Origin: Promethearchaeota archaeon
GTDB lineage: Archaea > Asgardarchaeota > Lokiarchaeia > Sigyniarchaeales > SOKP01
Length of the DNA: 61,942 nt
Direction: 5' to 3'
Assembly: GCA_008080735.1 (NCBI GenBank)
Contig: SHMW01000013.1
Coordinates: forward strand, 15,918 to 77,859
Every line of letters starts with the position of its first letter. Positions within the stretch are counted from its first letter, which is position 1. The translations under genes were made by a program, and so were the position numbers. The notes under the pieces were generated by a model. That model saw nothing but the letters and a program-made list of their open reading frames with translations, had not been told where the DNA came from and made no database searches. Positions 1-61,942 of the stretch are shown one piece after another.

Positions 1-40
1 AAAGTTTCTTTAATTAAAAAGATTTTTAAATATAGAAATT

Positions 41-1759
41 ATGTTCTTTATAATACCTAATTTTCTAAAAATGTCAAAAAATAATTTTAATAATAATATA
101 ATAATTTTTTCTATCCTCTTTTGTATGGTAATTAGTTTGAACATTGGATTCTTTTCTTTCCAGAGTTCTACTGATAATTCTGAATTGAATCACTCTAATG
201 AGTCTATTAGTATCTCCTCAATTGACTTTCTCGAGAAGAATATTAATTCTTCAGTTTCCAATGCATCTTTTATCGGTGAAGAAGCAAATGATAATTCAGG
301 ATACTCTATTTCTGGAGTTGGGGATGTTAATGGGGATGGATATGGCGACTTTATTATCGGAGCTAATGATAATGATGATGGGGGGTCTGACTCGGGAAAA
401 GTCTATCTTTTCTTTGGTCAAGAGTTTGGATTAAGTAATAATATTGCCTGTTCAGATGCGAACGCATCATTTATTGGAGAAAATCCTAGAGATTTATGTG
501 GAAGGTCAGTTGCAGGAGTAGGAGATGTCAATAAGGATGGTTATGCTGACTTTTTAATAGGGGCATCAAATTTTAGTGATGGTTTAGAAGGTAGAGGTAA
601 AAGTTACCTATTTTTCGGAAGAGTTTCTGGTTGGCATAAAAATAGTAAGGTAACCGATGCTGATGCCTCATTTCTTGGAGATGGGTTAGCAGATTATTCT
701 GGTAGAATCGTCTCAGGAGCGGGTGATGTTAATGGTGATGGATATGATGACATTCTAATTGGTGCTTATAACTATGAAATTACTTCAGGAATAGGAATAA
801 CCTATTTAATTCTCGGAAAAGATCGTGGCTGGGAAGCAGACCTTAGTCTATCTAATGCGGATGCATCTTATATAGGGGAAAACGATGATGACGAATCTGG
901 TATAGCTCTTTCAAGAGCGGGGGATGTAAACGGAGACGGATATGATGATTTTCTCATCGGGGCACACCGTAATGATGATGGGGGGTCTAATTCGGGTAAA
1001 TCATATTTAATTTTTGGTAAAAAGTCTGGATGGCACCAATATACAAATCTGAATGGAGCAGGAGCCTCTTTTATTGGAGAGTCTGCTAATGACCGCTTTG
1101 GTTATACTGTTTCAGGAGCGGGTGATATAAACGGAGACGGATATGATGATTTTCTCATCGGAGCATGGCTTAATGATTTCAGTGGTGTGGATGGTGGTAA
1201 AGCTTACCTTTTTTTTGGTAAGGAAACGGGATGGGAAAGAAATCTAAATTCTTCTAAAGCAGCTGCTTCATATTTCGGAGAAGAAGATGGTCAATGGTTT
1301 GGAATATCGGTTTCGGGTGCTGGAGATATAAACGCTGATGGATATAGTGATTTTCTCATCGGAGCAGAGAATAATGATTTTGGTGCTACGGGTGCGGGTA
1401 AAGCTTACCTTTTTTTTGGTAAGGAAATTGGATGGGAAAGAAATCTAAACGCTTCTGGAGCAAATGCATCAATTTTTGGGGAGAGTTTTGGAGACCAATT
1501 AGGACATTCGGTTTCCGAAGCAGGAGATATCAACGGCGATGGTGGGAGTGATTTTCTCATCGGAGCTATTGAAAACGATGATGGAGGAAATAATGCAGGA
1601 AAAACATATCTTTTTTTTGGAGAGGTTAAGAATGATCCTCCTGTTAATGATGATGGAAATAATTATATTAATAATATCCCCGGTTATAATCTGGTAGTGA
1701 TCATTACTATATTTGGAATATCTGTAGTTTTGATAGCAAAATCCAAATTCAGAAAATAA
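41..1759 (+). CDS. FG-GAP repeat (integrin-alpha-like beta-propeller) cell-surface protein with C-terminal Loki-CTERM-like anchor
   Basis: Seven ~67-aa repeats of G.SVSGAGD(V/I)NGDGYDDFLIGA...GK.YLFFG. N-terminal hydrophobic segment; C-terminal IPGY + TM + KSKFRK. Start could be the ATG at 71. Confidence 0.9.
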   Translation: MFFIIPNFLKMSKNNFNNNIIIFSILFCMVISLNIGFFSFQSSTDNSELNHSNESISISSIDFLEKNINSSVSNASFIGEEANDNSGYSISGVGDVNGDGYGDFIIGANDNDDGGSDSGKVYLFFGQEFGLSNNIACSDANASFIGENPRDLCGRSVAGVGDVNKDGYADFLIGASNFSDGLEGRGKSYLFFGRVSGWHKNSKVTDADASFLGDGLADYSGRIVSGAGDVNGDGYDDILIGAYNYEITSGIGITYLILGKDRGWEADLSLSNADASYIGENDDDESGIALSRAGDVNGDGYDDFLIGAHRNDDGGSNSGKSYLIFGKKSGWHQYTNLNGAGASFIGESANDRFGYTVSGAGDINGDGYDDFLIGAWLNDFSGVDGGKAYLFFGKETGWERNLNSSKAAASYFGEEDGQWFGISVSGAGDINADGYSDFLIGAENNDFGATGAGKAYLFFGKEIGWERNLNASGANASIFGESFGDQLGHSVSEAGDINGDGGSDFLIGAIENDDGGNNAGKTYLFFGEVKNDPPVNDDGNNYINNIPGYNLVVIITIFGISVVLIAKSKFRK

Positions 1760-1910
1760 AATGCTTAATCTTTCTTTTTCTTTTTTTCGAGCGAATCTGA
1801 TTCTCAACTCAATTTTGCATAAATAAATTATCAATTAAGGATGTGGTATTATTTGGCGTATGACTCAATTTCCATTTTAATCCTTGAAAGGAATTTTTCT
1901 GGAATTCTTA

Positions 1911-2822
1911 TCAATATAATTCATGAGTAAGGTATGTATAAAAATGTTTGAAATAGCCTTTAGTGTCTTTCGTTATAAAATCCGAGGAAATAGTACCATT
2001 TGTGATTGCTTCTTTAAAATCATATCCTCCTTTTATCATAAAAAAGTTCATATATTTATTTTTGAGCGCATTTCGGGGGCATGTGTAGACACATCGCATA
2101 CATAGTACGCAATTATCTCCAAATTCTAATCCATCATTTATAAATTGAATATTATTTGTAGGACATTTTTTAACGCATCTCCCACACTTATTGCATGCGT
2201 TTGAAGCGTGCAGAAACTTTCCAAAGTATTTTGCGCCCCAGGATTCTAACCAACCAAAGATCCTTGACATCCCTCTCAGATAACCTGGATTGGGTTGAAG
2301 CTTTTGTTTTCCTTGGAGGATTTCAAGAGTGTAGATATTTATTTTGCGTTTTGCAGTGAGGTAAAGCTGTTTTTTAAGCTGTGGATCATAATCTATGATG
2401 ATATTCGACGGCATCACCAAAAAATCCTCATGAAATACGTGTAAACCTTTCTTTTTCAACTTTTTTCGAATTTCTTGGGTTGGGCCCCCATAAAAGAGGG
2501 GATCTCCCATTGTTTTAAACAAAAACGCATTCATATCTATTGATCTTGGGAGATTTTCGATAAATGAGAATAAGATCGAAGGAGGTCTGAAGGCGTGTAC
2601 GGGATGCCCCAATCCCATAATATCATATTTTCCAAAATCGAAATCTGGGACGTTTCTAATAACATCTTCAATCGGTAAAGTATCTACGATTATATCATAG
2701 TTTTCAAACGCTGCTTCATATAAATCCGCAACGATTTGAGTATTCCCGGTTCCAGAAAAGTAAAATATTATTATTTTTCTGATTTTTCGCGATTTTTCTG
2801 AGCTAGACATCCTGAGTGCCAC
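1911..2822 (-). CDS. EFR1-family ferredoxin (flavodoxin-like domain + 2x[4Fe-4S])
   Basis: YFSGTGNT flavodoxin motif; CNKCGRCVKKCP and CVLCMRCVYTCP. Confidence 0.85.
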   Translation of the reverse strand: MALRMSSSEKSRKIRKIIIFYFSGTGNTQIVADLYEAAFENYDIIVDTLPIEDVIRNVPDFDFGKYDIMGLGHPVHAFRPPSILFSFIENLPRSIDMNAFLFKTMGDPLFYGGPTQEIRKKLKKKGLHVFHEDFLVMPSNIIIDYDPQLKKQLYLTAKRKINIYTLEILQGKQKLQPNPGYLRGMSRIFGWLESWGAKYFGKFLHASNACNKCGRCVKKCPTNNIQFINDGLEFGDNCVLCMRCVYTCPRNALKNKYMNFFMIKGGYDFKEAITNGTISSDFITKDTKGYFKHFYTYLTHELY

Positions 2823-2992
2823 CCTAAAAACTTACATTGATAATAAAAACGTATTTCTATCTATATCGTGAGAGTATTTATATTTAATATTTTTCAATAC
2901 CAATTCAAAATTCATACTTTATTATTAAATGGAAGAAAAAAAAGATTAAATAAGGGAGAAAAAATTGATTTCTGGTTTGAGTTTGTTATAAA

Positions 2993-3994
2993 TTATAATT
3001 TTTTCACAATAAGATCAACCATACGATTCGAAAAGCCGATTTCGTTGTCATAATATGAGAGTATGAATACCTCGTTTTCGATCACTTTTGTCCAGATACT
3101 ACTAAAAATTGAACTATGAGGATTCCCAATAATATCGCTACTGACGATGGGTTCTTCAGAATATTCCAAAATGCCCCTCAATGAAGATTCAGCTGCTTGC
3201 TTCATTTCCGAATTAATTTCCTCGGAGCTAGTACGCTTTTCTACCACGGCTTTCAGATCGACTAGACTTCCGTCAAGTGTTGGGACTCGAACGGCAATTC
3301 CATCCAATTTACCTTTTAGATCGGGAAAAATCTCACCGATGGCCTTTGCCGCGCCCGTCGATGTAGGAATCATATTCGCTGCACATGCCCTTCCTCTAAT
3401 CATCTTGCTGGCATCTCCGGATCGTACGATATCAACATTTGATTGATCATTGGTATAGGAATGAATTGTTGTCATTAAACCATATTTTATTGTAAAATTT
3501 TCATGAAGCACTTTCACTACTGGCCCGAGACAGTTCGTTGTACATGAGGCGTTTGAAATAATTTTATGTTCTGCTTGAATCTTTTCATCATTACATCCCA
3601 TAACAACGGTAATATCCGGATTTGTCGCAGGAGCACTTATTAACACCCTTTTTGCACCTGCTTCTAAATGTCTCGCGGCGTCATCTCGATTAGTAAAACG
3701 TCCTGTACTTTCTACTACAACATCAATCTGGTTTTCATTGTGAGGCAAGCTCGTGGGATCACGTTCGGCAGTAATAGGAATTTCCTTACCATTAACAATT
3801 AATGCTTTTTCCTTATAACTAATTGTTCCAGGGAATCTACCGAAAACTGTATCAAATTTAAGAGCATATGCTAAGTATTTGGGTTCAAAAAGATCATTTA
3901 TTGATATAATCTCTAAGCCAGAATTTCCCGTTGCTGCCCGCAAAAATAAACGACCAATCCTTCCAAATCCATTAATTGCTACTTTTTTGACCAT
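2993..3994 (-). CDS. gap: type I (bacterial-type) glyceraldehyde-3-phosphate dehydrogenase, copy 2
   Basis: INGFGRIGR, ISNASCTTNCL catalytic motif, PTSTGAAKA, YDNE. Confidence 0.95.
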   Translation of the reverse strand: MVKKVAINGFGRIGRLFLRAATGNSGLEIISINDLFEPKYLAYALKFDTVFGRFPGTISYKEKALIVNGKEIPITAERDPTSLPHNENQIDVVVESTGRFTNRDDAARHLEAGAKRVLISAPATNPDITVVMGCNDEKIQAEHKIISNASCTTNCLGPVVKVLHENFTIKYGLMTTIHSYTNDQSNVDIVRSGDASKMIRGRACAANMIPTSTGAAKAIGEIFPDLKGKLDGIAVRVPTLDGSLVDLKAVVEKRTSSEEINSEMKQAAESSLRGILEYSEEPIVSSDIIGNPHSSIFSSIWTKVIENEVFILSYYDNEIGFSNRMVDLIVKKL

Positions 3995-4268
3995 ATCGTA
4001 AATCTCCTTTATGTAAATCCTTTTACAAAAAATTATAGATCAAAAAAATATAATCATTTCTTTGTTAATTAAGTTTTAGATTGGTGATGATAGCAATCAC
4101 TAATTAGAGGATGAAATTTAGTATATTAAATTAAGTATATTTAAGTTAGGCTATAGAATCTATAGAGAGATTGAAACTGCAATAAATTTGCAGTCGGAGA
4201 AATATTGAAATTATTATATCTTATGGGATAAACTTGATAAATAAAAAAAAGGTAAAAATTCAAGAGTT

Positions 4269-5270
4269 TTATAATTTTTTGACGATTACATCCACTAATC
4301 TATTGCTGTAGCCCCATTCATTATCATACCAGCTTAATACGCTAGCCAGATTTCCGATGGTATTCGTAAAAATGCCACATACGATAGAACTTGCTGGATT
4401 ACCGACGATATCACTGCTTACGATAGGATCATCGGTATATTCTAAAATACCTTTCAATGGGCCCTCTGCTGCAGCTTTCATGGCAGCGTTTACTTCCTCG
4501 ATCGAAGCCTCTTTTTCTAAATTAAATTTCCCATCGACTACGCTTCCATCAGGTGTGGGAACTCTCATAGCCATTCCGTCTAATTTCCCATTTAATTCTG
4601 GAAATACTAATCCAATCGCTTTCGCAGCTCCTGTAGAAGTCGGTAAGATGTTAGCTGCGCAAGCTCTTCCTCTTGTCATCTTAATCGGAGAAGCTTTTTT
4701 AGCAGTGTCCACAGGTGCTTGGGTGCTCGTATAGGAGTGGATAGTTGTGATTATTCCTTTTTCAATCCCGAAGCTATCATTTAAAACTTTCACAACTGGT
4801 CCCAAACAGTTGGTTGTACAACTCGCATTGGAAATAATCTGATGATCGTCTTTTATTTTTTCATCATTACAACCTAACACCACGGTAATGTCGGGATCCG
4901 TCGCGGGGGCACTAATTAATACCTTTTTGGCGCCCGCTTGTAAATGTTTCGCAGCACCATCTCTGTCAGTGAAAAATCCGGTCGATTCTAAGGCTACTTC
5001 AACACCGTAATCCGTATGTGGTAATTGGGCAGGATCTCGTTCGGCTGTAATAGGAATTTCTTTTCCATCAATGATTAATGCTTTTTCTTTATAGTCTACT
5101 GTGCCTGGGAAGCGTCCGAACACGGTATCATATTTCAACACATATGCTAAATATTTAGGCTCAAACAAATCGTTGATGTATTTTATGTCAATGTCTGGGT
5201 TTCCATACGCGCTTCGGAAGAAATTACGCCCGATTCGGCCGAATCCGTTGATCATTATATCTTTAGCCAT
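4269..5270 (-). CDS. gap: type I (bacterial-type) glyceraldehyde-3-phosphate dehydrogenase, copy 1
   Basis: INGFGRIGR, ISNASCTTNCL, WYDNEWGYSNR. Confidence 0.95.
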   Translation of the reverse strand: MAKDIMINGFGRIGRNFFRSAYGNPDIDIKYINDLFEPKYLAYVLKYDTVFGRFPGTVDYKEKALIIDGKEIPITAERDPAQLPHTDYGVEVALESTGFFTDRDGAAKHLQAGAKKVLISAPATDPDITVVLGCNDEKIKDDHQIISNASCTTNCLGPVVKVLNDSFGIEKGIITTIHSYTSTQAPVDTAKKASPIKMTRGRACAANILPTSTGAAKAIGLVFPELNGKLDGMAMRVPTPDGSVVDGKFNLEKEASIEEVNAAMKAAAEGPLKGILEYTDDPIVSSDIVGNPASSIVCGIFTNTIGNLASVLSWYDNEWGYSNRLVDVIVKKL

Positions 5271-5529
5271 TTTTTCTCAACTCTGTTTAATTTTACTTTG
5301 TTAATTTTGAATTGTCAAATGTAGGTAATACAACAAAATTTTTTAACTTTTTTTAAAGTTTGGAGTAAAAGTTATAGATGCTAAAATACTACCCTCTGGG
5401 AAGTAATCTTAGCTAAGTTAAAAAATTGATTTTGAATTTAATTCTCAAATCTATAATAGAGCTTAAAGCTAAATGTTATTAATCAAAATAATTTTCAATT
5501 AATCAGACCATTTTATTACAATAGGTTAT

Positions 5530-6138
5530 TTGTTGGAGAAAATGAAGGAAAAATCGATTAAAAAGGCGCTTAAGGAGATCCTCGTGGTGGTCTCGGGAAT
5601 CCCGCGCTCCGGAACGTCGCTTATGATGCAGATGCTTCAAGCAGGCGGAGTCAAAATTTTATCAGACCGCAAACGAGTCGCAGATCGGAATAATCCAAAA
5701 GGATACCTCGAATTAGAGGCGGTCAAGAAACTTTCAAAGGATAATAGCTGCTTAAAAGCACAGAAAGGGAAAGCTGTGAAGGTGATTTCTCACTTACTTA
5801 AACATCTGCCTGGAGACCAGCGATATAAAGTCATTTTTATGAACCGCCATATCAATGAAGTCATAAAATCACAGCAAAAGATGCTGGGTAAAATTGAGAA
5901 GAAATATCCGAAAGCCTTGATGAAAGCATTTAATAAAGAGGCGACAAGAGTGAAACAATGGGCTCGCGCACAGTCTAATATTGAGCTGCTTGATATGAAC
6001 TATTCTGATATAATCGAGAATCCTTCTCGAGAGGTAGAAAAAATTATTACCTTTCTCGAGGCTCCCCTCTATAAAGAGAAGATGATTGAGGTTATAGATC
6101 CCTCACTCTATCGCTCTAAAATCGACCAAAACCTATGA
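5530..6138 (+). CDS. sulfotransferase-family protein
   Basis: PAPS-binding P-loop VVSGIPRSGTSLMMQML; NPKGY motif. Start may be the ATG at 5542. Confidence 0.8.
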   Translation: MLEKMKEKSIKKALKEILVVVSGIPRSGTSLMMQMLQAGGVKILSDRKRVADRNNPKGYLELEAVKKLSKDNSCLKAQKGKAVKVISHLLKHLPGDQRYKVIFMNRHINEVIKSQQKMLGKIEKKYPKALMKAFNKEATRVKQWARAQSNIELLDMNYSDIIENPSREVEKIITFLEAPLYKEKMIEVIDPSLYRSKIDQNL

Positions 6139-6200
6139 AATAAGGAAATTTTTCATAGATTTCAATTTGATTTAAAATAGGTAAATAAATTAAATTAGAT

Positions 6201-6971
6201 TTATTCTTGTTCTTCTGCGGTCTCCTTGCCTAATAACCTCATCATGGCATCAGCGAGTTTATTTTGTCTCTTACTCGTGATACCTTTGACCTTGCCAACC
6301 TTTCCGAGGACGCGTTGCATTATCGCATTCCACACCGATCCTGGCTCTCCTTTTACATCCATGAAACGATCCCGAAACACTTTTACGCTTATGTTCTTAT
6401 AATTTTCCGCAGCTTTTGAGCATTTAAAGCATAAAATACATTTCTTTCTATCGGCTTTTATTTCTCCATTCTCAACTGAAAGAGCTCCTACGGAACATTC
6501 ATCCGCAAATTGTTCAAGAATCTTTTTATCTTTTTCTTCGGACGATATTTTTATACTTCCATCAACTACTTTCCGAACTTTATTCCCATTCTCTAACTCT
6601 CGCACTTCTTCGTGAAATTCGGGAAGAGATTCGTTTTCGACTAAGGGAAGTCGTTTTTCATCATTGATATATAATTTCAAGGTATATCCTGGGCAGATCC
6701 ATGTGCAACAGCCACACCAGATGCATTTTTCGGTATCAACAACGATCTTTTTATCCGATTCCATTCGCATTTCTTCGGGAGTACCGATTGCTGTTTTTTT
6801 TATGGGTTCGTCATAAATAGAAACGGTGACGGGACATACGCGATGGCAAAAACCGCATTCAACGCATTTAGACTCATCATATTCGAGAATCATTTCATGG
6901 TTAAGCATCTTATAAACGTAATGGGTCACATTTTCGTCCACTTCGATGGTTTTTTTTGCTGGTAATGACAT
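6201..6971 (-). CDS. 4Fe-4S dicluster/polyferredoxin-like protein
   Basis: CVECGFCHRVCP, CIWCGCCTWICP, CILCFKC. Confidence 0.85.
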   Translation of the reverse strand: MSLPAKKTIEVDENVTHYVYKMLNHEMILEYDESKCVECGFCHRVCPVTVSIYDEPIKKTAIGTPEEMRMESDKKIVVDTEKCIWCGCCTWICPGYTLKLYINDEKRLPLVENESLPEFHEEVRELENGNKVRKVVDGSIKISSEEKDKKILEQFADECSVGALSVENGEIKADRKKCILCFKCSKAAENYKNISVKVFRDRFMDVKGEPGSVWNAIMQRVLGKVGKVKGITSKRQNKLADAMMRLLGKETAEEQE

Positions 6972-7348
6972 TTAAATTCACCAATTATTCTTAGTTCACA
7001 AATTGTAATAATAATATGTTTAATTAATAATTAATTGTAAATTAATGACAAATGCGCTAATTTTTTGTTAACCCCCTAATTGATACTTAGCTCCGATAAC
7101 GCTTCAGATTTAATTATAATCATTAACTTTTTGCTTATAATATCTTTGATATTTGTAGATAAAAAAATAAAATCACTATATCTTTTTAAATCCAAAAATA
7201 TTTTAGTTAGGAACTGCTAAAAGCATTATTATAATTTTACTTTTATTGTAATTTCTTTTGTTTTAGTTAGGCGAAAGCAAAAATTATTAGAATATTATAA
7301 AAATTCTACAAATTGAATTCAGAAGTTTAGTTAATAAGGTAGATTTAA

Positions 7349-8911
7349 ATGAAAATATTGTATATAAATCCTTTGCGAATAAATGCTGGTCTTGATTTTG
7401 TTATTAAGGGACAACCATTAAACTTAATGACCTTAGCGGCGATGGTTCCTGATCATGAATCGAAGCTAATTGATTATAAAATTCAAGAATTTAATAAAGA
7501 GAACTTAAAAAGTGAATTGAATCGTCATGATGCAGTTGCAATAACAAGCATGACGCCACAAATCTATAGTGCGTTTGAAATCGCAGACATTGCCAAAACA
7601 ACGGATTGTCCAACCATTCTGGGAGGATATCATCCCACTTTAGCTCAAGATTATGTAATTAAACATCCTTCTGTCGATTATATCGTAAGAGGAGAAGGAG
7701 AACATACATTTAAAGAATTAATTGATTTCCTCAATGGAAACAAAAATAATTCTGCATTAAAAGATATCGATGGTCTCTCATTTAAAAATAAAAATGGAAA
7801 AGTAATTCATAATAGAGATCGAGCATTAGAAAAGAATTTAGATAATTTTCCTTTACCACGACGTGATTTAATCGATGATTCAAAATATTTATATCTAGGA
7901 GTCAGAGTTGCATCGCTCGAAAGCTCCCGAGGTTGCCCTCATTCATGTAAATTCTGTTGCATTCAAAAAATGTGGAGAGATCCTTACTCACATTTAGGAT
8001 ATAGATCAAAAAGTGTAAAACGCATAATGCAAGAGATCTATGATGTCGATTGGAAAAAAAACGATTTCATCTTTTTTTGTGAGGATAATTTCACCATCAA
8101 TATCCACCGCACCAGAAAGATACTTGAAAGCATTATAAAGTCTCGGGTTAATAATAAGATGTATTTCAGCTGTCAATCGAGAGTTGACACATTATATAGG
8201 AATCCTTGGTTAGTCCAATTAATGCACAAAGCGGGAATGAGACAAGTTTTTTTGGGTATCGAGTCGGTACATCAACAGAGTCTAAACGCAATGAACAAAA
8301 AGGGGACTACCCCCTCGATGACAAGAAACGTAGTCGAAATGCTTCAAGATTATGGTATATCGATTTTTGGAGGAGTAATTATTGGATTTCCTGGAGAAAC
8401 TAAACGAATGGTAAGACAAACCATACAATTCACAAAATCGTTGAATTTAACTTGTGTTCAATTTACACCAATAACTGCTTTTCCAGGCACAGAATTTTAT
8501 GATGAGGTAAAAGCCCAAAATAATGTAACTAGTAAAAATTATCGCCATTACAATTTATTCTATTCAATGATGAGAACAGACGAATTAACAAGTAAGGAGT
8601 TATATGAATTAGTTGTTGAGGCGTATTCTTCTTATTATTTCGGAAAGGAATGGCTCTTAGCATTAGGGAGAAGATATAGTAATCCAGTCGGAAAATTTAA
8701 TTGGATGTTTAAAAATATTCCTAAATTTGCAAGATCTGTTATAAAAAGTGGATGGGAAATGTTTCGAAGCCAAGGTATATCGAGATCGACAATATCTGAT
8801 GAGCTAAAAGAAATTGGTCGGAAAGAGAATAAATTAAAAACAAATCAAAATTATCAAATAGAAACAAAATTAAACTTAACCGCTACTGCTAAAGAAGAGT
8901 CTTCTACTTAG
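7349..8911 (+). CDS. cobalamin-binding radical SAM protein
   Basis: B12-binding region ILGGYHPT..VRGEGE; SRGCPHSCKFC radical SAM motif; GIES, PFPGT-like motif. Confidence 0.9.
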   Translation: MKILYINPLRINAGLDFVIKGQPLNLMTLAAMVPDHESKLIDYKIQEFNKENLKSELNRHDAVAITSMTPQIYSAFEIADIAKTTDCPTILGGYHPTLAQDYVIKHPSVDYIVRGEGEHTFKELIDFLNGNKNNSALKDIDGLSFKNKNGKVIHNRDRALEKNLDNFPLPRRDLIDDSKYLYLGVRVASLESSRGCPHSCKFCCIQKMWRDPYSHLGYRSKSVKRIMQEIYDVDWKKNDFIFFCEDNFTINIHRTRKILESIIKSRVNNKMYFSCQSRVDTLYRNPWLVQLMHKAGMRQVFLGIESVHQQSLNAMNKKGTTPSMTRNVVEMLQDYGISIFGGVIIGFPGETKRMVRQTIQFTKSLNLTCVQFTPITAFPGTEFYDEVKAQNNVTSKNYRHYNLFYSMMRTDELTSKELYELVVEAYSSYYFGKEWLLALGRRYSNPVGKFNWMFKNIPKFARSVIKSGWEMFRSQGISRSTISDELKEIGRKENKLKTNQNYQIETKLNLTATAKEESST

Positions 8912-9034
8912 AGAGAGAATTTTTTTTTTTATCCTATTCAAAAAGTTGACAAAGAACATTTAAAAAGGGAATCTTAAGATCCTTGAGGATCTCACACTAT
9001 AATATTCTCTTACATAAATACAATATAATGCATT

Positions 9035-10480
9035 TCATTTATCGATATCGAGAATGGTCTTTACCAGATTTTTCTTTTCTTCCCAGTTCGCTTGTCGAGA
9101 GATCATGATACGTTGCGCTTGGGGTGAGCCTGCTCCATGCATCGATTCTGTTCGATAACTGACAGATGCGACTCCCATCGTTAAATTTTCAATAAATCGT
9201 AGCAGTCTAAATCGATTTTTAACGGGCTCATCAGTCGTATCCAGATACTTCCTCAAGTAATGCCCGATATCTGCAGAATTAAAATCTTCTTCAGAGGGCA
9301 TCGTACATATTAACCCGCCAGCCAAATCTTCTGCTAAGCGGGCAATCTCATAAGGAAATCGGGTCACATTTTGTTTACACACGTTCGCTATCAGCATATC
9401 CATTTCATAATTACCCGCAGGTCTTTGGAAACCTAACGCACTACATGCGATCCCACTACTAAAGAGTGTTTCATTTAGTTGGATCATTTCTACTAATTTA
9501 TCTTTGATATGAGAACTTCTATCTACGCCATGATATTCCGAGATGAGAGCAGATGCGCCGATTAGTGCATCACCTACACCCACTTTACATCCTCCATATG
9601 ATTGTCGGTGAAAACCTGCAAATCGATTGACTAATTCACTTGCGAATTCCACTTCACCATTCATAAGAATATTTTCATTCGGAATAAAGACATCGTCAAA
9701 AATGACGAATATTTCCTGACCGCCATATTTAAAGTTTCCAATATCAAGTTTTCCTTCCTCTAATTTCCGAGTGTCGCAAGATTGTCGTCCGTAGATCATC
9801 GTGATCCCTTCAGCATTGGTATCCACACCACAACTGATGGCATATTCTTCTTCCCCCTCTCGCAGTGAGAGTGTAGGCATAATTATTGCGCGATGAGAAT
9901 TTAAAAATCCCGTTTGATGGATTTTAGCACCTCGAATTATTACACCATCTTCCCGTTTTTCAACCGCATGCAAAAAAGCATCGGGATCTGGTTGATCTTT
10001 GGGTCGTATCCCTCTATTTCCTTTTGTATCCGTCATTGCCCCTCCTACCATCAAATCTTGGTTTTGGACTTCAATCCAATATCTCTTAAAACGTTCATGG
10101 TAATCCGTATCATATTTCTTGTCCATTTCATAGGTCACACTGAAAAGCGCATTCGCCGTATCAAATCCAACGCATCTTTGAAAACAACATGCGGTTTTCT
10201 GGCCGAGTAAGCGTTGCATTTTAACCTTTTTAATCAAGTCATCGGTGGATTGATGAATATGGGTGAATCGATTGACAATCTCCCCTGTCAAATGAGATTT
10301 GGCAGTCATGATATCTTTATATTCTTCCATCTGTGCTAATTCATATATTTTCATTACGGTATTGATGGAAGGTCGAATGATTGGGTGAGTCCAAAAATTT
10401 TCGACTTTTTTACCAAACATATAGAGATTGACAGGTCGCTTGATACTATCGAGATATTCTTCGGGAGTTTTTAACGGCAT
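9035..10480 (-). CDS. abfD: 4-hydroxybutyryl-CoA dehydratase (HpaB/AbfD family)
   Basis: CFQRCVG and HRQSYGGCK [4Fe-4S] ligand motifs; ESMHGAGSPQAQ. ATG at 10480 (MPLKTPEEY) preferred as start. Confidence 0.85.
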   Translation of the reverse strand: MPLKTPEEYLDSIKRPVNLYMFGKKVENFWTHPIIRPSINTVMKIYELAQMEEYKDIMTAKSHLTGEIVNRFTHIHQSTDDLIKKVKMQRLLGQKTACCFQRCVGFDTANALFSVTYEMDKKYDTDYHERFKRYWIEVQNQDLMVGGAMTDTKGNRGIRPKDQPDPDAFLHAVEKREDGVIIRGAKIHQTGFLNSHRAIIMPTLSLREGEEEYAISCGVDTNAEGITMIYGRQSCDTRKLEEGKLDIGNFKYGGQEIFVIFDDVFIPNENILMNGEVEFASELVNRFAGFHRQSYGGCKVGVGDALIGASALISEYHGVDRSSHIKDKLVEMIQLNETLFSSGIACSALGFQRPAGNYEMDMLIANVCKQNVTRFPYEIARLAEDLAGGLICTMPSEEDFNSADIGHYLRKYLDTTDEPVKNRFRLLRFIENLTMGVASVSYRTESMHGAGSPQAQRIMISRQANWEEKKNLVKTILDIDK

Positions 10481-10721
10481 AGAATATATCACTTAATATT
10501 GGTTATCTATTTAATGTATAAGGAATGAAGTCTGTAAGAATTAATAAGTATTACTGAGTACTTTGATAAATACTTAAGTAAAAGTCGTTAATGATCTGAT
10601 TGTTATTAAAGTGAAAAAGTATCATAGTAAAGGATCATTTATACAAAAAAGTAAAAAGCTTTATTTTGAAAAAAATTCTTATTAGATAGGATATCTGGTT
10701 TAATAACACTTCAAATAAATT

Positions 10722-11192
10722 ATGGTATATGCAAAATTTCCAGAAATTAAGGGCAAATCTCTCAATAAACTCCCTATTACTATCCCCAATGATTTCACAC
10801 GGAAATTAAATATTGTGATTTTGCCGTGTTCAAGAGTCAATAAACTAATTTTAGAACGATGGGCTTCATTTATGGACACGCTAATTTCTGATATTTCCTT
10901 TTTAGACTATTATCAAATTAATATATTTAATAAGAAACTTAAAGTATTGAGAAGATATCTCGAAGCAAGAGCACGAAGAAATATTTTAAATAGAAATTTG
11001 GAAAAAGTAATTCATATTTATCAAGAACTGGCAGTATTGAAAAAAACTCTAAATTTAAAAGATCATCAATCTATTTATATTTTCTTAATTAATAATAAGG
11101 GCGATATACTCTGGAGAACCGAAGGTAAATATGATCTTGAAAAAGCTCAATTATTAAAGCAAAAAATAATTGAACATATGAGCGAATTCTAA
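10722..11192 (+). CDS. ATP10-like/thioredoxin-fold hypothetical protein
   Basis: FP.I.GKSL...ITIP.D N-terminus and YIFLIN.KG.I.WR..G C-terminus typical of the ATP10-like family. Confidence 0.55.
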   Translation: MVYAKFPEIKGKSLNKLPITIPNDFTRKLNIVILPCSRVNKLILERWASFMDTLISDISFLDYYQINIFNKKLKVLRRYLEARARRNILNRNLEKVIHIYQELAVLKKTLNLKDHQSIYIFLINNKGDILWRTEGKYDLEKAQLLKQKIIEHMSEF

Positions 11193-11264
11193 TGTGTTAT
11201 TTGGATTAAATTTTATTAGGTTTAAAACTTAATCTCATTCATAAGAAAACTAATTATAATGTGA

Positions 11265-12308
11265 ATGAAATTGGGAAAACAGATAGAAATTACCAAACCC
11301 TCTAAGTTATTTAATGAGAATGGTTCTTTAGTTCAGACAGGATGGGCGCGCAAACCAATTTTAACTTATAATAAAGAGGATATTGGGAAAAGTTGGTGGA
11401 GAATTAAAGAATGGGACCATTATTCCGTGTTAAACAAAGATTTTGGTTTTCAATTAACAATTGGAGATATCGGTTATCTCACGCAGATGAGCTATGTATG
11501 GCTTGACTTCGATAAAAAAGAGCGTGGGGATAAAAGCACAATGAAATTTTTTACGAAATCAAAGTTATTACCCACAAGTTCGTTAGAGGATAGTCGTATC
11601 GAATTTCCTACCGATGAGTTTCATGCGGTCTTGGAAAAGAAGGGGGATCAGAGGATTCTGACCTTAGAAGACTCGGAATTCTTGGATAAAGGGATTAAGG
11701 CGAATATTATCCTTGACGATGTACCAGAGTGGGATAATACTGTGGTTGTTACTGGATATGAAAAGCCGAAGCAATTCTATTATAACCACAAGATCAATAT
11801 AATGCCTGCGAATGGCACCATTCATATAGGGGATCAAAAATATAAGTTCACACCAGAGAGATCATTCGGTTTGATGGATTGGGGTAGGGGAATTTGGCCA
11901 TATAAAACTCATTGGCTTTGGGGGAGTGCATGCGGGATGGTGGATAATGTACCCGTTGCGTTTAACATTGGCTACGGATTTGGTTTGGTTGGGAGTAAAG
12001 AAGGTGCGACACATACAGAAAATATCGTGTTTTATGATGGAAAAGCGCATAAGCTTGATGAAGTGACTTTTCATCATCAAGATAGAGACCCTACAAAACC
12101 ATGGAAATTTACAAGTAATGACGGAAGGTTTGAGATGGGCCTTGAACCTCTTATACCAAATGAAGAGAAATTAAATTTTGGCATAATAAAATTGGATTCC
12201 GCCTTACTGCATGGATATTATTCCGGAGATATCATTCTAGATGACGGCAAAAAAATACACGTCGAAAATATGCTGGGCCATGCTGAAGATATTTACTGGA
12301 GATGGTAA
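11265..12308 (+). CDS. DUF2804-family protein
   Basis: GWAR.P, RIKEWD.Y, DWGRG.WPY.T.W.W, ENMLGHAE motifs. Confidence 0.8.
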   Translation: MKLGKQIEITKPSKLFNENGSLVQTGWARKPILTYNKEDIGKSWWRIKEWDHYSVLNKDFGFQLTIGDIGYLTQMSYVWLDFDKKERGDKSTMKFFTKSKLLPTSSLEDSRIEFPTDEFHAVLEKKGDQRILTLEDSEFLDKGIKANIILDDVPEWDNTVVVTGYEKPKQFYYNHKINIMPANGTIHIGDQKYKFTPERSFGLMDWGRGIWPYKTHWLWGSACGMVDNVPVAFNIGYGFGLVGSKEGATHTENIVFYDGKAHKLDEVTFHHQDRDPTKPWKFTSNDGRFEMGLEPLIPNEEKLNFGIIKLDSALLHGYYSGDIILDDGKKIHVENMLGHAEDIYWRW

Positions 12309-12413
12309 ATCCAATCCTTCCAAAATTTTCACTAATTTTTTTATCTATTTTTACACTTTCCAACCCTCTAATTAAGAAAGTAAGAAAAAATAAAAAAGAA
12401 TTTAGGTAATATT

Positions 12414-13280
12414 TTATATACTCGCAAAGAAATAAGCCACAATAAGGCAAAACATCCCGCTTCTCATAAGGATAAATACACGTCCCATATATTCCGTTTC
12501 AAAATCATAGATGTAATTAAAAATAGCCGAGATAACGATTAAAATGGTCGCAATTAACATCGGAATCAAATAGAGAAAATAGTTATAGAGACCAGTAAAA
12601 TATGGGATCACTAGGAATAGGATTGTTAAACCTTGAAGCACCAAGATAATAGTCTGAGACTTTTTCACAGTTAATATTTCAGCGAGCAGTTTGTATTCCT
12701 CGGTAGTTTCTCTTATTTTAACCTTTTTTTTGCAACTTTTCAAAAGGTCTTTGGATAATTGTAGAGTAAATGCTCCAAGGAAAAAGAAATACACGAAGAC
12801 CGGAATTGAAAGATCATTTATGAGCGCACCGAAAAGTAATCCAAATGACACCATAATCGCGATTATAAGATTAATAATAATGCTTTTCTCTTCCCAAATA
12901 TCCCCATATAAAAAGGATATTGCCCAGATTATTCCTATAATTGCGAGAGCTATTAATAACATTATATTTCGAGCAAAGTAGAATACAACAATTGCAGAAA
13001 ATCCATAAGCTGCCAAATATAGACCCGCCGAAATGAATTTTATCATCTCTGTTTTGTCAAACTTCTTCCCTGCATTTTCTTTGGGTAATTTTAAATAGAG
13101 GGCGAGTAGCATACCAGAAACGACGAGAAGAAAATAGATTATCGCACCAAAAATCAAATTATCAACGAACCAGTTAAATCCAACGTCAAATCTACTATTA
13201 AGTACTCCGAGTAGCAGAAAAATGGTACCTTTAAACCAATTGACTAATTGATATTTATCCGCAAACGCTTTTAGATTCAT
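12414..13280 (-). CDS. UbiA prenyltransferase-like membrane protein lacking the Asp-rich motifs
   Basis: About 9 hydrophobic segments with DGGGP-synthase-like layout (N..IA..VS...LFGAL; L.KDL.KS where REIxKDxED is expected). Confidence 0.5.
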   Translation of the reverse strand: MNLKAFADKYQLVNWFKGTIFLLLGVLNSRFDVGFNWFVDNLIFGAIIYFLLVVSGMLLALYLKLPKENAGKKFDKTEMIKFISAGLYLAAYGFSAIVVFYFARNIMLLIALAIIGIIWAISFLYGDIWEEKSIIINLIIAIMVSFGLLFGALINDLSIPVFVYFFFLGAFTLQLSKDLLKSCKKKVKIRETTEEYKLLAEILTVKKSQTIILVLQGLTILFLVIPYFTGLYNYFLYLIPMLIATILIVISAIFNYIYDFETEYMGRVFILMRSGMFCLIVAYFFASI

Positions 13281-13296
13281 TTATCTTTTCACCTCT

Positions 13297-15408
13297 TTAT
13301 GGTATTCCCTCTTCTATTCGTTTTGCATTTTCGAAATCAAGGGTAAGATTCATTCCGTTGTATTGAATGAATGTTATCATAGTTCCGAATGTTTGATTAC
13401 AATAAGGGCTCTCAAAGCGCTCATATGGTCCGAGATCCACTTCTTGATTATCTATATACATATTTCCGTCCCATCCTACCTTGATTACTCCTTGCGAGGG
13501 AGAATTGTAAATTATTTCATATCCGATTGCTCTCTCGGTTATTTGCAGGTTGGCATTTAATATTTTGTTAATGAAATCTTGATAGGAGCTAAATTGAGGA
13601 TCGGAATTGCTTCCCAGCTCCACAATCCATGTATTCTTTTTACCATCCGCCCGTAAATCATAATCATTTTTCCACTCAATCGTATTATGAGAATACAAGG
13701 CTATATAACTGTCATTCCGGCGACCGAAGACCCAGTTCCCCGTTTGATTCCATTCATTAAACGCCCATCGAGGAAAATACGCATGAGTATATGGCTTTTC
13801 TCCCATTAACTCTAAAATCAATTCTAAGATAAGAGATTGTGCTTCGCGATCATATTGAATAATCCCCACATTTTCATGAAGCGTTGCCCGCGGCTTCCAA
13901 CCAGTTGTGTATTGCTTATTTTTGATTGTCGCCAAAACACTAGGAGAACTTGTAAACACAGTAGCATTCCTGTCAATACACGCCTGCCAGATGAGTTCTT
14001 GAAGACCATTCATCCCCTTCTGGTGGTCCTGTACACCTGAGAGTTGATAATATGGAGTTTTATAAGTATATGTATTCGCGGTTTCCAGCGCAACACCTTG
14101 GGTGATGTCTTTAATAATTTCACTGAAATCATTTATCGAAGTACCATAGATCGTTGCCCCGATTTCAAATAAATCTACAAAGACCTCATCATTAAAAATT
14201 AATTTAGGGTCTAAATCATACTTTTTCATCAAATCTAAAGAGGATTCTAAGACTGGAGAGGCCGCTGGAGCAGACATCGGCCACCAAAACATTAAGTCAG
14301 ATTCCGTTTGGTATCCTATATTATATTTAGGCCCTTCGCTAATATCAATGTTATTTCTTGATTTGTGGATGTAGGGCTGCGTTCGCTGTGCGGTTGCATT
14401 TGCGATTTCTTCTAAAATCGTAGGCGTTGTGTAGTTGCCTGTTGCTAAAAATATTGCGGCTCCATTTCCGTTGCCGATATCTTCATCTCTTCCAAGGCCT
14501 AACATCACCCATGCAGGGTCTGCGGTTGATTCTCTATCAAGTGCTTTTACAGGGGTATTCGTCTGTTTATAATCCTCTGTCCTTCCGTGGGCGGTTGCGT
14601 AAACCCCTTTATAGTAATTATTTGCGAAATCAAATCCTATCAAATCGATTATCATTTTTGATTTGTTGACGATAGTTTCATTTTGAGCAAAATCAACTAA
14701 ATTTAGGAGTGCGGTTAAGTCAAACCGATAATAAATATTGGAATGCCATTCGGCAAATCCTAATTTTGCTCTCCAATCAAGCCAACGGTCGATTAGGGGA
14801 AGCGCATGTTGCACATGTTGAGTCCCATTCCACCCAGTATTATTAAAAGTCTCTGAAGGAAAAAGTTGTCCTGCTAATAATTCTGCCGTATGGAATAAAA
14901 TCATATGATTTTCTGTCCAGAATATCATCGAATCTTCACCAGGTTCCGTAAACCAATATTTAAAGTTCAAAATAGCGTTTGTAATATTATCCTTTATATT
15001 TAAAGTAGTATTAAGATGGTCTGTTTCATTATCCAAATACATTAGACGCAAAAGTGTGTTAAGATCAAAATCTGCGGTATCATTTCGACTATTTACAAGA
15101 TCCACTGCATCCTGAATTTCATTTTCATTATATTCTACGGGTCCCGTTCTATTTAGAAACACTTTCGCGCATTGAGCACTTAACCCATTACTCTGATTTG
15201 CTTTCTCTAAATAGAAATCTTTTCTTTCAGTTAAGTTTTGATTAGACATGTATGCCGATGCTGGAAGTGCATTTTCACTGAGATCCTCGTTCACTCCTCC
15301 GTCCACCACCGATTCAGGCCCAATTGGAACGAAAGTGGATAAGGCTACAATAATCGGCATTAGTATAACTATTAATATGAGAATAAGGAGTTGTAGTTGT
15401 TTTTTCAT
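13297..15408 (-). CDS. large membrane-anchored/secreted hypothetical protein (WTENH motif family)
   Basis: N-terminal TM; many N-x-S/T sequons; FKYW...FWTENH, GFAEWHSNIYY, THAYFP motifs. Confidence 0.75.
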   Translation of the reverse strand: MKKQLQLLILILIVILMPIIVALSTFVPIGPESVVDGGVNEDLSENALPASAYMSNQNLTERKDFYLEKANQSNGLSAQCAKVFLNRTGPVEYNENEIQDAVDLVNSRNDTADFDLNTLLRLMYLDNETDHLNTTLNIKDNITNAILNFKYWFTEPGEDSMIFWTENHMILFHTAELLAGQLFPSETFNNTGWNGTQHVQHALPLIDRWLDWRAKLGFAEWHSNIYYRFDLTALLNLVDFAQNETIVNKSKMIIDLIGFDFANNYYKGVYATAHGRTEDYKQTNTPVKALDRESTADPAWVMLGLGRDEDIGNGNGAAIFLATGNYTTPTILEEIANATAQRTQPYIHKSRNNIDISEGPKYNIGYQTESDLMFWWPMSAPAASPVLESSLDLMKKYDLDPKLIFNDEVFVDLFEIGATIYGTSINDFSEIIKDITQGVALETANTYTYKTPYYQLSGVQDHQKGMNGLQELIWQACIDRNATVFTSSPSVLATIKNKQYTTGWKPRATLHENVGIIQYDREAQSLILELILELMGEKPYTHAYFPRWAFNEWNQTGNWVFGRRNDSYIALYSHNTIEWKNDYDLRADGKKNTWIVELGSNSDPQFSSYQDFINKILNANLQITERAIGYEIIYNSPSQGVIKVGWDGNMYIDNQEVDLGPYERFESPYCNQTFGTMITFIQYNGMNLTLDFENAKRIEEGIP

Positions 15409-15602
15409 TTATATCATCTTTTTTGGATTTATGATTAGATTTTATAAAACTTTCTTTTGTTACTTATATCAAAATTGATGATATTCTTAATAAAGATTGC
15501 TTTCTAATTGTCAGCAGATACTTTTTAGCATTTAATTAAAACTTCGAAAAATATCAAATTTTAAAAAAATAAGAATTAGGAATATAAGAGTCGACTTATT
15601 TC

Positions 15603-15809
15603 CTAATCGTGTTGTATGAGTATATTTGCAAGCCAATCGGGTAAAAAAAAACCAAAATAATAGGCTATTAAACTGCTAATAAGCAATACCCTAATGAAGA
15701 TCATAAAACTTAATCCTATCCCTGTTCCAGAATCAAGCAACGCACCCGCCGTAAAAAGCACAACAGCGATGAGTAAGAATCTTCCTTTCCACTTAATTTT
15801 TTTGTCTAA
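15603..15809 (-). pseudogene. 5'-truncated fragment of a multi-TM membrane protein gene
   Basis: Open 69-codon frame LDKKIKWKGRFLLIAVVLFTAGALLDS...YYFGFFLPDWLANILIQHD* with no plausible in-frame start at its 5' end; abuts the stop of the upstream gene. Confidence 0.55.
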
Positions 15810-15819
15810 ATGAAAAAGA

Positions 15820-16335
15820 TTAGGAGATTGTTTGAATATATAAACTCATCTCTCCTAAAGTTGTTGTATCCGCGGTTGTTCGTGCCCATATCGATATAAT
15901 ATATGTATTTGGGGGAAGAGAAGGGTCAAAATACTGAAGAGCAAAGGAATATCTCTGCCGAAAGTCTATGCTTTCCGCTTCCAGCGTCATTTCCCGTCCT
16001 TCATAAAATTCATTTATTTTTATGCGAAGATAAACAATATTATAGGTATCATCAATGGGAAAGCGAACGAATCCATTAAAAACAATATATATACTCGAGG
16101 TCTCATTTAATTCGAGCGTGAAAGACATTGGATCGACGTATTCAAATGATGTGCTATCAAAGGAATATGTACTGGACTCTTTATACCAATGATCTATCGA
16201 AGAGCTATCATTTAGAGATGATGGACTTAAATATATATCATATATTACATATCCACCCAAGCCTAAACTGATTATTGCTAACAAAATTGAAACCGCGCCA
16301 AGTGCTTTTCCACTTTTCATTTCACTCACCTCCAA
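15820..16335 (-). CDS. hypothetical protein, N-terminal TM + beta-rich domain
   Basis: ORF with signal/TM segment; GGAGGTGA RBS suggests the ATG at 16320 as start. Confidence 0.75.
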   Translation of the reverse strand: MEVSEMKSGKALGAVSILLAIISLGLGGYVIYDIYLSPSSLNDSSSIDHWYKESSTYSFDSTSFEYVDPMSFTLELNETSSIYIVFNGFVRFPIDDTYNIVYLRIKINEFYEGREMTLEAESIDFRQRYSFALQYFDPSLPPNTYIISIWARTTADTTTLGEMSLYIQTIS

Positions 16336-16563
16336 TAATTGGGATTTATTTTATTTTGTTATTGCTAATACCTCTCATCTACCATATATAATACTGATTT
16401 TTATTTTTAATATGGTTTTCATCAATCGCGGTTAAACAGTGAAACCAAATTAACTTGCTAAGTTATATTTTAAAGAAAAAGCTGATCAAGAAGTATACAA
16501 TTTAGTCAGAATCAATCCGAAAATAATAAAAATTGAATAAGGATAAAAAAAGTTAAAAAAAAG

Positions 16564-17703
16564 TTATGCTTTCTCTAACTCCATCTCTTTAATTGCCTTC
16601 GCACTACGGAAGGGAAGATCTTCTGTTGATTCGCCCGCTTTATATTTGAATTTTTCTTCGAATTTTTCATTGAGCGATTGAAAGATAAGTGATAAGGGCA
16701 AGTCCATGGGACAATTATTCGCGCATGAACCGCATTCCACACATCGGTCTGCATCATGAGCAATTCGGGTTAATTGATAGGTGACATTATCAATCGCTTT
16801 ATCTTTTCGCTTTTTCTGTAATATACAATCCACGCAATAGCATACGGGACAAGCGCGAATGCACATCCCACACATAGTACATTTCTTCAGCTGCTCAATC
16901 TTTTCCTCTTGTGAAAGGGCTTCCCACTCTGCAAGATCTTTTGCTCTCCTTTCTTCGGCAGTCTTAATAATTTCGTCCATCTTTTCTTCATGAGAACTTT
17001 TAATATCATCGGAAAGATCTTGCGTTTTAACGCCTGACGCTTCGAGTAAATCAGCCCCTTTATTGGTATGAACTTTAAGGATCACATCCTCTGAATCGAT
17101 TGGGATGCCAATGTCAGTTACGGAAAGATCTGCGATTACTGGATCTTTTCTCACACATCGAGCGCAGTTATCAGCGACATCGATATCTACTTGTTTAGTC
17201 TTTCCGTCTTCGAGCATAAAAAGTAGGCCATCATCAGTGATTTTTTCCTTGACGATTTTAGAAGTATCGAGTTCTTTCTCACTGCGTAATTCGCGCGAGA
17301 CATTTAATGTGATTCCTCGATCTTCAAGAGCAATAATGAATAAGTTATCCAAATTTACCTGTCTAAGTTTGTTAAGTTCAATTAAAGCTCGAGTATCGCA
17401 CGGACGCGCGACAAGGGCGATTTTTCCGTCTTTCGCACCGTTCGCTTTTTCATGCAAAAATTTTGACGCTGAATCTGTGCGTGAAAAACCATAGGCAATT
17501 AAATTAGATAATGGAAATTTTTCAATATCTTCGGGTTTTTCCCATAATACTGGGGAGATCGAGAACCGATCTTCTTCACCCGTTTTTCGACTAACTTTCG
17601 CTTCCGCTCCGATTACTTTATCGACCGTTCCCCCTTTAAGAAGAGCTTTTAATAATTCGGGAAAGTCGGTCTCTTTTATGAGATATTCTGCTTTCGTATC
17701 CAC
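16564..17703 (-). CDS. FdhB/FrhB-like (F420-dependent dehydrogenase beta subunit-like) Fe-S protein, third gene of the Sec-hdr operon
   Basis: ARPCDTRAL..L, CARC, ADLSV.DIG, CTMCGMCIRACPVCYC and CVECGSCANNCP; GTG start. Confidence 0.8.
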   Translation of the reverse strand: MDTKAEYLIKETDFPELLKALLKGGTVDKVIGAEAKVSRKTGEEDRFSISPVLWEKPEDIEKFPLSNLIAYGFSRTDSASKFLHEKANGAKDGKIALVARPCDTRALIELNKLRQVNLDNLFIIALEDRGITLNVSRELRSEKELDTSKIVKEKITDDGLLFMLEDGKTKQVDIDVADNCARCVRKDPVIADLSVTDIGIPIDSEDVILKVHTNKGADLLEASGVKTQDLSDDIKSSHEEKMDEIIKTAEERRAKDLAEWEALSQEEKIEQLKKCTMCGMCIRACPVCYCVDCILQKKRKDKAIDNVTYQLTRIAHDADRCVECGSCANNCPMDLPLSLIFQSLNEKFEEKFKYKAGESTEDLPFRSAKAIKEMELEKA

Positions 17704-17743
17704 TGTATTCCAACTCGTAATCTTATTTTATTAAATTAAATTG

Positions 17744-17808
17744 GAAAAATAACACTATCAATGAGCACCCATTACTCATCAGTATTGAGAACTCATTTAT
17801 TATTTTTC
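17744..17808 (-). promoter_or_regulatory. long imperfect RNA hairpin in the vhuD-fdhB intercistronic region
   Basis: Minus strand: GAAAAAUAAUA/UGUUAUUUUUC, AAUGAGU/GCUCAUU, CUCA/UGGG, UACU/AGUA stems closing a GAUG loop. Confidence 0.55.
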
Positions 17809-17847
17809 ACTTGATTTGATACATATTTGTAAATTATTTTAATTAAA

Positions 17848-17918
17848 ATGTGCGCAATGGGGCATCCATTTCTTCAACAAGATTCTCGTTTTTGTAATCT
17901 TGTATCATAAGGGCACAT
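17848..17918 (-). promoter_or_regulatory. SECIS element, eukaryote-like (AUGA...GA kink-turn core)
   Basis: Starts 4 nt after the vhuD stop. Helix I AUGUGC/GCACAU; core AUGAU...UGAA; perfect 8-bp helix II ACAAGAUU/AAUCUUGU; A-rich apical loop ACAAAAACGAG; extra AAUGG/CCAUU hairpin on the 3' side. Confidence 0.8.
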
Positions 17919-17922
17919 ATTC

Positions 17923-18354
17923 TTATTTTTGTGTGTCTATTCGAATAGGATTTGGACCGAGTTCTGCGATCTTTTTATGGAACTTTGTTGCTTCCTTTTG
18001 GAATTTTTGTCCTTCCGCGGCACTGCAATAGAACATATGAATCCGTTCTTTATCTAAACCGATCGAATCGAGCAGTTCCTTGATATACTCAACTTCTCGA
18101 TAGGCAAAATAATTCCCATTTTCATAATCGCATTCGCCGGGGTATCAAGCTGCCACCAGAACACCGTCAGCACCCCGTCCAAACGCGCGCATCACGAGAT
18201 CAGATCCCACTCGTCCAGTACACGGCACTAAAACCGTTCGGATTGAGGATGGATATTGGGCACGGATGGTACCTGCCATATCAGCACCTCCATATCCTCA
18301 TTTCCAACAGAAAAAGCCAATGATCTTGACTTTTCCATTTTCATTTTCAGACAT
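17923..18354 (-). CDS. vhuD: selenocysteine-containing hydrogenase/Hdr-associated [2Fe-2S] subunit VhuD/MvhD (143 aa, 2 Sec)
   Basis: MSENENGKVKIIGFFCWKUGYGGADMAG...VPCTGRV...GADGVLVAAUYPGECDYENGN...SAAEGQKF...LGPNP. UGA at 18298-18300 and 18145-18147 align with Cys in the mvhD at 32756-33220 (CCNWCSY; TGCHIGDC); AGGAGG upstream. Confidence 0.93.
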
Positions 18355-18373
18355 TTTAGCATTTCCTCCTCGT

Positions 18374-20329
18374 TTACTCCTCTATAGGTAAGAATTCATC
18401 TATATAGGCCATATATTGGACATCTCTGTAATATCTGAGCTCAATCGCGTTGCTTGGACATTGGGCGGCGCACGTTCCGCAACCCCGACAGCTGATAATA
18501 TCAACGACTAAATTTCCGTTTTCATTTACAGATATCGCATTGTAAGGACACGCTTCAATACATTTATAACATTTCGCGCATCGCTCGTCTGATGGAGTCG
18601 CCCGAATCAGTTCCATGGTATATTCCCCCCGACCCATCGGAATCGCTGCTGAGGACGCTGCACCTTTGGCTTGTCCTACAGCTTTATCAATTCCTTTCTG
18701 TCCTTGACATGAGCCGGCAATAAACACACCCGGAACTTTCGTACTAATCGGATCCAATCGAGCATGGAATTCCTTGAGAAATCCATCAGGACTACGTTCC
18801 ATATTCATTACGTTGGCGATTTCTACTGTACCTTGGGAGGGCAAAGACGCCGATGACAAGACTACCATATCAAATTCTTCTTCAATGACCGTGTCTGTTC
18901 CTACGGGCTCCATCTTAACCTTCAGATTCTTAGTTTCGGGATCCTCTTCAATATTTCCAACCAAACCTTTCATGAAGATAATACCAGAATTTCGCGCTCG
19001 ACGATAATACTCCTCATAATCCTTCCCGCAATTTCTCATATCGATATAGCATACGACTATTTCGGAATCAGGATATTCTGATTTAATTAACTTGGAGTTT
19101 TTCACCGATAAATTACAACACACTACGCTACAATACTCGTTACTTCGTAAATCCCGTGAACCCACGCAGTTGATGAATAATATGCGTTTCGGTCGCTCTC
19201 TATCAGAAGGTCGCTTTAGATGCCCAAATGTAGGTCCATTTGGCGCGAGAATGCGTTCGAGCTGAATCTGAGTTATTACGTTGTCATAGGTGCCGTATCC
19301 GTAATCATCCTCTTCATAGAGGTCCCAACCAGTCGCAATAATAATCGTTCCAACTTCGAGATCCACATACTCTTCCTTCATACTAAAATCAATCGATTCT
19401 TGATCGCATGAATCCACACACGCAAAACATTCCACACAAGAGTCTCGAGCAATATCATATACCGCTGGGACTGCTTGCGCGAATGAAATGTCAATGCATT
19501 TACGGGCCGAAAGGTTTTCGTCAAAATAATTCGGTACATAAATTGGACAGACTTCGGTACACTGGCCGCAGCCCGTACACGAGTCTTCATCCACATACCG
19601 AGGATTTCTCTTGACTTTTACCTGAAAGTTGCCAATATATCCATCCACATCAACAACTTCACTATAACTCATGATGTTTATATTCGGATGACGATTGGCT
19701 TCTAACATTTTTGGCCCCAAGATTCAGATAGAACAGTCATCTGTAGGAAACGTTCTGTCCAATTGGGACATCCGACCACCAATGGTCGTTTTCTTTTCTA
19801 CAAGATGGACTTTATATCCCGCATCTGCTAAGTCGATGGCTGAGGTTAGTCCTGCGATACCTCCGCCTATAACTAACGCTTCGGGTTTTACAGGAACAGT
19901 TTTCGTTGGCACATCCTCTAACAATCGTGCTCGTGAAATTCCTGCTTTAATGAGTTCAATCGATTTTTGCGTCGCTTCTTCCTTTTCTTGTTGATGAACG
20001 AAGCTACAATGTTCTCTGATATTGACGAATTCAAGGTATCGTGGTGGTAAACTGATCTCTTCGAGTATTGCGTGAAAGACCGGTTGATGTGTTTTAGGAG
20101 TGCATGCCGCAACAACAACCCGATCAAATCCGACTTCCTCGTTTTGCTCTTTTATATAGGCGCTTCCACCTTCAGTACACATCGAAAGATATTCATACGC
20201 CCAAACGTTCGGTAGCTTATCAATCTCCTCAACTATCTCTGGAACATCGAGTATTCCCGCTATATTTATACCTCACCGACACACAAATACCGCAATTTTT
20301 AGTTCATTGGTCTGTTCTTCTTCAGACAA
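18374..20329 (-). CDS. hdrA: selenocysteine-containing heterodisulfide reductase subunit A (651 aa, 2 Sec)
   Basis: One frame from TTG 20329 (MSEEEQTNELKIAVFVCRUGINIAG) through UGA 20273-20275 and UGA 19724-19726 (FPTDDCSIUILGPKM) joins ORF-track fragments 19724-20182 and 18374-19720. GGGIAG FAD motif, ACTP, NIREHC, ferredoxin motifs. Confidence 0.93.
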
Positions 20330-20754
20330 TTTTTACACCTTTTGGGTAAATTAACCTCCAATATCTTGAGATTGATTTGTTTTGATTTTTAATTATAAGT
20401 TTAATATAGTTAATTGGTAAAATTAACAATTGTTCTTAATATTTGTTCTTAAGATTAATCATTGAACTATTAATAACTAATGATATTTCAAAAGTAAGAA
20501 TCCGCATGTTGAGTTTGGGAAGTAGATATTTTTGATACATTTCATTCAAAAACAATTCAATTTTGATCTATTATGATAAAAGAATTATTCCCTTGAAAAA
20601 GTGGAAAATGGTATATTTTTCAGAAGTGAGTTTTTGATAATCCACTTTTTTTCATAAGGAGCAAGTTACAGCATAGAGAATCCTATTATATATTTTAGTA
20701 ATATGATTCAGTGGATTCAAATATTTTTTAATCTGAGTTATCTTACCTAATAAT

Positions 20755-21078
20755 ATGGAAATAATTGCGATGGGAGAGTTGCGCTCATTTTTAACCACTC
20801 ATATTCCTAGCTATGAGGACCCCATCATATTCATCAGCTCGGACTTCATTCCTGGATGTCCGAAATGTAATAGTAGTGCCACCGTGTATTACATTAAAAT
20901 GGCGGAGCGAGATTCGATTCCAGATGAGCAGAATCTAATAAGAGCAGAAAAGCATAAGTTTCCCATTGATATTTATGTTAAATATCCGATAATGAAAGGA
21001 GCTCCTCAAAAAATCGTAATCGGCACGAAGGAGTCTAAAGGTAGATTGAAAATGGTTCTAAGGCGTGTGATTGATTAG
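20755..21078 (+). CDS. small hypothetical protein with CxxC motif
   Basis: 107-aa ORF containing GCPKC, divergent from hdrA. Confidence 0.6.
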   Translation: MEIIAMGELRSFLTTHIPSYEDPIIFISSDFIPGCPKCNSSATVYYIKMAERDSIPDEQNLIRAEKHKFPIDIYVKYPIMKGAPQKIVIGTKESKGRLKMVLRRVID

Positions 21079-21123
21079 GTCTCCAGTCTCCTGAATACAT
21101 TTAAAAAGAAGGTTCTATTCTTC

Positions 21124-21723
21124 TTAGTAATCTTTACTTACTTTGTAAGATCTTATAATTTTATTGACCACTTGCTCGTACGACGCATCCGCTTCAGAAG
21201 ATAATTCTTCTATTAAGACTTCGAAATCTTGTTTGACATCAGCCCAACCCAATCTAAAATGAAGATATTCCCAATTTATGCTATTTAAATTTGCAATCAA
21301 TATTTGAACAATATCATCAATATCAACCGTACTTCGATCAGAGCGTGCCAATTTAGTTATGATGAAATCTTCAACGGCTAATACATTAATGTTCTCTTTG
21401 AATCTTTGTGTTTTATTCGTCATTTTACTATCCCAGTTAAAACTATCACAAGGTTTTAACCATATTTCTGCTTCGCTTCCCTTTCCAAAAATCGTAAATA
21501 AATCATGATTAAGTTTAGGATTTTGAAGTGTTTTGATTCCTTGTTCTTCTAAATTTTCTATGAATTCGTTTAACTTATCTTGAGTATCAATACTAATAGA
21601 AATGTCTATATCTAAGGTGCTCCTGGCAATTTTGTACGCAGGAAGGGCTAATCCTCCTATTATTACTGCGTCTATATCAAGCTTGCCAGCAATCTCAAAA
21701 AATGTATTGATTAATTTATTCAT
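21124..21723 (-). CDS. AbiEii/DUF6036-like nucleotidyltransferase
   Basis: IIGG.AL, R.T.DID, ED.IITKL..R..D..D motifs. Confidence 0.8.
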   Translation of the reverse strand: MNKLINTFFEIAGKLDIDAVIIGGLALPAYKIARSTLDIDISISIDTQDKLNEFIENLEEQGIKTLQNPKLNHDLFTIFGKGSEAEIWLKPCDSFNWDSKMTNKTQRFKENINVLAVEDFIITKLARSDRSTVDIDDIVQILIANLNSINWEYLHFRLGWADVKQDFEVLIEELSSEADASYEQVVNKIIRSYKVSKDY

Positions 21724-21877
21724 CTACCTCAACCAACCTTGTTAACTCTTCAAAAATCTGTTGAGGGGTCTTTCCTTTTTTAACTAATTTTTGGAATTCT
21801 TCTACTTTTTTGAATGCTCTTTCTATATCTGCGGAAGATAGATGTATTGGAGCGCGTTCTTTTTTCTCTTCGGACAT
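21716..21877 (-). CDS. 53-aa helical protein, putative antitoxin partner of the nucleotidyltransferase
   Basis: MSEEKKERAPIHLSSADIERAFKKVEEFQKLVKKGKTPQQIFEELTRLVEVDE*. Its end overlaps the downstream ATG (GATGAATAA) and carries a GAGGT RBS. Confidence 0.75.
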   Translation of the reverse strand: MSEEKKERAPIHLSSADIERAFKKVEEFQKLVKKGKTPQQIFEELTRLVEVDE

Positions 21878-22536
21878 CTTTTAATTAATTTCTAATATGA
21901 ATAATGAATCGGAATATTGCTTTATAATAAAAGAAGTATTTAAATTTTTATAAATTTAATAGGAAATTCCAATAATTTTTGGAAACATACATTATTTTTT
22001 CCATTTTTATAGCTCTATAACCCTCAGTTGTATGAGAATAGAATATTATTTAGAAATCAATATATAAATCCCACCATTTTCCCCCGAGACGTCCTAAAAA
22101 TGCTAAGGCTTAAATAAAATGCAACCTACATTTATGTTAACAAAATATTTATTGTTTTTATTATGAATACGAAGGAGTTTGGTCAACATACTGGTCTGGG
22201 ATTTAATAGATTAGTCCAAGTTCCGCATATTGAAATTATCAGTATTATGCGTGTATATACGATTAACAAGTATATGCTGTTAACATACTGAATTTCACAC
22301 GATACAGAGATACTGAATCACTTTACACTACACCAATAACACGCTATTTCTTACTTATTCTCACTCCACTTAAACCTCCCCATCACAAATGACATATCAG
22401 AACCCATTATTTGTCTTTATATAATATAAACAGAAACGATATTTTGCTATAAGGAAGTCTATCAATCTCTCTATAATAGAGGGAAAAAACCTATAGTTAA
22501 GATAACAAATAAAATGTAGGAGAAGAAAAAGAAAAT

Positions 22537-23724
22537 ATGTTTAATACAAAAAGCTTGAAGAGAAATCAGTGGAAATTATATTTATTTGAAGTATTTATAT
22601 GGTTTCATATGATTTCGGGAGTGCTTATCCCATTTTTTCTAAATTGGGGGAACCTTCAGTTTGTCGAGATTATGTATCTTCAAAGTTATTTTACGATGAT
22701 GATCATGGTTTTTGAAATTCCCTGTGGAGCAGTCTCAGATTATATTAGCAGAAAATTTTCTTTGCTGTTAGGGGGCGTTTCGAATATTATTGCTGTTCTG
22801 ATTTACATTAGTTATGCTAATATCGTAATCTTCTTTATTGGGGAAACCTTTTGGGCGTTATCCGCAGCATTTATATCAGGAACTGACGAATCTCTTCTGT
22901 TTGATACCCTCAAAAAACTCGATCAGGAACATCTAATTTCAAAAAAATCAGCAAGACTACAAACTGCCATGCTCGTGGGCATCGGTATATCTGCTCCAAT
23001 TGGTTCTCTAATAGGTACAATAATTTCACTTCCGGCGGTCGTATTATGTATGGCCATCCCATTTGCCATAGCAACCATTATTTCAGCTAGTATCATCGAG
23101 CCAAACCACTTTGAACAAAGGGAAGAGGAAACACAGACCTATCTAAAGATAATTAAATCTGGTTTTCTGGCATTAAAGACGAATAAGACTTTAAGAATAT
23201 TAGCTTTAGAGTTCGTTTCCGTGGATGCGTTAGTTTTCTTTATTTTATGGACTTATCAAGTGTACTTAGAACAAATTGGAGTTGCAATAACGTTTTATGG
23301 TTTCATAAGTGCAGCTATGACCGTAATGCAAATTTTGGTATTTAATATAGTTCCAAAAGTAGAGAAAAAGTATTCCAATAAGAAACTTTTCATCCAAATA
23401 TATACCTTAATACCTGCAACTGCATTTATCTTCATGGCGTTTATTTCATACATCCCATTAGCAATTGCTCTTATATTAATAGTAATTGGCTTTGGGTTTT
23501 CTCGCAAGATTTTATTTGTAAAAGGGATAAATTTTCAGATCGAATCAATAAATCGTGCAACTATTCTTAGTACCATTAATATGGCTGGAAGTCTATTAAG
23601 AGCTATTCTATACCCATTAATTGGATATTTGGTGATGTGGAATCTTAATTATACTTTCATCCTTCTAGGAATTATGATTATGATTCTTATAGCAATTTCA
23701 AGGATAAAAAATGAATATGTCTAA
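22537..23724 (+). CDS. MFS transporter
   Basis: FEIPCGAVSDYISRK motif A variant, SGTDESLLFD, about 12 TM. Confidence 0.9.
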   Translation: MFNTKSLKRNQWKLYLFEVFIWFHMISGVLIPFFLNWGNLQFVEIMYLQSYFTMMIMVFEIPCGAVSDYISRKFSLLLGGVSNIIAVLIYISYANIVIFFIGETFWALSAAFISGTDESLLFDTLKKLDQEHLISKKSARLQTAMLVGIGISAPIGSLIGTIISLPAVVLCMAIPFAIATIISASIIEPNHFEQREEETQTYLKIIKSGFLALKTNKTLRILALEFVSVDALVFFILWTYQVYLEQIGVAITFYGFISAAMTVMQILVFNIVPKVEKKYSNKKLFIQIYTLIPATAFIFMAFISYIPLAIALILIVIGFGFSRKILFVKGINFQIESINRATILSTINMAGSLLRAILYPLIGYLVMWNLNYTFILLGIMIMILIAISRIKNEYV

Positions 23725-24105
23725 ACTTTTTTTTATATTAATTGAGAATTTTGAACATAATATAGGTAAACTATATTTACCAATTCTTTAGTCAAATCAG
23801 GACAGTTTATCCCTCTTTCTATGGTTTATATCTCATACATAAAAAAAAAAACCGAGATCCTACAAAAGATATATACTATCGGAACTGCAACCGTTATTCT
23901 CGGAGTATGCATTAAAGCATTAAGACCAAAGGAGAGGACAAAGAAGATCTGGTGCGTACGGACACCCGGAGAGTATTAAACCTTGATAAAAACTCGAAAA
24001 ATGAATACTTAGGTAAATTCCAAAAACTCTTATTTATTTCATAATTAATTAAGAACATATTTTAAATGAATATATACTATTTAGATAGGCATTCGTCGGA
24101 ATTTC

Positions 24106-25425
24106 ATGATCTCCTTAAAAACATTTAAACGATATACAACTTGTCTAATATCAAATAAGTACATAAAGATTGGCTTATGCCTCCATTCCATTAGTTTCAT
24201 GGCTGGGTTGATCATTGGACTAAACTTTGTGTTTACTGAGTATCATTATTTTGATTTTCCCGCATTTTATAGATCTGGAAACTTGATTTTCTCTGATCTG
24301 AATAACCTTTACAACCTTTCCTCATATCCAGGAGTTTATTTTAGATATTTACCGTTTTCTGCGCTATTATATTCATTCTTATCTTTATTTCCTATTGAAA
24401 TTGCATTTGTACTAAATGCGATTTTCAAACTAATTATAAATCTTTTGGTCGTTATTTTAATGACTTATCTATATGAACATTTCTATAGTAAAAATGGATC
24501 TCTTGATAAATATTTTTATTCCTTATTATTTGCATATTTGGTATTTGGTGCGCATGTGATAGATTATGTACAAGGTCAACCGAACCCATATCTTGCCTTT
24601 TTACTTTTAATTACTCTCTATTTTTTTGAAAGCTCTAAAAGAAAACCAAAAAAGAGGTTTTTATATAATCTTATGGGCGGACTATGTTTAGGAATTGCAT
24701 CTAGTTTTAAATTAACTCTATTTATTATCCTACCTTTTGTTTTAATCTATTCCTTGCAAAATTCCGATCTAAAGATTAATATTAGCAGATTATTGGGGGT
24801 CTTTTTAATTATCATTATTAATGGTTTTTTTTTCCTAATACAACCTAAAATTTTATCAGACTTTTTCATTCTTAATTTAGAAGGTGGTTTTTCTTATTTG
24901 GAATGTTCATTTTCAATCAGCATAACTCGTATGGTAATCAATAGTTTCGGGTTCTTTGAAATACACATTTCTCCTATGCTCATTATGATAATCTTTTTGG
25001 TACCTTTTTTTCTATTGGTATTTAATCAATATTTGAAAAATTATAATAAAAACAAATTATTACCGGAATTATTCTCCTTGGCTTTATTTATTCCAATACT
25101 CGTGTATATAGATGTCTGGTCTTATCAATATATTATCTCATTTCCTTTCATTCTTCTTTCTATGGGACGACTGAATGAAAATTTATATACGTTTGAAGAC
25201 TTTCATCCACAAATTTACAATAATGCAAAATTAAATTTAGACCAAACCAAAAAAATTGTCAATTTAATGGATATATATATATGGGATTTGCTTCCAGCGT
25301 TTTTCTTTTTTATTTTGCAAATTCCTGCCCTTAATATTTTTTACACCGTTTTTTCCTTGATTCTTTTTGTACGATTTTATAATTTCTATAAACACAAATT
25401 TTACTATGATTTCAACGATTTATAG
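24106..25425 (+). CDS. GT87/DUF2029-like polytopic glycosyltransferase
   Basis: DFPAFY, FRYLP, GQPN, G..LGIA..FK motifs; multi-TM. Confidence 0.75.
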   Translation: MISLKTFKRYTTCLISNKYIKIGLCLHSISFMAGLIIGLNFVFTEYHYFDFPAFYRSGNLIFSDLNNLYNLSSYPGVYFRYLPFSALLYSFLSLFPIEIAFVLNAIFKLIINLLVVILMTYLYEHFYSKNGSLDKYFYSLLFAYLVFGAHVIDYVQGQPNPYLAFLLLITLYFFESSKRKPKKRFLYNLMGGLCLGIASSFKLTLFIILPFVLIYSLQNSDLKINISRLLGVFLIIIINGFFFLIQPKILSDFFILNLEGGFSYLECSFSISITRMVINSFGFFEIHISPMLIMIIFLVPFFLLVFNQYLKNYNKNKLLPELFSLALFIPILVYIDVWSYQYIISFPFILLSMGRLNENLYTFEDFHPQIYNNAKLNLDQTKKIVNLMDIYIWDLLPAFFFFILQIPALNIFYTVFSLILFVRFYNFYKHKFYYDFNDL

Positions 25426-25487
25426 ATGTTACAATATGAAACCTCCTATTCGGATTCTATATCATCAAGAAAAGAAGAAAATAAATA

Positions 25488-25898
25488 TTAAGCCATTATT
25501 TTTTCTAAAACTTGATCTAATTGTTCCTCACTTGCGCCTTCTTTAGGAACATTGAGCTCGATTTTTCTGTCCCCTTTATTGCGAGGGATAATATGCACAT
25601 GGGAATGCTCTACTACCTGTCCGGCAGCTTTATAGTTATTCTGCACAATATTATATCCATCGATCTCCAGTTTTTCGTGGAGCAACAAGGCGACTCGCTT
25701 TACAGCTTTGAATAAGTTCCCTACTTCCTCATCGGGAAGCTTTTCTATCGTCGAATAATGTTTCTTGGGAATCACAACGGTATGTCCAGTAGATATGGGC
25801 CGTATATCGAGAAAAGCTATGTTTGTATCGTTTTCGAATACTTTTTTTGAGGGAATTTGTCCATTCACAATTTTGCAAAAAATGCAATCTTCACTCAT
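25488..25898 (-). CDS. HIT-family hydrolase
   Basis: CIFCKI, GHTVVIPKKH, AGQVVEHSHVHIIPR. Confidence 0.95.
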   Translation of the reverse strand: MSEDCIFCKIVNGQIPSKKVFENDTNIAFLDIRPISTGHTVVIPKKHYSTIEKLPDEEVGNLFKAVKRVALLLHEKLEIDGYNIVQNNYKAAGQVVEHSHVHIIPRNKGDRKIELNVPKEGASEEQLDQVLEKIMA

Positions 25899-26077
25899 TT
25901 TTGTAGTCTTCTCCTTTCAATGAATTGTTGCTTATTTGTGAAAATACCTTTGTTTGTTTATAAGTTTTAAGCTTTAGATTTAAATAACAAAAACGAGATA
26001 TATAGAATACGGGTTAAAGTAATCCTTATTTTATTCAAAGATTATTCGTAACTAATCATTTAGGAGCATCCATAATC

Positions 26078-26998
26078 ATGAATCAATCAAGAATTCACAA
26101 ACCAAAGGAAAAAAGAAAACAAGATCGTGAAGAGATACCAGTAGAGGGCTCCTGTTGTGAAGACCCGCGTGTTGAAAATAAAAAAGGAGAAGTTGTATGC
26201 GTTCATTGCGGAACCGTACATGAACGTGATATCGTCGCTTTGAAGAGGAGAGCCTATACAGCCGAAGAGGTTGAGAAGAGAAGAATAACCGAACCTCGAT
26301 GGAGGCGTTTTGGACCTCGAACCACCATTCCTTCAGCAACAAAAGAGGATAGGATGAGTCCAGAACGTAAAACTCTGTTTTCACGCTTATCAAAAATTCA
26401 AAAATCTCTCGTATCGAGTATAGAGAGAAATTTCTGGGAGGCACGACCAAAGCTAAAAATGCTCACCTCTATGTTGAATATTCCTAAATATATCGAAGAA
26501 ACCGCATGGAAAATATACGCTGAAGCGGCAAAAAAACAATTGACACTGGGTCGGACTATCAAGGGATTTGTTGCAGCCGCTCTTTATGCTGCTATACGAG
26601 TACATGAATATCCGCGAATATTGGACGAGATTTGCGACGCGATGATGATTTCCCGACATAAAGTTATAAAATCGTTAGGGTTGATTATTAAGAAAGTTCT
26701 CCCAGAGTTAGGATTAAAATATCATCCAATCACACCTAAAAAATTGATATACCGATTCGGGAACGAGGCAGATATGTCGCTTCAAATCCAAAAAAAAGCA
26801 TATGACTTATTGAAGAAAACTGTTGAAGCTCATATGCAAACGGGAGGAAAAGATCCGCGGGGATTTGCAGCCGCCGCGCTTTATATGGCGGCTAAATCCA
26901 CACCCGATCAAAGGACGCAGTCTGAGATGGCAGATATAGCGGGAATTACTGAGGTAACTTTGCGAAATCGATTGAAAGATTTACGAAAATATATATGA
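26078..26998 (+). CDS. tfb: transcription initiation factor IIB (TFB) paralog
   Basis: Zn ribbon CC..P..VCVHCG; two cyclin repeats with GRTI..AAALYAA and GKDP.G.AAAALY; ITEVTLRNR. Confidence 0.9.
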   Translation: MNQSRIHKPKEKRKQDREEIPVEGSCCEDPRVENKKGEVVCVHCGTVHERDIVALKRRAYTAEEVEKRRITEPRWRRFGPRTTIPSATKEDRMSPERKTLFSRLSKIQKSLVSSIERNFWEARPKLKMLTSMLNIPKYIEETAWKIYAEAAKKQLTLGRTIKGFVAAALYAAIRVHEYPRILDEICDAMMISRHKVIKSLGLIIKKVLPELGLKYHPITPKKLIYRFGNEADMSLQIQKKAYDLLKKTVEAHMQTGGKDPRGFAAAALYMAAKSTPDQRTQSEMADIAGITEVTLRNRLKDLRKYI

Positions 26999-27279
26999 TA
27001 TCCCGCTCAGTGATTCTGAATGTTCAATATTTCTATCGAAGATTTCTTCATTACATAAAAATATAATTTTTATTATATCAGCAATGATTTCAGGGAAAAT
27101 ATAGTTTTATATAATTTGCCTCTGATATACTCCTTTCAATCATTCAAATTACTTCAGAAATAGTACAAGAAAGGAAAGATTTTTTAATTTTTTAAGTATA
27201 TAATTCTTTAAGGTATCTAACGATATCATTTAATTTATTTACAAAATTAATTCGCAATAAAATATAAAGAAGTGATTTT

Positions 27280-27540
27280 ATGGCCAAGAGCCAAGGAACC
27301 GTAAAATGGTTCAACAGTAAGAAAGGATACGGCTTTATCACACCAGACGACGGTGGAGATGATGTGTTTGTTCATTATACAGGCATAGCCGGTGAAGATA
27401 ATAGTTTTAAGGTTATCTATGAGGGAGACAAAGTAGAATACGAGGTCACCGAAGGAAAAAAAGGTCCACAAGCCGTCGATGTTGAGGTAACCGAGAAAGC
27501 TCCTCGCGATAGTTATAATAAACGAGGCTCCTTCTATTAA
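27280..27540 (+). CDS. csp: cold-shock domain protein
   Basis: [31 protein letters not shown]. Confidence 0.95.
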
Positions 27541-27872
27541 ACTCAGTATCTTAGTAATGTACCACACAAAAAATTAATAAACAATAAATAGAGATTTAAG
27601 ATATTCACGTTCCAAGTAGTAAAACGGGTTAACCATCTTTTTCTCGCTTTTTTCTTTTCACTTTTATTCTATTTACTTTTTGTGAAAGTGGATGGACTCG
27701 GGGTTAATTTTCTCATAATTAAAATTTAAAAACAGAAGATTAAACCTATTAAGGTTATTCTATGGATTAATACATTTTCTTAATTAAATTAGAAATTCAC
27801 AGATAGAATAACATTACGCTTAATTCATAAGAAAAAATGATAGAAAAAATAAAAGAAATAAATAGGAAAAAA

Positions 27873-28436
27873 TTAGCTTTCGTATTCTTCGAGTTGTTCA
27901 CCAAAAAGGCGTTTTACAGCGTCTAATCTGGTTTCCTCACCGATCTGCTCGACATTCTTTAAGGATATCGCTTCTTTTGGACAGACTAATATACATTGAG
28001 GCTCTGGTTCACCGACCTCAGGATCGATAAATTCTTCTTTCATATTTTCGCATAAATCGCACACTAATGCCTTTTGCGAATTAATATTTAACGAAATCAC
28101 ACCGAAATCGCACGCTCGGATACAAAATCCGCACCCATTACACTTATCATCATCGACGATGATACTCCCTGTCTCTTCATCACGTTCTAACGCTTTTTCG
28201 GGACAACTCCGAACGCAAGGAGCATCTTCGCATTTTTGGCATGCTAATGCGATATTGAAGACGGGCTCCACCCGGACGCGATGGATTCTGGCATTAATCG
28301 GATTAAATACTCCCTCGTGAACGAAGGAACACACTGATTCGCATGTTTCGCATCCAGTACAGAGATCTGGGTCGACCATAATGAATTGATGCATTTTTCC
28401 GCCGCGCTTCTTAATCTTCGATCTAGCTTTTGACAT
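27873..28436 (-). CDS. 4Fe-4S dicluster protein (AOR electron-transfer subunit)
   Basis: CTGCETCESVC, CQKCEDAPCVRSCP, CNGCGFCIRAC; 3 nt downstream of aor. Confidence 0.9.
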   Translation of the reverse strand: MSKARSKIKKRGGKMHQFIMVDPDLCTGCETCESVCSFVHEGVFNPINARIHRVRVEPVFNIALACQKCEDAPCVRSCPEKALERDEETGSIIVDDDKCNGCGFCIRACDFGVISLNINSQKALVCDLCENMKEEFIDPEVGEPEPQCILVCPKEAISLKNVEQIGEETRLDAVKRLFGEQLEEYES

Positions 28437-28439
28437 TGT

Positions 28440-30380
28440 CTATTTCTTACCTCCTTTTTTCTTTGCTGGCTCTAAATTTCCAATAACATAATCCAATCCT
28501 AAATCCTTCAAGGTTTCATCGGTCGGGATACCAGTCTCAGGGTCCCACCCTCGGGCTTCATAATATCCACTCAGTAATTTTTGATATCCTTTCTCTTCTA
28601 AAGTGACTCCTTTTGCAGGTCCTTTTGTATGCGCTTCTTTAAAGAATCGCTCTGGAGGATGATCATCATCGCGTGTCCATCCTTCGCGAATATTGAAGCA
28701 TTTGGACAAATTCAAGATAGCGGCTCCACGTTGCGCCATTGAAGTTCCATCATGCGGAATTCCAGTTACCAATTCATAAACCTTTGCCATCTCGTCGTCA
28801 TCTTCATAGACTCCACGGGTAAACTTGCAGATAATATAAGAGTCGATGACAGCATAAATATCTTCCACCTCAATAATCGCATTACCTCGCTCAATTGGCT
28901 TGTCATAGGCAAAGCGGTCAAATTTACCTTTTGCGTCTAGTCCATAGGCTCCATTTCGCAGATGGCAAGCACCTCGGATAGAAACACTCTCTCCGACCGC
29001 AAAGGAAGTCATCCCATGCAGATCAAAAGCAGGCATTTCTAATCCTTTAATATGCATTCCATAATAACCGGCATTCTTTCGACCCATTTCCTCTAAGCGC
29101 TTTCCAGCCATTAATGTACCATCACCAAAAATTTCTCCTGCGAATCCTTCGCCTCTGATCATCTCTTCGGTAAATCTAACTAAGTTTTTCGTGGATCCAA
29201 ATGGTAATTCGTACCCTAAATCATCCTTGGTGATAAGGCCCTCCTCATATAATTCACAAGCCATCGCGGAGGTGACTCCTCCTGAGATCGCATCAATCCC
29301 TAAATCATCACATAATGTAATACATTTAAATACCGTTGGCCAATCAGCACAGCCCGTTCCTGTTCCAAATCCATATAAAAGCTCGATATCGACACTTGCG
29401 ACAAGATTTGGATAATCTGGATGGCTTCGTGGTACTCGTGCTAAATGATCGCACGCAACAGAACATTGCGAGCAAGCAACCTTCTTTACAACCCATTCAT
29501 CGTTTAAAGTTTCTCCCGTAAATTCACCGTTTGTTATCTTGTCCCATGTTCCTTCTCTGTAATTGTAAGTGGGCATCATACCCAATTTATTATAGCTGGT
29601 TAACCCCGCTGGAGTTCCTAAATCTCGATATTTTGAAGTAGCGGGGCCATTAGCGACCTTTATAAGCTTTTTTGCTAATTGATAAAATTCTTTCGGTTTT
29701 GCGACGGCAATGGGTTTAGTTCCTCTAAACGCAACTGCCTTTAAGTTTTTGGAACCCATAACAGCTCCCATACCAGTTCTTCCTGCCTGCCTATTACGAT
29801 CGTTCGTGATACATGCCATATTGCTCATACGTTCTCCTGCGGGACCAATTGCCATAACAGCTAATCGATGATCTTGAAATTCTTCTCGAAGAATCTCTTC
29901 TGTATCCCAACATCCTTTCCCCCAAACTAAATCTTCACAGGGCATACAATATCTATCATCATCATCAACAACGAACACTGTTGGCTCGGGTGCTTTTCCC
30001 TTAAATACTATCATATTAACGCCGGCTCGTCTGGCTTGCGCACCTACCGAACCTGAAGAGATAGCCATTCCGAACATATTGGTTAAGGGTGATTTCGCGA
30101 ATACCCCATATTTGGAACTCGTAGGTAAAATTGTTCCCGGAAACGGACCAATAGACCATACAAATATATTATCGGGACCTAATGGATCTACTCCTGGTTC
30201 CAACTCATCCCATAATACTTTTGCCCCAAACCCATACCCTCCAATCCAATTAGCCACGAATTCATTGGACAATTTACTCTCCGTTACCTTCCCTGTGGTC
30301 AAATCAACGTCTAATCGAATCTGTGAATATCCTTCCACTTCCTCTGGAATAGTTACTTCTGTTTTTTTTGCTTCGGTCAT
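28440..30380 (-). CDS. aor: tungsten-containing aldehyde:ferredoxin oxidoreductase family protein
   Basis: KSPLT, AGRTGMGAVMGSKNLKA, CSQCSVAC, DDLGIDAIS, RGACH, YYEARGWD. Confidence 0.93.
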   Translation of the reverse strand: MTEAKKTEVTIPEEVEGYSQIRLDVDLTTGKVTESKLSNEFVANWIGGYGFGAKVLWDELEPGVDPLGPDNIFVWSIGPFPGTILPTSSKYGVFAKSPLTNMFGMAISSGSVGAQARRAGVNMIVFKGKAPEPTVFVVDDDDRYCMPCEDLVWGKGCWDTEEILREEFQDHRLAVMAIGPAGERMSNMACITNDRNRQAGRTGMGAVMGSKNLKAVAFRGTKPIAVAKPKEFYQLAKKLIKVANGPATSKYRDLGTPAGLTSYNKLGMMPTYNYREGTWDKITNGEFTGETLNDEWVVKKVACSQCSVACDHLARVPRSHPDYPNLVASVDIELLYGFGTGTGCADWPTVFKCITLCDDLGIDAISGGVTSAMACELYEEGLITKDDLGYELPFGSTKNLVRFTEEMIRGEGFAGEIFGDGTLMAGKRLEEMGRKNAGYYGMHIKGLEMPAFDLHGMTSFAVGESVSIRGACHLRNGAYGLDAKGKFDRFAYDKPIERGNAIIEVEDIYAVIDSYIICKFTRGVYEDDDEMAKVYELVTGIPHDGTSMAQRGAAILNLSKCFNIREGWTRDDDHPPERFFKEAHTKGPAKGVTLEEKGYQKLLSGYYEARGWDPETGIPTDETLKDLGLDYVIGNLEPAKKKGGKK

Positions 30381-30714
30381 ATTACTATATTCACATTTAT
30401 TTGTAGTTTATAGTATATTTAATTATAGAATATCTTCATTTTATATAAGAGAATAGGAATTTATTAGTTTATTTATTAACTGATATAACCTTCGTGCCTA
30501 TATAGTGCGTAATTCTTTTCTCTTATATCTGTTGAGTTATTATTACATTTTAATATATTTAAAGATATTAATTAAAATATTAGAATGATATTTAATATTG
30601 ATATATGGAGGAGCTGAGAGATCGTTATGTATGGTCATTCACTTCAGAATAATTATTCACGAACCCCTCTGAAAATGCTGAACATGGATTTAGCATACAT
30701 AGCTTACAAAAATA

Positions 30715-31524
30715 TCAAATCTTTTTTACTCCAACTATGAAATATAAACCTTTCTGACCGACATCACGTCCTTGATCGTGACTATCTGCCCAGTCCCATT
30801 CAACTTTCCATCCAGTTTGCGCAAAAAACTCGCAAATCTTATCTTTTTCAAGCCCCCATTTAAAATGTTTTGAGAAGGGACCTATTTGGATTTCTGCATA
30901 GATTGGAATACATAAATCCGTAAACAGTCTACTCCTATGAGCGCTGACCTCATTGATCTTTTTGAGAAGAGTACTCACTTTTGCTTTTTCCAGATAATAG
31001 ACTAAACCTTCCATGATCCAAAAGGTTGGAATGCCTTTTTGAAATCCATTTTTAAGGAGTATATCCATCCAATTCAGAGCGCTGAGATCTGCCGATATTC
31101 TTGTTAAAGGGCAAAATGACTTCTCATCTTTTAACAAATCATTCTTATAATTATTTATTGATGGGAGATCAACCTCAAAAACATGATGCTTTTTTTTCTT
31201 TAGAGGCTCAAAACGATAAGCTTTGGTGTCTAAACCCGCTCCTAGAAGTACGATTTGGGATTCATCCTCTTGGTGACACCACGGTTTTAATAGTTTTTCT
31301 TCAATGTAATGAGACCGCACTATACCATAATCCATTTTAGAATAACGTCCGTGAGTTCGGAAATAATCTGTTAAATCTCCCGCTAAATGTTCAGCATAGG
31401 GATCGATAAGCAAAGGATTTTCTGATTCTGATTCTTTAGCTCGATAATGTGCCATAAGTCTTGCGGTGAATGGAATTGCTTGTGTTTTATCATCAAGAGC
31501 CACATTATTAATATCTTCTCTCAT
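30715..31524 (-). CDS. SAM-dependent methyltransferase (leucine carboxyl methyltransferase-like)
   Basis: A.YRA.ES, DPYA, QIVLLGAGLDT.AYR, EVD.P, EGL.YYL. Confidence 0.88.
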   Translation of the reverse strand: MREDINNVALDDKTQAIPFTARLMAHYRAKESESENPLLIDPYAEHLAGDLTDYFRTHGRYSKMDYGIVRSHYIEEKLLKPWCHQEDESQIVLLGAGLDTKAYRFEPLKKKKHHVFEVDLPSINNYKNDLLKDEKSFCPLTRISADLSALNWMDILLKNGFQKGIPTFWIMEGLVYYLEKAKVSTLLKKINEVSAHRSRLFTDLCIPIYAEIQIGPFSKHFKWGLEKDKICEFFAQTGWKVEWDWADSHDQGRDVGQKGLYFIVGVKKI

Positions 31525-31634
31525 TAATAATCAACATTCCCAGTTAGATCCAATCTATCAAATTAAGAAAGAATTATCTTTTATGGAAAATATAAGAAAA
31601 CGAGTTTAAAAATTATGGTAAGAGTATTAAAAAA

Positions 31635-32744
31635 TCATTTTGCTTTTCTTGAAATCATTTTTTTAAAGATCTCCTTGCGCTTTTCCTTCCAAGCAGACTC
31701 CTCATCTCTGGGATGAATATATTGGTCAATATAATTTCCAGATAATAATGAATCGATCAATTTCTGTCCAGTGTTGTTCCTGGTGATAGTTACCGAATAT
31801 CCTTCAGGTGCACCCGTAGATCCGACACTGATATCCGAATAGCGTCCCGTGAAATCATCGCACAGTTTACAATGGGATCGAACAGCTGGATCCAAATCCT
31901 TAATACCGATCTCTATCATCTCATCATCCGTTTTTTGAATGTAAAAATTCTTCTTGATGAACGTTTTTTTCATCTCAGAAGGTTTAATCCCCTTGTTTTT
32001 CTCAATAGTTCCGTAAAGCGTGGAATAATCAAAATTTTCAAAACAGAATAGGCTAATAACATATTTAATTACGTGAGCTGGTTTAATACTGAGATATTGC
32101 ATCTTTCGTAAGGCTTTTACTTGACATGGTGTTCCTACAAAAGCGACTCGCATTTGATCGATGTCATAGATACCCTTCTCTTCTTGAATTTCCAGAGGAA
32201 TATTGTAGAGATCCTTCAAGGGTATAATTTGACTCGAGATAGAATATCTTGTGCCTGCTGATTTCAGAAGATCTTCCTTATCGAAAATCAATTTCGGTAT
32301 CGTGTGTAACTCTTCGTCATGTTCAGAGACTACAGCAGCATCAATTAGGTTTTTCTCAAATAAGTAATATAAAATTGTAGTGACGATACCTCCATCTTGC
32401 CCGACCTTTTCAATTGCCTCTTTTGTTGTTTTTGCAGCTATAATATCATTCACATGGCCCAATTCATCTTGAATATCTAAATCTTGAGCAATTAAGTCTT
32501 CCAATGTCCCGCTTTGAGGACAGATATAATAACATAGTCCGCATTCAGTGCAATTATCTTCATTTTCTTTAGATTTGAATTTAGGAGTATATCCGTCGAT
32601 TTCAATTACATCAAAACTCTGACTTTCGCAGTAGGCCACACATGCTCCGCATGCGCAACATAAACGCTCTTGAATTACTTTTTTTTCTAAGTCTTTAAAG
32701 GTTTTGACGTCATCTTTTTCCTTTTTACTTATTGATTCTGTCAT
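31635..32744 (-). CDS. coenzyme F420 hydrogenase/dehydrogenase beta-subunit (FrhB-like)
   Basis: CCACGACVAYC, QDGGIVT, AGTRY, VGTPCQ, LFCFENF, C..CDDF...SDISVG. Confidence 0.88.
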   Translation of the reverse strand: MTESISKKEKDDVKTFKDLEKKVIQERLCCACGACVAYCESQSFDVIEIDGYTPKFKSKENEDNCTECGLCYYICPQSGTLEDLIAQDLDIQDELGHVNDIIAAKTTKEAIEKVGQDGGIVTTILYYLFEKNLIDAAVVSEHDEELHTIPKLIFDKEDLLKSAGTRYSISSQIIPLKDLYNIPLEIQEEKGIYDIDQMRVAFVGTPCQVKALRKMQYLSIKPAHVIKYVISLFCFENFDYSTLYGTIEKNKGIKPSEMKKTFIKKNFYIQKTDDEMIEIGIKDLDPAVRSHCKLCDDFTGRYSDISVGSTGAPEGYSVTITRNNTGQKLIDSLLSGNYIDQYIHPRDEESAWKEKRKEIFKKMISRKAK

Positions 32745-32755
32745 TTTTTCACCCT

Positions 32756-33220
32756 TTATTCTTGTTTAACTTGTATTTCGCCTAATTTTTTTGGAAATGG
32801 CGATGGTCCTAAGCTTAAGATGGTATCATTAAATTCACGGATTAATTCAGCAAATTGTTTTCCCTCACTTGCCGATATCCATTCCAAACGAAATCGGGTG
32901 GGTTCGATTCCAATTTTTTTCAATAAGGTTTTCATATGTTCCATGCGTTCTCTAGTTAATTCATTCCCGCTAATATAATGACAATCGCCGATATGACATC
33001 CCGTTACTAATACTCCATCTATTCCGCTTTTGAATGCGTCAAGAATAAATGACGGTTCTACTCTTCCGGAACACATCACTCGAACAATCCGCACACTCGG
33101 GGGATATTGGAAACGAGAAACTCCTGCCAAGTCAGCCCCCGCGTAACTACACCAATTACAACAGAAGACTAATATTTCAGGATTAAATTCCTCGTTCTTT
33201 TTTAATTTAGTTTCAGTCAT
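32756..33220 (-). CDS. mvhD: MvhD [2Fe-2S] subunit (cysteine form)
   Basis: FCCNWCSYAGADLAG, VMCSGRV, GCHIGDCHY, WISASEG. Confidence 0.95.
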   Translation of the reverse strand: MTETKLKKNEEFNPEILVFCCNWCSYAGADLAGVSRFQYPPSVRIVRVMCSGRVEPSFILDAFKSGIDGVLVTGCHIGDCHYISGNELTRERMEHMKTLLKKIGIEPTRFRLEWISASEGKQFAELIREFNDTILSLGPSPFPKKLGEIQVKQE

Positions 33221-33227
33221 TCTCTTT

Positions 33228-36200
33228 TCACTTTTCTGGCATTTTACATGATTCTAGATTAATACCGGGCAACAACTCAATTTGTTTTTTAATTTGGAAT
33301 TTGCTGAAATGCCTCTGATTAATTGCGCCTAATGGACATTCTGCCGCACATGCCCCGCATCCTTTACAGACCGCGCTAATAATATGGGCCTTTTTTTCAG
33401 AAATCTCATAAAGACCGACCTTTTTACTTATTTCTTTCATTTCAATTGCATTATAGGGACATATTTCAGCACAGACCCCACACCCTATACATTTAGATTC
33501 ATTAACATAAGAAGTGATTCCTTCTGTTTCTACTTCTCCTTTAACCATTAATGAGGCCGCCCTTCCCGCTGCAGCATACGCTTGTGTAATTGCTTCATCA
33601 ATTCCTTTCGGCCAATGCGCATCTCCGCATAAAAAAATTCCATCTGTAGCAAAATCTACTGGTCGAAGTTTTACATGCGCCTCCAAAAAGAATCCATCCT
33701 TAGTGGTTGGGACTTTAAGCATCTTTGCTAACTCTCCAGTTCCTTTGCTAGGGATTTCAGGAGTAGCAAGAATTAACAAATCAGAATCATATTCAACATT
33801 ACAATTCGCACCAAGATTTCGGTAATCGACATTAAATGCCCCATTGCTAAGTGATAATTTGATATCCTTTATGGATTGATATCTTTCAAATGAAACTCTT
33901 TTCCTTAATTCACGCCATAAACCTTCTGCGTTTAGGTCTGAGAATTGTAATTCTCTATATAATACATGGATATTAGCTTCTGGATTAATTGAAAGCAATT
34001 TTTCTATATTTTTCAAAGCCACCTTACAACAAATATTGCTACAATATGTTTTAATTGCTTCTTCACTATTGAATTCATTTCTCCTTTGATCAACGCATAA
34101 TATTATTGTTGCATCATCAAAGCTGGGCAAATCCGCATTTTTAGTGGTTTCTAATTCATTTTGAGTCAATATTCTATCTGGATATTTTTGAATTACTTCT
34201 TTCCACCTATCTGTTTCAGATTGCTTTGTACCCGTTGCTACAACAATCGTTCCAACTGTAAACTCCTTTATGTCAGAATTATTTTGATTGTTATTTGTTT
34301 TCACTTTATAATTTCCAACATATCCATTTACATCAACGATGTTTGTGTTAGTAAAGATTTGAACATTAGGCTTATTTTTTAATTCTTCAATCAATTCTAT
34401 AATTTCATTTTTGGTAATCTCGAGATCATACAAATCAATAAAATCTAGGGATTTTCCTCCTAACTGTGAGCTTTGCTCCACGAGATACACATTAAATCCT
34501 TGATTTGATAAATTGTGCGCTGTATAGATTCCCGCAACACCTCCCCCAATAATAAGGCTTGATTTTTCTACTTTCACTTTAATTTTCTCAAGAGGATTAA
34601 GATTTACTACTTTTCCAAGGTACATTCTAATTAGGTCACAAGCCTTTTTAGTCGCTTTTTCTGGTTGATCTTGATGAACCCAGGAATTCTGGTCCCGAAT
34701 GTTTACTAATTCAAATAAAAATGGATTCAATCCCGCTTCCCTGAGGGTATTTCTAAACAAGGGTTCATGTGTTCGAGGAGTACAAGATGCTACAATAAAC
34801 CTATTTAGTTTGTACTCCTCTATCATTTCCTTTATTCTCTCTTGAGAATCCGAGCTACAAGAATACATATTTTCTTCAGCGTGAACGACATAGGGTAAGT
34901 TGGCAACATAATTCACCACGGCAGTGGTATCCACAATGCCTCCAATATTAATACCACACTGACAAATTAGAACTCCCACTCTAGGTTCGTCCTCTACACC
35001 GACGGGAATTTCTGGGGGATAAACTACTTCTTTTATATTATTAAATCTAACGGGATGTAATTTTTCACTTATCTTAGCAGCGCAAGCTGTTCCCTCAGCT
35101 ACTGAGACAGGGATATCTTTAGGATTTTTGGCATATCCCGCAAAGAAAATGTTTCTATCCTCACATTTTGAAAGAAAATCTTCGCGTATAAAACCATATT
35201 CATTATAATCAACATTCAACCATTTTAGTAAATCATAATATGATTTATTGGGAAAGAGGGCGCTTGCTAATACGACCATGTCATAATCATCATTCTCTAC
35301 TATACCTCTTTCAATATCTTCATAAAATAACGTTAATTTACCATTCTCTGGATTTTTTTTAACGATAGAAGCTGTACCATTTACATATTCCACTCCGTAT
35401 TCTTCCTTGCTCTTAACGATAAATTCATAAAAATTTTTGCCTTTAGCACGTAATTCTGTGTTAAAAATAACACATTCGGTATCTGGAGCATGTTCTTTAG
35501 TAACAATTGCTTGTTTTGCAGCTGCCATACAGCAAATAGATGAGCAATATTTTTTACATTCTGGATGATGAAAGTCTCGTGAACCAATACATTGAAGAAA
35601 CGCAATCTTATGAGGATGTTTTTTATCATCTAATCGGATTAATTCACCCCCAGTTGGACCATTAGCTGAGAGAAGGCGCTCGAATTGCATGCTTGATACT
35701 ACATTTACAGATTCACCCGCTAATGTTTCATAAACATCAGGCATTTGCTGTTCCCAACCCGTCGCAATGACAATAGCCCCTACATTGATGCTTTTAAATT
35801 CTTTTTTTTGAGAAAAATTAATAGCATCGGCACTACACATTTGCTCACATAATCCACAAATGCCATAATTTAATTTTAGACATTTTGTCTCATCAATCAA
35901 ATAGACTGGTGGAACTGCAGAAGGAAAGGATATATGGGCTGCGGCATGCGATTTTAAATTATAGTCAAATGCATGAGGTAAACCTTGCACAGGACAAACC
36001 GCCGCACAATCTCCGCAACCTTTGCAGATATCTTCGTTGACATACCGTGGTTTTTTTTCCACCGTAATGCTATAATTTCCAGTCTCTCCTTCAATTTTTC
36101 TCACTTCAGAATAAGTCAATAATTCAATATTGGGATTTCTATATACTTCAACCATTTTGGGGGCAAGAATACATAGACTACAATCCAACGTGGGAAAGGT

Positions 36201-36350
36201 TTTATCTAATTGTGCCATCGCACCACCAATGGTTGATTTCTTTTCTACTAAATAAACTTTAAATCCTAATTCAGTTAAATCTAAACTAGTTTGTATTCCC
36301 GCGATACCGCCTCCTATCACAAGCACGCTACTCGATAAATTTTCACTCAT
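33228..36350 (-). CDS. hdrA: large HdrA-like flavo-Fe-S protein (cysteine form, two FAD modules)
   Basis: GGGIAG..DKTFPTLDCSLCILAPKM; internal RVGVLICQCGINIGG and ASCTPRTHE; second GGGVAG; FLEAHVKLRPVDF; C-terminal ferredoxin. Confidence 0.92.
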   Translation of the reverse strand: MSENLSSSVLVIGGGIAGIQTSLDLTELGFKVYLVEKKSTIGGAMAQLDKTFPTLDCSLCILAPKMVEVYRNPNIELLTYSEVRKIEGETGNYSITVEKKPRYVNEDICKGCGDCAAVCPVQGLPHAFDYNLKSHAAAHISFPSAVPPVYLIDETKCLKLNYGICGLCEQMCSADAINFSQKKEFKSINVGAIVIATGWEQQMPDVYETLAGESVNVVSSMQFERLLSANGPTGGELIRLDDKKHPHKIAFLQCIGSRDFHHPECKKYCSSICCMAAAKQAIVTKEHAPDTECVIFNTELRAKGKNFYEFIVKSKEEYGVEYVNGTASIVKKNPENGKLTLFYEDIERGIVENDDYDMVVLASALFPNKSYYDLLKWLNVDYNEYGFIREDFLSKCEDRNIFFAGYAKNPKDIPVSVAEGTACAAKISEKLHPVRFNNIKEVVYPPEIPVGVEDEPRVGVLICQCGINIGGIVDTTAVVNYVANLPYVVHAEENMYSCSSDSQERIKEMIEEYKLNRFIVASCTPRTHEPLFRNTLREAGLNPFLFELVNIRDQNSWVHQDQPEKATKKACDLIRMYLGKVVNLNPLEKIKVKVEKSSLIIGGGVAGIYTAHNLSNQGFNVYLVEQSSQLGGKSLDFIDLYDLEITKNEIIELIEELKNKPNVQIFTNTNIVDVNGYVGNYKVKTNNNQNNSDIKEFTVGTIVVATGTKQSETDRWKEVIQKYPDRILTQNELETTKNADLPSFDDATIILCVDQRRNEFNSEEAIKTYCSNICCKVALKNIEKLLSINPEANIHVLYRELQFSDLNAEGLWRELRKRVSFERYQSIKDIKLSLSNGAFNVDYRNLGANCNVEYDSDLLILATPEIPSKGTGELAKMLKVPTTKDGFFLEAHVKLRPVDFATDGIFLCGDAHWPKGIDEAITQAYAAAGRAASLMVKGEVETEGITSYVNESKCIGCGVCAEICPYNAIEMKEISKKVGLYEISEKKAHIISAVCKGCGACAAECPLGAINQRHFSKFQIKKQIELLPGINLESCKMPEK

Positions 36351-36582
36351 AGTATTCTAATCAGCTTTAAAATTAAATGAAGGTTATAATCTCTAGTTAG
36401 TTATTAGAATCTATTTTGAATTTTTAATATAACTATTTAGTTTTAAAATTACTCTCCCAATATCAGTGATTTTTTAAAGATTAAACCCAATATTTTTCAT
36501 TAATACTTTTCAAAACAAAGATTCAAAAACTCGTTCTTTTATTAAAATAATATAAAAAACAAATTAATAGAAGGGTAAAAAA

Positions 36583-37251
36583 ATGTCTTCTTCAATTCAA
36601 AGGAGATTCTATTCTCAAGATAATGAATTATTATGTACTCTCGATTATTTCAATTTTTCAGATGTGAGGATTACTTTCAATAATCCAGAGATCCTCCAAA
36701 TTTCAGATAAATCCGATTCATATAGAACAATATTTTTAGAAGAAATAAATAATAATTTGGCCTCTAAAAACGAATATTTGGAAATTAAGCTAAATTTTTA
36801 TGAAGACACAGATTTTATCGAATTTATACTTCTCTCCAATCTCCAATCAATTGAAGAATACAATTACATTACCAATAAAGTAATGGATCTCCTCTCAAAT
36901 ATCAGGGAATCAGTTATAACTTCCAAAATTGAGAGAAAATTTTATTCTAGTGATGACCAACTTTTATGTATTGTTAATTTTTTGGATTTCAATCGTGTGA
37001 ATATAACTTTTGTAAACCCTGACAAATTCGAAGTAGAAAAAAGTTCTGAGGTCTTCAGGAACACTTTTGATGAGAAAACTATCTCGGAGCTAAAAGATAA
37101 TAATCCAAAAATAAAGGTCCATTACCATCATTATGAGGATTCTGATATCATTGAATCGATAGATATCTTGAATGTTGACCATATTTCTGATTATAACTAT
37201 ATTTGTGAAAAAATCATGGAATTATTATCCGAAAAAGCTAAAATACAATAA
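36583..37251 (+). CDS. hypothetical protein made of two tandem ~110-aa domains
   Basis: IQRRFYSQDNELLC..RITFNNPE repeated as IERKFYSSDDQLLC..NITFVNPD. Confidence 0.8.
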   Translation: MSSSIQRRFYSQDNELLCTLDYFNFSDVRITFNNPEILQISDKSDSYRTIFLEEINNNLASKNEYLEIKLNFYEDTDFIEFILLSNLQSIEEYNYITNKVMDLLSNIRESVITSKIERKFYSSDDQLLCIVNFLDFNRVNITFVNPDKFEVEKSSEVFRNTFDEKTISELKDNNPKIKVHYHHYEDSDIIESIDILNVDHISDYNYICEKIMELLSEKAKIQ

Positions 37252-37722
37252 TAACTCTCTGAGCTCAATAACTAATAATTTTTACTAAGCCTTTTTTGAA
37301 TTTATTTATCTGATTTTTAACCCTAAAGACTCAATTAGCTTCAAAACTGATTTTATACCCAGAATATGGAGAATAAAATAGAATAATTTATTATGCTAGT
37401 ATCAATACATTTATGGATTTCGATGGAAATATAATTAGAAAGATGATCGATTGGACTCTAAATACAAGTAGATGTAGTAATTGCGAGATTACTATAGGTT
37501 TATCACGAGTTATACTAATAAATGCTCGAAATGCTATGTTTTCTCTCAATCCAACAAACAGTCAAGAGCATAAAGAAAACAAACTAAAAAAGTACGGACT
37601 TGTGTTTCATAATGGAAAAATCTTTCTGGATTTGTTTCAGTAATTAACACAGCTAAAAATGAACTCGAAAAGGATTTTTTCTTTAGAGTACTACAATCAA
37701 TTGTTAACTTAAATTATAAAAG

Positions 37723-38478
37723 TTGATAAAAATGGAATTTTGGAAATATTACGATGTGACGCACAAGGAGCATCTTATCTGCAATCCTACCAGCGAAAAA
37801 AAATTGGATATGCTAATTGATCTTATGAAATTAGAACCGGGCTCGAAAGTATTAGAAATTGCCACCGGTAAAGGTGAATTCCTGATTCGGCTTGTCGAAA
37901 AGTATAATGTGTCCGCAATAGGTGTTGATCTTTCACCATACCATCTCGGTGATGCTAAAACAAAAGTGAAAGAGCGTGTTCCGAATGCCGATTTACAACT
38001 GATTGAAATGGATGGTGCCGATTATAAGCCCGATTCCCCAGACAGCTTCGACCTCACATGCTGTCTAGGTGCCAGTTGGATTTATAACGGACATGAGGGT
38101 ACGCTTGAATATTTAATGAGTAATACCAAAAGTAAAGGTCTCATCGTAGTGGGAGAACCTTTTTGGATCTCTAAGCCCCCAAAAGAATATTTTAACCTTT
38201 CGGAAGTTAAATATGAAAGCTACAGTACGCATTTTGGGAATGTACAAATTGGAGAAAATCTCGGTCTAAATCTACTTTACACCTTCGTGAGTAACCCTGA
38301 CGAATGGGATAGATATCTCGGGCTTCAATGGTACGCAACAGATAAATATGTCCAAACAAATCCGGACGATCCCGATATTCCCGAACTTTTAACCAAATTA
38401 AATAAAGAAAAATATCTATATCTAACCTGGGAGCGAGACACGTTGGGATGGGCAATATATGTGTTTAGAAAAACCTAA
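37723..38478 (+). CDS. class I SAM-dependent methyltransferase
   Basis: VLEIATGKGE, GVDLS, CLGASWI, VGEPFW; likely start at the ATG 37732. Confidence 0.9.
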   Translation: MIKMEFWKYYDVTHKEHLICNPTSEKKLDMLIDLMKLEPGSKVLEIATGKGEFLIRLVEKYNVSAIGVDLSPYHLGDAKTKVKERVPNADLQLIEMDGADYKPDSPDSFDLTCCLGASWIYNGHEGTLEYLMSNTKSKGLIVVGEPFWISKPPKEYFNLSEVKYESYSTHFGNVQIGENLGLNLLYTFVSNPDEWDRYLGLQWYATDKYVQTNPDDPDIPELLTKLNKEKYLYLTWERDTLGWAIYVFRKT

Positions 38479-38752
38479 GTAGTTTCATTTTGAAACGTAT
38501 AAAAAATTAACTCTTCTTATTTTTCTCTTTCGAAATTTTTTCATCAGCCAAGTGATTGTATTAAATTTAATTATAGACAATTATAGGTTCAATTTAAGAA
38601 AGAAAAACTGATAAATGAGAACATTTTCTCAGCGTTCATCGATGATTTTCTTAATGATAAATATCTGAGAAATCATTAAAATTAATTAAAAAAATGCCTA
38701 AGAATGCATAGATTAAAGGAAAATTATATAGCAAAAAATCTTTTTATAAAAT

Positions 38753-38977
38753 ATGGATTTTAATTATGATAAAGTTGCGAATGCACTTTATTTTCGTTTA
38801 ACTTATCAAGAGATCTACACTACGGAAGAAATTTCTGAGGATATATTGGTAGATTATGATAATAAGGGAAAAATAGTTGGAATTGAGATTCTCAATTTTA
38901 CTCAAAAAAACCTTAATCTTAATAATCTAATATTGATGAATGAGGATGAAATCGTATCTAACTTAGTAAAATGCTAA
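38753..38977 (+). CDS. DUF2283-family protein (putative antitoxin)
   Basis: YD..ANALY.RL, D.D..GKIVGIEIL. Confidence 0.88.
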   Translation: MDFNYDKVANALYFRLTYQEIYTTEEISEDILVDYDNKGKIVGIEILNFTQKNLNLNNLILMNEDEIVSNLVKC

Positions 38978-39211
38978 TTAAATTCACAAAACATGCTTTA
39001 GAGAGATTAAATAGTAGAAATATATCGAAAAAACTAGTTATCGAGATTCTGGATAATTATGACTCTCTACAGAAAGATACTTATGGAAATTTTGTAGTAA
39101 AGAAAAAAGGGGGCATTATTGTATCCTGTATTCTACTCTATAAAGAATGAATAAAAAATTGTTATTATAGACTATAAAACATTTAAGGTTGATAAATATA
39201 AGACAAAATGA
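38971..39211 (+). pseudogene. degraded DUF4258 (RelE-like toxin) gene
   Basis: MLIKFTKHALERL..RNIS N-terminus ends at TGA 39148-39150. The expected C-terminus (VFYSIKNE*KIVIIDYKTFKVDKY) is in another frame with an internal TAA. Confidence 0.7.
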
Positions 39212-39569
39212 AATCTACAATTAGTTCCTCCTTTTTAAGCCATCAATTCATAACCATTCTCCATCTTTTCAATTGTTAAATAGTTTTCATTCCACATTTA
39301 ATGTGATCAAATCAGGGAGAGAATTACCTTTTCAAGAAAAATTATATGAAAATGAACACCATTCGTCTTTATCTATTTTTAAATTGTATTTAAGCTTGTC
39401 AAATTAAGTGAGACGAGGTCCAATTTTAGATTTGAATCTTCTTTTTTATATTGATTTTTATTTAACATAATAAATCAGTCAAATTCATTTCCGATGAATG
39501 ATTATTAATTTTACGGTATAAGAATCAAATTTAAGTTAAAAGCTCAACACTTTCATTTAGTAATAAGAG

Positions 39570-42500
39570 ATGACTGAAAATCTGCAAGAAAATATAATTG
39601 ATAAATCAAAAGAGTGTCCCTTCTGTGGGAACAATTTAGACTCAAAATTTTCTAAATGTTATAATGTTTATTGCCCCGGGCAAAAATTTACCCGAAACAA
39701 CTGGGTTATATATAGGTTGAATCCAGAACTGGGTATAGGAAAAATTATTAAAGAAATAAAAATTCCCGCTTCCAAATCTCTAGAAGAAGAAGACACCTAT
39801 TTTATTGAGAAATTTAAAGTACAGTTTCAAGATGGTGTAATTAAGATAATTCACCCCGTTGATCTTGTTCACTATATTTTTGATACAAATAAGAAAATCA
39901 AGACAGACGAAGGGATTGGCGTAATTAATTCAGCCGATTTTTCCATGAAAGGGGGAGAAATCTCTTATGAAGTTTTGTTTTCTGATGGTAAAAAGTCTCA
40001 AATGTATGAAAATGAAATCATATCGCCAATTTTTGAAAGTTCTAAAGACCAAATCTTCCAAAAAAAGTTAGTCGCTCCAAAAAAATTTCTCATTAAATAT
40101 TGGGCATCCCTTTTTTATTCATATTATACTTCACACCAAATCAAATGTATCACTAACTCCAGACTTTCATTAATGCCTCATCAAATCAATGTAGCGCATC
40201 GATTATCAGAGAAATCCTTCCCAAGAATGATTCTCGCTGATGAAGTTGGTTTAGGAAAAACAATTGAAGCAGGTATTTATATAAAAGAAATGATGGCACG
40301 GAATTTAGCAGAAAGAATTTTAATCATAACTCCTGCTACCCTTATTAATCAATGGAAATTTGAGTTTTCGAACAAATTTAATATTGATTTTAAAATGTAT
40401 GATGGCAGGAAAATTAAGAAATTAACCAAAAAAGGAAGTCACAAAAGCCCCAATTTTTTAAAAAACCCTTTTTATTATGATAATCTAATCATGTGTTCGC
40501 TTCAATTCGCCCGAAATCCAAAATATATCAAACAATTATCTCAGATTTCTTGGGATATTGTAATTTTTGATGAAGCTCACCATTTAAGAAGGTATTTACT
40601 CAATAAATCAACGGGTAATTATAGAGAGACATTAAATTATAAATTAGCAAAAAATTTAGCAAACACCACAGAATCATTATTATTATTAACCGCAACACCC
40701 TTACAATTGCATTCATTTGAACTTTTCTCATTAATTGAGTTGATTCATCCAGAAGCATTTGAAAATTTTAGTGATTTTGAGCATTTTAGAAAAAATATGC
40801 CATTCATCAATCTTCTCATAAAAAATGTATCTCAAATTGAAAAACTAAACAAATTTGAAGTTAAAACCACGATTAAATTACTTAAAGATCTTGAATATGT
40901 CCCCAGAAATAAATCTTTAAATGCAATTCTCGATTTAATCAAGACTGACCATAAAAAGAAGAAAATAATTAAAGATTTAGAAAAGGAACATACACTTTCA
41001 AAATTCCTTATAAGAAATAGAAAAAAGAATGTAATATCAAAGGATTATATTAATGAACGAATTGTTAAGACAATACTTGTAAAGCCTAGACAAGAAGAAC
41101 TTGATATTTATAATGAAATCCGACTATACCTCGCCAAAATCTATAATATGTCGGGAGATTTCAAACACAGAAATATAGGTCTTGGATTTGTAATCACAAC
41201 CCTTCAAAAACTTTTAACGAGTTCTAAACATGCGTTTCTGAAGAGTCTTGAGCGAAGATTAAAACAGATACAAGGAACAACAAACAGTCTCGATTACCTA
41301 GAAACACTTAAGAGCGAAGATCCCGAATATTTTGAATCTCAATTAGAGGAAGAAAATATTGAAAATGGAACTATTGAATACGATAAGTTATCCGATAAAA
41401 GCATCATAGATTCAGAAAATCAAGAAAAAATACTAATAGAGTTTTATCAAAAATTAAGTAATATTTCTTATGATTCCAAATCGGAGAAGCTTTTAGAGCT
41501 ATTGCAGAAGGTATATGAAAACAATCCGAATGAGAAAATAATCATCTTTACTCAGTTTGTTGATACAATGTCATTTTTAAAACGACGGATAATAAAAGAA
41601 AACTCGGGATTCTTCGTTGAAACTTTTTATGGTGGGAAGAATAAACAAGAAAAAGCAGAAGCAGTCGAGCGTTTTAGAGAGAGTAGTGCTTTTTCAGTAT
41701 TATTATCCACTGAAGTGGGTGGAGAAGGTCGGAATTTTCAATTTTGTAGAACACTAATTAATTATGACCTCCCTTGGAACCCAATGAAATTAGAACAGAG
41801 AATCGGAAGATTGGATAGAATTGGTCAAAAATCAGAGAAAATATTTATTTATAATTTCTTTTTGGAAGGTACCATTGAAACAGATATTATCTATGCGCTT
41901 AATAAACGTATTAATTTATTTCAAGAGTCTATTGGCAAATTAGAACCTATAATTGGGAAGATTGAGAAGAACTTTAAAGAGCTTATATTTACAGAAGATG
42001 ATAATAAACAGAAAAAATTGAGACAATTTAATCGAAATTTGGATGCTCAAATAAAGAAAGCTAATGAGATGGAAATGCAACTAGATGATTTGCTCATAGA
42101 TAAGAAATCATTTCAGATGGATACGCTCATCAAATATAACTCTTGCCAAGATGTGAAACTTAGTCATAATGAATTATTTTACCTTATTCAGAGCTTTTTC
42201 TTATTAGATAATGGGAAATATGGGAGATTTGTGCCGTTTAATAATTCAGTTCATAGATCTACCCTTTCTCCTGAAAATATGATTGATATTGTTCCATCTG
42301 AGAAATTCCTAAAGTATTCAAATAATCTTATTCAGCGGGAATATGAGGGCACATTTGATTTGGAATTGGCTAAAATAAACGAAGAACATGATTTCTTTGC
42401 ACTTGGACACCCACTTATAAACGATATTTTAAAATATGCTAAAAGTGATAATTTTGGTGGAAATTTTACAGTTTTAAGTTTAAAAAGGAAAAGCCTACCT

Positions 42501-43178
42501 AAAGAATTCCAAGAGAAATTAAAAAATATTGAAAATCTATATTTAGGCATCTTAAGAACCAAATTTCAAGGATTTTTAATAGAAGAAAATCTCGTCCCAG
42601 TTATTCTCGATGAAAATGGAAATCAAATTCATCAACTGGAAGATTTAATTTTAGAAATTAAGAATTTTGAGAAATTTTTTCACTTTAGCTCGGATGAAAA
42701 ACGGGATCTAGATGTAAATAAATTCAATCTCAAAGTTTTAACCGAAAGAGTAGAGCAATTGGCCAAAACAATGAATAAAGAATGGAGAAAGGAAATCTTC
42801 CATTTGAATTCAAACATATATCGATTTGAACGAGAAAAAAAGAGAAAGATCTATAATTATAAAAAAGAAATTCTCAAAAGAAAAGTAGAAACTTTGAGGG
42901 ATAAATTAATACGTAAAAAAAGCCAAAGACCTTCAGAACGACAAATCAAGAATATCAACCAGCTAGATGATGAAAAGAAAAAACAAGAACGTCTTAAGAA
43001 AATAGAACAAATAGAAGAAGATATCACCTTTCTTAGAAAGGATATCGACCTGACAAGACGGAAATTAGATGATTTAGAATTTTTTTACGAAGACCAAAAA
43101 AAAGATATGAAGAAGAGAAATGCGCATACATATTTTACTGAATTAATAGGTTTTGCATTAATTAGAGTAATTGATTAG
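39570..43178 (+). CDS. SNF2/RapA-family helicase with N-terminal Zn ribbon
   Basis: LADEVGLGKT, DEAHH, LTATP, YDLPWNPMKLEQRIGRLDRIGQ; CPFC..C....C N-terminus; C-terminal coiled coil. Confidence 0.92.
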   Translation: MTENLQENIIDKSKECPFCGNNLDSKFSKCYNVYCPGQKFTRNNWVIYRLNPELGIGKIIKEIKIPASKSLEEEDTYFIEKFKVQFQDGVIKIIHPVDLVHYIFDTNKKIKTDEGIGVINSADFSMKGGEISYEVLFSDGKKSQMYENEIISPIFESSKDQIFQKKLVAPKKFLIKYWASLFYSYYTSHQIKCITNSRLSLMPHQINVAHRLSEKSFPRMILADEVGLGKTIEAGIYIKEMMARNLAERILIITPATLINQWKFEFSNKFNIDFKMYDGRKIKKLTKKGSHKSPNFLKNPFYYDNLIMCSLQFARNPKYIKQLSQISWDIVIFDEAHHLRRYLLNKSTGNYRETLNYKLAKNLANTTESLLLLTATPLQLHSFELFSLIELIHPEAFENFSDFEHFRKNMPFINLLIKNVSQIEKLNKFEVKTTIKLLKDLEYVPRNKSLNAILDLIKTDHKKKKIIKDLEKEHTLSKFLIRNRKKNVISKDYINERIVKTILVKPRQEELDIYNEIRLYLAKIYNMSGDFKHRNIGLGFVITTLQKLLTSSKHAFLKSLERRLKQIQGTTNSLDYLETLKSEDPEYFESQLEEENIENGTIEYDKLSDKSIIDSENQEKILIEFYQKLSNISYDSKSEKLLELLQKVYENNPNEKIIIFTQFVDTMSFLKRRIIKENSGFFVETFYGGKNKQEKAEAVERFRESSAFSVLLSTEVGGEGRNFQFCRTLINYDLPWNPMKLEQRIGRLDRIGQKSEKIFIYNFFLEGTIETDIIYALNKRINLFQESIGKLEPIIGKIEKNFKELIFTEDDNKQKKLRQFNRNLDAQIKKANEMEMQLDDLLIDKKSFQMDTLIKYNSCQDVKLSHNELFYLIQSFFLLDNGKYGRFVPFNNSVHRSTLSPENMIDIVPSEKFLKYSNNLIQREYEGTFDLELAKINEEHDFFALGHPLINDILKYAKSDNFGGNFTVLSLKRKSLPKEFQEKLKNIENLYLGILRTKFQGFLIEENLVPVILDENGNQIHQLEDLILEIKNFEKFFHFSSDEKRDLDVNKFNLKVLTERVEQLAKTMNKEWRKEIFHLNSNIYRFEREKKRKIYNYKKEILKRKVETLRDKLIRKKSQRPSERQIKNINQLDDEKKKQERLKKIEQIEEDITFLRKDIDLTRRKLDDLEFFYEDQKKDMKKRNAHTYFTELIGFALIRVID

Positions 43179-43222
43179 GGATTTAACATTATCGCATTAT
43201 AATTTAAAAATGAACTATAAAA

Positions 43223-44857
43223 CTATATATAATCATTTTTGATAAATTTCCTTATGAGAAAACGATCTATGATTGGATAGATCAATATAATTGTCGCAAT
43301 TGATAAAAACATAATAAATAATATATCTTTAAGCAAGTTTCCATTATCTCTTACAGTAAAATAACCAGATAGAGTAATAAAATTGCCCGATGTATCATTA
43401 ATCTTGATATCATAGGTAATGTTTCCGGTCTCAAGGGATTTATAGAAACATTCAAAGAAGGAATTATTATATTTTTTTTCTATAATTGTCTGGTCTTTAA
43501 TATTCAATTCAACAGTGTCGAGAGCAAATTTTTCTCTAATATGAAAACCTATTTTTTGAGTATCCCCCAATTCTAAAATGTCGGATTTCAATGAAAGATT
43601 ATAAATCTCAGGGGCTATATTATCAATTATAGCTAGTGCGGGATCTCCTAAAAGGTTTAAAATTTCAAATTGTAGGCGGGTTATTTTTTCAGTAGCTGAC
43701 CATCTGTAGCCTTCTCCATTTGTTAAATAGTATTTATCATACATAAACATTTTTCCAAAGTTTAATACACCTCCCATCTCTTCAGATCGACTAACATTTC
43801 CATTAGAATAGTTGGGATAATAACCTGGGAAAATCGAAGCAAATAAACCTTTATTTAATTCATCATTATACCCGCTATAACTAACGGTTGAGGCCCCAAT
43901 AAAGGCGCTTATTCCCTTATTTTCCGCTTTTAAAATCGCCTCTCCGAAACAATCAGAATGATATCCAAAATTTCCACTAAGGCAATTAATAGAAAACATA
44001 ACTGGTTGAAAATGAGGATTGTTAAGTTCCTCAATATCAGATATCGTAAATGAGGGATAACTCCAACCAGATTCTATTCCGTGATCCCTATGGTTTAATA
44101 TAAGAACGCCCTCATTGATAGAAGATATAATATCTTCTGTGGTTCCATTCTGTCCTGATCCCGAATAAATGCGTGTAGTGTAGTAGGAATTGGCTTCCAA
44201 GAATTCACTAATATTTTCTGAGGTAGTAATATAATACCTATCTATACCATCAGATTGATTGTAAGCGGCTAATAGAACTTTCCTAAATATCTGTAGTTTT
44301 GGGTTATAATTTTCTTCATAATTTATTGTCTTATTGATTATACTCATTAATTCATCATTATTTTGAACAGGAAACCGTCCAATATTTAAGTCTGGAAAAT
44401 AATCTGAACCATTAACAGTCGCATAATATAAATCTGTGCTTACATCATAATCTCGTCCCCTATGGCAAGGAATAAAATTAACATCTCCAACTAATAAAAT
44501 ATATTTTGGTTGAGGGTTCCAAGTCTCATACGCTTCTTTAATGAAATCAGAGATATTTTCTGGGGTTGGATTTTCACAAATTGATGATGTGTTCACAATT
44601 TTAGTAGAAATTCCATGTTTGTTCTTATCTTGTGCTAAGATTTCTATAGCTTCCGCAAAATTCTCGTGAGTAATAATCAAATACTCACATCCATTATAGA
44701 TTTGATCTGCAATTTGGAATGTTAGATTCATAGAGGTCTCATCCCCCGAATTTTTTAAATCATCTCTGATAGAACTCCAAGACGTATTATAAGGTATTAA
44801 ATTTAGAATAACTATCTCAAATAATAATATTATTAAGAGAAGAGAATATTTTTTCAA
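43223..44857 (-). CDS. C25 (gingipain-like) cysteine peptidase, membrane-anchored
   Basis: YILLVGD, TDLYY, IGRFP, HRDHG and INCLSG catalytic His/Cys, LLGDP; N-terminal signal and C-terminal TM. Confidence 0.88.
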   Translation of the reverse strand: MKKYSLLLIILLFEIVILNLIPYNTSWSSIRDDLKNSGDETSMNLTFQIADQIYNGCEYLIITHENFAEAIEILAQDKNKHGISTKIVNTSSICENPTPENISDFIKEAYETWNPQPKYILLVGDVNFIPCHRGRDYDVSTDLYYATVNGSDYFPDLNIGRFPVQNNDELMSIINKTINYEENYNPKLQIFRKVLLAAYNQSDGIDRYYITTSENISEFLEANSYYTTRIYSGSGQNGTTEDIISSINEGVLILNHRDHGIESGWSYPSFTISDIEELNNPHFQPVMFSINCLSGNFGYHSDCFGEAILKAENKGISAFIGASTVSYSGYNDELNKGLFASIFPGYYPNYSNGNVSRSEEMGGVLNFGKMFMYDKYYLTNGEGYRWSATEKITRLQFEILNLLGDPALAIIDNIAPEIYNLSLKSDILELGDTQKIGFHIREKFALDTVELNIKDQTIIEKKYNNSFFECFYKSLETGNITYDIKINDTSGNFITLSGYFTVRDNGNLLKDILFIMFLSIATIILIYPIIDRFLIRKFIKNDYI

Positions 44858-45037
44858 GGGATCCCACTCAATAATCGCATATTTATTTGTTCAATTTAAA
44901 AATTGATAGCTATATTGAAAAACTTTGTCATAAATGTAAATAAAATTAGATTTATTCTGATACATGAAATAGTCCCTCGAACCCATATATAAGAAAAGAA
45001 GTAAAAAGAAAATTATTTAACTAGAATTTTCACTTAC

Positions 45038-45142
45038 TTAAAACAATGTGGCAATAAGAAGAATATAAAACGCAATTGCGCAGATTAAAATGAAACTCCA
45101 ATATGTTATTCTGAAATATTTCCATAGTTTGTATTTGTCCAT
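45038..45142 (-). CDS. 34-aa single-TM small protein
   Basis: MDKYKLWKYFRITYWSFILICAIAFYILLIATLF*, preceded by GGAGGT. Confidence 0.65.
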   Translation of the reverse strand: MDKYKLWKYFRITYWSFILICAIAFYILLIATLF

Positions 45143-45157
45143 TTAATTAACCTCCGG

Positions 45158-45328
45158 TTAGATGAAGAAAAATCTGGCGTATAGAATTAAAGGGTAGAGC
45201 ACTAACGTTCCTACTATTATCATCAAAATTACCTCAATAAACACTTTAGTTCTAAATTTTAGGTTTCGATAATATTCTATAAGCCCTTCTCTTTCTGGTT
45301 TTCTCTTTTCGTTTTTAATATCTGACAT
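45158..45328 (-). CDS. 56-aa single-TM small protein
   Basis: MSDIKNEKRKPEREGLIEYYRNLKFRTKVFIEVILMIIVGTLVLYPLILYARFFFI*. Starts 3 nt after the upstream stop, with GGAGGTG RBS. Confidence 0.7.
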   Translation of the reverse strand: MSDIKNEKRKPEREGLIEYYRNLKFRTKVFIEVILMIIVGTLVLYPLILYARFFFI

Positions 45329-45331
45329 AAT

Positions 45332-46651
45332 TTAGCCACCTCCTACTGAATCCGCATATTCTAATAATCGAGTCGCATTTAGTTGGGACATTCTTATATC
45401 CGTTTTCGTGAAAAATGCAATCCCCACTATCCATGGATAATCACTCACCGACCCAACTGGGCATGTATAATAGCATACATATATCGAACCGTTTACAATC
45501 GAAACACCAGTATAGGCAGTATCGCCATGGCTTGGTAGATCAAACAAATGCACAAGTCTGTCCTCTTTTACTTCATAGATCGCTGTTCTTTTTTCTGCTA
45601 AATGATTTCCCATATCGCTCCGTGGTCCCAAGTGATTCCTTCCCGCGGCAAATACCCGCCGACTATTGTTCAAAGTAAACAATGTAGCTCCATCTAAGCG
45701 GGTTTGGAAATCGGGAGCAAATGACCAATTTGTATAAGTGGTATCCCAGGATGTTGCGACTATTGTTCCTCCGTGTGGATTTCCGAACGCATATCCTTCA
45801 ATCCCCATTGATCCAACCCGATGTGTAGAGATAATCCTTCCGTCGGCTAGAAATTCTAGACAGACTTCCGCATTTCCGAATCTGGTATAAACTTCGGAGA
45901 CCTCTGTCCAATTCTCTCCGTCTGTAGAAGAGAAAAGAACTGAAATAGTTCCAGAAACATCATAATCATGCTCAGTTGTTGTAGTAGTATTTTTTCTTCC
46001 CGTAGCCATAACATACCAAGTTATATTATTATTTGTCTTTGGTCTCCAGAAATTCCATCCCCCAACCTTGTGATACCCTCCAATATCTCCATTTTCATCA
46101 TAATAACTCACATTTACTTTCATTTCAACTGGATCTGTCCAGGTATCTGAACCATAAGGTTTCTTACAGTAATATGTTGTGTTTGGTCCCGGATCGAAGA
46201 AATAATTAGGCAAAAAATAGACAAATAATGTACCGCTTACATTAGCAAACTTAGGATCTCTCACATCTGTGTTTGGTAATTGGATTGTATGCACATATTC
46301 CCAATTCTTAGCATCTGTACTCCTTCTAATAACGAGTTTCCCTTGATGATCCTGCAAATGCCACTTAGATTCTTGGTTAATCAAATAGAAATGCCCATCA
46401 TAATAGATCATATCCGTATTACTTTTATGTTGATAATTTATATCATCTCCGTGTGGTACCGCAATCCAATTGTCAGTTTCTAAGTATTTTAGACCGGGGT
46501 CAGCATAAAAATCGGGAGGGGGTCTCATGTCCCAATAGATTAGCATACTTCCCACTATAGCTACTGGTGAAATTACGATTATCGCAAGTATGAGCCCAAT
46601 GTATTTTAAATATGTTTTCGTTTTTCTCATTTTTTTTACACTAAAGTTCAT
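45332..46651 (-). CDS. membrane-anchored beta-propeller protein, sialidase/BNR-like
   Basis: N-terminal TM; Asp-box-like RSTDAKNW and SSTDGENW; DVRDPK; LPSHGDTAY. Confidence 0.75.
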   Translation of the reverse strand: MNFSVKKMRKTKTYLKYIGLILAIIVISPVAIVGSMLIYWDMRPPPDFYADPGLKYLETDNWIAVPHGDDINYQHKSNTDMIYYDGHFYLINQESKWHLQDHQGKLVIRRSTDAKNWEYVHTIQLPNTDVRDPKFANVSGTLFVYFLPNYFFDPGPNTTYYCKKPYGSDTWTDPVEMKVNVSYYDENGDIGGYHKVGGWNFWRPKTNNNITWYVMATGRKNTTTTTEHDYDVSGTISVLFSSTDGENWTEVSEVYTRFGNAEVCLEFLADGRIISTHRVGSMGIEGYAFGNPHGGTIVATSWDTTYTNWSFAPDFQTRLDGATLFTLNNSRRVFAAGRNHLGPRSDMGNHLAEKRTAIYEVKEDRLVHLFDLPSHGDTAYTGVSIVNGSIYVCYYTCPVGSVSDYPWIVGIAFFTKTDIRMSQLNATRLLEYADSVGGG

Positions 46652-46796
46652 TCTTTAATTGAATAATATTTTGCGGGAGATCTTTATATATCTTATTCTG
46701 AATTTCAAAAGTCTACTCATTAAATTTGATTTCTGTATTTGATCAAACTGAATTCAATGAAATAAAAAAATTAAAGAAATTTATTTGTTCTGATAA

Positions 46797-48269
46797 TCAT
46801 CGTGAATCTTTCTCTTTAGCCAATCTTTCTATTTTTCCCATAGGTTCCTTTTCTACTTCGGGCAATTTAGGTAGATCGGTCAATTTTTCTTTAAAATCGA
46901 TTCCTTTTTTACTCAATCTTGTTTTTTGAATAAAGTAAAGAAGTACGCCTATTCCAGTATAAGGAAAAACGATTAAAGCTATGACTAATCCCGCCTCGGG
47001 TTCTGTAAAAACTAATAGAACAAAGACAAACGATAGCACCGCACCTATAATCCCCATGATTTTTAGGGTTCTTCTAGACGGTTTGAACCCCGACTTTTCA
47101 TGCCACTCTGGAAATTTCTTAGGGAGAATAATCGCAGCTATAGATAGAGGTATTTGCAATATCAATACAATGACTCCGACTATTGCACTTAAGAGCACAG
47201 CCGCGGTATAAACCCCAAAACTCGGAGCAAGGATTGGAATGAAGGTAAAGAGAAATACTACACCAACAATAAATAGAATTGTTAGAGCTGGGATTGGGGT
47301 CTTTTGCTTGTCACTAATATTTGCTAATTTTTTAGGAAATAATCCCTCCCTCGCGATCATCATAATATCCCGGGAATACGCCATATAAGCGGGATGAATT
47401 GTAGATGCTATAGCTACAGCGATTAATATTGAGACAAACAGCACCATCCCAGAAGGGAGTAGTCCTCCTGTGAGGATTAGCTGAACGACAGTTCCCACAG
47501 GATTTTCATAAGGTTGAACACCTGCCACCATTAGCGATTGAATGGTATACATAACCACCAAAAATATAATGCTAATAAGGAGAGCTCTCGGAATATTTTT
47601 AGAGGGATTCTTCACCTCACCCGCCACATCTAAGATCAGTGTAAATCCTACATACGCAAAATAAAATGTTAATGCTGTGAAAAGTACTGGAGAGAACCCT
47701 TCTGGGAATAATGGCACAAAATTGGAAGGTTTAAATGCGGGGATCGCAGAGATAATAAAAATAACCATAACAAAAATATCCCCCACAATCGTGATGATAA
47801 GTTCTATTAATCCTGAAATCTCAATCCGTATCCAGTTTAAAAAATAAAAAACCACCAAAACCACAAGACCAACCAAAACAGAAAACCATACCATCCTTGT
47901 ACCTTCTGGGATTCCGATCGCTTGTCCAATAAAAAACCCGAAAGACGCTCCTAGGTAGGATAATGTACACCCAACTGCTAAAATAATCAACCAAACGGTC
48001 ATAAAACCACCAAACGCACCCGTTAATCGACTAGTGATCACATAACTCCCTCCAGCGACTGGGAATGCCGAACCCAAATATGCTGAATTATATGCTACAA
48101 AAATGGCTGGGATCACGGCAATGATATAACAGAGAAAAATAGCGGGGCCAGTTTCATTAAGCTTTTCAGCGGGATTTATCCAAATGGATGCACCAATTAC
48201 CATCCCCACGATAATAAATATTGCGACGGGAAGATTAATCCCACGTTTTAATTCTTTTTCTTCAGTCAT
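46797..48269 (-). CDS. APC-family amino acid permease
   Basis: GMVIGASI, FPVAGGSY, AGEVKNPSKNIPRA, 12 TM. Confidence 0.92.
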   Translation of the reverse strand: MTEEKELKRGINLPVAIFIIVGMVIGASIWINPAEKLNETGPAIFLCYIIAVIPAIFVAYNSAYLGSAFPVAGGSYVITSRLTGAFGGFMTVWLIILAVGCTLSYLGASFGFFIGQAIGIPEGTRMVWFSVLVGLVVLVVFYFLNWIRIEISGLIELIITIVGDIFVMVIFIISAIPAFKPSNFVPLFPEGFSPVLFTALTFYFAYVGFTLILDVAGEVKNPSKNIPRALLISIIFLVVMYTIQSLMVAGVQPYENPVGTVVQLILTGGLLPSGMVLFVSILIAVAIASTIHPAYMAYSRDIMMIAREGLFPKKLANISDKQKTPIPALTILFIVGVVFLFTFIPILAPSFGVYTAAVLLSAIVGVIVLILQIPLSIAAIILPKKFPEWHEKSGFKPSRRTLKIMGIIGAVLSFVFVLLVFTEPEAGLVIALIVFPYTGIGVLLYFIQKTRLSKKGIDFKEKLTDLPKLPEVEKEPMGKIERLAKEKDSR

Positions 48270-48466
48270 TATCTATTACAACTTTAATTTATTTAAATCA
48301 AAATTTTAAAATTTAGAAATACTTAGTGCTCTTTTTATTTAAAATTTCAATTTTAAGGTTAAGAAAGGAAGGATGATCTTACTACATTAATAAATTTTCG
48401 AAAGATGAGATGTCAAACTACATAAGATAGAAATCAGATTAAAATGGTGTTAAGGTTGATTTAGTT

Positions 48467-49285
48467 TTAACTTTGTTTTATGATGTTATATTTTTGAGCA
48501 TATTTTTTGAAAAACTTCGTACCACCTGCTTCTTGTAAAACCTTAAATGTTTTGGCGGAATTTTCAAATTTCATTCCACCCACTAAATCTATTCCCTCCT
48601 CAAATAGGATGTCGGGTATCATACTTGCCGAAGGTCCTATGAAACATTTGAATTTTGCCTTGTTTTCAAATGCTTCCAAAATATGCTCTAAAGTGTTATT
48701 TATTAATGAGGTGCCTGTACATATCAATATATCTGTATCTAATTCTTCTTGATCTAAATTATTTATATTCCTTCTAAGTGTAAAATCTTTGAATTCACCT
48801 GAAAATTCTAGATTTTTTTCAATAATTACGATATTTTTTGTAGTTTGAGCCATCTTCTTTATCATAGGTTTTATTAATCCTATAAAAGTCACTTTTGTAT
48901 CCTCATTTAGATTAAAATAATGGAAAAGGTCTTCAGTTAAAAATGTATATTGAGTTCTATAATTATGGATATAAAATTGAGAAAGCGCGTTTAAAGTGGC
49001 AATACCAATTATCCTTTCTAAGCTTAAAGGATTTTTACCCCAATTTAATAATTCTTGAACAGCTCTGTCAGTTAATACTCCTGCAAAGTTAATTTTTGTA
49101 CATGATCCATTTTTAAATAACTCAGGAAGGGTATATGCTACCCCAATTTCATTATTAGACCCTCTAAATTCTAACTCAACTCCTGTATAGCCCAATCCAA
49201 GAACGGCATTTGAAATCTCGGGTGTGGGAATCTTTTTATCATCTAAAAGATTCTGGACTAAATCAATCGTTTTATCAATAATCAT
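48467..49285 (-). CDS. DUF364/DUF4213 Rossmann-like protein
   Basis: GLGYTGV, GIATLNAL, TGTSLINNTL, GPSAS..P. Confidence 0.85.
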   Translation of the reverse strand: MIIDKTIDLVQNLLDDKKIPTPEISNAVLGLGYTGVELEFRGSNNEIGVAYTLPELFKNGSCTKINFAGVLTDRAVQELLNWGKNPLSLERIIGIATLNALSQFYIHNYRTQYTFLTEDLFHYFNLNEDTKVTFIGLIKPMIKKMAQTTKNIVIIEKNLEFSGEFKDFTLRRNINNLDQEELDTDILICTGTSLINNTLEHILEAFENKAKFKCFIGPSASMIPDILFEEGIDLVGGMKFENSAKTFKVLQEAGGTKFFKKYAQKYNIIKQS

Positions 49286-49372
49286 CTTGTACTATAAGAT
49301 CTCCTATTTCAATAAAATTCTTATTAATTTTAAAAATAAATAAATAATTACAGATTAGAAAGTGAAAAAATT

Positions 49373-50257
49373 ATGGCACATAAAAAAAAATGGTATAAAG
49401 ATAAAAATTTTGTAATCACAGGTGCGGGGGGCGATATTGGTTCCGAGATTTGCCGAAAGTTCGCTCCTTTAGGCATGAGATTCTATCTATTGGATATCCC
49501 CGGTGCTGATTTAAGTTCTTTGAAAATAGAGTTAATGGAATTGGGAGCGGAAGATGTGAATATAATGGAGATGGATGTAACCAATAAGGAACAAGTGAAA
49601 ACCATTATAACCAAAATCGGAGAGACGGAAAAATGCATCGATATTTTGCACAATAATGCGGGTATTGGTTCGATGTGCTCAATTACAAACGATGGCACAT
49701 TTGAGGATTATAGAAAAATTATGTCCGTAAATGTGGATGGTATGTGGTTAGTTCTCAAAGCAGCGTTACCCTACATTGGGCGTCCCTCACCTACTAAAAA
49801 AAATCCTGACCGAAAGGAAGGACAATTAATTTTTACCTCAAGCTCTGCGGGCAAGACAGGTGTACCAAATATGGCAGCATATACCATGAGTAAGCATGCG
49901 ATTGTTGGGTTAGCTGATACCTTAAGGCGGGAATACAAAATGGCAGACCAAGGAATTGAAGTGATTACTGTCTGTCCCGCTCCGACTAATACGAGGTTTT
50001 GGGATTCAAGCCCTGCAACTAAAGAATGGGTAGAAAAATACGGAAGTAAAGGTGGACTCTATAAATTGGTTGAGCCAGAAAATGTTGCCAAAAGAATTTT
50101 AAAAGCCTCCAGAAAATATAAAAGAGAGATATATGTACCTCGATGGTGGTGGTTGCTCCCATTTCTCCAATTATTCAGTCATCGACTAGTAGGGCGAATG
50201 CTAATAAAAATTGAAGAATCAAAGAAGGAAATATATCAAGAAAAAAGAAAAAAGTGA
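49373..50257 (+). CDS. SDR-family oxidoreductase
   Basis: TGAGGDIG, NNAGI, YTMSK. Confidence 0.93.
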   Translation: MAHKKKWYKDKNFVITGAGGDIGSEICRKFAPLGMRFYLLDIPGADLSSLKIELMELGAEDVNIMEMDVTNKEQVKTIITKIGETEKCIDILHNNAGIGSMCSITNDGTFEDYRKIMSVNVDGMWLVLKAALPYIGRPSPTKKNPDRKEGQLIFTSSSAGKTGVPNMAAYTMSKHAIVGLADTLRREYKMADQGIEVITVCPAPTNTRFWDSSPATKEWVEKYGSKGGLYKLVEPENVAKRILKASRKYKREIYVPRWWWLLPFLQLFSHRLVGRMLIKIEESKKEIYQEKRKK

Positions 50258-50274
50258 TAAAAGCCTTATTTTTT

Positions 50275-52305
50275 TTATTCTTTATAATTGAAATTACTTT
50301 CTAATCGGATATCGCGCGACGAGCTTCCTATCAAAACCTTATACTTACCTGCATCTACAGTCCAAGATTTCAGATTCTCATCATAGTATGATAATGCGTC
50401 TTTGGTAATCTCAAATTGTATCTTATTCTTTTGTTTTGGATTTAGAAAGACTCTCTCAAATCCTCTAAGTTCTTTTTCAGGGCGTTTAATTTTCGGTTCG
50501 ATTTCTTGGATATACAATTGAACTATTTCGGCTCCCTCTCTCTCACCAATATTTTCGAGGTCAAGTGAGACCGTAAGTGTTTCATCACCACTAAATTCTG
50601 TCTTATCCAATTGAATGTTTTCATACTTAAAACTCGTGAATGAAAGGCCAAATCCAAAGGGAAATAGCGGTTTTATTCCCTCCTTATCGAAATAACGATA
50701 ACCGACAAAAATATCCTCATCATAGAATACTTTTTCATTTCCAGGATACCTTTTATCTGTAATGTGGGCGGGTGAATCTGCCAATTGTTTTGGAAAGGTT
50801 AAGGGTAATTTTCCGGATGGGTTTATATCGCCAAAAATTATATCAGCAATGACATGTCCTCCTTCTTGTCCTGGATACCACGCCTCTATTATAGCTTTTA
50901 CTTTATTTATCCAACTTTCCATTTTAATTGGACTCCCATTGATTAAAACAACTACGATGTTCTCATTTGTTTTGCTGACTTCATCTATTAAATCTAATTG
51001 GTCTTTAGGTAATTCCAGACTCTCTCTATCCGAATTCTCCACATCATTATGCTCTTCATGATCCAATCCCAAAATTAGAAACACAAAATCCGCTTCAGAA
51101 ACATCATCAATTATTTCTATTTTATTTCCACCTTTTTTTTGTATCCCTTTAAATGGAGTGATTTCATAGGGAGGTTTGACCGCAGAGCTTCCGCCACCTT
51201 CTGCCAATTCCCTATCTGCGTTAGTCCCTTTTATCGCAATCTTTTGGACCTGCCCCATTTCTATCGGTAATACATTATCTTCATTTTTAAGAAGAACAAT
51301 TCCTTGTTCGGCAATTTTCCGGGCGAGATTTTGATGTTCTTTTGTATTTCGAGAACCTCTAGGAAGGGTTTTAGGATCATCAAAAATCCCGACTAAACAC
51401 ATTACACGTAATAGGCGCCTTACATCTTCATCTAATTCCTCTTCCGTGAACTTTCCTTGGGAATAGGCTTCTTTTAAATACCTGCGTTTATAATGCTTGG
51501 CCCGCGGCATTTCTAATGAGAGCCCCGCTTTTATACATTCTTCGGGATTATCAATTAAATGTGTTGCATTCCAATCACTTACAACAAATCCACGGAAACC
51601 CCATTTATCCATTAACACGTCTTTTAAGAGCCGTTTATGGGCACATCCGTACACACCGTTTATTTTATTATATGACCCCATTACCGACCATACATCCGCC
51701 TCTTCGACAGCGGCTTTATATGCTGGAAAATATATTTCTTCCAAAGCTCTCTGACTGACTTCAGCACTATAAGTATATCGGTTTTTTTCTTGATTATTAC
51801 AAATATAATGTTTGATACAAGCGGCAATTCGTTCTCCTTGTACTCCTTTAATAACCGGTACTGCTAGCTTCTTGTTTAAGTAAGGATCTTCAGTTTGATA
51901 TTCAAATGTGCGACCGCATAAAGGAGTTCTGTCGATATTAACCCCTGGCCCTAAGATCATATGTGATCCAACATCTCTTACTTCTTCAGCAATAGCTTTT
52001 CCAAATTGAAACGAAAGTTCGGGATTCCAACTGGCAGCTCGACAGATTCCCACGGGAAAATAGGTGCATTCTTTTCCACCAGAACTGTGAGGCGCTACAC
52101 CATGAGGCCCATCTGTCATGAGGAAAGGCGGTATTCCTAATCGATCGATTGGTTTTGTTTCCCATCTATGACGTCCCGCTAATAGTTTGAATTTTTCCTT
52201 GAGAGTTAGCCTATTTAACAAATCGTTAACTCTTTGCTCTATATCTAAGTCTTGATTCCTAAACGGAAGGTCTGAAAGTTCCTTTTCTTCTTGTTTTTCA
52301 TTCAT
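50275..52305 (-). CDS. glycoside hydrolase family 3 (beta-glucosidase-like)
   Basis: TDGPHG, GRTFEY.TEDP, KHY, VVSDW nucleophile, PFGFGLSFT, Fn3-like C-terminus. ATG at 52305 preferred as start. Confidence 0.93.
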   Translation of the reverse strand: MNEKQEEKELSDLPFRNQDLDIEQRVNDLLNRLTLKEKFKLLAGRHRWETKPIDRLGIPPFLMTDGPHGVAPHSSGGKECTYFPVGICRAASWNPELSFQFGKAIAEEVRDVGSHMILGPGVNIDRTPLCGRTFEYQTEDPYLNKKLAVPVIKGVQGERIAACIKHYICNNQEKNRYTYSAEVSQRALEEIYFPAYKAAVEEADVWSVMGSYNKINGVYGCAHKRLLKDVLMDKWGFRGFVVSDWNATHLIDNPEECIKAGLSLEMPRAKHYKRRYLKEAYSQGKFTEEELDEDVRRLLRVMCLVGIFDDPKTLPRGSRNTKEHQNLARKIAEQGIVLLKNEDNVLPIEMGQVQKIAIKGTNADRELAEGGGSSAVKPPYEITPFKGIQKKGGNKIEIIDDVSEADFVFLILGLDHEEHNDVENSDRESLELPKDQLDLIDEVSKTNENIVVVLINGSPIKMESWINKVKAIIEAWYPGQEGGHVIADIIFGDINPSGKLPLTFPKQLADSPAHITDKRYPGNEKVFYDEDIFVGYRYFDKEGIKPLFPFGFGLSFTSFKYENIQLDKTEFSGDETLTVSLDLENIGEREGAEIVQLYIQEIEPKIKRPEKELRGFERVFLNPKQKNKIQFEITKDALSYYDENLKSWTVDAGKYKVLIGSSSRDIRLESNFNYKE

Positions 52306-52443
52306 ATTAAAAAGAATAAATGTGAAAGAAAAATAAGTTTTATTTACCGATTCTTTTAATCTTATTCCTATTCTCAATTTTTTAGTTTTGCACTTAGTTG
52401 AAAGCAATCGGAAATAAAAAAAGAAAGAATGAATTGTTTGATT

Positions 52444-52836
52444 TTATTTGTAATTTATTATAAATTCAATAAAAAAACACGCAAAAATAAAATCAAGCGA
52501 TCCCAGAATAACGATAATGATATCCAAGTCTCCGATTAGGAAATAAATCACGCAGAAGGCAAAAAAGCTAAGCTTACTTAATATTCCTAACCAGACGCAA
52601 CCTGTGTTTTTATCGATATCCAAACCCACAATAAAATAACCAATTCCATATACAAAAATTAGTCCCAAAAGGGAATGTAAAAAGAACAAGGTCGGAGGGC
52701 GGGAAGATCCAAACAACTCAAACACATCGGGCATTATAATACTTATGGATATGAACGAGATTGCCATCAACCAATTAAAAATTCCGCCTATTTTAAAAAG
52801 ATATTCATAATACACTCGTTTTTCCATTTTCATCAC
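52444..52836 (-). CDS. small 4-TM membrane protein
   Basis: Four hydrophobic segments; GAGGTG RBS. Confidence 0.75.
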   Translation of the reverse strand: MMKMEKRVYYEYLFKIGGIFNWLMAISFISISIIMPDVFELFGSSRPPTLFFLHSLLGLIFVYGIGYFIVGLDIDKNTGCVWLGILSKLSFFAFCVIYFLIGDLDIIIVILGSLDFIFACFFIEFIINYK

Positions 52837-52993
52837 CTCATATTATATTTTTGGAAACTAAATTAACAAGAATTATGTTATATTATACCTTGATTTTTTT
52901 CAATTTAAATCTTTAAACGTCTAAATATTCTAAAATGATAATGCTTAATTTTTTGGTTTTATTAGGTGTTATAAAAAATAGAGAATATCAAAA

Positions 52994-53377
52994 ATGGAAT
53001 ATATTATCATAAGAAATGAAAAGATAGGGGAGGTTAAAGCAAAATTATTAAAAGATAAAAACCCAAACACATGTGAAGAAATCTGGAATGCTTTACCCTT
53101 AGAATTGAATTTATCTCGGTGGGGGGAAGAGCTTTATGGGTCAATTCGTGTTGAGATAGATGAAGAAAATTCTCAATTAGAATGTGAAGTTGGTGATATC
53201 GGGTATTGGATGGGTGGAAACGGATTTTGTATCTTTTTTGGAAAAACTCCCGCAAGTACAAGTGGAAAACCAAAAGCTGCATCTGCAGTAAATATCTTTG
53301 CAAAGATTGAGGATGCTGATCCAAAAATATTTACTCAGTTTTCCGAATTTAAGGGAGTTGTAAAAAAAGGGGTATAA
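52994..53377 (+). CDS. cyclophilin-like fold protein (DUF369-like)
   Basis: P.T...I..ALP, RWGEE.Y, GDIGYW..G..FCIFFG.TP. Confidence 0.85.
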   Translation: MEYIIIRNEKIGEVKAKLLKDKNPNTCEEIWNALPLELNLSRWGEELYGSIRVEIDEENSQLECEVGDIGYWMGGNGFCIFFGKTPASTSGKPKAASAVNIFAKIEDADPKIFTQFSEFKGVVKKGV

Positions 53378-53385
53378 AAAAAAAT

Positions 53386-54246
53386 TTAATAATTTGTATC
53401 TTTTCCTAATTTTTTTCTCGCTTTTTTTAGATCTCTATCAAGTATCCAGAAGACTAGTTTAGGGAAATGTCGTTTTACCCAGAACATCCATCCAGCCTCT
53501 CCAGGTTTAATGTAAAAATCTTTATCGAGTATTCCTTCTATAAACGGTTCTGCGATCTCTTCTGGTTGCATTAGTCCTCCGCGCTCGGAAATAATTTTAC
53601 ACTCATCTGGTTTCAATTTATTTTCTCTCTCAAATGTCGAAGTCTCCGTGTCGGGGGGGAAGATCACTGAAATATCAATTTTATATGGTGAAAGTTCATT
53701 TTTTAGTGTCTCAGCTAACCCTACAATAGCAGCCTTTGTCGGAGTATATGCGGTATACCCGATTAACCCAATATATGCGGCAACTGACGCTACAAACGCA
53801 ATATGTCCATTGCATCGCTCCATAAAATAAGGAAGAAGAATCAACGTAGGAACTAATTGTCCGTAATAATTCACATCCATATGGTTTTTAAAATCCTCCA
53901 ACGCATAATTTTCTACATAATTAGGGAGTGCCATCCCCACAACATTAATCAAATATTCTGGTACGCCATGTTCCTCAATATAATTTTTAATAAGTGGTTC
54001 AAGCTTGTCCATGTCTGTAGTATCACAAGAAATTGATTCTATATGTTGGGAATCATCCATTTTGAGTGAGGTTAATAATAATTTAGCTTCTTCTAGTTTT
54101 TCTTCCCTCCGCGCAATAATACATACATCTCCGCCCAATTTGACGATTTCTTTTGCTGTTGCCAGACCTATTCCTTCACTTGCTCCACATATTATGGCAC
54201 TTTTTTCCTTAAACGGTTGTTTTTTGAGTAATTTTTTACTTGTCAT
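53386..54246 (-). CDS. SDR resembling 3-ketodihydrosphingosine reductase (KDSR/Tsc10-like)
   Basis: GASEGIG, GYTAYTPTK, FPPDTET..FERENKLKP.E..IIS. Confidence 0.8.
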   Translation of the reverse strand: MTSKKLLKKQPFKEKSAIICGASEGIGLATAKEIVKLGGDVCIIARREEKLEEAKLLLTSLKMDDSQHIESISCDTTDMDKLEPLIKNYIEEHGVPEYLINVVGMALPNYVENYALEDFKNHMDVNYYGQLVPTLILLPYFMERCNGHIAFVASVAAYIGLIGYTAYTPTKAAIVGLAETLKNELSPYKIDISVIFPPDTETSTFERENKLKPDECKIISERGGLMQPEEIAEPFIEGILDKDFYIKPGEAGWMFWVKRHFPKLVFWILDRDLKKARKKLGKDTNY

Positions 54247-54267
54247 AATTTCACTCTTTTTGAATTA

Positions 54268-54678
54268 TTATACTGCTATTACAGAGAAAACGCTCCATGC
54301 ATACCACAGAAAAAGCGGGCCGAAAATAACGCAAATAAGATTTATGAAAAGATTCATCATTATATCTGATGGAGAGCCTTTAAATCCTCCATTTTGTATG
54401 TTAAATGAAATATCTAATAACCCAAGGAAAATTAAGGCGCTACCGGAAATTATAGTAAAAAAGAGCCCAAAGATTTCATCAATAAGTAATCCTATCGCAC
54501 CGACAAATAATGTTGGAGTGACCCATCCTAAGTCGGGTACTGGAAATGAACGTTCAAAAGCTAAATATATCTCTGTGTTTTCTGGATCTCGGTTTTCCAC
54601 CATAAAAAAGTAGATCCAGAACCCAATAAAGCCTAACGCTAGCAAAATTTGAAAAATCGCAACAATAATATTCAACAT
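54268..54678 (-). CDS. small 4-TM membrane protein
   Basis: Hydrophobic segments, FERSFPVPD motif; 21 nt upstream of the KDSR-like gene. Confidence 0.75.
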   Translation of the reverse strand: MLNIIVAIFQILLALGFIGFWIYFFMVENRDPENTEIYLAFERSFPVPDLGWVTPTLFVGAIGLLIDEIFGLFFTIISGSALIFLGLLDISFNIQNGGFKGSPSDIMMNLFINLICVIFGPLFLWYAWSVFSVIAV

Positions 54679-54820
54679 GTTTGGTATTCCTCTAAATAAA
54701 ATGTTCTAATATTTAATGTGTGAAGTTAGTATTTAAAACTAGTTTTACTTCTATTTTAATGGATTTAACGAATTGGGGTTATAAAAAAGATTTTAATAAT
54801 TTCATAACGAGGTTACTAAT

Positions 54821-57448
54821 ATGAATTTACGTAAAAGTAAAAAAATTAAATCCGAGCCTATTAATTGGATTTTAATCGCGATTTCTTTCTTAGTACTGGC
54901 GGGACTTGGGCTCATATTTATTACTCAAATGGAATTTCAATCGGGTTGGTTTTATCAAGATCTCCGTGAAACCTATTCAATGGAATTATATGCATTTAAA
55001 ACTGATGATATCGGTGGAAATGGCAATGAAGATATAATTTCTTATGTTGATATTCACCGGAGAGATGACTCTGTAAAACCTCAGTACGATACACCCCAAT
55101 TTGGAGCCGTTTTAGCCCTCGATGGGGCTACTGGAACCAATTTATGGATGAATACATATACTGGACCTGTGAAAAAAGTCTTTCCTTTACCCGATTTGGA
55201 TGGTGATTCGATTCAAGATTACTTCATCTCTGTTGCCACGGTAAATGAAAGCTGGTATAATTTTTCACATGATTGGGGTTATGAAATGAAACCTTATATC
55301 TATATTGATCAATTTACTAATAAAATAATATCGGGGAAAGATGGTGAGGATATTGTGACGGCTGAGGATTTTCCATCAACGGGGTTTATCGATATGATAG
55401 CATTAGACAATTTAGATGATGTAGGAGATTTATTTTGTCTCGAATACTATAATGGATCCTATGATGATGATTATAATGTAAATATCACAAGCTATTATAG
55501 CAACGGAACTCAAATATCAAGTCATAACTTTACTGGATACAATCAATTAGATAATTTTTATGGAAAAGATTTTCGTCCAAGTTTGGATTTTTTACCGATC
55601 AATGATGAAGACTACATACTACTTATTTCCGGGGATGGGATCTCACTGCTTAATTTAACTACTTTAGATACGCAAAACCCTGAAAATAAGTATTCATGGA
55701 AGGATAAGAATCTGGAATTTGAGAATATAGTGAAAGTTAAGGATCAGAATGCCGATGGAAATGAAGAGGTTTTATTAATAAACCGATATTCAGATATCGA
55801 CCATAAATTTAATACTACTCTCTTAGACGGAGGTGACTTTTCTGTAAAAGATTCTTTTAATCTTTCTTTGGATGAAGGATTTGATTATCAATGTGAAGGA
55901 TTAGAGCAATTATTTTATTTGGGGGAAGAAAATAAGACTTATGTTTTGATTAATTTGGAAGGTGATAATGATCAAACCCAAGCGAGAAACCTATATAGCT
56001 TTGTTTATGAACTCGACTCATTCGGATTTGGAGAAAATCCCCTCTGGGAATATGAAAAACGATTTGATGATGATAATGGTAATGTCCACACATTTGCCCT
56101 TCAAGAAGATCTCGATGGTGACTTCCTTGGAGAAATAGTACTAATTGAATCATATAGGCCGTTACTCTCTCCTCAAGTTAATAGATACCGCATAATTAAC
56201 CCAAATTCCAATAAAAATTTAGCAATCATAAATACGGATCAATGGGTTCAAGATATCTTTACTATAGATGATTTTAACGGTGATAGCAAAAAGGATATGC
56301 TAATATTAAGTTGGCAATCAGTTTCGGCGCTCTCTACACAAGATCCCGTCCCTATATTCCTTTCAAGCATTTTTCCATTAGGAATCCCCTTATTTATCAT
56401 TTTTCTCGCAATGATAATCATCGGAATAGTTATATTAATACGAAATGGAAAAAAACTTAGTGTTCAAAGAGAAAAAATTGTGGGTAGTCTTAAGGAGAGA
56501 AAATTGGCTGTAATAGTAAATTTTGTGGTAATATCGTTGATGACTCTAACCTTTATGATGTTTTTACTACAGATTAATATCTTTAACCAAACACTCATCA
56601 CGGGGCACTATATGACAAATATTTCTATTGCCTTTCTTACTACCTCGATAATATGGTATGCTTTATTACCCTTCACGGCGGCAATCTATAATCATTTTGC
56701 TCCGAGATTCGCCTATTTCTTTATAAATCTTAGAAATTTCTCGTTTAAATTGTCAAAACGATATTATAATGAGATATTTGTTGTTGATATGGAAGGCAGG
56801 GAAGAATTGGGCCTGCTTGTAAAATTAAAGAGAGTATTATTGCCTTTGCTTTTCTCAATTGCTATTGGGTTTTACACCTATAATACCGCAGCACCTATAT
56901 TGGGATATCCCATGGGATTTGATGTATTCGCATCTGAAGAATTCTTTAACTTTATCGTAGGTTTCAATATTTTATGCGTCTTACCGATGATTTTAACGTA
57001 CATTTTTTTCTCGTTTTTTATTGCGGGTAATTATTTATTAGATGATGCGGGTATTGTGTATTTCAGACAACCTAAAAAACATCGTCAGCCAGGAGATATT
57101 GAACCGATTAGTATTTGGGCTCAATCCATAATTAAAGGAGTGGCCGGAATTTCAGCGATTATTACATTCGTTCAATTTTTCTCTAGCGTCGATTTCTCAG
57201 GATTCTTTCAAGGAGAAGGGGTTTCTATCATATTTGGTTTTTTTATGACTATTGTATTCTTTTGGGGTATTCCGTTCCTAACCGCATTTAGCTATATTTT
57301 ACTGGCTGAAGAGATTATGGAATTTTCCTTAGAAGAAAATAAGAAAAAACTATATGAAATTATGGAAACCAATGGATATGATACGGAGCCAAGAAAAATC
57401 ACCAATCTTAAACCTCAAGAGAAGGAAATCACGAAGGTTTCTGATTAA
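54821..57448 (+). CDS. membrane protein: N-terminal TM, DxDGD-repeat beta-propeller ectodomain, ~7-TM C-terminal domain (paralog 1)
   Basis: DLDGDSIQD, DQNADGNEE, DLDGDFLGE, DFNGDSKKD repeats; many N-glycosylation sequons; seven hydrophobic segments after residue ~510. Confidence 0.85.
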   Translation: MNLRKSKKIKSEPINWILIAISFLVLAGLGLIFITQMEFQSGWFYQDLRETYSMELYAFKTDDIGGNGNEDIISYVDIHRRDDSVKPQYDTPQFGAVLALDGATGTNLWMNTYTGPVKKVFPLPDLDGDSIQDYFISVATVNESWYNFSHDWGYEMKPYIYIDQFTNKIISGKDGEDIVTAEDFPSTGFIDMIALDNLDDVGDLFCLEYYNGSYDDDYNVNITSYYSNGTQISSHNFTGYNQLDNFYGKDFRPSLDFLPINDEDYILLISGDGISLLNLTTLDTQNPENKYSWKDKNLEFENIVKVKDQNADGNEEVLLINRYSDIDHKFNTTLLDGGDFSVKDSFNLSLDEGFDYQCEGLEQLFYLGEENKTYVLINLEGDNDQTQARNLYSFVYELDSFGFGENPLWEYEKRFDDDNGNVHTFALQEDLDGDFLGEIVLIESYRPLLSPQVNRYRIINPNSNKNLAIINTDQWVQDIFTIDDFNGDSKKDMLILSWQSVSALSTQDPVPIFLSSIFPLGIPLFIIFLAMIIIGIVILIRNGKKLSVQREKIVGSLKERKLAVIVNFVVISLMTLTFMMFLLQINIFNQTLITGHYMTNISIAFLTTSIIWYALLPFTAAIYNHFAPRFAYFFINLRNFSFKLSKRYYNEIFVVDMEGREELGLLVKLKRVLLPLLFSIAIGFYTYNTAAPILGYPMGFDVFASEEFFNFIVGFNILCVLPMILTYIFFSFFIAGNYLLDDAGIVYFRQPKKHRQPGDIEPISIWAQSIIKGVAGISAIITFVQFFSSVDFSGFFQGEGVSIIFGFFMTIVFFWGIPFLTAFSYILLAEEIMEFSLEENKKKLYEIMETNGYDTEPRKITNLKPQEKEITKVSD

Positions 57449-57559
57449 TAGACCAATTTTCTATATTTTTTTTTCTTCTTCTTCATTATCTTGTTGATTT
57501 TAATAACCTTCTACAATTAATAAAATATTAATGTGGAGAATTTCTTTACCTTTCTTAAT

Positions 57560-60154
57560 ATGAATTTACGAAAAAGTAATAATACCAAATCTCAACCTAT
57601 TAATCTCGTATTGGTTGGAGTGTCCTTTTTAATCTTTTCGGGTTTGGGGTTGATATTTATCACCCAAATGGAGATGCAACCGGGCTGGAGTTGGAGCGAA
57701 TATCAAGCACTGTATCCATATGATCTTTCGTTGTTAGAAATGGATGATATAAATACTGACGGTAAGAACGATATTTTGGTCTATGCTGATATACGATATG
57801 AGGATGATGCTTTAAATAATGTACCCCAGTCGGGAGGTCTGTTTGCGTTAAGTGGTCTGACGGGGTCAAAAATTTGGGAAAGAATTACAAATAATCCAGT
57901 CAAGGAAGTACATCCTGTATTTGATTTAGATGGGGATGGAATCACTGACTATCTAGTAAGTGTTGCAAGTGTTGATGAATCATGGAACGAAAATCAGCAA
58001 CCAGAATATAATTTTGAAGACTTTTCCAATTTGGTTATCTCAGGAAAGAATGGGTCCTTTGTAACACCGGACGAGTTTTTTACGAACAACCCTATACTCG
58101 ACTCAGTGAGTTCTTCAAACACACCAGATGATATTGGATATATATATTGTCTCGAAGCCATTAATGGTACACAGATCTCAATTAATCTTACCGTATATTC
58201 ATTAAACAATGGTTCCCGGGTTATTGGGCTTCCAACGGGAGAATTCGAAGATTATTATTGGGGGGCTGACGAAAGTAATAGAGCACTGATAAGTTTTAAT
58301 AGGGATAGTGAAGATCAACTTCTTTTTATTGGAGAAACATCTTTCTCTTTATTAAATCGAACCAATCCATCTTTTTCAAATCCCATTTATGACTATATAT
58401 ATGCGGGAGAGGCACACACTATAAAGGCTCATGAAATAATAGAAGACCTTAACGAGGATGGAGTAAAAGAAATTTTGATCATTACCGAATATGATTCTGA
58501 CCTAAGTATCAACAAAAAATTTAATCTGACATGGTTTAATGGACGTAATGGGTCTCTTATGGGTTCGTTTAACCAGTCCTTATCAGGGGCAACTGCGGAA
58601 ACTTGGATGGAAGTATCTACGGAAGAGATTTATAGTTCTCCTGGAGACAATGAATCGTATGTATTGATAAATATGCTTTATAGACCAGGCAATGAAAATA
58701 TTATTGATACGCTAATATACAAATTTCGAGAAAATAATAAAGAATTAATATTTTCTAAAACAATTTCAGATGAACATGATGTTACACCCATATTTTCCTT
58801 AGATGATGATATTGACGGTGATGGGATAAGTGAAGTCATTTCCGTGGAAACGGTTCAACCACTCTTTTCTCCATCCAAAGTCAATAGATTTAAAGTTTTC
58901 AGTTTTATCGATGATAGCGTCTATAGCATAATTAATACCGACTCCGACGGATATGAATTAATTCCAATTCAAGATATTGATGGAGACAACAGAAAAGATA
59001 TGGTTTTTAGTGGTTGGATATCTGTATTAGCACTTTCGTCCAGCGATCCTCAAATGCTATGGATATCACCTGCGTTTCCAATAGGAATTCCATTATTGAT
59101 CGTTCTTATCACTTTAGGCATTCTTGGAGTATTTTTGGTGATTTTCTTTGGGAAAAGAATGACCTTTAAGAAAGATAAGATAAGGGAAGGCTTTCAGAAA
59201 AGAAAATTAGCTACAATAGTAAATATTGTTGTATTAATCCTTATGACATTAAGCTTCCTCCTTTTCTTGCAAACGATAAATATCGCAAATAAAACGCTTA
59301 TTGTCGGAGAAGGGATAACGGAGATAATAATCATTTATCTTTCGGTAACGATTATTTGGTATGGGATGCTCCCGTTAACCGCAGCAATCTTTAATGCATT
59401 CGCACCGAGATTCGCATTTCTTTTCGTAAAACTTAGGAACTTCTTTTTCAAATTATCAAAAAAACGATACCATAATGAGATAGTGGTTTCAGATATGGGA
59501 GAAAGAACATCGATCGGCAGTATAATTAAGCTCAAAAGAGTTGTTTTGCCGCTTCTATTATCGATTGCTATCGGCTTTTATACCTACAATACAGTCGCAC
59601 CCATTCTGGGCTATAGTCAATCCTTTGAGACCTTTAACGGAGATGATTTCATCGACTTCATCGCGGGATATTCTCTGTTATGTATGCTCCCAATGATTCT
59701 TACATTCGTTATTTTCTCGTTTTTTATCGCGGGTAATTATTTATTGGACGATGCTGGAGTCGTTTACTTTCGACAATTAAAGGAAGATCGGTCACCAGGA
59801 GATATTGAACCAATTAGTATCTGGGCTCAATCTATCATCAAAGGTGTTGCGGGAATCTCTGCGTTGGTGACTTTTTTCACTTTCTTAAGTTCCGTAGATT
59901 TTACCGGGTTTTTCATCGGCGGTGAGACTGTGATATTTATGATTTTTGGCATTTTTTTAGTCACCACACTCTTTTGGGGAGCACCATTCCTCGTCTCATT
60001 TTCGTATATCTTATTTGCCGAGGAGATCATGGAATTATCCGTAGAGGAAAATACGAAGAGATTATACGAAATTATGGAAAAGAACGGATTTGACACCACA
60101 CCAAAGAAATTAATAAATCTTTATCCCAATGGATTACCCGAAACAAGAGATTAA
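57560..60154 (+). CDS. membrane protein: N-terminal TM, DxDGD-repeat beta-propeller ectodomain, ~7-TM C-terminal domain (paralog 2)
   Basis: Same architecture. The ATG at 57560 gives the MNLRKS start shared with paralog 1; shared GNYLLDDAG and PGDIEPISIWAQSIIKGVAGISA. Confidence 0.85.
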   Translation: MNLRKSNNTKSQPINLVLVGVSFLIFSGLGLIFITQMEMQPGWSWSEYQALYPYDLSLLEMDDINTDGKNDILVYADIRYEDDALNNVPQSGGLFALSGLTGSKIWERITNNPVKEVHPVFDLDGDGITDYLVSVASVDESWNENQQPEYNFEDFSNLVISGKNGSFVTPDEFFTNNPILDSVSSSNTPDDIGYIYCLEAINGTQISINLTVYSLNNGSRVIGLPTGEFEDYYWGADESNRALISFNRDSEDQLLFIGETSFSLLNRTNPSFSNPIYDYIYAGEAHTIKAHEIIEDLNEDGVKEILIITEYDSDLSINKKFNLTWFNGRNGSLMGSFNQSLSGATAETWMEVSTEEIYSSPGDNESYVLINMLYRPGNENIIDTLIYKFRENNKELIFSKTISDEHDVTPIFSLDDDIDGDGISEVISVETVQPLFSPSKVNRFKVFSFIDDSVYSIINTDSDGYELIPIQDIDGDNRKDMVFSGWISVLALSSSDPQMLWISPAFPIGIPLLIVLITLGILGVFLVIFFGKRMTFKKDKIREGFQKRKLATIVNIVVLILMTLSFLLFLQTINIANKTLIVGEGITEIIIIYLSVTIIWYGMLPLTAAIFNAFAPRFAFLFVKLRNFFFKLSKKRYHNEIVVSDMGERTSIGSIIKLKRVVLPLLLSIAIGFYTYNTVAPILGYSQSFETFNGDDFIDFIAGYSLLCMLPMILTFVIFSFFIAGNYLLDDAGVVYFRQLKEDRSPGDIEPISIWAQSIIKGVAGISALVTFFTFLSSVDFTGFFIGGETVIFMIFGIFLVTTLFWGAPFLVSFSYILFAEEIMELSVEENTKRLYEIMEKNGFDTTPKKLINLYPNGLPETRD

Positions 60155-60260
60155 TACTGAATAATTTAAATATTTTTTTTCTTTTAACTTATTTTGAATT
60201 TTGTGTAAGAAAATAGGGAAATTAGAAAATAATTAATTTAATCAAGTAAAATTATAAATA

Positions 60261-61676
60261 ATGGCTGAGCAACAAACAGACGATACTACTTTTTCGATAA
60301 ACAAAAATATGTGGCCGGTCTATCCCCTAGGAGGCTTCCAAATACTCGCATTTAGTGGTATATACATCATTATCGTTCCTTTATCCAAAATATTTTGGCC
60401 CAATGACCCTTATCACGCGTTTGAAATGGGTCTTTTGATTACATCAATGTTTTGGATGATGTCCATCGCGGGGCTCATATTTGGAAGATTCATTGATAAA
60501 TATAATAGAAAAAAAATATTACTCATGGTGGCGTGTGCTCGAGGTATGAGTATGCTTCTCCTTTCCTTTACAATGGAAGGTCAAGGAATTCGTTCTTGGC
60601 TCTTTTTTTATGTGTTTGCGTTAACTTTTTCATTATTTGCGGGGGGGAATTATCCTACGGTGCTTTCTCTTGCACATGATATCGTTCCAATGAATATGAG
60701 GTCGAGATTTTTCGGTATTTATGGAATCGTGCGTAATGTTTTTCAATTAGGCGGCTTTCTTTTTTCAGGCTTCTTGATCCAAGCGGGATTATGGCGAATC
60801 TATTTTAGCTCAATAGGATTAGCACTCATCATTTCTGGAATTATAATGTTTCTGCACTTGGAAGAACCTAAAAGAGGGGCTCAAAGGGATGAGCTGAAAA
60901 CCGCATTAAAAGAAGATTCAGTGAAATATGAATATCAAATAGACAAAGAAACAATGCGCTCGACTATGCTTAGTAAAACCAATCTGGTGGCTTTGATTGA
61001 GGGTATTAGTACCCAGCTCTTTATGGGCAGTTTAACCATCCTTTTCCTTCCTTATATCCAAAATCCCCCTCACAATATCTCGCCGTTAAACACGAGTTTA
61101 TTTATTGCGATATTTGGTATCAGCGCAGGAGTTTTAGGAAGGATATTTCTTGCTCGGGCATCGGATAGGTGGGCGTCCGACAACCATAAAATTCGGCTCT
61201 ATTTGATTGTGTTTGCGCTCTTTGGAGGTGCTCTATTCTTCGTAATTTTATTCTATATCCCTCTCCCCTTATTAAGTGAACAACAAGGAGCAGATTTATC
61301 CTATGTGTTTAGTTTCCCAGTTTTTTGGATAATGGGACTGATGTTTTTAATCAGTCAATCTATATCGGCATTATACGAGATTAATCAAGGTCCACTCATT
61401 CAAGAGATAAATCTCCCCGAGGCTCAAGGACAAATAGTCTCATGGAATAAATTTCTGGAAAATATCAGTTTTGGAAGTGGACCGTTAGTCAGTGGTATTT
61501 TTATCTCTTTCATTGGAGAGAATTATCAGATCGTCTCGCTATTTATTGCTTTTTTCACAATCCCTGGTATTTTGTTATGGATTTTTGCTCTGAATTGGTA
61601 TAAGGAAGATAAAGAACGAATTCAAGAATTATTAGATAAACGGGCAAAAGAGATAAATTCTCAACGTAGGAAATAA
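60261..61676 (+). CDS. MFS transporter
   Basis: FGRFIDKYNRKK motif A, EPKRGA, about 12 TM. Confidence 0.9.
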   Translation: MAEQQTDDTTFSINKNMWPVYPLGGFQILAFSGIYIIIVPLSKIFWPNDPYHAFEMGLLITSMFWMMSIAGLIFGRFIDKYNRKKILLMVACARGMSMLLLSFTMEGQGIRSWLFFYVFALTFSLFAGGNYPTVLSLAHDIVPMNMRSRFFGIYGIVRNVFQLGGFLFSGFLIQAGLWRIYFSSIGLALIISGIIMFLHLEEPKRGAQRDELKTALKEDSVKYEYQIDKETMRSTMLSKTNLVALIEGISTQLFMGSLTILFLPYIQNPPHNISPLNTSLFIAIFGISAGVLGRIFLARASDRWASDNHKIRLYLIVFALFGGALFFVILFYIPLPLLSEQQGADLSYVFSFPVFWIMGLMFLISQSISALYEINQGPLIQEINLPEAQGQIVSWNKFLENISFGSGPLVSGIFISFIGENYQIVSLFIAFFTIPGILLWIFALNWYKEDKERIQELLDKRAKEINSQRRK

Positions 61677-61942
61677 ATAAATTTTTGTGAGCTAGGAGCA
61701 ATATTTATGAAAGGAAGAAGAAATTATGACTGTTTTCAGTCAAATTTTTTAAGATTATAGCTCCTGTCGTGTCCCTGCCCTTAATATTTTAAACTGAGTA
61801 TCTCTCATTAGAGTTCTACCCCCTCCTTTTCAACTATTTTTTTCATCTACTTATTATCAGTTTCTTTTGTAATTAAATCAATATCTATTCCTTTTGGAAT
61901 AAGCTTATATAGAGAATTTAAAGCACCGAATTATTCTCGATC

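Follow-up and report, generated by a model that had tools for sequence, protein, structure and literature searches.

The hdrA-vhuD gene pair and its host genome

The window analysed here is a 61.9-kb stretch of DNA from the genome of a Promethearchaeota archaeon, a phylum that the taxonomy places in the kingdom Promethearchaeati. The host genome is a metagenome-assembled genome (MAG) of 4.15 Mb, with 33.6% G+C and an estimated completeness of 93%. On the minus strand of the window, hdrA is followed by vhuD/mvhD, and directly behind the latter gene lies a 71-nt element in the 3' UTR (Table 1). Translated with TGA as U, the HdrA product shows FAD/NAD Rossmann and 4Fe-4S domains in Pfam, and its single in-frame UGA, Sec153 (19726-19724), stands in the context DDCSI-U-ILGP, a canonical Sec site. 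The vhuD gene, which is preceded by a GGAGG ribosome-binding site, starts 19 nt past the hdrA stop and ends with TAA at 17925-17923. The first-pass annotation had called it a Sec-containing vhuD, and indeed its product belongs to the FlpD/VhuD family and its frame contains two in-frame UGAs, Sec19 at 18300-18298 and Sec70 at 18147-18145. The closing helix of the 71-nt element begins 4 nt past the vhuD stop and its AUGA 14 nt past the same stop. All three UGAs of the gene pair fall on Cys/Sec positions. The distance from UGA to the element is about 240 and 390 nt for the two codons of vhuD and about 1.8 kb for that of hdrA.

Table 1. Positions of the genes and of the parts of the 71-nt element in the window
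Feature	Positions	Strand	Basis
hdrA, heterodisulfide reductase subunit A-like, 602 aa	18374..20182	-	Pfam on TGA=U read-through
vhuD/mvhD (FlpD family), 143 aa	17923..18354	-	PF02662 FlpD, E 1.6e-44
Whole predicted SECIS, three-way junction (P1 closing helix, P2 k-turn arm, P3 side hairpin)	17848..17918	-	fold z = -3; 80/80 orthologues
P1 5' strand AUGUGC, pairs with GCACAU 17853-17848	17913..17918	-	P1 95% paired, 81 vhuD elements
Junction strand CCUU	17909..17912	-	covarying pairs to 3' side of GA
AUGA, 5' half of tandem G.A/A.G k-turn core	17905..17908	-	invariant ATGA in 37-core alignment
Upper helix UACAAGAUU/AAUCUUGUU enclosing apical loop	17876..17904	-	covariation at 9/9 positions
3' GA of k-turn core	17874..17875	-	invariant in 37-core alignment
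P3 side hairpin AAUGG-AUGCC-CCAUU	17856..17870	-	AUGG/CCAU 99.7% paired, 81 vhuD elements; RNAalifold
P1 3' strand GCACAU, then UUUU	17848..17853	-	sequence; 81-element pair count

The host genome encodes SepSecS (389 bits). A search with ARAGORN at default settings did not find tRNA-Sec in this 93%-complete MAG and returned 12 tRNAs only; the low count and the missing tRNA-Sec are probably due to tRNA genes that contain introns or were not assembled. Directly downstream of the SepSecS gene on contig C15, and on the same strand, lie two ORFs without a Pfam family (locus L151, 5712-6098 and 6319-7002, both minus strand). Since the main text of Huang 2024 (PMC11227280) describes an Asgard-only hypothetical protein that often adjoins secS, efSec and pstk, both ORFs are candidates for Sec-pathway or SECIS-binding factors.

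The 80 best relatives of VhuD among 185,579 species genomes are all found on archaeal MAG contigs. Most of the contig titles name Promethearchaeota or another Asgard phylum, some read only 'uncultured archaeon', and one refers to an actinobacterial bin. The last-mentioned contig (L041, DATKTW010000168.1), whose bin is named 'Candidatus Nanopelagicaceae bacterium', holds a Sec-vhuD of the Asgard type together with a full SECIS and is probably a mis-binned Asgard contig.

The 71-nt element is predicted to fold into a k-turn within a three-way junction

Read on the minus strand from 17918 to 17848, the element is AUGUGC-CCUU-AUGA-UACAAGAUU-ACAAAAACGAG-AAUCUUGUU-GA-AGA-AAUGG-AUGCC-CCAUU-GC-GCACAU. 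ViennaRNA folds the 71-mer into a closing helix (P1), an upper helix and a side hairpin (P3) with a minimum free energy of -15.6 kcal/mol, which corresponds to z = -3.0 against 200 dinucleotide shuffles, of which three fold equally well. The letters and the hairpins had been given exactly so in the first-pass annotation, which described the element as a SECIS of the eukaryotic type and not of the methanogen GAA/A type. The features of the former, an AUGA..GA core, an upper helix and apical adenines, are all present, and there is no GAA/A motif.

The upper helix UACAAGAUU/AAUCUUGUU consists of a basal U.U and eight Watson-Crick pairs (nine positions with one mismatch), and the apical loop ACAAAAACGAG of 11 nt (17895-17885) is A-rich, beginning with ACAAA and ending with AG. 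By sequence and covariation, the k-turn is laid out as a 2-bp C-stem CU/AG, the bulge UAU, the tandem G.A/A.G and the U.U. In the C-stem, C17911 and U17910 (positions -2b and -1b) pair with G17872 and A17873, and U17909 is the first base of the 3-nt bulge U-A-U. An inspection by eye for kissing between the P3 loop and the apical loop revealed no consistent complementarity.

We scanned the whole window, with filters off, with a covariance model of the SECIS core, referred to below as R1. A single strong match was obtained, at 17871-17911 on the minus strand (51.8 bits, E 3e-11); one SECIS is thus present for the hdrA-vhuD pair, and R1 found no second one in the 61.9 kb. The next match, at 40237-40270 on the plus strand (21.9 bits), lies inside an ORF for a 1202-aa SNF2 helicase (39570-43178) and was rejected as a chance match. 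Across the window Rfam gave no family match at the gathering score, thus the element belongs to a class without a curated model.

The core is conserved behind vhuD orthologues

The absence of the core and helix behind Sec-vhuD of related genomes had been named in the first-pass annotation as the finding that would speak against a SECIS. Both are kept at all 80 loci, and they covary. A strict pattern scan detected the core behind 68 of the 80 vhuD orthologues, and inspection by eye showed that the remaining 12 carry it as well; in 11 of these, two nucleotides bulge from the stem's 3' arm. In one of the 80 orthologues (L007) UUGA replaces AUGA; over 81 vhuD elements the UGA of this motif is invariant and its first A is present in at least 90%.

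Covariation was assessed in an alignment of 37 cores, eight from the host genome and 29 from distinct vhuD orthologues. Double changes were found at all nine positions of the upper stem, where 94% of cells are paired. Covariation scored 0.806 as compared with 0.26 for shuffled alignments, and none of 500 shuffles reached that value. Directly after AUGA, the stem mostly opens with a non-Watson-Crick position. The bulge follows the pattern N-A-U, and the two bases on its 5' side pair with the two bases 3' of GA in 97% of cases, with the types UA26 GC6 UG4 AU1 at -1b/-1n and CG, AU, UA and GC at -2b/-2n. In 34 elements behind genes other than vhuD, the -1b/-1n pair is GC27 AU4 CG1 UA1.

Some orthologues read CUGAUGA at the core, which resembles a C box. 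At two vhuD loci of the same genus (L170 and L172, genus g8) the vhuD stop lies within the 5' arm of the upper stem, so the coding sequence and the SECIS overlap; the genomes of these two loci gave no R1 match at E <= 0.001 among the best 150 candidates scored per genome.

The side hairpin is nearly invariant among vhuD orthologues

The first-pass annotation had expected the side hairpin to create a three-way junction, and in this respect the orthologues agree with it. P3 is present at all 80 vhuD loci, where the flanks of the core follow the scheme AAUGUGUU-nnCUr-[core]-AGAAAUGG-nnGCn-CCAU-n(1-3)-ACACAU. In the alignment of 81 vhuD sequences, 96.5% of the cells of the three-way structure are paired overall. 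The four AUGG/CCAU pairs of P3 are nearly invariant (99.7% paired, with one double and one single change). Both this stem and the GC in its loop stay invariant over the 81 elements, and the adjoining bases of the upper stem and the junction vary freely. Thus the evidence for P3 inside the vhuD group is sequence conservation and not covariation.

P1 shows a few compensatory changes among the 81 elements; its consensus is AUGUGU/ACACAU, and the AUGUGC/GCACAU of the window represents a compensatory change from U-A to C-G. RNAalifold, run on the vhuD alignment with no structure given, predicted the upper helix and P3 and did not call P1.

Elements behind other genes share the same plan

Since P3 is almost invariant among vhuD orthologues, its covariation has to be sought in elements of different genes. 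In the host genome, a pattern scan together with R1 revealed further elements downstream of Prx-like selenoproteins (two), of additional Sec-type vhuD paralogues (three) and of several small ORFs that contain in-frame UGA. Among the relatives, at least about 70 further R1 matches (E <= 0.001) were found in at least 22 of the 40 genomes searched. In this whole-genome search the best 150 first-look candidates per genome were scored, a procedure that missed the host elements on contigs C7, C49 and C87.

These elements follow a shared plan, in which GA is followed by 1-5 nt, a short G-C-rich hairpin, 0-8 nt and a strand complementary to a few nt upstream of AUGA. The side hairpins differ in sequence (CCUU-GCA-AAGG, CCCU-CGCA-AGGG, ACGG-UGCGU-CCGU and GCUCU-AGCGC-AGAGC are examples), and so do the closing helices, such as CCGAAU/AUUCGG, AAUCCC/GGGAUU, GCUAG/CUAGC and AAACUCAAU/AUUGAGUUU. 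An explicit detector, written in Python, found both P3 and P1 in 54 of 72 distinct elements, as compared with 5.8% when both flanks were shuffled, and P3 alone in 94% of the 72 as compared with 28% of shuffles. Such a detector seeks helices by design, a bias that the shuffles calibrate and do not remove; 18 of the 72 elements remained below the combined threshold for P1 and P3. An earlier topology parser, applied to constrained MFE folds, had returned 46 three-way junctions among the 72, which is an undercount because it took the C-stem of 2-3 bp for the closing helix.

As the variable lengths of the junction strands defeat the MAFFT alignment of P1 across genes, we tested this helix by flank swapping. 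Across 49 non-vhuD elements, a 5' flank found a better partner in the 3' flank of its own element than in foreign ones (mean score 13.45 vs 8.84), and none of 5000 permutations was as good. For P3, 34 non-vhuD elements were aligned by MAFFT blind to structure, and its pairs covary through the types CG, GC, AU, UA and UG. The P3 loops of different genes also have a motif in common, since 55 of 70 elements hold G-Y-R there, where 17% would be expected. The upper stems are longer in families that stand further away within the order, and P1 and P3 are still seen in them, with side hairpins such as GCCCUU-GCA-AAGGGU and GCCC-CGCAA-GGGC; R1 matched one of 16 genomes of these families, again with the best 150 candidates per genome scored. 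The side hairpin noticed at the hdrA-vhuD locus is therefore not peculiar to it and is a general feature of such elements.

We also compared vhuD paralogues of the host that differ in their Sec codons. A SECIS is present behind all four Sec-type paralogues (on C13, C42, C49 and C87), while the two vhuD/mvhD paralogues devoid of internal Sec codons have none within 170 nt of their stops. A FlpD/MvhD paralogue used as a negative control lies in the window itself (32795-33199, minus strand; C13:48712-49116); it is of the Cys type, has no UGA, is 41% identical to the Sec-type VhuD and is directly followed by another gene. The paralogue on C46 has a single TGA, which is read as its stop.

On C42, a second hdrA paralogue (L083, 720-2693, minus strand) with four in-frame UGAs precedes a Sec-vhuD, and one SECIS serves both. 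Its P1 (CCUCC/GGAGG) and P3 (CCCU-CGCA-AGGG) are wholly unlike those of the window.

Relation to known SECIS classes and to k-junctions

The existence of a 'eukaryote-like SECIS' in Asgard archaea is already known (PMC4989117, PMC11227280). As described in the main text of Mariotti 2016 (PMC4989117), the lokiSECIS has AUGA, a 9-bp stem, an 11-nt apical loop and GA, rarely AA, after the stem; A is favoured at the first five loop positions, and the loop closes with an ultraconserved G that mostly has an A before it. It is found near the stop codon behind HdrA-VhuD, VhuU and PrxL genes of Lokiarchaeota, and a single copy behind vhuD serves the hdrA-vhuD pair. The element of the window shares each of these features (position, AUGA, GA, a stem of nine positions and a loop of 11 nt). 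This was generalised in the main text of Huang, Xiao and Zhang 2024 (PMC11227280) to an Asgard type I eSECIS-like model with the core GA_[G/A]A, an upper stem of 7-15 bp with at most two mismatches and a loop of 8-20 nt, into which the window's element fits with GA_GA, nine positions including one mismatch, and 11 nt. Between these two descriptions and the element itself we see no difference, and the hosts are Asgard archaea in both cases. Judged by its sequence, the element is thus very probably an ordinary member of the lokiSECIS/type I eSECIS-like class.

The difference lies in the model. The published main texts describe the core, the upper stem, the loop and an unspecified 'internal loop and lower stem', whereas here the 3' side of that loop is a hairpin and two bases on each side of the k-turn are paired. 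In the main texts of the SECIS papers, figures and supplements aside, a side hairpin or a junction is not mentioned, and a full-text literature search for a SECIS with a three-way junction returned nothing relevant. The conserved third arm is therefore a refinement of the published Asgard model that has no description in those main texts. Rare 'eaSECIS-like' structures, located in most cases 3' of the eSECIS-like core, are also reported (Huang 2024, PMC11227280, main text), and we suspect that these are in part the side hairpin P3.

In the sampled Asgard lineages, the SECIS is accordingly a k-turn in a three-way junction and not a two-helix hairpin with an internal loop. As compared with eukaryotic type I SECIS, the upper helix of the window's element is shorter, and the Rfam SECIS models, the eukaryotic families included, gave no covariance-model match even at E <= 10 over 17780-17960. 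The finding bears on the published 'archaea-to-eukaryote SECIS transition' scenario, since in eukaryotic models an internal loop takes the place of the branch helix that the Asgard element has on its 3' strand. Moreover, search models with P1 and P3 built in should pick out Asgard selenoprotein genes with greater specificity.

The euryarchaeal (methanogen) SECIS is also an archaeal 3' UTR element which serves vhuD and hdrA orthologues, and in the main text of PMC4989117 the vhuD SECIS of Methanococcales are described as carrying AUGA and GAC/AAC on the flanks of the main stem as well. However, the methanogen element has an asymmetric GAA_A bulge between a G-C-rich lower stem and three consecutive G-C pairs (PMC11881835), whereas that of the window has neither the GAA/A bulge nor the G-C clamps, its stems being A/U-rich and its P3 having two G-C pairs. 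The idea that P3 and P1 are left over from a methanogen GAA_A SECIS was considered and dropped, because Mariotti's description has AUGA..GA around the methanogen main stem; most P3 hairpins are also without a preceding GAA.

A further relative in shape is the k-junction (TPP riboswitch and DUF-3268; Wang 2014, PMC4005666; Li 2023, PMC10573300), which likewise places a tandem-G.A k-turn in a three-way junction with the extra helix on the non-bulged strand. The third helix of a k-junction, which is coaxial with the C helix, emerges from the n strand straight across from the bulge through a 2-nt connector; in the Asgard SECIS, on the other hand, the branch comes 1-4 nt beyond one or two canonical pairs (-1b/-1n, -2b/-2n).

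Possible role of the side hairpin in UGA recoding

On the basis of these sequences, the SECIS in the 3' UTR would direct three upstream UGAs, two in vhuD and one in hdrA, to be read as selenocysteine. A k-turn-binding factor might recognise the core and, where ribosomes pause at UGA, bring in archaeal EFSec together with Sec-tRNASec. Eukaryotic type I SECIS are bound by SBP2. As the published SECIS papers report that an SBP2 homologue is absent from Lokiarchaeota and other Asgard genomes, the candidates for such a factor would be an L7Ae-family protein or another Asgard protein. P1 and P3 together would fix the geometry of the k-turn, and P3, through the recurrent G-Y-R of its loop, might add another contact by which the SECIS is told apart from the numerous other k-turns of an archaeal cell.

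P3 as a recognition site is something that we purely infer, and its being the specificity determinant of the Asgard SECIS, a dock for the factor that stands in for SBP2 or for archaeal EFSec, is a tentative idea, possible and rather doubtful. If it holds, it would explain how a generic k-turn of the L7Ae type is singled out for UGA recoding, and also the failure of a lokiarchaeal SECIS in a methanogen, reported for Methanococcus maripaludis (PMC11881835). The same paper reports that archaeal SelB does not bind its cognate SECIS. In any case, a conserved and sequence-constrained third arm offers a handle on SECIS recognition in archaea, where no SBP2 is known.

It is also quite possible, though short of probable, that the SECIS is real and that P1 and P3 serve just as a structural scaffold or 3'-end module, with P3 read by no factor. 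The two helices would then hold the k-turn arm and protect the end of the transcript beside an oligo-U terminator. P1 behaves as a pure helix should, with sequences that vary freely from gene to gene; the UUUU after P1 in the window, and a run of five or more U within 20 nt after P1 in 18 of 54 elements, would put the junction at the transcript end, and riboswitch k-junctions are known to act architecturally (PMC10573300). P3, however, does not behave in this way: the invariance of its AUGG/CCAU stem and loop GC in the 81 vhuD elements amid varying neighbours, along with the G-Y-R shared by loops of unrelated genes, points to a constraint on sequence beyond what a scaffold needs.

It seems to us highly improbable that an A/U-rich 3' UTR folds into the side hairpin by chance and that the functional SECIS is AUGA, stem, loop and GA only. 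The single sequence would allow it, given the three shuffles that fold as well as the element does, but P3 recurs at every one of the vhuD loci and in far more related elements than in their shuffled counterparts, covaries in an alignment blind to structure, and is made of other sequences in the distant families.

The least probable reading, which we consider to be hardly credible, is that a different k-turn RNA, such as a C/D-box-like sRNA, an L7Ae regulatory site, or a methanogen-type or bacterial-type SECIS, happens to stand behind vhuD and has no part in UGA recoding. In its favour are AUGA..GA, which marks k-turns in general, and the C-box-like CUGAUGA of some orthologues. Yet elements of the same type stand at the 3' end of the host's ORFs with in-frame UGA and are missing behind the two Sec-less vhuD paralogues. 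The locus has neither a D box nor a guide region, and it lacks the GAA/A bulge and three G-C pairs of methanogens. A bacterial SECIS would follow directly on the UGAs, whereas this element lies in the 3' UTR, and no Rfam family matches it.

Other UGA-containing ORFs with a SECIS

Several of the elements lie behind genes other than hdrA and vhuD. On contig C10 (L082, 33300-37500) three SECIS are found within 1.5 kb, at 223-263, 1004-1045 and 1685-1725 of the locus, minus strand. Two of them stand behind Prx-like (AhpC/TSA) selenoproteins, one of these proteins having three UGAs (FFRGTWUGHU), and one stands behind an ORF of roughly 50 aa, CxxC...CPLU, which is zinc-ribbon-like and belongs to no family. 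At L085 (3143-3355, plus strand) a hydrophobic protein of 71 aa with an in-frame UGA (…GEPSGUACITF…) has a SECIS directly behind it, as does a 129-aa protein with U48 at L084 (2996-3382, plus strand). Neither protein has a Pfam family, and both are possible unlisted selenoproteins of Asgard archaea.

Follow-up and report, generated by a model that had tools for sequence, protein, structure and literature searches.

Almost certainly, the minus strand of the 61,942-nucleotide stretch of Promethearchaeota DNA analysed here (the window) carries a functional selenoprotein gene of the FlpD family (vhuD/mvhD), in which two in-frame UGA codons are predicted to be decoded as selenocysteine (Sec), and which standard ORF calling breaks into fragments of at most 44 aa. 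The frame 18354..17923 (minus strand) opens with an ATG at 18354-18352, closes with a TAA at 17925-17923, and holds just two in-frame stops, both TGA (Table 1); it is otherwise free of stops and of frameshifts. The read-through product was matched to Pfam PF02662 (FlpD/MvhD, described as 'methyl-viologen-reducing hydrogenase delta subunit') at 151.3 bits (cut-off 22.3; E 1.6e-44) over the full profile (positions 1-123 of 123). An earlier note on this DNA had claimed that the gap left by gene calling holds a complete 143-aa MvhD-family protein and had proposed a FlpD/MvhD profile search of the read-through translation; the full-length match bears the claim out. Solved MvhD and VhuD chains were matched at E values of 1e-37 to 1e-39 (2e-38 for 5odc_D, an MvhD). 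An ungapped alignment of the product with the Cys-containing paralog of the window (33220..32756, minus strand; 41% identity) put U19 opposite Cys24 and U70 opposite Cys75, so that the note was also right in placing both TGAs on Cys codons of that mvhD. In the solved VhuD chain 9sfi_K, too, the two residues entered as non-standard (X) align with U19 and U70, in agreement with the note's statement that methanococcal VhuD has two Sec. The family pattern, C-x2-C ... C ... C-x4-C, is present in full, with C16, U19, C45, U70 and C75 each matching a Cys of the Cys paralog and of the solved MvhD chains.

Table 1. Features of the vhuD locus and of the Sec machinery. Positions are those of the window; entries that begin with C give the contig of the source genome and the position on it.
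Feature	Position	Strand	Remarks
vhuD/mvhD (FlpD family) CDS	17923..18354	minus	143 aa + TAA; two in-frame UGA codons; from translation and PF02662
Sec1 (predicted), UGA codon 19	18298..18300	minus	FFCWKUGY, CxxU
Sec2 (predicted), UGA codon 70	18145..18147	minus	VAAUYPGEC, Ux4C
AGGAGG, putatively ribosome-binding	18365..18370	minus	10 nt 5' of the vhuD ATG, inside the 19-nt hdrA-vhuD gap (18355-18373)
lokiSECIS (eukaryote-like)	17848..17918	minus	fold z -3.2, pattern and covariation
SECIS lower stem	17918-17913 / 17853-17848	minus	closes the element
SECIS AUGA	17908-17905	minus	begins 14 nt past the vhuD TAA
SECIS 9-position stem	17904-17896 / 17884-17876	minus	eight Watson-Crick pairs and a basal U.U
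SECIS apical loop	17895-17885	minus	11 nt, A-rich, ACAAAAACGAG; read from sequence and fold
SECIS GA	17875-17874	minus	3' of the stem
hdrA	18374..20329	minus	651 aa; TTG start at 20329, TAA at 18376-18374; 19 nt 5' of vhuD
hdrA UGA codon 19	20275-20273	minus	CRUGINIAG; conserved in 70/76 orthologous loci
hdrA UGA codon 202	19726-19724	minus	DDCSIUILGPK; canonical HdrA Sec position; conserved in 74/76 loci
frhB/fdhB-like flavo-iron-sulfur gene	16564..17703	minus	379 aa; Pfam FrhB_FdhB_C and two 4Fe-4S motifs; ~200 nt 3' of the SECIS
SepSecS	C15:58185-59342		389 bits
PSTK-like gene			full-length match; 178.6 bits, under the NCBIfam equivalog cut-off of 290.5
SelD	C63:15274-16071	minus	above cut-off; one in-frame TGA
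EFSec/SelB-like gene	C15:64728-65648		243.9 bits (cut-off 242.25)
tRNA-Sec	C15:60230-60370	minus	between SepSecS and the EFSec-like gene; found by blastn with same-genus tRNA-Sec

Conservation of the TGAs was assessed in 80 loci taken from public genomes, nearly all of them titled Promethearchaeota or Promethearchaeia (Asgard/Lokiarchaeota-type MAGs), and the ortholog could be rebuilt in 77, at 64-76% identity to the window gene (76% for the best public ortholog). TGA was found at both Sec columns in all 77, and the spacing was always 51 codons. Among 40 related genomes, nearly all of the best ~55 matches likewise had two TGAs (a few had one), while the more distant Cys-type paralogs were mostly without TGA. 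The earlier note had named TGA conservation in Asgard orthologs as a check and had considered two chance nonsense hits on Cys codons unlikely; the 77 of 77 orthologs with both TGAs, together with the four copies in the source genome that have the same pair, uphold that view. Summed over the 77 comparisons, pN/pS was 0.18 upstream of the first TGA, 0.17 from there to the second, and 0.26 in the remainder of the gene, figures which are rough owing to saturation of synonymous sites. The amino-acid constraint was undiminished after either TGA, which we take as evidence that translation probably extends beyond codon 19.

These comparisons bear most directly on the possibility that the locus is a pseudogene, that is, an mvhD paralog killed by two nonsense mutations falling on Cys codons. 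A change from TGT or TGC to TGA takes a single substitution, the six intact Cys-type copies of the genome could compensate for the loss, and ORF callers return nothing but fragments. Against this, both TGAs are kept in every one of the 77 orthologs (drawn from various MAGs) and in almost every one of the best matches from the 40 relatives, other stops and frameshifts are absent, pN/pS downstream of the TGAs (0.17-0.26) is as low as upstream with no relaxation past codon 19, a conserved and covarying SECIS lies past the stop, and three further paralogs have the same two-TGA pattern. The pseudogene was rejected on the ortholog conservation data, and we regard its probability as negligible.

The source genome (4.1 Mb in 140 contigs, 33.6% GC) was found to hold ten FlpD copies, six of Cys type and four with one TGA at each of the two Sec columns (C[WLD]KUGY and U-x4-C) and no other. 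The Sec-type copies clustered in a clade that excluded those of Cys type (support 94/96), and all four had a full-length hdrA on their 5' side (47-53% identical to the window hdrA) and an AUGA...GA hairpin directly 3'. In-frame TGAs of the FlpD copies were seen at the two Cys-aligned columns only, except for a single TGA near the C-terminus of the Cys copy on contig C46, which is probably the stop of that copy.

A different kind of alternative accepts that the UGAs are read through, with insertion of a residue other than Sec, either by genome-wide reassignment (for example to Trp or Gly) or by near-cognate decoding as Cys or Trp. The identity of the inserted residue is predicted from sequence, and the tRNA-Sec gene is unusual in having two insertions. 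Stop-codon recoding has reportedly been seen in other Asgard lineages, which was also counted in favour of this explanation. TGA is, however, an ordinary stop in the source genome, where it ends 17% of the open frames of at least 300 codons, and on this ground genome-wide reassignment was rejected. The confinement of the FlpD TGAs to two Cys-aligned columns (bar the probable stop of the C46 copy), the SECIS of published type 3' of the gene, and the non-standard residues at the same columns of the solved methanococcal VhuD likewise argue against insertion of another residue. So does the machinery present in the genome: SepSecS, genes similar to PSTK and EFSec, a SelD that itself contains Sec, and a tRNA-Sec(UCA) that can be folded. 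Decoding as another residue is very unlikely in our estimate, and decoding as Sec remains the preferred reading.

Within this set of Sec genes, SelD itself appears to be a selenoprotein in the source genome, as judged from its frame. A Sec-containing SelD is said to occur in most Sec-using Asgard archaea. The tRNA-Sec gene was found to be interrupted twice: an insertion of 22 nt follows CUUCA in the anticodon loop, and another of 29 nt lies in the T loop. With both insertions removed, the remaining 90 nt took the form of a 9/4 cloverleaf with a UCA anticodon in an unconstrained fold (9-bp acceptor stem, 7-bp D stem with a 4-nt loop, anticodon loop CUUCAAA, long variable arm and 4-bp T stem). 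Three relatives of the same genus (G001-G003) have an uninterrupted tRNA-Sec gene of 89 nt. The Loki tRNA-Sec described in PMC4989117 (Mariotti et al. 2016) is of the archaeal 9/4 type and located near EFsec, and differs in having a single T-loop intron of 31 nt where the gene of the source genome has two insertions. General searches did not return the gene: ARAGORN reported no tRNA-Sec for either the window or the whole genome, whether or not introns were allowed (lowered thresholds gave only noise), Rfam RF01852 gave no tRNA-Sec in the genome (best score 37.9 bits, to a tRNA-Gly), and a scan of the genome by GC windows and motifs found nothing. A 90-nt candidate for tRNA-Sec (L012) was rejected as an intron-containing tRNA-Cys.

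The SECIS element past the vhuD stop is identical in geometry to the published lokiSECIS, which is given in PMC4989117 as AUGA, a 9-bp stem, an 11-nt loop starting with adenines, and GA. A strict pattern was matched in 67 of the 77 orthologous loci, mostly 6-24 nt past the stop, and was without a match in the other 10; the stem and loop lengths were 9/11 in 51 of the matched elements and 9/12 or 9/13 in 16. In an alignment of 38 distinct elements, both-sided changes were seen at eight of the nine stem pairs, and 93.6% of cells were paired as compared with 18-51% when the 3' partners were slid by 1-3 columns; the set had been chosen by a pattern demanding at least 7/9 pairs, which inflates the percentage paired and has less influence on the compensatory-change counts and on the slid controls. 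Rfam gave no SECIS match, either in the whole window (searched at the gathering threshold) or in 17500-18500, where E values up to 10 were allowed; such a match is not among the features that define the published lokiSECIS. The sole Rfam match in 17500-18500, RAGATH-33 at E 9.9, was dismissed as chance.

A covariance model made from the alignment of orthologous SECIS elements detected no element of the genome other than that of the window, as follows from its construction (150 of 6913 candidates were scored), and direct searches with it missed the SECIS elements of the three Sec paralogs at the places where they were expected. Since the model includes the flanks and is too specific to one orthologous group, it says nothing on the paralog elements, which rest on direct reading. 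Two of the latter, behind the Sec-type vhuD paralogs at C49:~17440 and C87:~7160, were observed to have the 3' arm (UCGUAAGAU) in common, as well as an identical U.U mismatch inside the stem; the corresponding proteins are just 43% identical and belong to different subclades.

Past the SECIS, a second stable hairpin was noted some 90 nt further 3' (~17786-17745, minus strand; CAAUACUGAUGAG...CUCAUUGAUAGUGUU, then AUUUUU), and transcription may end there, before the frhB-like gene is reached. The hairpin contains AUGA...UGA motifs, and the SECIS model gave a weak score (14.9 bits, E 0.1) on the partly overlapping segment ~17763-17828.

Upstream of vhuD, hdrA is broken into three pieces by ORF calling. 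Its stop was TAA or TAG in the orthologous loci, always, and never TGA, a feature that PMC4989117 puts down to selection against a UGA that could be recoded by the downstream SECIS. The UGAs of the two genes are located at very different distances from the SECIS, namely 237 and 392 nt for those of vhuD, and about 1820 and 2370 nt for those of hdrA. Downstream, 75 orthologous loci have the frhB-like gene in the same orientation (59-72% identity among the matches listed), and it was absent behind the other three Sec-type hdrA-vhuD pairs of the source genome, which suggests that the orthologous group of the window has an input module of its own that is independent of hydrogenase.

In Methanococcus, Vhu hydrogenase or formate dehydrogenase serves as the input module, from which the [2Fe-2S] cluster of VhuD relays electrons to the bifurcating FAD of HdrA (PMC6019823, PMC13518236). 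Judging from homology and from the place of its gene directly behind hdrA, the VhuD of the window would bind a [2Fe-2S] cluster and dock on HdrA. The hdrA-vhuD transcript, most likely bicistronic, would carry four UGAs, two in each cistron, and all four would be decoded as Sec by Sec-tRNA(Sec) and the EFSec-like factor. The single SECIS 3' of vhuD would direct recoding in both cistrons; that one SECIS acts across hdrA and vhuD was put forward as a hypothesis in 2016 (PMC4989117). By homology with methanogen MvhD/VhuD, the protein would then pass single electrons via its [2Fe-2S] cluster from the input module, probably the FrhB-like protein encoded next, to the HdrA FAD.

Only five Cys/Sec positions (C16, U19, C45, U70 and C75) are conserved in the Sec-type proteins. 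A [2Fe-2S] cluster takes four ligands, so that, provided that every ligand is one of the five, the cluster should be bound by one Sec or both. No statement of the residues that ligate the [2Fe-2S] cluster was found in the papers on MvhD/VhuD that were consulted, and the argument is accordingly one of counting only. Joined together, these elements could describe a hydrogenase-independent module in which a two-Sec VhuD links the FrhB-like protein with an HdrA that has two Sec as well, the [2Fe-2S] cluster has one Sec or more among its ligands, and one SECIS serves four UGAs at distances of up to 2.4 kb; we offer this combined reading tentatively, and think it somewhat more probable that one or another of its parts does not hold.

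The arrangement might in addition act as a selenium switch, in that scarce selenium would lead to termination at codon 19 of vhuD and, earlier, at codon 19 of hdrA, silencing the operon, and a Cys-type operon ~11 kb away would take over. An all-Cys operon with the same three-gene layout (hdrA-mvhD-frhB-like) is indeed found in parallel at ~31.6-36.4 kb of the window, and in Methanococcus the Cys isoenzymes (Vhc) replace Vhu when selenium is limiting (PMC13518236). The Cys copy of the window is, however, just 41% identical to VhuD and belongs to a different clade, and the two are not a close pair of the kind formed by VhuD and VhcD. Such a switch seems rather unlikely to us, and would add to the main explanation, decoding of the UGAs as Sec, rather than replace it.

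The combination of a two-Sec vhuD behind a multi-Sec hdrA, with a common SECIS, is already known in this lineage from PMC4989117 and PMC11227280: it was the founding example of the Lokiarchaeota Sec system in 2016 and was catalogued across Asgard archaea in 2024. The Lokiarchaeota VhuD described in the former is ~150 aa long with two Sec 50 codons apart, HdrA is multi-Sec with the canonical position always included, and the hdrA-vhuD tandems have very short gaps, a lokiSECIS only after vhuD, and several pairs per genome. The window locus resembles these tandems in the size of VhuD, its two predicted Sec and their spacing, the order of the two genes on one strand, the gap, the single SECIS and the geometry of that element, the hdrA stop and the several pairs; it comes from another genome, and nothing of substance differs from the tandems as there described. 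The available text of PMC4989117 makes no mention of a conserved third gene such as the frhB-like gene of the window's orthologous group, and a pairing of the Sec clade with an FrhB-like protein was found described neither there nor in the accessible portion of PMC11227280. According to the latter (Huang et al. 2024), FrhD/MvhD/VhuD selenoproteins occur in 57.3% of Sec-utilising Asgard archaea, in which hdrA and frhD are always neighbours with a common type I eSECIS-like structure (AUGA_GA core).

Outside this lineage, the VhuD of Methanococcales (M. voltae, M. jannaschii and M. maripaludis; 9sfi_K) belongs to the same family, has Sec at the same two columns, ~50 codons apart, and serves as a [2Fe-2S] relay between Vhu hydrogenase or Fdh and HdrA. 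The methanococcal SECIS is of the archaeal type, though with an AUGA motif, in contrast to the eukaryote-like element of the window (PMC4989117). Methanococcal HdrA has one Sec where the window hdrA has two UGAs, the window comes from an organism other than a methanogen, and next to its vhuD lies a frhB-like gene, whereas in Methanococcales hydrogenase subunit genes are found. MvhD of Methanothermococcus thermolithotrophicus (5ODC chain D) and the Cys paralog of the window (33220..32756) share the fold family and the conserved Cys columns. Both have Cys in place of Sec (CNWCSY and CHIGDCHY, as opposed to CWKUGY and UYPGECDY in the VhuD of the window) and belong to a separate clade.

Standard gene callers render the four-UGA operon as a gap and split ORFs, and because of these, metabolic reconstructions of the MAG would miss the module of HdrA, VhuD and FrhB-like protein as well as three more HdrA-VhuD pairs. 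As a clean natural case, the locus further lends itself to testing whether one SECIS can act on UGAs in two cistrons over 2.4 kb.

Two minor observations concern sequences elsewhere. In a 29-kb contig (DATKTW010000168.1, locus L073), whose title assigns it to an actinobacterial MAG ('Candidatus Nanopelagicaceae bacterium'), there is a two-TGA vhuD ortholog (67% identical) with a lokiSECIS; the contig is most likely mis-binned and of Asgard origin. In the source genome, the pattern of AUGA, 9-bp stem, A-rich loop of 11-12 nt and GA was also found at C10:33559, 34341 and 35021 (three on the minus strand within 1.5 kb), C7:24791 (minus strand), C89:10387, C102:10379 and C109:9597 (all plus strand); each of these additional hairpins presumably serves as the SECIS of some further selenoprotein gene, for instance one for VhuU or a Prx-like protein.

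Follow-up and report, generated by a model that had tools for sequence, protein, structure and literature searches.

The hdrA-vhuD gene cluster

The stretch of DNA analyzed here (the window, 61,942 nt) carries on its minus strand the genes hdrA, vhuD and an frhB-like gene, and two in-frame TGA codons are present in each of the first two. The features of this cluster, in the order of transcription, are:

18374..20329, minus strand: hdrA, 651 codons with TTG start, TAA stop and two in-frame TGA codons (Sec19 and Sec202)
20273..20275, minus strand: predicted Sec19 codon of hdrA, TGA in the context C-R-U, within the N-terminal Fe-S domain
19724..19726, minus strand: predicted Sec202 codon of hdrA, TGA in the context C-S-I-U, the canonical Sec site
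17923..18354, minus strand: vhuD/mvhD (FlpD family), 143 codons with two in-frame TGA codons; Pfam FlpD, E 1.6e-44
18300-18298, minus strand: predicted Sec19 codon of vhuD, TGA, FFCWKUGYGGAD
18147-18145, minus strand: predicted Sec70 codon of vhuD, TGA, VLVAAUYPGECDY
17874..17908, minus strand: lokiSECIS with ATGA, a 9-position stem (8 standard pairs and one U-U), an 11-nt loop ACAAAAACGAG and GA
16564..17703, minus strand: frhB/fdhB-like gene, the third of the conserved cluster, for a 379-aa Fe-S protein; Pfam FrhB_FdhB_C and Fer4

When TGA is translated as U, the minus strand of 18374-20329 gives a single frame of 651 residues with exactly two TGA codons, at codon 19 (FVCRUGINIAG) and codon 202 (DDCSIUILGPKM), and the frame ends at TAA 18376-18374. 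This retranslation agrees with a preliminary description of the locus, which had been made from the DNA letters and had proposed a frame from TTG 20329 to TAA 18374 broken by TGA at these two codons only. Between the upstream stop and the TTG at 20329 there is one codon, and the start column is common to the orthologues, where the residue is M, V or L. ORF calling with table 11 breaks the frame into 19724-20182 (152 aa) and 18374-19720, and the public gene calls are fragments of 152 aa and 444 aa, the latter starting from ATG 19708. Since the public collections carry precisely such pieces, the further statement that hdrA was mis-split by ORF calling is correct. For annotation this means that the two public fragments should be merged and the uncalled vhuD added, both as selenoproteins.

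The ATG of vhuD (18354) lies 19 nt past the hdrA stop, a layout that is also found in related loci. In all 34 loci with a readable stop hdrA ends with TAA or TAG and in none with TGA; here it ends with TAA. Both TGA codons of vhuD are located on Cys columns. The motif CWKUGYG around the first is kept in orthologous vhuD loci, and a motif of the AAUYPGEC type was matched in 11 of the loci examined. The frhB-like gene follows directly downstream in about 30 orthologous loci, with an identity of 49-73%. No CCG-domain gene was found on the contig of the window and no hdrBC adjoins hdrA, whereas elsewhere in the genome 38 CCG-domain matches were obtained in about 20 ORFs, some of them next to other HdrA paralogues. 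A TFIIB gene is also located within the window, and the records that match best are MAGs labelled Promethearchaeota, Promethearchaeia or Candidatus Lokiarchaeota.

Identity of the hdrA product and mapping of the TGA-encoded residues

In a phmmer search against the PDB the hdrA product matched solved HdrA proteins with an identity of about 50%. The matches were 9sfi_A (E 5e-214, residues 9-647 to 3-650) and 5odc_A (E 1.8e-204), and also 8rvu_a and 7bkb_A. The alignment to 5odc_A spans residues 9-644 versus 3-647 and includes all domains and Cys motifs. The FAD-binding motif IGGGIAG is present at residues 153-159, as is characteristic of the GxGxxG fold, and Pfam matches were obtained for NAD_binding_8, Pyr_redox_2 and several Fer4 families. 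The ferredoxin motifs CTGCGQCTEVCP, CVECFACVDSC, CAKCYKCIEACP and CRGCGTCAAQCP were all found, and both the inserted and the C-terminal 2x[4Fe-4S] ferredoxin motifs are present. Judged by these matches, the product of 18374-20329 is a full-length HdrA of the electron-bifurcating flavoprotein family.

In the HMMER alignment the counterpart of U202 is Cys197 in 5ODC chain A and X197 in 9SFI chain A; U19 and C17 correspond to Cys13 and Cys11 of 5ODC chain A, respectively. U202 thus occupies the Cys197-equivalent CxxC position at which canonical Sec-HdrA carries its UGA, in line with the earlier proposal that the CxxU motif corresponds to the methanococcal Sec-HdrA site. The residues C17, U19, C51, C76 and U202 stay C or U in all 34 aligned HdrA sequences (33 at positions 17-76, where the sequence L031 is cut). 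The comparison with HdrA homologues that the preliminary description had suggested therefore places both Sec residues on conserved Cys/Sec columns. Together with the full-length match to solved HdrA, the two TGA codons bear out the reading as an HdrA with two Sec codons: the observation of a two-TGA hdrA is real and had been read correctly. A Cys paralogue, which had been named in the same context, could also be located in the window. Its motifs ICQCGINIGG (34964-34938) and LDCSLCILAPKM (36185-36153) lie within a 1040-aa ORF at 33228-36350 on the minus strand, where their order is reversed, as this is a rearranged double HdrA.

Conservation of the in-frame TGA codons

Codons 19 and 202 are both TGA in 19 of 19 orthologues (70-84% identity), which were compared codon by codon. 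As third codon positions differ at 57% in the same comparison, the presence of TGA at both columns cannot be attributed to chance. The codon differences per position amount to 0.22/0.11/0.57 between the two TGAs and to 0.19/0.11/0.58 past the second one. Purifying selection is therefore equal on either side of the second TGA, which indicates that the hdrA frame is translated through this codon. Relaxed selection together with orthologues free of TGA at these sites had been named beforehand as a result that would speak against a selenoprotein gene; purifying selection and conserved TGAs were found instead.

In the alignment of 34 HdrA sequences all TGAs within the body of the protein are located on Cys columns (19, 51, 76, 202, 251 and 617). 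U occupies column 202 in 33 of the 34 sequences and column 19 in 25 of the 33 that cover it, while C17 is never U. Column 108 is not conserved, unlike columns 17, 19, 51 and 76. The source genome encodes five full-length HdrA paralogues with one to four TGAs in addition to all-Cys forms, and HdrA copies with one to five TGAs were present in 40 out of 40 relatives of the same family or order that were searched.

These data bear on the possibility that the TGAs are nonsense mutations in a pseudogene or TGT/TGC codons that were miscalled by sequencing or assembly. The gene is split by the gene callers and the genome is a MAG of 140 contigs with 7% contamination, both of which would fit such an error. 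However, the 19 orthologues with TGA at both columns derive from independent MAGs, the codon-position divergence is alike on either side of the second TGA, the TGAs are solely found on conserved Cys columns, and a SECIS element as well as the Sec machinery are present in the genome (see below). We therefore consider the chance of an error or a pseudogene to be practically negligible.

A different explanation would accept the TGAs as genuine stop codons, so that an N-terminal domain of 152 aa and a core of 444 aa are made separately and assemble non-covalently. Domains of HdrA are indeed split or rearranged in other organisms (PMC9012536), and start codons are present shortly past the second TGA. 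However, termination would remove two invariant Cys-equivalent residues and leave over a useless peptide of 18 residues. In addition, a ribosome-binding spacer is missing, as the sequence runs on in a conserved frame across each TGA, and the conserved SECIS would have no explanation. A split HdrA is therefore very improbable.

A single SECIS element downstream of vhuD

The predicted lokiSECIS (17908-17874) has the layout ATGA-TACAAGATT-ACAAAAACGAG-AATCTTGTT-GA. It lies 14 nt past the TAA of vhuD, and the four UGAs are located 2367, 1818, 392 and 239 nt upstream of it. The element folds as predicted with a z-score of -2.9. Related loci were scanned for ATGA, nine positions, a loop, nine positions and GA, where the loop lengths were enumerated explicitly and at least 8 of 9 pairs were required. 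The same kind of architecture with an 11- or 12-nt loop was present after vhuD in 22 related loci, in which its position ranges from 8 nt upstream to 27 nt downstream of the vhuD stop and in three cases partly overlaps the stop region.

In an alignment of 20 of these sequences ATGA, GA and AAA in the loop are invariant, and each of the nine stem pairs (9/9) has changed on both sides. Covariation scores 1.01, whereas shuffles reach 0.27 and slid registers 0.25 or less. The selection of copies with at least 8 of 9 pairs inflates the percentage of paired positions; compensatory changes at one and the same homologous site are not affected by it. The strict pattern has only seven matches in the 4.1-Mb genome, and those inspected are all located behind TGA-containing frames. 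Rfam searches of the whole window at the gathering threshold and of 17600-20450 in E-value mode gave no SECIS and no other family, and the sole E-value match in 17600-20450, to a snoRNA model (E 2.6), is noise.

One SECIS thus lies just after vhuD and none after hdrA. As the spacer between the two genes is just 19 nt long, a 35-nt element of the lokiSECIS kind cannot fit behind hdrA, and it is vhuD together with the shared SECIS that would explain how the TGAs of hdrA are read.

Selenocysteine could instead be inserted by bacterial-type hairpins located right after each UGA, without a role for a 3' element. One segment, that behind the first UGA of vhuD, has a fairly good fold (-20.1 kcal/mol, z -1.65), as would be expected for such a hairpin. 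However, folding of the other three 60-nt segments does not exceed that of shuffles (z -0.40, +2.03 and +0.06), which argues against bacterial-type local elements. Moreover, the lineage is archaeal with a factor of the EFSec type, and the 3' element is conserved with covariation. Local hairpins therefore have only a very slim chance of being the signal.

Selenocysteine machinery and genetic code

The following components of the Sec machinery were detected in the source genome:

SepSecS: E 1.8e-116, 389 bits
EFSec/SelB: selB model, 243.9 bits (cut-off 242.25)
SelD: 180.6 bits, gene with one TGA
PSTK candidate: 178.6 bits, under the equivalog cut-off of 290.5; covers model positions 1-248 of 249
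tRNA-Sec (anticodon tca): contig C15 of the genome, about 60231-60371, minus strand, between SepSecS and EFSec; found by blastn with the tRNA-Sec of the same genus

The tRNA-Sec gene contains two insertions, one of 22 nt after the anticodon TCA and one of about 28-29 nt in the T-loop. ARAGORN calls a tRNA-SeC only once both insertions are removed in silico; on the unedited genome neither ARAGORN nor Infernal with the Rfam tRNA-Sec model gave a tRNA-Sec. In six out of six relatives of the same genus a match was found, and the T-loop intron of the Loki tRNA-Sec has already been published (PMC4989117). According to these matches the genome encodes the archaeal/eukaryal gene set for Sec insertion, that is SepSecS, EFSec, SelD, tRNA-Sec and a probable PSTK.

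In-frame TGAs occur in several genes of the genome, which could also be expected if the whole genome read TGA as a standard amino acid, in the manner of code 4 or code 25. However, TGA terminates 459 of 2598 long frames in the genome and 9 of 34 in the window and is therefore still in use as a stop codon, which shows that no reassignment took place. In addition, the in-frame TGAs of the aligned HdrA sequences and of vhuD are placed on conserved Cys positions and a dedicated SECIS follows vhuD, so that a reassigned code deserves hardly any weight.

Proposed decoding and role of the selenocysteines

Taken together, we propose that 16564-20329 (minus strand) is a conserved lokiarchaeial (Promethearchaeota, Asgard) hdrA-vhuD-frhB-like cluster in which four UGAs are decoded as Sec by means of one SECIS and which encodes a bifurcating HdrA, and we assign this reading a probability of about 0.93. 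A single SECIS after the vhuD stop that directs Sec insertion in both genes implies that hdrA and vhuD share one polycistronic mRNA. On this mRNA the eukaryote-like element would serve UGAs located 239-2367 nt upstream, i.e., it would act across up to 2.4 kb. Decoding would follow the archaeal/eukaryal pathway with tRNA-Sec, PSTK, SepSecS, SelD and EFSec. The HdrA product would be a flavin-based electron-bifurcating enzyme, whose FAD may receive electrons from the [2Fe-2S] cluster of VhuD. The FrhB-like protein would be a likely redox partner that acts as input or output module.

Sec202 would replace Cys197, which in the known enzyme is the ligand that the partner protomer contributes to the N-terminal [4Fe-4S] cluster, and Sec19 would replace Cys13 of the CxC motif in the same N-terminal domain. 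From these positions both selenium atoms are probably located at or beside the N-terminal cluster, and thus may be part of the low-potential branch toward ferredoxin. In the solved structure the [4Fe-4S] cluster of the N-terminal domain is ligated by Cys197 from the partner HdrA together with N-terminal cysteines (PMC9012536). Based on its domain and its conservation, Sec19 can reasonably be regarded as a probable Fe-S ligand, because its counterpart Cys13 sits in this [4Fe-4S]-binding domain.

A [4Fe-4S] cluster takes four ligands. With Cys197 of the partner as one of them, three of the N-terminal positions 17, 19, 51 and 76 would bind the cluster. A possible, still rather doubtful assignment is that columns 19, 51 and 76 together with 202 of the partner, which are the four columns outside the ferredoxin motifs where Sec is tolerated, hold or gate the N-terminal [4Fe-4S] cluster, or alternatively that Sec19 and Sec202' form a diselenide relay comparable to the Cys-Sec197 bridge described for Methanococcus maripaludis in 2026. 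If these columns do provide the cluster ligands, the cluster ligands would be mixed (2Se/2S) in the HdrA described here and mostly selenolates in paralogues in which three such columns are Sec (e.g., L003, L038 and L039). Column 76 might be homologous to Sec70 of VhuD, as a BLASTP comparison of the HdrA N-terminal domain with VhuD gave a local match of VVAAC to VLVAAC; since this match is weak (E 0.007), the homology is suggestive.

The 2016 paper, which predates the structure, held that these Sec positions are not cluster ligands (PMC4989117). In the cryo-EM structure of the M. maripaludis enzyme from 2026 Sec197 is bridged to a cysteine between the N-terminal cluster and FAD, and its role was called unresolved (PMC13518236), so that the chemistry is unsettled even at the canonical site. 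This bridge sharpens the question of what part selenium plays at the N-terminal HdrA cluster, and Loki paralogues that carry two to four Sec there would be well suited to address it.

Comparison with known systems

HdrA proteins of the HdrABC-MvhAGD complex (PDB 5ODC family) align with the protein described here in all domains and Cys motifs; they are all-Cys, whereas Cys13 and Cys197 are replaced by predicted Sec here. The Sec-HdrA of Methanococcales and Methanopyrus (e.g., M. maripaludis, PDB 9SFI, Sec197) is similar in family and length, with about 50% identity, and has in common the Sec at the CxxU position and an adjacent two-Sec vhuD. In contrast, the N-terminal CxC is all-Cys in methanococcal HdrA (VCYCGANI, VCHCGVNI), and the SECIS is of the classical archaeal type while the one found here is eukaryote-like (PMC4989117). 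Methanococcal HdrA also works with HdrBC in methanogenesis, whereas the gene described here has no adjacent hdrBC and the organism is no known methanogen. In HdrA-like proteins of bacteria (Syntrophorhabdus, Desulfobacterales and others) a Sec at the canonical CxxU site, in the motif FPTNDCSMUIL, is present in about 22 of the roughly 30 loci fetched. However, their N-terminal CxC is all-Cys (VCHCGANI), they are fused forms of about 1000 aa, and the identity is only about 40%.

An N-terminal Sec was present neither in any of the methanococcal and Methanopyrus sequences compared nor in the about 30 bacterial HdrA loci, and on this comparison it appears to be restricted to the Asgard lineage. The preliminary description had called the N-terminal Sec less commonly described. 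This holds in view of the methanococcal and bacterial sequences, but not for Lokiarchaeia, where it is the rule and was published in 2016 (PMC4989117). In the 2024 selenoproteome of Asgard archaea, which comprises 1439 selenoproteins (PMC11227280), the HdrA sequence file (supplement 77, with Sec given as X) contains VCRXGINIAG 51 times, CRXG 175 times and CSIXILGPKM 85 times, which means that the N-terminal Sec has already been catalogued.

The closest known system is thus the one of Lokiarchaeota itself, for which Mariotti et al. (2016; PMC4989117) described multi-Sec HdrA proteins that share a SECIS with VhuD. There hdrA and vhuD are always arranged in tandem with a very short spacer, the stop of hdrA is always UAA or UAG, and the single lokiSECIS, whose stem has 9 bp and whose apical loop has 11 nt, is found only after vhuD (PMC4989117). 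The locus described here agrees with the system of 2016 and 2024 in the canonical Sec plus an extra Sec at conserved Cys positions of HdrA and in the two-Sec vhuD on the same strand with one SECIS after vhuD only. It likewise agrees in the AUGA core, the 9-bp stem, the A-rich 11-nt loop and the GA of this element, in the TAA/TAG stop of hdrA, and in a tRNA-Sec with T-loop intron near EFSec. It differs in that six Sec columns were counted here whereas five positions were reported in 2016, and in that the tRNA-Sec of the source genome has a second insertion, the 22 nt after the anticodon, unlike the system of 2016 and 2024. An HdrA with two Sec and a shared SECIS was hence already known from lokiarchaeial genomes through the publication of 2016 and the catalogue of 2024, and nothing essential sets the hdrA-vhuD locus apart from the published Loki arrangement. 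A system in which one SECIS of the eukaryote-like type recodes four UGAs in two cistrons over distances of up to 2.4 kb would be remarkable, and as a SECIS of this kind occurs in the archaeal lineage closest to eukaryotes, the published work presented the system as linking the Sec decoding of archaea to that of eukaryotes.

tRNA-Sec and further lokiSECIS-linked frames in the own genome

Outside the hdrA-vhuD-frhB-like cluster, the following features of the genome to which the window belongs (G000; C, contig) are, or may be, connected with selenocysteine (Sec):

C15, about 60231-60371 (outside the window), minus strand: tRNA-Sec gene, between SepSecS and EFSec
C7, ending 19 nt ahead of a SECIS-like element at 24791, minus strand: TGA-containing frame of 162 residues, stop-to-stop
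C10, 33559-35021, minus strand: three strict lokiSECIS matches inside 1.5 kb

The tRNA-Sec gene carries two insertions, one of 22 nt immediately 3' of the anticodon TCA and one of about 28-29 nt in the T-loop, and was detected by neither ARAGORN nor Rfam RF01852 unless both were taken out. A Loki tRNA-Sec with a T-loop intron has already been published (PMC4989117); the extra insertion, which occupies the canonical site, is possibly a minor variation.

The frame on C7 contains two TGA codons in tandem after a cysteine (...LDPGCUUEK...; U, in-frame TGA read as Sec), and a strict lokiSECIS match lies on its 3' side. Either the frame encodes a selenoprotein in which two Sec residues stand next to each other, or the gene stops at the first of the two TGAs. 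On C10, two of the three matches come after peroxiredoxin-like frames, one with the motif FFRGAFUVPC and the other with FFRGTWUGHU and a third TGA at ...NYSULLIDFF...; these frames are similar to the published Loki PrxL selenoproteins.

A parallel all-Cys operon

Window 31635-36350, minus strand: all-Cys operon with a gene order parallel to that of the hdrA-vhuD-frhB-like cluster
Window 27873-30380, minus strand: aldehyde:ferredoxin oxidoreductase (646 aa) and polyferredoxin-like Fer4 protein (187 aa)

The all-Cys operon encodes a rearranged double HdrA of 1040 aa, followed by mvhD (154 aa) and an frhB-like gene (369 aa). In the double HdrA the flavin module with the Cys197 motif leads and the N-terminal CxC domain is internal. 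By analogy with Methanococcus the operon may be a selenium-independent counterpart; alternatively, it might represent a heterodimer-in-one-chain form resembling those described for ANME. The oxidoreductase and Fer4 genes, additional ferredoxin-linked redox genes, lie between the Sec and all-Cys Hdr operons.

Sec positions in HdrA paralogues

G031:C209, relative of the same order: HdrA frame L030
G006:C124, same-genus relative: HdrA L027, Sec at ferredoxin-motif Cys
G000, C42:14034-15956: HdrA L003, Sec at ferredoxin-motif Cys

With TGA read through, L030 spans 828 residues and contains four more TGAs beyond the HdrA body. A fusion of hdrA with vhuD could account for this, as could a separate vhuD that happens to share the reading frame. 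In L027/L003, Sec occupies column 251 (window HdrA codon numbering), the first Cys of CxxCxxCxxxCP in the inserted ferredoxin (LUTGCGSCTDVCP), and column 617 (CDGUGICATCCP). Both columns are true ferredoxin-motif cysteine positions. The HdrA sample thus has six Sec columns in total (19, 51, 76, 202, 251 and 617), whereas five positions were given for Loki HdrA in the 2016 report (PMC4989117).
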